Below the pieces are notes generated by a model. That model was given only the letters and a program-made list of their open reading frames with translations, was not told the origin of the DNA and did no database searches. This document shows positions 1 to 28,410 of a stretch of DNA of 28,410 bases, piece after piece. This DNA is from Neophaeotheca triangularis. Taxonomy: Eukaryota. Both the position numbers and the translations under genes were made by a program. Position 1 is the stretch's first letter, and every line of letters begins with the position of its first letter. Location of the stretch: NCBI GenBank assembly GCA_054600435.1, contig BAAIJX010000009.1:620001-648410 (forward strand), read 5' to 3'.

Positions 1-360
1 CTGCGCACCTATCCTCACACGGTCCCCAATCTTTTTGATGCCCATCTCCTTGAGCGTACCCTGATCAATATCCATGAGATTCTGCCCATTGATGTTGTTC
101 CGCCGAAAGAGCTCAACATATTGCGAGCAATTGATACTCTTCAGCCAGTCTCCCACCCTTCCCTCATCCCAATCTCTCACGCTGTCACTGTTGTCCTTGT
201 AGGAGTCGGAGAACTCGCTCTCTGTTGGGCTGGTAAAGACGCCTTGACCGCTGGCAGCAGCGGCTGCGCCGGGCAACCGATAGGCATTGGTTGGGTAGTG
301 AGTGGCCGGCATGCTGCTGGAGGGTGCCGGGTAAGGTGATCGGGAAGCGAGTGCGGTCAT
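1..360 (-). CDS. STE11: MAP kinase kinase kinase Ste11/SteC/Mst11, N-terminal 120 aa with SAM domain (gene continues past the left edge)
   Basis: Manual translation from ATG at 360 (not in the ORF track): MTALASRSPYPAP...VFTSPTESEFSDSYKDNSDSVRDWDEGRVGDWLKSINCSQYVELFRRNNINGQNLMDIDQGTLKEMGIKKIGDRVRIGAQ. The SPTESEFS motif followed by this SAM domain is typical of filamentous-fungal Ste11. The kinase domain is outside the window. Confidence 0.85.
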   Translation of the reverse strand, partial: MTALASRSPYPAPSSSMPATHYPTNAYRLPGAAAAASGQGVFTSPTESEFSDSYKDNSDSVRDWDEGRVGDWLKSINCSQYVELFRRNNINGQNLMDIDQGTLKEMGIKKIGDRVRIGAQ

Positions 361-1104
361 GCTGCCGATCCAATGCGAGCAAAGCAAGTATCGGTAAAGG
401 TGAGCGCTTGCTGCAAGCTCGCAAACAAACAATGGACAACAGCACCAGGCCTTGACACGCTCACAGACTCATCACGGTAGAGTGGTGGCACTGGTGATGA
501 TCACTACTGGCCTCGCGCAGGACAGGGCGGAAGAGTGGACCTGGGGGCGGAGCTGTCACTGGCACTGGCGGGGGCGCCGGCGCGGAGGGATCGCAAGGAC
601 AGAGGCGGCGGTAGCCTTGGGTATTGTTAGGTAGGGAGCGTGTGGTGAATCGTGAGTCGTGAGTGTTGTGTGTTGGTGGTATTTACGGGTGGGCACAGGC
701 AGAGGCAGACACGGAGCTGGGTGCCGTTCGGGGTTTCTAGCGCAGGACCCGTAGGTACTTTTGACCGATGAAACGCTGGTGAATCGTCAGGGGTTCCAAG
801 GTTATAGCTGCATTGCCGCGCTGCCGACTTTCCGAAGCATCAACCAAGAAAGATCCAACACGGCGGATATGACAGGACGTGGCCAATGATTGACTGCGAA
901 CAGGTATATAGGTATCAACATAGGATTGAGGGATATCTTGATTAGGGACATGTCGCGTTTGTAAGATAGATGGACACGTGACGCGGCGCAAAAGGGGACG
1001 CGGATCTTTTGTCTCACTCTCACACGAGACAAGGCGGTCGGAGGCTAGCGTTTCAGGACAAGTCCACTGGCCGATCACTCCAAGTCATTCGCCGCCTCTT
1101 TTCT

Positions 1105-1134
1105 TTATTATTATTATTATTATTATCATTATCA
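1105..1134. repeat. (TTA)n microsatellite
   Basis: Seven perfect TTA units followed by TCA-TTA-TCA. Confidence 0.9.
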
Positions 1135-1825
1135 CCCCCCCATATTACCAGTTTCGAGTCTGACCCTCTGGCCTTCCTTTGAAGATCTTCACATCGATTA
1201 ATACCAGCCCATCCCGTCCATCTGAGGATTATCCGAATACCAAATCTCACATACAACCCGTCACCGGTCATACAAGCCGATTACGAAACCTCAAGTCAGA
1301 AAGACCCGGCACGATCCTGCGCCTTGTCTTGACCGGTACACGCTTTCCCGGACAGTTTGCAGAGTATCTGACTTCTAAAGCTCTGGACGCGGAGCAGAGC
1401 TTCAGCATCACCGGTACAGCAAAGGTGAGCACTAAGATGACGAGCATGTGTGAGAGCATCCATCCCACGGGGCGAAGGCGGGCCAGCATGTCGTCTTGGC
1501 GACTAAAGACCGGTGTAAGTGGCACCGAACGAACCAGGGCTCGTCATGCCCGGTCACTTCCTACCAGACACTTGTACGAGAGCTGTTGTACAATGAGAAT
1601 CAGGAGGTTACAAGAGACCTGAGGTGACGAGGTTGGTCGGGCTCGTCATGCGCCATTAACCGACTGCGGTCGGTGGTGTTGACACGGGTTGAATGAGAGT
1701 CTTCGTCGCTGGGTCTGTGTTGTTGTTGTTTGACCGGTTCCCTCGCCTTTTTACCTTGGCCACCCACCCTCCCACCCACCTACCCACGCTTGTGATGCTT
1801 CGCCGAGTACTAGTAGATGCCTAGC

Positions 1826-1863
1826 AGAGCAGAGTAGAGCAGAGCAGAGCAGAGCAGAGCAGA
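1826..1863. repeat. (AGAGC)n pentanucleotide repeat
   Basis: About 7 units, one AGAGT variant. Confidence 0.9.
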
Positions 1864-2680
1864 CTTGAAGGTATATGTATCTACATAGTAGGCTCTTGTC
1901 GTGGTCTCGCTATTCTACTCGTGCTTTCCACTTTGCTTTGACACTCGATACTACTAGCAACGGGGAGGAGGTTCGGCAAGACAGTACCAAGGCAATGGAA
2001 GGTAAGATTCCATATTGATGCTGTCGATCTAGAGTGAATTGAATGAAAGAATGACGTAGAAGGGCAAGCGACGACGGTGCCTGCCCTGCTTCCCGTGCTG
2101 CCGCCGTGTCTCTCAGCCACAAGCAGGATCTACGGTATCTACTAGTAATTAGGAGGTTGACTTGGAAAGAAATAGCTGGAAAGGAGCAACACCGAGTCTC
2201 CCGTTCACTTCGGGGCGCACTTCGATTGAGTTATACCTGATCAAGATCCAGCCTGTGCCGAGCACCTCCACACCTCCACACACACCCTTCTCACTATTCA
2301 CAACCACCTGCAGTCCAGTCCGGTCCAGTCGAGTCACGGTAGTACGAGGCTGAGCAGGGCAAGCTCTTCGATACTTCAACAACGACGCTCGCTGCCCCTC
2401 TTCAAGCAGCCGCAGCGCAGCCTTGAACCTCGACTCACAAATTACAACGTGCCCATCTTGACTTCAAGCTTGTCTACAACACCAATCGGGACCAAACGAA
2501 CTCGACGCCTACCTTTGACAGGCGTGCATACATTACATAGCGCTTTGCATGCAAGATAGCGACGGAACGAAACGCCTCACCTGCACACTGCACTACTACT
2601 GACTACGGTACTAGACGAAACGAGTCGTTCTGTTCTGCCTACTAACTACCACGTGGGAACAAAAGCTACCAAACGCTACC

Positions 2681-5137
2681 ATGGACGGTAACGTTGCGCC
2701 GTCGCCGCCGTCACAACCTAATAATTACAATATTGATGATAATGATAATTCGACGACCCAAATGCCACTACCCGTCCAGCCTAGCCAGGAACCTCTGATG
2801 TTTGGGAGTGGCGAGCTACCACCTCGGGACTCGCAGTACTCATCAAATTCTACCGCTTCACGCTCACGAACCAGCTCCGGTGCGAGACCGCCGCCTCAAC
2901 AGCCACAACCAATCAGGAACGCTGTCAGCAATGCATTCCAACACTCGCATACGACAAATCACCTGGACCCAACCTTCATCGCTCACGTTACCGAGCAGGT
3001 CATCAGAAACCTGCAGCAGGCAAACATCGGCAATGCTAATCCTCAACCACCCTCCCAGAACAAAGAAAACGAGCCGAGATCGCCAACACAGTCCAGTACT
3101 ACCGCTTTCTCCGAGCCACGTTATACCCCGCCCGTCTCCCCATTGAAAGAACACCATCAATCTGACCCCCGTCGCTACGCATCTGTATCTCCAGATGTCG
3201 AACCTTCGGATGATGGTGGCAGTTCCTACAGCACTCATAGCAAGGACAGCCAGGTTAGTCTCCAAAGTACAGATAGCGGGCGGAGCGAAGCAACTCCAAG
3301 GCCGTTCAAGGACCCCTCTTCATCGAATCCAAGGGCTCCTAGACGCAGCGGGAGTGGCTCGGGAGATGACGAGCCTCGTCGACGGAAAGACACTCATCGC
3401 TTCCACGCAAACAGTGGCACTTCACCTCGACGACCGAGCCAGAATTCCGAAACATCTGTGCCATATATGGACGGTGCGACTAACCCGAAATCCAGACCAT
3501 CACAAGCTCCAGAGGAAATCGAAGAGACAATTCTGGAGAAGGTATGGCAGCCTCTGTTTGACAACGGAAACCCGACGATGCGCCTCGGTCAGTTCCTCCG
3601 CGGAATCGCGATACATTTGATCGACGACTACGAGCCAACGGCGAGCCTCGTCGTGACACCAAAGAAAATGGCTCGTTTCTTTGAGGACACCAAGGTCAAC
3701 ACCGAGCACTATCCGTGGGCCTTGATCTTCGATGGCGGAATGATGAACAAGTCAATTTCCACCATGTATCGCGGCTTGCTGTGTCAACATCATCTGGTGC
3801 AAGTACAGAATCATGCCGAGCCAACCGTACCTGCTTTGACCCCTTCCGGATTCGAGTGGTTCATGACCTGCCTCATCCAAGCACATCCTGATACGGAATT
3901 CGCGCGATTGTCGAATACCGTCATGAACATGCCAATCTCCAATTCGGACAACAAAAAAGAGCGCTTTCCAAAGGAGCTGTCTCGTCGTCTTCTACCTGCT
4001 CAGCCTAATCTGCAAGCCGCACAGAGACTGGTCGCCAGTCTGGCCCATGAACCTTCCGTGACTGCCAAGTTGAGCAATAACAGTGCAATGCCGCCACCAC
4101 CACCTGCTTCTGGACCACCACCAACTTCCGCACCACAACAATCCTCCGGGCCACCGCGCGAGGAACCAAGCTTCTCGGAGCGTATCAGACAGCCATATTC
4201 ACGAACATATAGTTCTACTTTCGACGACGAAGATTTGGAACCTGCGCCTCGAATGCCAATTGAACGCGAGCGCAAACCTTACACCGCAGGAGAGGGCACG
4301 GGCAAGAATTACGGCTCTGACGATGAGCGAGACGACGAAAGACGGCCCCATACTAGCCAATACCGCCCTGCTGAATACACCACTCGTCCTCACCGTGCCG
4401 CTTCCAACGTCAACCCTCCTCTCTCCACATACGGTACCAGTGCCGGCTCCTCAGAAGCCCGCTCCATCCCGCAAGCCAATAACAACCGGCACCGCTTCTC
4501 TCACACGGGACCGCCACCCTCCATGTACAACGGGAACAGCAACATCAACAATCCACCTCACAGCAGCAGCATGTACGGTAGACCACACCGCCGCTCAAGT
4601 CCGCCTCCCCACAACCCTTACGTTCGCAGCGACCCGCTAGACCTCCACGACATCCCATCCTCCCAGTACGCTTCAAACCTTCACAGCAATCTCCACAGCA
4701 ACCGCTACGACCACCATTTCAGCGACCCGGGCACCCAAGACGACGCAAACCTCTACCGCCGCGGTGGCAACCCCACCACCCGAACCAACGACTTCGACCC
4801 CCGCGGTTACCCAATCCCCGGCCGCCAACCCCAACAACCCACAAACTACGAACCTGGCTTCCCGCCACCCCCCTCAACCTCCTACGGCACCCCCAATACC
4901 ACCATACCCCTCCCAAGCCCCTCCAACCACGACGACCGCCGCCGCAGCGCCTACTTCGCCACCACCAACCCAAATTACCCGCAAAACCCGACTTTCAACC
5001 CCAGCGGCTCGGACGGCTATGGTTCTTTCCCAACTGCCGGCGGGGGACCATTGCTCGGACAAGCGGGTAACGGTGGCCCGCCCCCTCCGCCTCCGACTTC
5101 TAACCCGACGACGGCGCCTTCGTCTCTGCGCCCTTAG
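2681..5137 (+). CDS. Conserved fungal Pro/Ser-rich protein with a central folded domain (DUF7514-like), 818 aa
   Basis: Intronless 818-aa ORF, ACC-ATG-G start context. Central block ETILEKVWQPLFDNGNPTMRLGQFLRGIAIHLIDDYEP...LVVTPKKM...PALTPSGFEWFMTCLIQAHPDTEF...ERFPKELSRRLLP and a later PIERERKPY motif match a family I recognise in Pezizomycotina. Flanks are low-complexity. The 3' end is uncertain (see findings). Confidence 0.8.
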   Translation: MDGNVAPSPPSQPNNYNIDDNDNSTTQMPLPVQPSQEPLMFGSGELPPRDSQYSSNSTASRSRTSSGARPPPQQPQPIRNAVSNAFQHSHTTNHLDPTFIAHVTEQVIRNLQQANIGNANPQPPSQNKENEPRSPTQSSTTAFSEPRYTPPVSPLKEHHQSDPRRYASVSPDVEPSDDGGSSYSTHSKDSQVSLQSTDSGRSEATPRPFKDPSSSNPRAPRRSGSGSGDDEPRRRKDTHRFHANSGTSPRRPSQNSETSVPYMDGATNPKSRPSQAPEEIEETILEKVWQPLFDNGNPTMRLGQFLRGIAIHLIDDYEPTASLVVTPKKMARFFEDTKVNTEHYPWALIFDGGMMNKSISTMYRGLLCQHHLVQVQNHAEPTVPALTPSGFEWFMTCLIQAHPDTEFARLSNTVMNMPISNSDNKKERFPKELSRRLLPAQPNLQAAQRLVASLAHEPSVTAKLSNNSAMPPPPPASGPPPTSAPQQSSGPPREEPSFSERIRQPYSRTYSSTFDDEDLEPAPRMPIERERKPYTAGEGTGKNYGSDDERDDERRPHTSQYRPAEYTTRPHRAASNVNPPLSTYGTSAGSSEARSIPQANNNRHRFSHTGPPPSMYNGNSNINNPPHSSSMYGRPHRRSSPPPHNPYVRSDPLDLHDIPSSQYASNLHSNLHSNRYDHHFSDPGTQDDANLYRRGGNPTTRTNDFDPRGYPIPGRQPQQPTNYEPGFPPPPSTSYGTPNTTIPLPSPSNHDDRRRSAYFATTNPNYPQNPTFNPSGSDGYGSFPTAGGGPLLGQAGNGGPPPPPPTSNPTTAPSSLRP

Positions 5138-5531
5138 GAGGGGCGGAGGGGTGGGAGGGGTCGTGGGAATTTGGGGGCAGGGGAGGGAGGTGTGAGTGGT
5201 TCTGATCGCGACCGTGGTAGTGGTAATAGTGGTGGTAGTGGGGATGTGGCGGGTAGTGATCGGGAAGGAGTCTCTGGTAAGGGGAGAAGGCGGAGAGAGA
5301 GCTTGGGCAGGGTTGAGGGATGGTTGGGGGGTATGGAGAGGGAGAGGGTGCTACGAGAGATGCAGGGGGGAGGGGTTAGAAGTAGCGGAAGTCGCGTGGA
5401 TAGAGGCAGGGAGTCGGGTAGAGACAGGCAGACGGGCAAAGAGCGAGCCACGGGAAACAGAAAGACCGTGAGCTAAGACCCTCGCACCGTTGCGCTGGCG
5501 TGCGGTCGCGTGTGACGTGCGGCATGATTAT

Positions 5532-5561
5532 TGCTTTTGCTTCTGCTTCTGCTTCTGCTTC
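5532..5561. repeat. (TGCTTC)n hexanucleotide repeat
   Basis: Five units, the first being TGCTTT. Confidence 0.85.
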
Positions 5562-5875
5562 AGCCTCACAACCCTACTCCTCAGTTCCTCTGCACTTTTT
5601 CTCTTTTCCCGGACGATGCGGAAGAAGTGGGCGAATTGGCGAAGATACCCCGATCCATTCTTAGTACTTTGTATTCCAGGTAAATGAATACGTTGTTTCA
5701 TGATACTGGCGCTTGGGCGGGCTTCTTCTTTATTTCTTTATTTCTTTATCTATTTTGTTGTTGCAGTACTCGATTAGGATACCGGGGTGTTGTGGCTGTG
5801 GTTTTGATATATATGGTTGGTTTTGATTCGATGAGGGCGGGTGTGAGGGGTTTGAGGGGTGGGTTTGCTTTGTAC

Positions 5876-5937
5876 TGCTTTGCTTTGCTTTGCTTTGCTT
5901 TGCTGGGTAGGTGGGTGGGTAGGTGGGTAGGTAAGTA
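5876..5937. repeat. Compound microsatellite (TGCTT)n + (GGTA/GGTG)n
   Basis: Direct reading of the sequence. Confidence 0.85.
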
Positions 5938-6120
5938 GATGGGTCCCATTCAGTCACTCCTCAGCCTTGCTTGACTATCCGGCCCTAGCCTCTACCCGCC
6001 TGCCAGCCCAGATTTCCACCGTAACCCCCACTAAATCCCCTGCTGAATCTCTTTACCATACCTTCCTTCCACGTTGCTCTCTACCACACCGTCTTTTAAC
6101 CCAAGCCCAACCCCCCCCTC

Positions 6121-6690
6121 CCCCTTCTCTCGCTCCGTCGCGACGAACACTCGGTGCGGCAGTACCTCAGCGCAGCGTTCTCCGTCCCCCGTCCCTCGTG
6201 AGCCGTGCCAGAGCTGTCACTACGACTGCGGTAGACGCCGAGACGCTGTTCCGGCAGCAGGGTGGTTCTTCCGCAGTGGCGGTGGGAGAAAGAAACAGGT
6301 AACTGCGGAGGAGTGCGTGTCCATTGTCGTGTTCTTGTTTCGTCGATGAGTGTCGGCTTTCGCGGTTTCGGGTGATGGAGTTGGGCAAGCGGTGCGTGAG
6401 CGGTGCCTAAATAGCTCTCTTTCTTGGGGCTCGTGGTCTGAGGAGCGAAGGGGCAATTAAGCCCCTGTGCGCAGATTTGGTCGGGTTCGATTGCTGGTGG
6501 CGCTCAGTGGGATGGGGGAGCGCTGAGAGGGCGTGTCACAGGCGCAATGACGTTCGTAGCTGCTGAACTCTCACTTCTGTGAAAAGAACCTCGGAGCGCG
6601 GCACTCGGACTCAATGCCACTCCCCCCCCCGCAAGGATGTTTCCAGTGCTTTTGGAAACCAGTTGGCATGATTTTGCCATTGTTGAACAT
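6121..6690 (+). ncRNA. Candidate structured non-coding RNA (unassigned)
   Basis: Hand-folded irregular rod 6189-6247/6349-6403 with near-constant pairing register and many G-U pairs; 11-bp stem 6267-6277/6302-6312; long stem 6422-6443/6589-6609; perfect hairpins 6449-6466, 6639-6659, 6664-6679. No convincing ORF. No signature of a known family found. Confidence 0.3.
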
Positions 6691-6717
6691 GTCGCAAGTA
6701 GCACCGGGCCTAGCTCT

Positions 6718-7458
6718 TCACCCTCCGCTCATAGACTCAAGGGCAGGCTGCAAAACACCAACAATCCACCTCAGTCCTCCTTCAAGATCTTGCCTCAACT
6801 CCCACGGCATAACACTGATCCCCAACGACTTGACAAGATCCCCTCGAACAACACCCTCAACATCACCATCCTCAAACATAAAAGCATGATCCTCGACATA
6901 ATTCGGCCAAACAACCTTATCAACATAACCCGGGGGGTCCTCCCAAAATCCCTCCAGAGTCACATACCCCTTCCTAGCCTCACGACGAGTCTTGGTAGTT
7001 TGAAAATCCGTCCTCAAAAAGACCTTGACATCGAACAAACCGCGAACCGACGCCATAGCTTCTGAGAAAAGCAAAAATCCATCAATGATAGCGATCCGCG
7101 TTTCCCCAACCCCAGAAACCGACCCCGCAGCCTCTTTAAGCTGCTCGACAGTCCCCGACCTCACATCAACAACACCGACCGCGTTCTGGTCTTCCTTGCT
7201 CGCGAACCCCGGTGGCGAGGTGCCGTGCTGTTTGACGTGAGTGAGAGCGCTCTCGAAAGCCGCCAGGTCGATGGCTTCGAGGCAGTCCCAGTCTTGAAGA
7301 CCTTCGGCATTGACGGGGATTTCTGCGTCGGTTTTGTAGAAGTCGTCTTCATGAAGGATGAAAGTGTTGGGGTAGATGTCTCGCAGTAGGCGGGAGAGGG
7401 TTGTTTTTCCAGAGGACGAGGGGCCGGAAATGCCTATGAGGAGGGTTTTGGGGGGCAT
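6718..7458 (-). CDS. NRK1: Nicotinamide riboside kinase, 246 aa
   Basis: Start at ATG 7458 (MPPKTLLIGISGPSSSGKTT, P-loop); HEDDFYK, DWDC, IIDGFLL, RREARKGYVTLEGFWEDPPGYVDKVVWPNY are typical of NRK1. The ORF-track start at 7569 is a GTG and probably too far upstream. Confidence 0.9.
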   Translation of the reverse strand: MPPKTLLIGISGPSSSGKTTLSRLLRDIYPNTFILHEDDFYKTDAEIPVNAEGLQDWDCLEAIDLAAFESALTHVKQHGTSPPGFASKEDQNAVGVVDVRSGTVEQLKEAAGSVSGVGETRIAIIDGFLLFSEAMASVRGLFDVKVFLRTDFQTTKTRREARKGYVTLEGFWEDPPGYVDKVVWPNYVEDHAFMFEDGDVEGVVRGDLVKSLGISVMPWELRQDLEGGLRWIVGVLQPALESMSGG

Positions 7459-7955
7459 TTCTTTTGCTATCACTTTGATGTCGATGTCGCCGTGTACCGT
7501 CAGCGAGATTGGTGTAGCTGTGTAGGTAAAGTAAGGTACCGGACTGATACAGTAATGTAGTTCTTCCACGAGGTTACGCGGGCCGTATCCCGGGAAACGT
7601 GGTGAGGCTTGGCAAACGACCCCGAGAGCTCCTCCACTTACTCAATCTCCACTCCTCATCACTACCTAAGTTACTCTCCAACCTTCATTTGTGTCCTAAT
7701 TCTTTGTTCGTCTTACTACAGTTGACGTCCCTTCCTAATTCGTCTCGGTAAGGAAAAACGACTGCAATGTGGCAACGCGATCGATATTGACAAGCTACCT
7801 ACAGCTCCTTGAAGCCAATCAACCCTTTTTAGCCGACTGGAAGAACTTCCTGCGCTCTTCCGTCATACCGCGCCAAAGATTATCTGTCCTCGACATCACA
7901 CCCTCACAACAGACCACACCACACACAACCACCTGAACACCCTTCTTTCGTAAAC

Positions 7956-8852
7956 ATGCGCACAGCACCCGCCCTCCTAGCGCTTCCCGCGCTCGCCAGC
8001 GCTCAACAATTCCCCATCATCGACCAAGTCAAAGACTGGTTCAACGCCGCAACCTCGTCGGTATCCTCGGCCGCCCCCTCCGCCGAAGCTGTCTCCTCCG
8101 CGATCCCCGACATCCCCAACCCCGTCGCGTCGGGCGCGGCCAAGATCGCCGAACTCAACGTCACCCCCCTGACGCTCGAGAACTGGCGCAGCATCCTCGT
8201 CCCGGGGGCGGCAACCGCCTCCCCAGGTCTGGAAGAATGGATGATCTTCGTGACAGGAGGGAACAAATCGTGCCACGGCCTCTGCGGCCGCGCGGAACGG
8301 GCATGGAACGAGAGCCTCGCGCTCATCGAAGCCGGCTCGTCGTCGCCCCCAAACTTGGGCCTGATAGACTGCGAGGCGGAATCCGTGCTCTGCCACTCGT
8401 GGGCCATCGGGCCGCCGACCTGCTTGCACATGCTGCTCCCGCAGCCACTGCCGGATCAGACCACCCCGCCGACCACCGTTCGGGCCATCTCCCTCAACCG
8501 CACTTCCATCACCGCGCCTGAGATCGCCTCTATCCATTTGGAAGAGAAGTACCAGGACAAACCGGCTTATGAGGGCTTCTGGCACCCATTTGATGGGCCT
8601 TTGGCCAAGGCTGGACTGTTGGACCCCGCGGGGTATGTGCTTTGGGGCTTTGGCAAGATCCCCAGCTGGGCGTTTATGATTACCATTTCTATGGTTAGCA
8701 GGCAGATTATGTGAGTTGACTCTTGCGATTTCTTGGCGGTTGATGGCTTTTAAATGCTGACTTTTTGTGATTGCAGGAGCCGTAGGATGCAACCTGGAGG
8801 CGGTGCCGCTGGCGCTGCTGGTACTACTGGTGCTGCGCCCGTTGCCCAGTAA
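7956..8852 (+). CDS. Secreted/ER membrane thioredoxin-like fold protein, join(7956..8710,8777..8852), 276 aa
   Basis: Signal peptide MRTAPALLALPALASA|QQF; PDI/TMX-like segments LTLENWRSIL, EWMIFVTGGNKSCHGLC, IDCEAESVLCHSW; C-terminal hydrophobic stretch. Intron 8711-8776 (GTGAGT...GCTGAC...TTGCAG) gives the C-terminus MSRRMQPGG...PVAQ*. Confidence 0.75.
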
Positions 8853-11683
8853 AGACAAGTAAATATGAGGTGGTTCCCGTTTGAACTGTTTGAGAAAGAG
8901 ATGGAGATTTGAAATAGGGTGTCGATGTATACTGAGATGCATGTGGTATAGTGTGTTGATACCTCGAAGCCGTTGGTACAGATGGCTGTGTATTTAATTG
9001 GACACGTCGAATGCGTCGATAACCTTTTGTAATGGAAGAGCGAAGCATGTGATGTCGATAATTTCTGACTCCCTAGGATAAGAACCGTCGATTGCTTGTT
9101 GGAAATCAGTGCTCAACACAAGCACGAAGCTCACCCGTACATAGGGGTAATGGCCGTGTACCTCGTACAAAACGCACCTACTCTCAAGCTGAGCAGACAC
9201 GACTCCGCCTTGAAAGTGCCTGTTGACTGCGTTGAAGCGCCTTCCCTTCGCCAGGAGAGCCACCGAAACCACCATATTTGCAAATACGTCCCGCTCCCAG
9301 CTCACCCCCTGACTACCTAGGTAGCCTCTTCTCCATCGCCCCGAGAAAGCAACCCTCACCACGTCCCTTCGACGGCAAGACCAAGCCCGCCCCGCTAAGA
9401 GGTACTTCCGCTTTTTGCACTGGTGCGAAAGAGGTCTTCTCCCCGAAATCATGCTCAAGGCGAGAGATCAGAATCCGACAAGCATGACGGCAGAAAAACG
9501 CACGTGCTGCTCTCGGACATAGACTCGCGCATGGGAGAAATGGGATACATGGCTTTCACGAGTAAACGACGAACATGCCTGGTTGGAATCGCGGATTTCT
9601 CGGATAAAACCAGCTGAGTCCTGCCTCTGCCTGGACGGGAAACCAGCAGCTGTGAGCTCTGCTTCAAGAAGCTACACGGTGGTTTGAGTTTTGGGAACTG
9701 GGGCGTTCTTCTCTGAAAGAAGCAACCTGTGTCTAGCGGTGCAGACGACCCGTCCTTTTCCTCTCCGGTCGTCGCTGATGAACGTATTGCAAGTTTGCGT
9801 ACGGGTACACGTCACTTCAGCGATGACTGACTTCTCTCCCTAACCCTCCTAGCCCCGTCCAAGTCACTTCTTCGCCCGGTCTACTTCTCTGATTTCTAGC
9901 AACGATAAAGCGATGTGGCTAGCAGATGAACAATGTACCGACGTTGCTTTCAAACGGGTCATCGGGAATGGGGACAAGTGAAAAATACGACAACGTTTGC
10001 GGTGGACAACTGACTGTCGTTGATTTGGAACCAAAGACGAGGCACCAAAGCACCGTGCGTACCAAGACAAGACCGCGCAAAACCTGCAGTGGCCTTTGCC
10101 GCTTTTGAGGACGTCGCTTTCCAGGGCTTATCTTAGCGAAAGACGGAATGAGAGCGGAGTGCCGTCTACAAGCCCTCTCTGCCCGGGATAGAGCAAATGT
10201 GGATGTTGAACACTTCATGGCTTTCCGGCGACCTCAAAGGGCTCCCCAGCTGCAAATCGACGGAAGCAAGCAGCGGCCTGATCAACACCAGCTACCTTGG
10301 GCAAAGACACGCTCCCGGGGAGTCTGCCTTGCAGTCCGAGACCCGCGCCCAATGGGTGAAGCATGCTCTTACGGAGCAAGGGCTAATCGAAAGGCTGTAG
10401 GAGGCATTTCAAGAAGGCTTTTGGCAACATGTACAAGTCTACGGACGGACCAACTCGCCCCGTTTCATCATCGTCGGAAACATGGGGCATCGGCGATTAG
10501 GCTTGGAGCGCTCTTCGTCGCCCGTTTGAAAGAAGATGCTCGATGAACACAGTCGCGCACCGCGTGGAGAACGTGTTTGCCCCGCCGGAGTAGCACTGAG
10601 AGGCGACGCGAACCGGATCGAGGAACGGCATAATCCCAGTCCACTGAGCTCCGCCTGCTCACAAGAATGTGCAGTAGAAGGGCCGAGGCGAGGTGGCATT
10701 GCCAAAAAACCGCGAGAGAAGCTCACTCGAGCGAAGAAATCTCAGCTCTCCCTGGCAGGTCTCGCCAACCCCAGCCCTCTCCACCATAACTACCCGCAGC
10801 GAAACCCACGGGGAAAATCAGAAAACACGTCTCTCAGCTAACTGAGCGCATAGAACCGAAGAGACGCATCGTCGCCGGCAAGCAGAAAAAACACAATCGC
10901 TCTCTCGTCCCAAGCCCTTGCTCCGTCCGTCCAACGGCGGAGAACCCGTCCATCACATCTCTCCCACCAAGATCCATCCATCCACACCCACCCAGCAGAA
11001 GACACGTGCAAGAAACGACAAAACAGCCTACCCCCCCCCCGGCGCGTCCCAACTAGCGCATAAAAACGGCAGAAGAAGCGGCTCCGCCCCAACCTCGCCA
11101 GCAGCAAGAAAAGACAGACAAACACCACTCGACCCTCCCGTCCGTCCCTCCCGCCAACAAACCCGTCCGTTGCTCCCTAGCAAGCACAACTCGTCCACGA
11201 CATAACTAATTAATGATCTTCAGTCTTTTTGGCCAAGAAAGCCCCAGTAGCGGCAGCAGCAGCAGCGGCGGCCATGCAAGCGAGAATCGAAGGGGAGGGA
11301 AAAAGAACACGTACGAGTCCCTTTGGCTGTCGCTTGCACATGGGCCGACCCACCGCTATTCGAGAAAGAAGTAACAATCCCACCCCCAGCCGACACCGAA
11401 AGGAAAAGAAAAGAAAAGTCCCAAGTGGCCGAAGAGGCCGGCTCTGTCTTATCGAGCAAGTCCCAGAGTCAGAGCAGCAGGCGACAAAGCGGAGGAAAAA
11501 GGGGTAAAAAAAAAAGGGAAAGCTGGATTGTGACAAGAACAGAAAATATACATTTTTTGTTTGGTTCCTTGGTGGTGATTGGTGGTGATGGTGGGTCGTG
11601 GATCTATTCATCTATCTACAAAAAGTCGGCGAAAGCAGCATTTGCCTTGTCCCCCCCCATCTCGGTCGGTGCTCTGACATACC

Positions 11684-11707
11684 ACTACTACTACTACTAC
11701 TACTACT
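11684..11707. repeat. (ACT)8 microsatellite downstream of the GH51 gene
   Basis: Direct reading of the sequence. Confidence 0.9.
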
Positions 11708-11809
11708 GCTGCTCATTCGTGTACGTCGTCGAGAGCGGCCGGTGCCTCGCACTAACGAATTTTAATTCACACACATGAGGTTGCCGAGAGGTTACCCCCC
11801 TTGCCCCCT

Positions 11810-13540
11810 TTACGGCTTCCAGCGCAACATGGTCATGCTCATCCTGGGGAAAGTGAACTTGCCCTTGCCATCCCATTGGCTTTCCTTGAGACCGACCTCC
11901 TCCTTGTCGGCCGTGTTGACGACCTGCCAGTCCTTGCCGGTGACGGTGTAAACGGTGACGCCGCCACCACCGCTGGAAAGCTTGACGCCCTCGAGCTCGG
12001 TGGCGAAATCCTCCTTGTCGTTGACGTTGACGACGCTCAAGCTGACCATGCCGTCGTCGCCCAGGACGGCGGAAACGTCGAGCCAAGGCGTGTCGACGGC
12101 GGCGCGGATCCATTGCGGTTGCGTCTCGCCTTCGTAGCTCGGGCACGAGACGTGGGAGTTGACGGTCCAGCCGCGCATGTACTTGCTGAAGAGCAGGAGG
12201 GGCCACCAGGGGGTTTGCTTGACGAGGCCGTTTTTGGTCGTCATGAGTGGCGAGATGACGTTGACGCTTTGGGCGATGTTGGCCATGCCCATGTACTTGC
12301 TTTGGCGCACAAAGACGTTGAGCCAGACGGCGACGGCGAGCGCGTCGGAGAGGGTGTAGAGTTCTTCTGCGCCTTTGTCGCCGGGGGCGCGGACAGGGTC
12401 CCAGACGTTCCATTCGTCGAAGCAAATGGTTTGGCGGGGGACGGCGGCGGGGACGCCGTTTTCGATGCGCGCGAGGTCGATGAGGCCGCCGCAGATTTGG
12501 ATCGCGCGCTCGGCGGAGAGGGGCGCGAGGGCGTTTTGAATGTTGTCCTTGCTGGCCGTGTAGATGTGGATGCTGTGCATGGCTATGAGGGAGGCGGTGG
12601 TGTCGCCGCCGAGCGAGTGGGTGTCGAATTTGACGCAGTTCTTGAGGACGTGGAAGTCCCACGCGCTGTGGCCCGTCTCACCGCAGAGGACGAGTTCGAT
12701 GGAGGGGTCGAGGAGCTTGAGGGCTTTGGCCCATTGGTAGGCCTTTTTGGCGTAGTCTTCTTTGGTCATCTGAGGGTGAGGGTGTTAACGATCCGTTCTA
12801 CGCTGCTAGGTTGTGTTTGGGTGACTGACCTGCTCCACTTGCCATGGTCCCCAGGTCTCGTTGCCGAGAGCCCAGTACTTGACGTTGTATGGCTTCTCGC
12901 GGCCATACTTGCGGCGAAGGTTGGCGTAGTAAGTGTCCTGGGTAGAGTTGCAGTACTCAACCCATCCGAGAGCTGCAATTCTTAGTATTCCGCCAACTCG
13001 TTCAAATCGTGAAATCGATCAAAGCAAAGCCTACCTTGCTCAAGTGTGCCTGCAAATTGTCAACCTACTGTGTCCTGGCTATTGCCAACTTTTTATACGT
13101 TTGTGAGATTACACACCAGTGCCCATGTTCAAGCAAAAGTAGGGCTCGGTGCCTACAATCTCGCACCACTTCATAAACTCATCAGTGCCGAATTGGTTCG
13201 TCTCGACACCCAACCAAGCCAACTCTGGGCGGTGAGGCCTGTTCTCGCGTGGCCCGACACCATCGGTCCATTGGTATGTGGCGCAAAAGTTACCGCCCGG
13301 GTAGCGGACTACGGGGACCTTGAGCTCCTTCATGGCCTCAATGACATCCTTGCGGAAGCCGTTCTCATCAATGAGGTCTTTGTTGGAGTTTTCCGGGTCG
13401 TAGAGACCGCCGTAGATGCAGCGGCCCATGTGCTCGGTGAAACCGCCATAGATGTTTTCGTTGATCTTGCTGAGCTTGTGCGCGGGGTTGACGGAGATGG
13501 AAGGCTGCTCGCCCTGGGAGAGTTTGGTGTAGGTGGACAT
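11810..13540 (-). CDS. GH51 alpha-L-arabinofuranosidase, intracellular (AbfC-like), complement(join(11810..12769,12830..12972,13035..13049,13117..13540)), 513 aa
   Basis: [35 protein letters not shown], acid/base motif [12 protein letters not shown], nucleophile motif [18 protein letters not shown]. Three GT-AG introns with phases that join correctly, including a 15-nt microexon. No signal peptide. Confidence 0.95.
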
Positions 13541-16051
13541 TTTGGTAGGGATGGTGAATGAATAGGGTAGCTTGGGCTGAGGATGAGAAAAGGCAGAAAG
13601 GGGAGAGAGAGAGAGAGATGGGAGGGAAGAAGAATGTTTTGGAGGGAAAGGTGGTAGTGTAAGTAGTAGTAAAGAGTACTAACTACCTACCTATGTTCTT
13701 GTCAAGGTGGATGCGGTCAAGCAGACGCAGCGGCCAAGTCAAAGCAACTTACGGTCAGAAAGCGGCCTTGGGCATGTCACTAGTCATAGGCACTACGGTT
13801 GGACAAGAGGTCCACCGCGTCCACTTGGTGCGGATTCGAGCGAAGAGGATTCGGGTCCAAGACCGGTCGTGGTGAAGGGAGAGATGAACAAGATGGATGG
13901 AAGGGACTAGTATTATTATTGTTATTATTTCAAGTGCCAGGTGTCGCCTGGCTGTGGGGTGTGTGGGTTACAGTGGGTGAGAGCACGACTGGTGGGTGAG
14001 AGACCGCGACTGGTGGGTAGCAAGGGTATAAGGTACTAGTAGCTACTATGTACCTTACCTAGCTAGCCGTGGGGATGACCTACCTCCCATCTCCATAGCC
14101 GAGGTCATGACGTGCGGCCTTCCCTCCAATCGCAGCGACATGAGGCCGTCTTTATTTACTACCGGGAAAAGTCGCGTGCGAAGATTGGATGCAAATAAGG
14201 TATCATCTGGCGAGGCGTCGACAGTGGACCGCGTGGTGGACTCGCGACTCTTGACTCGTGAGATGTGATCGGAGCAAGCCCAAGGCTGGTAGACTCCGAC
14301 TGGTAAACTGTAGTACCTAGAGTAGGTAGCAGTGGCGTTCCAACCTTACAGAAGCCGCTGATGTCTGCCGTTATCCCAAAAAGTGTACCTCGTCTGTACC
14401 CCCAGAACAGGCACCATGGCCGAATAATAAGCTACTACTCAAGTACCCGTGGACATTCATCCAACACAACTGCAAGCTGAAAGTCGGTCGCGAGATCGGT
14501 GACGGCGTGGCTGCAAGCCAAGGTGTAGGTGCATGCTATCTAGGTAGATTGAACGATCTCTGACAACAGTCCATGAGTAGTGAGTGAATGAGGTCTGGTA
14601 TTTTATGATTACGATTGTACAAATGCAACAAATGCAAGGCGACGTGTTACAAGTAGGTGCGTAGGGGATACGATGATATGATCATTAATAGGGTTTTTTT
14701 TAACAGAGACAGGCTCGCCTTGGCCACGGTCAACAACAAGCGTGAGTGGCTCATTTAGCACAAGCGTCAAAGAGATGGGTAGGGAGGTAGGGAAGTAGGG
14801 AGGTACTACTGTAGTTATGGCACCGGCAACATCATTACCCGAAACAGCAGAACAGCTTCCAGTCCCCGCCGTTAGGTTGTCGTGGTCGACAAGTCGAGTC
14901 CGCTTCCACGTCTGCCCCGCGGACCAACTTGGCCCACGTCTCGAAAACAACTTAACGCCGGGCGGGCTCCGACCCACAATTCCCATCCACCCCTCGAGAG
15001 TCTCCAACACATACCGGAGGTATCGACTTGGAGTTCTGGAGCCAGAGTGGGCAAGCTTTTCCGGGGCGGGCATCGAGTCAAGAACTCCAAGATACAGAGG
15101 TACGAGTTACAAAACGAACATGCATGCATCCATGCATCCATGCATGTGCTTGGCCAACATGTACAGTACCTACCTTTAGTAAACAATTGCCGCTTTCCCA
15201 CCACGGATGCAATTAATAATCCTGTACATACCAAGAATCGTCTTCAAGAACTGCATCCGAGGCGTCCAAGCAACTCTCGTGCACTCTTCGCCCTGTGTCT
15301 TGTGCGAGCTAAGCCGAGTTACAAGGGTACCTACCTACCTACCTTTTCTCAATAAATGTACACATCTGGATCTCACCTCGACTAAAAACAATCAATTAGT
15401 CGAGTCTCACTCGTGTGTAGCCCTCCCGGCCGACCATCACAAAGTCTCGACGTTGGACGGTTGACAGCGATGCATCAATCGTGATTTGCCCTGTAGTATC
15501 ATTCCACAATCAAAAGTGGTCCTGCCGCCGAGTAGTAGTTATGGGTCAGTTCACGATTGTCGAGCAACACAAACAGGCCTCGTGTACGTGCATGTCACAT
15601 GTGCTCGTGCCCGCTATTCTTTGATGACAGTAGTATCATCATCTGGCGAACATTGTTTTAACAAAGCTAGCGCATCTCCACTTTTTGCCCTCTACTCCCC
15701 GAGTCCTCCCAGATTCTCTAGACTACTAGTACTCTTCTGAGTTCTGACCCCCCGGGGCCCGCTGTGGAAACTCTACGATGACGACTCGCCGCGAGCCCCG
15801 TGCCCTAATTATTTTGGTCGTCAGGACTATCGCCAGACGCCAACATAGCTCGGGAGCGAATTGACAGACAGGAGGCGGGTTTTGTTGTTAGTGCGGCCCG
15901 AACTCAATATGCAGTGCTATGCAAGACGTGCCTCTTGCCGGCCGGCAGGTAGGATATAAAGTCTCGACAACGCCCTTGTTTGCTTGTTGCCTTTTTCCTT
16001 TTCGGATCAGGAGGTTTCTGATATCATCTCGTCCACTTTTCTTTGCCCATC

Positions 16052-17741
16052 ATGTTCAGGCTACCGCCCAAGGTCTACCAGGTATGTCGAGTCTGCATCT
16101 TCGGTTTACCTCGATATACCACATACTGACACCCTCACTCAGTTCCTGGTCGGTGTCTTCGCCTCGCTGGGTTCCTTCCTGTACGGTTTCGACTTGGGAG
16201 TTATTGCTGGCGCAACAGATTCGGAGAACTTCAGGAACAAATTCGATGCCACCGACGCAGAGCATGGTGCCGTGGTCGCCCTTTTCACAGCCGGTGCCTT
16301 TTTCGGTGGTGGTGCTGCCGGTTACGTCGGCGATGCCATTGGTCGTAAACTCACAATTTTAACCGGAGCCGTCATCTTCGTCCTCGGTGGTTCTCTACAA
16401 GCCGGTGCTCGGAACCTGGAATTCCTCTACGCCGGCCGTGCCATTGCCGGTCTCGGTGTCGGTTTCTTGGTCATGATTGTTCCTCTTTACCAAGCTGAGC
16501 TCGCTCACCCCAGTATCCGTGGTCGTATCACTGGTCTGCAGCAGTTCATGCTGGGTCTGGGTTCGTTGACGGCGGCTTGGGTTTCGTGGGGCTGCTACAC
16601 CGGATTCCCGGCCGACAACGAGAACCAATGGCGTGTTCCATTGGGTCTTCAAGTACCCCCGGCCGGCATCCTCGCCCTTCTCATCATGCTCTTCCCCGAG
16701 TCGCCTCGTTGGCTCGCCGACAAAGGCAGAAACGACGAAGCCCTCAAGACCCTCGCCAAACTGCACGCTCACGGCGATGTCAACGACGTCTGGGTGCAGG
16801 CCGAGTACAGCTCGATTGTCGACTCGGTCACGTACGAGCGCGAGCACGAAGCCAAGTCTTACGCAGAACTCTTCACAAACAAGGCGTCCTTCCGCCGTCT
16901 ATTACTCGCCTGCTCCATCCAAGCCGCCGTCCAAATGACCGGCGTCTCGGCAATCCAATACTACTCCCCCGACATCTTCAGACAAATCGGCATCAGCGGC
17001 GACGACACTCTCAAGTACCAAGGCATCAGCTCCATTCTAGCAGTCATCGGTCAAGCTCTGTGCCTCGTCGTCATTGACCGCGTCGGTCGTCGCTGGTGGC
17101 TCATCGGCGGTAACCTAGGCAACTGCGTGACCTTCATCATTGCCACCATCCTGCTCGCCATGTTCCCTCCCGGCGACACCAACAACACCTCAGCCTCGTG
17201 GGGTTTCATCGTCATCACCTGGATCTACAACTTCTGCTTCTCCGCCACCTGCGGTCCCATGTCTTGGATTGTCCCGTCGGAAATCTTCGACACCAAGACC
17301 CGAGCAAAGGGCGTCAGTATCGGCGTCATGGTCAGCTTCGCTTTCAACACCTTGATCGGCCAAGTCACGCCCGTCGCTCTCGACCGCGTCGGTTGGAGAT
17401 ACTACATCCTCTTTGTAAGTTGCCCGCCGCACCCACCACTAACCCTTACCGAAACCCATGCTCCGATCAACTTTTCTAACAATTCTTCAACATTATAGGT
17501 CGTCTGCAACCTGACCAACGCAATCTGGTTCTGGATGATCCAGCCCGAGACCAAGAAGCGCCCGCTGGAGACGATGAACTACCTCTTCACCAACGCGCCC
17601 TGGTTCATTCCCACGGCCGACATGAAAGCTTACGAGGACCATGAGCTCGAGCAGCGCATGGAGCAAATTGAGCGCAAGGGCAGCGTGCAGAGCGCTTCCA
17701 GCCACAAGGAGCTTCCCGCTGAGAATAAGGAGGTTGCTTGA
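16052..17741 (+). CDS. MFS sugar porter (HGT1-like), join(16052..16081,16143..17414,17499..17741), 514 aa
   Basis: Sugar-porter motifs YGFDLG, DAIGRK, PESPRWL, QMTGVSAIQYYS, DRVGRR, GPMSWIVPSEIF, PETK. Introns GTATGT...ACTGAC...CAG and GTAAGT...CTAAC...TAG, both phase 0. Confidence 0.95.
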
Positions 17742-18715
17742 GGCACATGGGCATGGGGTGTGTTTTGAGGGTGATCGTGGTTGTTTGCTTGGATTTAGGG
17801 GGGTTGAGAGGGTTTTGGGTCGTCGATGTATATCGCCCTTTTTATTCGGAGATATGATTTGGTAATTTTTGTGGGAATGTGTTTTTTTGAGACTTGTCTT
17901 TTCTCTCTGCCATCAAGGTTGTGTGTGCTTGTCGTCGTCTTTTCTTCACGCGTCCTACAGGATGATGTGCTTGCATAGGTGGCCGGCCGCTGGCTACTAG
18001 AACTTGTCGCTCCTTAGGCTAACGAATGAGCTTCCGAGCGCATTGCTAGCTAGTATTAATGCCGAAGTATTTCACAGCAGGAGGGAGAGGAAAACGTGAG
18101 ACGGAGGGAAAGAAATTCTCGTGCACAGCTGACATCCCTTGATATCTGCCGTCCGTCTTTTAGAGTTAGCTATCCTCGTGGTCCTGAAGCACATCAGCTT
18201 GACCCGTGTCCTTGTTTGTCCACAAAACTACCACACTATATAGGCATTCGGGGTTGAAGTCAAGGGAGTGGCGCAAGCGATGAAGGATTTATGTCGTCTG
18301 TGCTTTTCAGCCAGAGTATAGCGTATAACTGACATTGCCCTATCAGCGTGCAGTTTCGCCAGCCCACCTTTCGCGACCTCTTCTGAGACAACAACCTTAG
18401 TACCAGTCGAGGAGTATACATCTTTCTGGACGTACTACTTGCAGGCAAAAGACATCTGATGTCCTAGTAATTTCTTTGGCTTCAACAGTAGAGCGTCCGT
18501 AAGTACCGGCAACAGACCCACGTAAACATATCACCTATTCATCATCATCCTCCACTCTGTTTTCTCCTTACACTTCCAAAGCAGCTGTTGTCTGTCTTCT
18601 TCCACCTCCCGTCTGCTGCAGGCAGCGTTTTGTCAGATATCTGCCTGCCAACCACAGACCATCGTTTCGCAGAGACTGATACACTAGGAGCCCCTTGGAT
18701 TCTCCGAACAGAATC

Positions 18716-20087
18716 ATGGCAAGCGTGAGTATCAACACGACGTCCACTGCCCAAGCATCGCTTTATCAGCGACCTAACGGTATCCACAGCATGGAGTCCC
18801 CCGTGCCACTGCCGCTGTCGACAAGAGCGAGCAAGCGCGTGAACGGGAACGCAAGCAGATAGAGCGCTACAAGCAGCTCGAGAATGACGTGACCGTTCGA
18901 GTGAGTCGTTCTAACACTCAAATCTCTCTGGCACCACTGACGAGCATTTCCCCTTCCAGATCAAAGATAAAGACTACTCAGCCGATACCCTACACCTGAC
19001 CTCCGCCCTCTTGACCCAAAACCCCGAATACTACACTATCTGGAACTGGCGGCGACTACTTCTGCTTGATGTCTTCAACAGGGAGCTCTCGGAAAACAAC
19101 AGCAGCCCTCCACCAACCACCGAACCTCCCACCAGCACCACCGCACCAACAACACCAGCTCAACATGAACTCAACCTCCTCCTAACCGAAGACCTCACAT
19201 TTCTCCTCCCCCTCCTCAAACAATTCCCAAAATGCTACTGGATCTGGAACCACCGTAGCTGGCTCCTCCAAACAGCCACGACCCACCTCCCGCTCCCAAC
19301 AAGCCTCCAACTCTGGCAGCAAGAACTCAAACTCGTCAACAAAATGCTCGACCTAGACGCGAGAAATTTCCACGGCTGGGGCTATCGTAGAGAAGTGGTG
19401 GGGAACATCGAGACATTGATGCAGCGGCAATGGCGGGGACAAGACGGTCAGGGAGAAACAAGCCACGACGAAGAAAACAAGACAGCACCGACAATGACCG
19501 AGCAAGAATTCACCTACACCACCACCAAGATCGAAGCCAACCTCAGCAACTTCAGCGCCTGGCACTATCGCTCCCAACTCTTGCCCAAACTCCTAGCCGA
19601 AAGAGCCAGAAAAAGCACCCGGCAGACCCCCGACCCCCAGAACAACCCCACCAAGCTCCACCGCTCCCGAGACTTGCTGCGCGCCGAAACTGACCTCCTG
19701 ACCCGCGCCCTCTACACCGATCCCTACGACCAAAGCCTCTGGTCTTACTTCTCTTTCATCACTTCCGTGCTCGCCGACGACCGCGAAGCCAAGTCCTCAC
19801 CCGAAGCCCTCCTACCCCTGGACCACGCGGACCGTCTCGCTTTCTTGCAAGAGCTGTTGGCTATGTTGCGGGAATTGCGCGAGGATGCCGAGGATTGCAA
19901 GTTTGTGCTTTTGGCGCTTTTGGAAGTCGGTGGGGTTCTGGGGAGGGTGGAGGGGGTTGAGCATGGTCGGGGAGAGGTTGAGTCTGGAGGGAAAGCCGAG
20001 ATGGGGCTCTGGGTGGCTGGCTTGAGGGAGCTGGATCCGCTCAGGGATGGCCGGTGGAGGGATTTGGGCAGCCGGTTGGGGGTTTGA
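18716..20087 (+). CDS. BET4: Rab geranylgeranyltransferase (type II) alpha subunit, join(18716..18724,18790..18900,18960..20087), 415 aa
   Basis: Spliced N-terminus MASHGVPR; PPTA repeats NPEYYTIWNWRR, PKCYWIWNHRSW, DARNFHGWGYRR, NLSNFSAWHYRS, TDPYDQSLW; C-terminal LDPLRDGRW. Two canonical GTGAGT...CAG introns. Confidence 0.93.
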
Positions 20088-20874
20088 GATTAGATGCCGG
20101 TGGGCCGGTTGTGCTCGGTGGGTTGAGGTGTCTGATTGGTGTCGCTGAAGTTATGGCTGCGCTGGGAGTGAGCGGGAAGCTGTGGGTTGATTTGTGAACA
20201 TTCCATTCTCGCGCAGGCTTGGCAATGGAGTCCGGAATTTGCAAATTTCGACTTCTGTCTTGGTCTGGTATTGGAGGCCGTCGTGTATCTTCAGTCCTGC
20301 CTGGCGAAGAAGAACAGGCGCTGAATCGTTTGTGCTTCTCGACACCCTTCGACTACTCGTGTGGCTGCTTGCTGCCGAGAATTATTCGGTTTTGCGTCGA
20401 GAGCGAGCGGAAAAGTTGCGAGGCGGCTCGATGCGAGCGACTCCACCCGCTGCTTTCTCCCATTCGATAATTGATAATAGCAAATGGCCGTCCTTTTCTT
20501 CTCGGCGGCTTTTGAAAAGCAGGTGTGTTCCTGTTCCCCTGCGAGGAAGAGGCGACTGTCTCCTACCTATCTTTCGGAGCTGGATACGTGCTTGGGTGTA
20601 GAGTCGATAGGGTGGAGCTGCTCGCGCCGGGGTACAGATTCAACTCGAGTTAGTTGGTGACAGGAGAAGCGCGGTTTTGGGGGGAAAAAGTTCAATTGTG
20701 TTGCTGGATACCGCAAAACGCCAGAAACTCATACGCATCAGTCTAGGAAAGCAAGCGACCAAAAAGCAAAAAAGCAAAAAAACAAAAAGCATCAACCACA
20801 GACTCCCGTCCTAAACGCCCGCCCGTACCTCCTCGCTATTCCACCCATCCTCTCTTTCCTACCCATCTACCTCC

Positions 20875-21702
20875 CTACACCCTCTCCTCCTCCTCGACCT
20901 CACCACCGTGCTTCATCATCTTGCCATAGCAGTCCATGCCAACCCGGCACTTGCCGCTGGCGTTGACCCCGCCATCAACCGCGCCCTCGGCTCCCGCCTC
21001 TTCGCCACGCTCCACGTACAGCGGGCCATGGCGCTGCACCTCCCTCACTTCCAAGAGCCCGTCGAGCTCGACGCCATCGACGATTTCGCGCTTGTACGGC
21101 CGGACGTCGCCGATCGTCCCCTTGATCTGGTGCGGTTCGTTGTTCCAGGGGTTCTCGTAGCGCTGGAACTGGCCGTGGTGCTGGAAGCCGCCGGCCTGGC
21201 GGGGCTGCATTTGGCTCTTGCCGGAGCCCGAGTCGTAGTCGTCGGAGGAGGAGGAGGTGGAGGAGGTGACGTCGCGCTTGTACGGTCGGATGTCGCCGAT
21301 CGTGCCCTTGATCTGGTGCGGTTCGTTGTTCCAGGGGTTCTCGTAGCGCTGGAACTGGCCGTGGTGCTGGAAGCCCCCGGCCTGGCGGGGCTCGAGGGGG
21401 CCCTTGTCGTCGGCGCCAGAGGCCGAGTCGTCGTCGCTGCTGCTGCTGCTGCTGCGCTTGCGCCCGATGATGCCGGCCAGTGGGGCTGGCATCACGTGCG
21501 CGAAGACTTCGCCGTCGCGCGCTGCCGCGCCGCCCGCGTAGGCCATGCCGCCGGCTTGGCGCGGCTTCAGCTGCTGCTGCTCCTCGTCCGGGAGGGGAGG
21601 GTTGAGGGTGCCTGTGCGGTGGAAGCGGCCGATGCGCACGGGAGCGCCGAAGACGAGGGGGTTGAGGAGCGCGAGGCTCATGATGGCGGTGGTGCAGTGC
21701 AT
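20875..21702 (-). CDS. Secreted Kex2-processed repeat protein (KEP) / peptide precursor, 275 aa
   Basis: AAG-ATG start, signal peptide MHCTTAIMSLALLNPLVFG|AP; three PR|QAGG...KR cassettes separated by Ser/Asp-rich spacers; strong C/G-ending codon bias in this frame. Confidence 0.8.
   Translation of the reverse strand: MHCTTAIMSLALLNPLVFGAPVRIGRFHRTGTLNPPLPDEEQQQLKPRQAGGMAYAGGAAARDGEVFAHVMPAPLAGIIGRKRSSSSSSDDDSASGADDKGPLEPRQAGGFQHHGQFQRYENPWNNEPHQIKGTIGDIRPYKRDVTSSTSSSSDDYDSGSGKSQMQPRQAGGFQHHGQFQRYENPWNNEPHQIKGTIGDVRPYKREIVDGVELDGLLEVREVQRHGPLYVERGEEAGAEGAVDGGVNASGKCRVGMDCYGKMMKHGGEVEEEERV
21088..21390 (-). repeat. Intragenic direct repeat: two 117-nt copies (21274-21390 and 21088-21204), period 186 nt
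   Basis: Both copies encode PRQAGGFQHHGQFQRYENPWNNEPHQIKGTIGD(I/V)RPYKR; differences are a few synonymous changes plus I/V. Confidence 0.95.
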
Positions 21703-22743
21703 CTTGGTGAGGAGAAGGGGGTGTTGGTGGTTGTGGCTGCTGTTGGTTGGGGTTGGGATGGATTGGATTTGGTTTGGTTTGGACTGAGTGTGACTTGTTC
21801 TTTCCTTGGTGATTGCTGAGATGACAGGGAGAAGAAAGGAAGACGACCGGCAAGGGCGGAGAGAGAGGTACTTAAGGGTGGAAAAGGAGATGAAAGGTCC
21901 TCACGTTTTGGACACATCGAGGACACTAACTCGCAGAGGTACTCCTGGCTTCTTATGCGATTAGTAGGACACTTACTGTCTCGACTCTACGCGATGCAAG
22001 CACTACACCACTCAAGAGGCTGAGGACATAGTTGTGTTGACGTTACAGCCAGGAGAGCTAGTAATGACCCCTTTCTGATTGGCTTCGCGTGGAGCTTTGG
22101 CATAATTCAACAGTTGCCTCACAATTTGAACTTCAATCAAGTGATGACAAGCTCCACCAAGCCTTTTCGATAACCTGAACGACGGAATGGTCGCAGTTGA
22201 GTATTTTTGTTCAGCGCAGATGCGACACCAGCAATGCAAGACATTGTGCTCGAACTTGTCAACGAAGGTGTCCTAGATGCCGGCCGTGAGCTACACGCTA
22301 TCCCCGACACCACCACACACGTACGCCGGGATCGCTTTGGTGAATGCGCACGACAACTTCAATTCATAATCAGATGGAATGCTCCGTCCCGACTCTGTGG
22401 CTCCGGGCCGCTGATGTCCTCCCAAACACCTCAGATCATGACTACTTCCTCGCTTTCTACAGGTGCTACAACGGCGGTACGACAAGTCTCTTGCAAGCAG
22501 CTAGAAGAACAACCAAAATTAAGACTCAGACTTTTAGTGCAAACTCCAGTAACTCGGACAGTATGTAAGTAAAAAGACACTCAACAGAAAATCAAAGCAA
22601 CAAAAGCAAAAGCAAAAGCAAAAATCAACACAAAATCAGAAGCAGCCACTTCTCCAAAAACACAAAACCTCCAAACAACCTTAACACGCTCCTCAAGCTC
22701 CCGAACAAGCTCCAAATCCGCACCATCCACCCGCAACAAAGTT

Positions 22744-23700
22744 TCACTCCTCACGAACAGACTCCTCCTCCTCCTCCTCCAAAACCGGCCCGAGCCCACC
22801 AAGCCCCAACCTGCCCATACCCTGCTCCCTCAACTTCTTCAACTCGACATCCAAACCCTCGACCTCGAAATCCACGTCGTCGAGATGCACGCCCTGGAAT
22901 TCGACGTGCACGCCCTTGATATCCTCGGCAGCGTCCTCGGCAGCTTCCTCCGGGCGGTTTCCGCCGACCGCACCCTCGTTCTGCACACCTCTCTCGGCGA
23001 GCTTGGTAGGCGTGGTGGCCGTTGCCTCGGACGAGGTGCGGACGGTCGGGATCGGCGACGTGCGCCTGGTGGGGATCAGCGGGTTGCGGTCGACGGCGCC
23101 CTGGACAATCTCCGGGTGGTCCCGGTAGGGCTGGAAGGCATGGCGTTCTGGGTTGCGCGCCGCGAGCTGCGCGTTCTCCGTCGCCGCCTGGCGGGTGGTG
23201 CTGGCTTTGGAGTTCGCCTGCTTCGTGACGACGACGGTGACGAGGGTGCTGAGTACGGCCGTGGGTAGGCTGGCCGGGGCGACGCTTTCCTCGGAAGAGG
23301 TGTGGACGGTGGGGGTCGGGGAGGTGCGGACGGTGGGGATCGGGGAGGTGCGCCTGGTGGGGATCAGGTTGACGGCATTGTTGGCGGTCAGGACCACGGT
23401 GAACGGGTTGCCGTTGCGGTTGATGCCGGCGACGGTGGTGACGACCGGGTCGTCGGCGAGCAAGAGCTCGTCAAGGGGCAAGAGCTCGTCGTCGATGGGT
23501 GGGTTGCCGTAGAACTTCTTGCGGTTGAAGTCTTTGATGGGTGCGAACTCCTCGGGAGGCTCACGGTAAGGCTCCTCGGCCCCGTTGCCTTTGATTGCAT
23601 TTCCCATGCGGTCTGAGACATGGAGCATTTTCTCGCGGAACCCGGCTTCCGCGCCAGAGAGTGTGGCGCAAATGGCCGCGAGGATGGTGGTGGTCTTCAT
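22744..23700 (-). CDS. Secreted Thr/Pro-rich repeat protein with acidic C-terminus, family not recognised, 318 aa
   Basis: ACC-ATG at 23700, signal peptide MKTTTILAAICATLSGAEA|G; LIPTRRTSPIPTVRTS present twice (23320-23367, 23032-23079); codon bias supports this frame. The upstream TTG start in the ORF track runs through 5'UTR microsatellites. Confidence 0.75.
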   Translation of the reverse strand: MKTTTILAAICATLSGAEAGFREKMLHVSDRMGNAIKGNGAEEPYREPPEEFAPIKDFNRKKFYGNPPIDDELLPLDELLLADDPVVTTVAGINRNGNPFTVVLTANNAVNLIPTRRTSPIPTVRTSPTPTVHTSSEESVAPASLPTAVLSTLVTVVVTKQANSKASTTRQAATENAQLAARNPERHAFQPYRDHPEIVQGAVDRNPLIPTRRTSPIPTVRTSSEATATTPTKLAERGVQNEGAVGGNRPEEAAEDAAEDIKGVHVEFQGVHLDDVDFEVEGLDVELKKLREQGMGRLGLGGLGPVLEEEEEESVREE

Positions 23701-23713
23701 GGTTGCGGTTGTC

Positions 23714-23755
23714 GTTGTTGTTGTTGTTGTTGTTGTTGGTTGGTTGGTTGGTTGG
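23714..23755. repeat. (TTG)n + (TTGG)n microsatellite in the 5'UTR of the 318-aa secreted protein
   Basis: Direct reading; (CAA)n immediately upstream of the ATG on the coding strand. Confidence 0.9.
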
Positions 23756-24815
23756 TGGTGGAGTCTGTAAGGATCGTTGGGCTTGCGGTGTTGGTGAGTT
23801 CTGGGACTTGAGAGTAAAGGGAAGGACTGATGGAGGAAGCAGGAAAAAGAAGCCTTCTTATACTTGCCCGGGAGACCAGCGCTAAGCACGTACAACTAGG
23901 GTCACAGCACTGGCTTACCTTCGATGCTCGCAAATGGTCAATGCTAAGACGCTGTCGAGATCTACAAGGCAGTTGATGACTAGGTTGCATTCAGTGGGCG
24001 TCTGCTGGTGCTCGAAGACCGCTTAGAAGCCAAAGGCTGGAGATCAAGATTACCCTCTTACTGACCTAGGCTTACATCTCCGGCAACTGGGATGGTTCGC
24101 AATCTCACACCTCACGAGCAGGCGTAGGCGAAGCTACAACCAGCGGTCATTGGTTGGTCGTAAGCCCACGGCAGAAACTCGAGAGGAGCATCACCGGGGG
24201 TGGTATTTGCAGATGCAAGACGAGTCCACATTCGCGCACCCGGCAAGCTGGACGGTCCAGTAGGGCTGGCTCCTCGTGGGTTGAGTAGATGTTCAAATCG
24301 CGTTCAGGGCTAGAGCATGTCCTCAAGACGCCACTCAGGATCATGACCCAGGTCACCGGGAAAGCGAGCATTGCAGAATTGGGATGATGAGTTACTTTCC
24401 CCGGGCTCAGGCGAACCGTACATATTCAGCGAGGTAATTTTCTTTCCAGCGTGTCAACAGGCTTGAATTCTCCCTCATCAAAGCCTCGCTCAAGCACTCC
24501 CTAGCTTGTTAAAGATGCCAGGTAAGGTCTCCTACTCATCAATTCAACCTTTCAATCGATTCTCTCGGCGCATTTACAGGTTATAAGCTCTGCTGGATAG
24601 TATATTTCCGGCTTACTTTAAGTGCTAGTTAGTACATTTGCTGTATATGCTGTTGATATCCTGATACTGTTGTGCTCGATCTCTTTTCGTATCGCTTCGT
24701 GTCGCGCTGCTCAAACCTCGTCAACCTTTCCCATCTAACGCATGTCATGTCTTCAAATCATAAATACAAACCACGACATAGTCGAACCCCCATCCCCTCA
24801 CTACTCCCTCCACCC

Positions 24816-27149
24816 TCAAGGCAAAGCAGCACTACTAACATACCCGCCCGCCTCGCCGCCCAAATCCTTCCACTGCTCCTTCGTCCCCTGAGCCTTCCCA
24901 TGCTCATCCACTTTCCTCTCAACCTCCCTCCTCTCCCTCTTCTCCTCCTTCTTCCCCTCCCAACTCCCCTTGACCCTCGACAACTTATCCTTAGTCCACC
25001 CGCCAAAACTCTTCTGATTCCTCTCCTCCACCTCCCTCTCCAACCCCTCCTCCGTACTCTCCCCTTGAGCCTCGGCAGCTTTCCGCTCCTCCTCTTCCTT
25101 CTCCTCCTGCTGCTGCCTCGCCCGCTCTTCGCGAACGACTTCATCGACGTCTAGGTCCTCGAAACCGATTTGCTTCAAAATCGTGCCGTTGAGTAGCCGG
25201 TAAGAGGTGTGGCCTTCGACGTGCTCGCTGACGTCTACGTTTTCCACGCCCGCGACGTTTTCGATCCGCTGGAGCCCAGCGACGCCGTATTGGAAGTTGG
25301 AGCTGCGGTAGAGGAAGGCGAGGATGTAGTCTTTGGTGCTGTAGACGTTGACGAGGCGGCCGGAGACGACGGTGCGGAGCAGGCGCCAGTCGGCCGCGTC
25401 CGAGGGCACGGGGGAGCCGATGAGCACGGCCGATTCCACGAGCCCGAAAGCTCGCCGTTCCGCTAGTCGGTGCAGGCAGGTGTAGATTACTTTGGCGCCA
25501 AGGCTGTAGCCTACGAGTGTTACCGGGCGTTCGCCCTGGACTTTGCTGATGAGGGCTTCGGCGAGCACTTCGCCGGCTTTTTGCGCGCGGTAGCTGGCGA
25601 CGCTCCAGGGGTTGTCGATGACGCGGCCGACTTTGAGGAGGGCCAGGGGCCACAGCCCGGCGGTCAGGGCGCCGAAGACGGTGCGTTTGATGATTTCGCT
25701 TTTGGCCACGCTCCACGCGGCGGATTTGACCATGGTCGTCAGGCTGTTGCCGAGATTGAGCAGGGCCTCGAGTTCCCAGCGCAGCGCGAAGTCTTCCAGG
25801 TCGCTACCGAGAACTTTCCACGGCTCGATGACTTCAGTTTTGGAAGTCAGCCAGCCGGAGATGCCGATTCCGACGCGGAGCCGCCGGGTTTCGAGAGCAT
25901 TTTTACTTTCGCGGAGATGGGGTGTGCGGACCGGGATGAAGGCGAAGTCTTCGACTTGGCGTGCGTATTGGTCCATCATTTTACCCGTCATGCGGCCGCC
26001 GTAGGCGCCGAAGAGACCACCTACTAACACGCTCGAGCCGGCTATGGCGCCCAAGTAGCCTGCTGTGGCTGTCGCGCCGAGTCCCAAACCGCCCATGACG
26101 GTTCCCACGCCTGCTGCAAGGAGGGGTGCTGCTAGGCCGCCTGTGATGCCTATGAGGGCGGCGCCTCCGACTGCGGCTAGACCCACGGTCCATTTACGCT
26201 TGGTGGAGCCCTGTTCGGCTTTCTTCTTGGTTTCTTCGTCGGCGTTCATGTTCTCGGCTGCCGCGAGGAGACCTTGGGCTACTTTTGCTTCGTCTTGGGT
26301 CAAAATTGACACTTCCAGATCCAAGCTATTGCACAGACGGAGCAGCAGGATGCGCGAATGCGATTGGTAGTGCTCTAGACTCAGCATGAGAAGAAGGCAG
26401 GCGTGTAGAATTAGCATTCGCTTCTCTTTTGGCAGGTCCTTCAAGGAAGTATCGATGGGTGGGTATAGTCTGTTGGTGGTTTCAAAGACGGCCTGGTCGT
26501 ATTCGGGCATCTTTGCAGGTCTGGCGGGTAGAGGTGGACGTTCTTCATCGACTTTACCTTGGGCATTCTTTTCCTGAGACCGCGCCTTTTCCTTGGAATT
26601 GACCACCTCGCCGACTCTCGTGATGACCTGGTCTCTCCAGTCGTCAAAGAACTTCAACGCCTCCGTCTTCAACTCCTGCATCTTTGGCCCACTGAGTTCT
26701 TTGTCCCTCTTCTGGAAATCCTTCTCCAGCTTCGCGGCCTCCTTTTCATCATTTTGCGCATCCTTCTGAATCTCCTTGCCCCGCTTCTCCAATTCCTTCT
26801 CCCCCTTCTTAGCCTCATCCTCACTACCTGCGCGCTGCTTCGCTTCCTCAGCCTCGGCCAACTTGGCATCGGCTTCCGCATTTGCCTCCTCCCCGTGCAA
26901 CGCCAAGCCCTCGAGTTTCTTCAACACCATCTCGTCGTCTTTGCCAGTCTGGTTGGGGTCGAAAATATCGACGATGCCTTTGCGCATGCGCTCGGTACAG
27001 TCTGCAATGAGCAAGGTGAGGGCACCGCGGTCTTCATCGTGGGGCAGAATGGTCAAGAGCGAGTCCCCTTCTTGATCGCCTTGGTTGGCTTTTTCCTCGG
27101 GCTCTTTATGGGAGAAGGCGCCCGAGACTTTGCTGAACATGCCGGACAT
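24816..27149 (-). CDS. DUF726 (TMCO4/Mil1-like) alpha/beta-hydrolase-fold membrane protein, 777 aa
   Basis: RKWTVGLAAVGGAALIGITGGLAAPLLAAG, IGISGWL, ALRWELEALLNLG, IDNPWSVA, QGERPVTLVGYSLGAKVI (nucleophile elbow), VVSGRLVNVYSTKDYILAFLYR, GHTSY. Confidence 0.92.
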   Translation of the reverse strand: MSGMFSKVSGAFSHKEPEEKANQGDQEGDSLLTILPHDEDRGALTLLIADCTERMRKGIVDIFDPNQTGKDDEMVLKKLEGLALHGEEANAEADAKLAEAEEAKQRAGSEDEAKKGEKELEKRGKEIQKDAQNDEKEAAKLEKDFQKRDKELSGPKMQELKTEALKFFDDWRDQVITRVGEVVNSKEKARSQEKNAQGKVDEERPPLPARPAKMPEYDQAVFETTNRLYPPIDTSLKDLPKEKRMLILHACLLLMLSLEHYQSHSRILLLRLCNSLDLEVSILTQDEAKVAQGLLAAAENMNADEETKKKAEQGSTKRKWTVGLAAVGGAALIGITGGLAAPLLAAGVGTVMGGLGLGATATAGYLGAIAGSSVLVGGLFGAYGGRMTGKMMDQYARQVEDFAFIPVRTPHLRESKNALETRRLRVGIGISGWLTSKTEVIEPWKVLGSDLEDFALRWELEALLNLGNSLTTMVKSAAWSVAKSEIIKRTVFGALTAGLWPLALLKVGRVIDNPWSVASYRAQKAGEVLAEALISKVQGERPVTLVGYSLGAKVIYTCLHRLAERRAFGLVESAVLIGSPVPSDAADWRLLRTVVSGRLVNVYSTKDYILAFLYRSSNFQYGVAGLQRIENVAGVENVDVSEHVEGHTSYRLLNGTILKQIGFEDLDVDEVVREERARQQQEEKEEEERKAAEAQGESTEEGLEREVEERNQKSFGGWTKDKLSRVKGSWEGKKEEKRERREVERKVDEHGKAQGTKEQWKDLGGEAGGYVSSAALP

Positions 27150-27637
27150 GTTTGGTGGGTGAATGAGTGAGTGATGGGGGGGTGGGGGGGTTGTGTGGTT
27201 TGTACTCTCTACATGGAGACGGATGAAAAGACGAAGGAAAGGAGAAGGGAGGGGAGGTGAGTGGGATGTGGAGGGGATGTGAGGTAGGTAGGACGTACCT
27301 TAGGTAGCTGTAGCTCTACGTCATTCGATAGTGCACTCCTGAGGCCCAGCCCTATGCCGTCCGTCCCTGCATGAAGGAAGCCATTTTGTGCCATTGATTG
27401 ATTATTTCAATGCCCGCGGATCTGCGGGGCGCGGGCGTCACTCGGAGCATGTGAAACAAAGCCAAAGCAACGCGTCCTCAAAGGTACTGTACTACTTATA
27501 AGTTACTAGTAGGTATGGAAGTTAATCGCTGCACCAGGCAATATTAATGGTAAACACCTTAAGTTAACGATACATAGTAATCGGAAGACAACGACACCTT
27601 CTGATGATATTGTCAATCAACCAATCCTCGTACTAAA

Positions 27638-28383
27638 ATGGACCCCACGTCGCCACTGCAGTCCAATCGGTCCACCATACGGCCCGAGAAGCGTGACAAG
27701 CGACCATCTTTTGTCAAGTCAATGTCAATAATGAAGCCATCTCCAAGTCCCTCCTCTACTCCAGCTACTTCCGCTACTATTTCCGAGGCCTTGAAGAGCC
27801 CTACCATGCAAGACTCGCCCTTGACTCTGCAATCGAGGCCCCAAGTCTTTGAACCAAAGGTCGTTGGCTTATACAGGGACCTGTTCCGCGTGAGTTTTCG
27901 ACTCGTCTTATCATCTTAACTAACTAACTAACTGAATAAATAAATAAATAAATACATAACTAACTTGGCTTTAGAACGTCCAAGATGATGAGAAACCCGA
28001 AGGCTTCTGGCGAGAGCTCTTCTTGCTCAAACCAGACACTCTTCGTCTACGAACCATCCTTCACGACACAGACGCCCACTTCCTCCTCCACATACCGCAC
28101 CATTCGCAGCAACTGGTAGTCAACGCCACGGCGCAAATCAAAGCAGGCCAAGCTCCTTCGGACGAGAATGCGCTCGAGGTGAGGTCTCCTTATTGCCATT
28201 CTGTCCTGGCCTGTCGACTCATGACTTAGACTTTGACAGTCTTCTTCGCCGTCGTTCTGGCCAAGAAGTATACGAACCCGAGCTCTGATATCATCGAGCT
28301 TCTGGCTGGTTTGGATCAGGTTGATGCCGTCTTTACTGAATTGGTTGCTGTGCTTGATTACGCGATCAAAGATGGAAGAACGC
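27638..28383 (+). CDS. ARMH3/DUF1741-family armadillo-like protein, 5' part, join(27638..27889,27975..28178,28230..28383,...); continues past the right edge
   Basis: Spliced product ...SPLTLQSRPQVFEPKVVGLYRDLFR|NVQDDEKPEGFWRELFLLKPD...DENALE|TLTVFFAVVLAKKYTNPSSDIIELLAGLDQVDAVFTELV. Canonical donors GTGAGT/GTGAGG and TAG acceptors. Alternative in-frame start at ATG 27806. Confidence 0.8.
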
Positions 28384-28410
28384 GTGAGTCTGCCCCCCGG
28401 TCTCCCCCCC

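Follow-up and report, generated by a model that had tools for sequence, protein, structure and literature searches.

The window, which is the whole stretch of DNA analysed (28,410 nt), carries on its minus strand an uninterrupted open reading frame of 275 codons whose predicted product resembles a secreted peptide precursor. A putative signal peptide and a leader are followed by three cassettes, set apart by two acidic spacers and closed by an acidic tail. A second orphan gene lies immediately upstream on the same strand. The features are as follows, with positions counted in the window.

20875..21702, minus strand: whole coding sequence, 275 codons plus stop (stop at 20875-20877), an uninterrupted open reading frame
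21646..21702, minus strand: residues 1-19, hydrophobic N-terminus (Kyte-Doolittle), a putative signal peptide
21559..21645, minus strand: residues 20-48, a 29-residue pro-leader ending in L-K-P-R
21454..21558, minus strand: cassette A, core of residues 49-80 (32 aa) followed by RKR 81-83
21385..21453, minus strand: spacer 1, residues 84-106, Ser/Asp-rich, pI 4.05, ending in L-E-P-R
21274..21384, minus strand: cassette B1, core of residues 107-141 (35 aa) followed by KR 142-143
21199..21273, minus strand: spacer 2, residues 144-168, Ser/Asp-rich, pI 4.14, ending in M-Q-P-R
21088..21198, minus strand: cassette B2, core of residues 169-203 (35 aa) followed by KR 204-205
20878..21087, minus strand: acidic C-terminal tail, residues 206-275 (70 aa), pI 4.5
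22744..23700, minus strand: second orphan gene (P0004), 318 aa, immediately upstream on the same strand

Layout of the predicted protein

Each of the three cassette cores begins with Q-A-G-G directly after a P-R, the combined string P-R-Q-A-G-G beginning at residues 47, 105 and 167. The B cores were placed by tblastn at 21384-21280 and 21198-21094. The only dibasic sites in the whole protein are RKR 81-83, KR 142-143 and KR 204-205, each of which ends a cassette, and the three P-R dipeptides that the protein contains all lie at cassette borders. With pI values of about 4.1 in the spacers, 4.5 in the tail and 9.5-10 in the cassettes with their basic ends, basic and acidic segments alternate along the chain. 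The coordinates, core lengths, motifs and PR, KR and RKR borders given in a preliminary description of this DNA match the read-out of the frame exactly, and the acidic or Ser-rich spacers that it mentioned correspond to the two Ser/Asp-rich spacers found here.

The core of cassette A is rich in Ala and Gly and is hydrophobic in its C-terminal half. The B peptide contains 3 acidic, 3 basic, 3 His and 5 aromatic residues, and its GRAVY is about -1.6. The C-terminal tail includes a single N-x-S sequon (at 247) and two cysteines (252 and 258). An AlphaFold single-sequence model has a mean pLDDT of 42.8 and contains no helix or strand elements, which hints at a precursor without a predicted folded domain and is compatible with disorder.

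At the N-terminus, 9-residue Kyte-Doolittle means reach up to 2.2 across residues 3-19, and direct reading places Val at -3, Gly at -1 and Pro at -5 relative to a cut after residue 19. No basic residue precedes the hydrophobic stretch, and three Arg fall within the ten residues after it. A public collection holds a predicted protein of 268 aa that is identical to residues 8-275 and starts at Met8; with this start the hydrophobic stretch is even shorter. Both the atypical charge layout, with its missing basic n-region, and the deposited start would suit a real gene whose product is not secreted, but is a cytosolic or membrane-anchored, disordered protein in which the basic pairs have no processing role. 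However, the residues at -5, -3 and -1 are those of a typical cleavage region, and the position of every dibasic and P-R site at a repeat border is hard to explain without processing. The language-model neighbours of the whole protein in the ESM Atlas also speak for secretion, being pheromone-like and MF-alpha clusters, at low scores (0.79-0.83) that make them a lead only. A product that is not secreted is considered improbable.

Codon bias, variation and repeat conservation

The GC content of the coding sequence at codon positions 1, 2 and 3 is 0.68, 0.46 and 0.91 (GC3 0.906). In six neighbouring genes with Pfam domains GC3 is 0.56-0.70, and the flanking intergenic DNA stands at 0.49-0.56 in all three phases. 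The codon bias of the precursor gene is local, phase-specific and stronger than that of its housekeeping neighbours. Strong codon bias in fungi tends to go with good expression, and on this ground the GC3 value suggests a gene that would be well expressed under some condition. Three long frames overlap the same GC-rich stretch. A 263-aa frame on the plus strand was rejected as an antisense shadow of the coding sequence, since the high-GC position (0.91) falls in its phase 1.

Contigs that carry the same organism label and come from a different sample (run X2) cover 30 of 30 bins of the stretch and differ from the window by 6 to 14 letters per contig (three contigs shown in the coding region). 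The length changes in the coding sequence amount to three deletions (12, 3 and 3 nt) and 9 gap letters in one contig across spacer 2. All are multiples of three and all fall in the leader or the spacers, the in-frame deletions in spacer 1 being of 12 nt and 3 nt. Among the 15 substitutions listed for the coding sequence, a partial tally beside which there are 31 further differences, 8 are synonymous and 7 non-synonymous. The seven listed replacements are spread over the residues preceding Met8, the signal region, cassette A, spacer 1 and the tail. The three listed substitutions in the B cores are all synonymous, and three of the five listed for the tail in related runs are non-synonymous. The tail is the least constrained part of the protein. 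The phase-specific GC3, the in-frame indels, the substitutions and the identical predicted protein in the public collection together establish that the precursor gene is real and that its frame is maintained. The only RNA run, a metatranscriptome (X6; 0.05 of sampled words), gave low-complexity matches alone (an A-rich stretch at 20758-20788, a Ser-codon repeat and a GGTTT repeat), which have no bearing on expression.

The two 35-residue B cores are 97% identical. Within the PR-to-KR segment of 39 codons, 4 of 117 nucleotides differ between B1 and B2, giving three synonymous changes and one conservative Ile/Val replacement (pS 0.124, pN 0.011, Fisher p about 0.03, with very small numbers). The spacers are also homologous, yet can be aligned only with indels and many replacements. 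Both observations bear out the preliminary description, which had found mostly synonymous differences between B1 and B2 and spacers that had diverged while the cores were kept.

Cassette A is far less similar. Its identity to B1 is 29% in an alignment of the three units, where 14 columns are invariant, including P-R-Q-A-G-G, a Gly, a Pro, G-x-I-G and K-R. In BLASTP, the match of A to B is confined to the 13-residue junction (E 1e-4). The Pro and Gln of this junction are encoded by different synonymous codons in A and in B, which indicates that the amino acids have been kept, and not the DNA. In these comparisons the cassette borders are the most conserved parts of the precursor, and both the borders and the B cores are under constraint. 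The junction is the sole block that two otherwise unlike cores have in common, and a common need for processing explains its conservation more simply than a common bioactivity would.

Relatives and genomic neighbourhood

A word-based search of 5.8 billion clustered proteins returned only the precursor itself. Exhaustive phmmer against 1.84 billion representatives returned the precursor and one spurious repeat protein (P0003; E 3.6e-6, 29% identity), which was rejected as an unrelated simple-repeat protein. In JGI metagenomes, none of 71 pattern matches was confirmed. No Pfam family was found, and MF_alpha and MF_alpha_N gave no match even at E up to 10. Two weak Pfam matches, Sex_peptide at E 0.31 (11.7 bits, below the cut-off of 25) and Dehydrin at E 8.7, are attributed to chance, as is the one PDB match (E 2.1). 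The ESM Atlas gave no usable match for residues 84-205, and there are no paralogues within the window. Three protein motifs were found in no paper in literature full text, and motifs of the precursor occurred in none of the text supplementary files of two surveys of Kex2-processed repeat proteins, or KEPs (Le Marquer et al. 2019, PMC6339444; Umemura 2020, PMC7329392), of which the long ones are possibly incomplete. The preliminary description had spoken of a peptide family that it did not recognise, and the protein, Pfam, PDB, metagenome and KEP-supplement searches likewise yielded no match. As far as these sequence comparisons reach, the gene appears to be lineage-restricted.

The neighbouring genes encode a DUF7514 protein, a P-loop kinase-like protein, a GH51-type arabinofuranosidase and an MFS sugar transporter, as well as a protein prenyltransferase alpha subunit, a DUF726 protein and a SAM-domain protein. 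The best named relatives of the DUF726 protein are from rock-inhabiting or black-yeast Dothideomycetes (Oleoguttula, Hortaea, Recurvomyces, Baudoinia and others) at 57-64% identity, and one further relative (P0006) stands at 82%. Values of just 57-64% mark the host lineage as poorly sampled, and a fast-evolving small protein would be undetectable at such a distance; the orphan status of the precursor is due in part to this sampling of its Dothideomycete lineage. In 25 metagenome loci around DUF726 orthologues, the far-side gene is conserved in 12. The precursor, P0004, the prenyltransferase subunit and the sugar transporter occur in none of the 25, and the genes found downstream of DUF726 are different ones, none of them common to the window. 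By this comparison the two orphan genes sit where synteny ends.

The sampling of the lineage matters for the reading of the locus as a young or non-functional ORF, either an annotation artefact or a recent gene without selected function. Such an ORF would fit the outcome of the protein and metagenome searches, in which no homologues were found, the two other long frames over the same GC-rich stretch, and a single RNA run with low-complexity matches only. However, it would leave unexplained a GC3 of 0.906 that is local to the frame and phase-specific, a diverged sample that shows in-frame indels only, and B cores in which pN is well below pS. Undetectable homologues are, moreover, what the distance of the DUF726 relatives leads one to expect of a fast-evolving small protein. 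This reading is judged highly improbable.

The orphan gene P0004 encodes a protein with a canonical-looking signal peptide, two copies of an RR-containing unit and an acidic tail, and has a GC3 of 0.84. No Pfam family and no homologue were found for it, it contains no DUF3328, and it shows no similarity to the precursor (best E 23).

The Pfam scan of the neighbourhood covered 37 other frames out of 59 frames of at least 120 aa, and the 21 remaining frames overlap scanned ones. The 37 scanned frames, which reach 20.8 kb to one side of the gene and 6.7 kb to the other, contained none of the families DUF3328, tyrosinase, methyltransferase and prolyl oligopeptidase, so there is no sign of a RiPP cluster. 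The gene might still encode a RiPP precursor, with tailoring enzymes from other loci modifying or cyclising its cores in the manner of the dikaritins and epichloecyclins. The KEP-like layout, cores rich in Tyr, Trp, Phe and His, and the report that DUF3328 genes accompany 22% of catalogued KEP genes (PMC7329392) lend this some support. It is countered by the result of the scan, with none of these tailoring families among the 37 frames, and by the length of the cores. Known dikaritin cores are far shorter than the 32-35 residues seen here. A RiPP at this locus is accordingly given very little credence.

Predicted processing and comparison with known precursors

The P4 residues at the three P-R sites are Leu, Leu and Met. 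Those at the dibasic sites are Pro (KR of the B cassettes) and Gly (RKR), and are not aliphatic. Kex2 of Pichia is reported to cut M-G-P-R, a cleavage that is lost in a kex2 disruptant and for which P4 matters (PMC6624476). The extended Kex2 motif has been described as LxxR, with aliphatic residues preferred at P4 and Pro among the five best alternative residues at P2 (PMC8528282). The [Leu/Met]-x-P-R sites of the precursor fit both the published extended motif and the sites cut in Pichia.

The preferred reading, for and against which the chances are held to be about even, is that the gene encodes an orphan KEP-type pre-pro-protein from which a kexin would release soluble, extracellular, linear peptides. 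Its steps after translation are inferred as follows. The N-terminal 19 residues would serve as the signal peptide. In the late Golgi a kexin (a Kex2-type protease) would cut after RKR83, KR143 and KR205, and probably also after [Leu/Met]-x-Pro-Arg at residues 48, 106 and 168, and a Kex1-type carboxypeptidase would trim the basic ends. The products would be one 32-residue Ala/Gly-rich peptide and a pair of 35-residue peptides, almost the same as each other, that are hydrophilic and abound in His, Gln/Asn and aromatics. The two acidic spacers and the acidic tail would be released as well, the spacers to be discarded. The Gln exposed at each N-terminus would turn into pyroglutamate, unless Q-A had been removed beforehand by a Ste13-type dipeptidyl aminopeptidase. 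The peptides would most likely act outside the cell as a signal or interaction factor. Against this reading stand the non-canonical N-terminus, the presence of no more than two closely similar repeats, the lower strength of P-R as a Kex2 site and the non-aliphatic P4 residues at the dibasic sites.

N-terminal pyroglutamate has been detected on KEP peptides of Coprinopsis cinerea, and in Pichia, without glutaminyl cyclase, it is reported to arise spontaneously (Vogt et al. 2022, PMC9769878). Dipeptides of the form X-Ala are the kind that Ste13 removes (PMC6339444). The preliminary description had stated that the cores lack X-A leaders, which is not strictly true, as the Q-A starting every core is a formal X-Ala dipeptide; the mature peptides might for this reason begin at G-G instead.

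The cuts themselves allow another explanation. The protein may be secreted and cut at the three canonical dibasic sites only, or left uncut, in which case P-R-Q-A-G-G would be conserved as repeat sequence without serving for cleavage. The protein would then yield pieces of 58-60 residues with acidic N-terminal extensions, or persist as an intact disordered repeat protein of a cell-wall or effector-like kind. P-R is described as a weaker, secondary Kex2 site relative to K-R (PMC6624476, PMC8528282), and no fold is predicted for the protein. The neighbouring P0004 product is also an orphan, secreted-looking and repeat-bearing, with an acidic tail, a likeness that suggests a local pair of secreted disordered proteins. 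However, cassettes A and B share just the junction, each time with an aliphatic P4, which is what a processing site predicts, and rapid, indel-driven change is seen in the spacers but not in the cores. Cleavage confined to the dibasic sites, or no cleavage, is regarded as unlikely.

The preferred precursor, a KEP-type one cut at both ends of each core, can be compared with the KEPs catalogued to date, which form a defined and very diverse class in fungi. One survey reports 1193 KEPs from 226 species (PMC6339444) and another 7878 KEPs from 1345 strains, 2560 of them stand-alone and without homologues (PMC7329392). Operationally, a KEP enters the ER by an N-terminal signal peptide, and its repeats make up at least 15% of the protein, measure 8 to 100 residues each and have KR, RR or KK between them. 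In the present protein RKR 81-83, KR 142-143 and KR 204-205 stand at the cassette ends, the two B cores amount to 25% of the 275 residues, and the three cores together to 37% (102/275). The precursor is like the KEPs described in both surveys in its hydrophobic N-terminus, in its compact repeats separated by KR or RKR and exceeding 15% of the protein, and in having no Pfam family and no homologues. It differs in its number of units. The published pipelines ask for at least three repeats (PMC6339444, PMC7329392), whereas the precursor has 2+1 cassettes, two near-identical and one diverged, and an automatic pipeline would probably count two. It also differs in having two kinds of putative kexin site per core ([L/M]-x-P-R upstream and KR downstream) and an acidic spacer of 23-25 residues.

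Individual systems offer parallels for several of these properties. The Coprinopsis cinerea KEP peptides are linear, start with Gln and are pyroglutamated like the products predicted here, but are reported at up to about 18-20 residues (PMC9769878); the present cores have 32-35 residues, their Gln follows P-R, and phmmer showed no sequence similarity. A size class of 25-50 residues is on record for KEP peptides (PMC6339444). Rep1 of Ustilago maydis is a pre-pro-protein with KEX2 sites that gives rise to peptides of 34-53 residues (PMC3133707), so the core length of the precursor is not unusual. However, Rep1 belongs to another phylum and has 12 repeats that yield amphipathic, amyloid-forming wall peptides, in contrast to the hydrophilic B peptide (GRAVY -1.6), and phmmer against the 1.84 billion representatives gave no sequence similarity between the two. 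The B peptide is strongly hydrophilic and has about zero net charge at neutral pH, which makes a role as a membrane-lytic or hydrophobic coat peptide unlikely; it would be soluble, unlike candidalysin or repellents.

The yeast alpha-factor precursor shares with the present protein a signal peptide (putative here), a pro-region, KR-bounded repeats and possible X-Ala trimming, and the language model gives the two a weak resemblance (score 0.79). Alpha-pheromone peptides, however, are of 9-24 residues (PMC6339444) as against 32-35, and the precursor has a single Q-A in place of a repeated X-Ala or X-Pro run, and no Pfam match. Multi-copy neuropeptide prohormones of animals are also alike, with excision at basic sites on both sides, acidic spacers and a pyroglutamate-ready Gln. 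This is an analogy of design only, as no homology was found; the likeness of KEPs to animal prohormones has been noted by Le Marquer et al. (PMC6339444).

The published pyroglutamate caps, peptides of 34-53 residues and Kex2 cleavage at [aliphatic]-x-P-R make the novelty of the precursor modest. The enzymes, the cap, the core length and the orphan status are already known, and no new class is opened. The preliminary description was right in the precursor architecture and its borders, but in view of these precedents it set the novelty too high. The slight peculiarities that are left are two-sided excision with an upstream [aliphatic]-x-P-R, acidic spacers of 23-25 residues and just 2+1 cassettes.

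A bolder version of the preferred reading, quite unlikely as a whole, would see here the founder of a lineage-specific family of unusually long (32-35 residue), linear, pyroglutamate-capped extracellular peptides, cut out in prohormone style from their acidic spacers through two kinds of kexin site. In a stress-tolerant Dothideomycete, the hydrophilic B peptide with its many His and aromatic residues might then diffuse as a signal or respond to metal or pH, and the gene might form a small, co-regulated locus for secreted peptides together with the orphan gene next to it, whose product looks secreted.

Provided that the peptides are made, the locus would supply a long-core KEP excised at both ends, from a little-studied group of Dothideomycetes, and the expected product masses can be calculated from the sequence for use in mass spectrometry. 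Two-repeat precursors with [aliphatic]-x-P-R sites would escape the published KEP pipelines, which require at least three repeats and consider only dibasic sites.

The neighbouring orphan gene

The gene under study, which encodes the 275-aa putative Kex2-processed precursor, is one of two neighbouring orphan genes, both of which look secreted as judged from their sequences. The second, P0004, lies directly upstream on the same strand.

22744-23700 (-): P0004, 318 aa
23297-23365: 24-nt tandem repeat underlying the RR-bearing repeat units of P0004

P0004 has no Pfam family, no homologue in a search of 5.8 billion proteins and no similarity to the gene under study. Its GC3 is 0.84. The protein begins with a putative, canonical-looking signal peptide, contains two copies of a Pro/Thr/Ser-rich unit with an RR pair, and ends in an acidic, Glu-rich tail.

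Synteny around DUF726

Window positions 20100-24800 were compared with 25 metagenome loci (L001-L025) carrying orthologues of the window's DUF726 gene. Among these loci, 12 conserve the far-side neighbour of DUF726 (28047-28409). On the near side, both orphan genes, the prenyltransferase subunit and the sugar transporter are found in none of the 25. The orphan pair is therefore located at a synteny break.

Three of the loci, which belong to relatives, share a conserved protein of ~248 aa that bears no relation to the window's genes.

L012, 12441-13187 (-): ~248-aa conserved protein
L013, 18757-19500 (-): ~248-aa conserved protein
L022, 18264-19010 (-): ~248-aa conserved protein

The GC3 of its gene is 0.73–0.77. 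The protein contains a Gly/Ser-rich low-complexity stretch, and its N-terminus appears signal-like, with a KR pair within the first 40 residues.

Variation in a second sample

Run X2, from another sample with the same organism label, was compared over window positions 20600-22000. Many differences from the window carry roughly half of the total contig depth, and each place is covered by two contigs, differing from the window by 6 and 14 letters. This suggests that the sample contains either two haplotypes or two diverged copies. At 21286 (codon 139), the Arg codon of cassette B1 in X2 is that carried by the near-identical cassette B2 in the window, a match that gene conversion between B1 and B2 could account for, as could shared ancestral polymorphism.

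A probable arabinofuranosidase gene

11810-13678 (-): two frames with matches to alpha-L-arabinofuranosidase domains

The matches are to Alpha-L-AF_C (E = 1.9e-37) and ASD1_dom (E = 0.0011), and the two frames are probably a single GH51 gene split by an intron. The 409-aa plus-strand frame that overlies them (GC1 0.815) is an antisense shadow.
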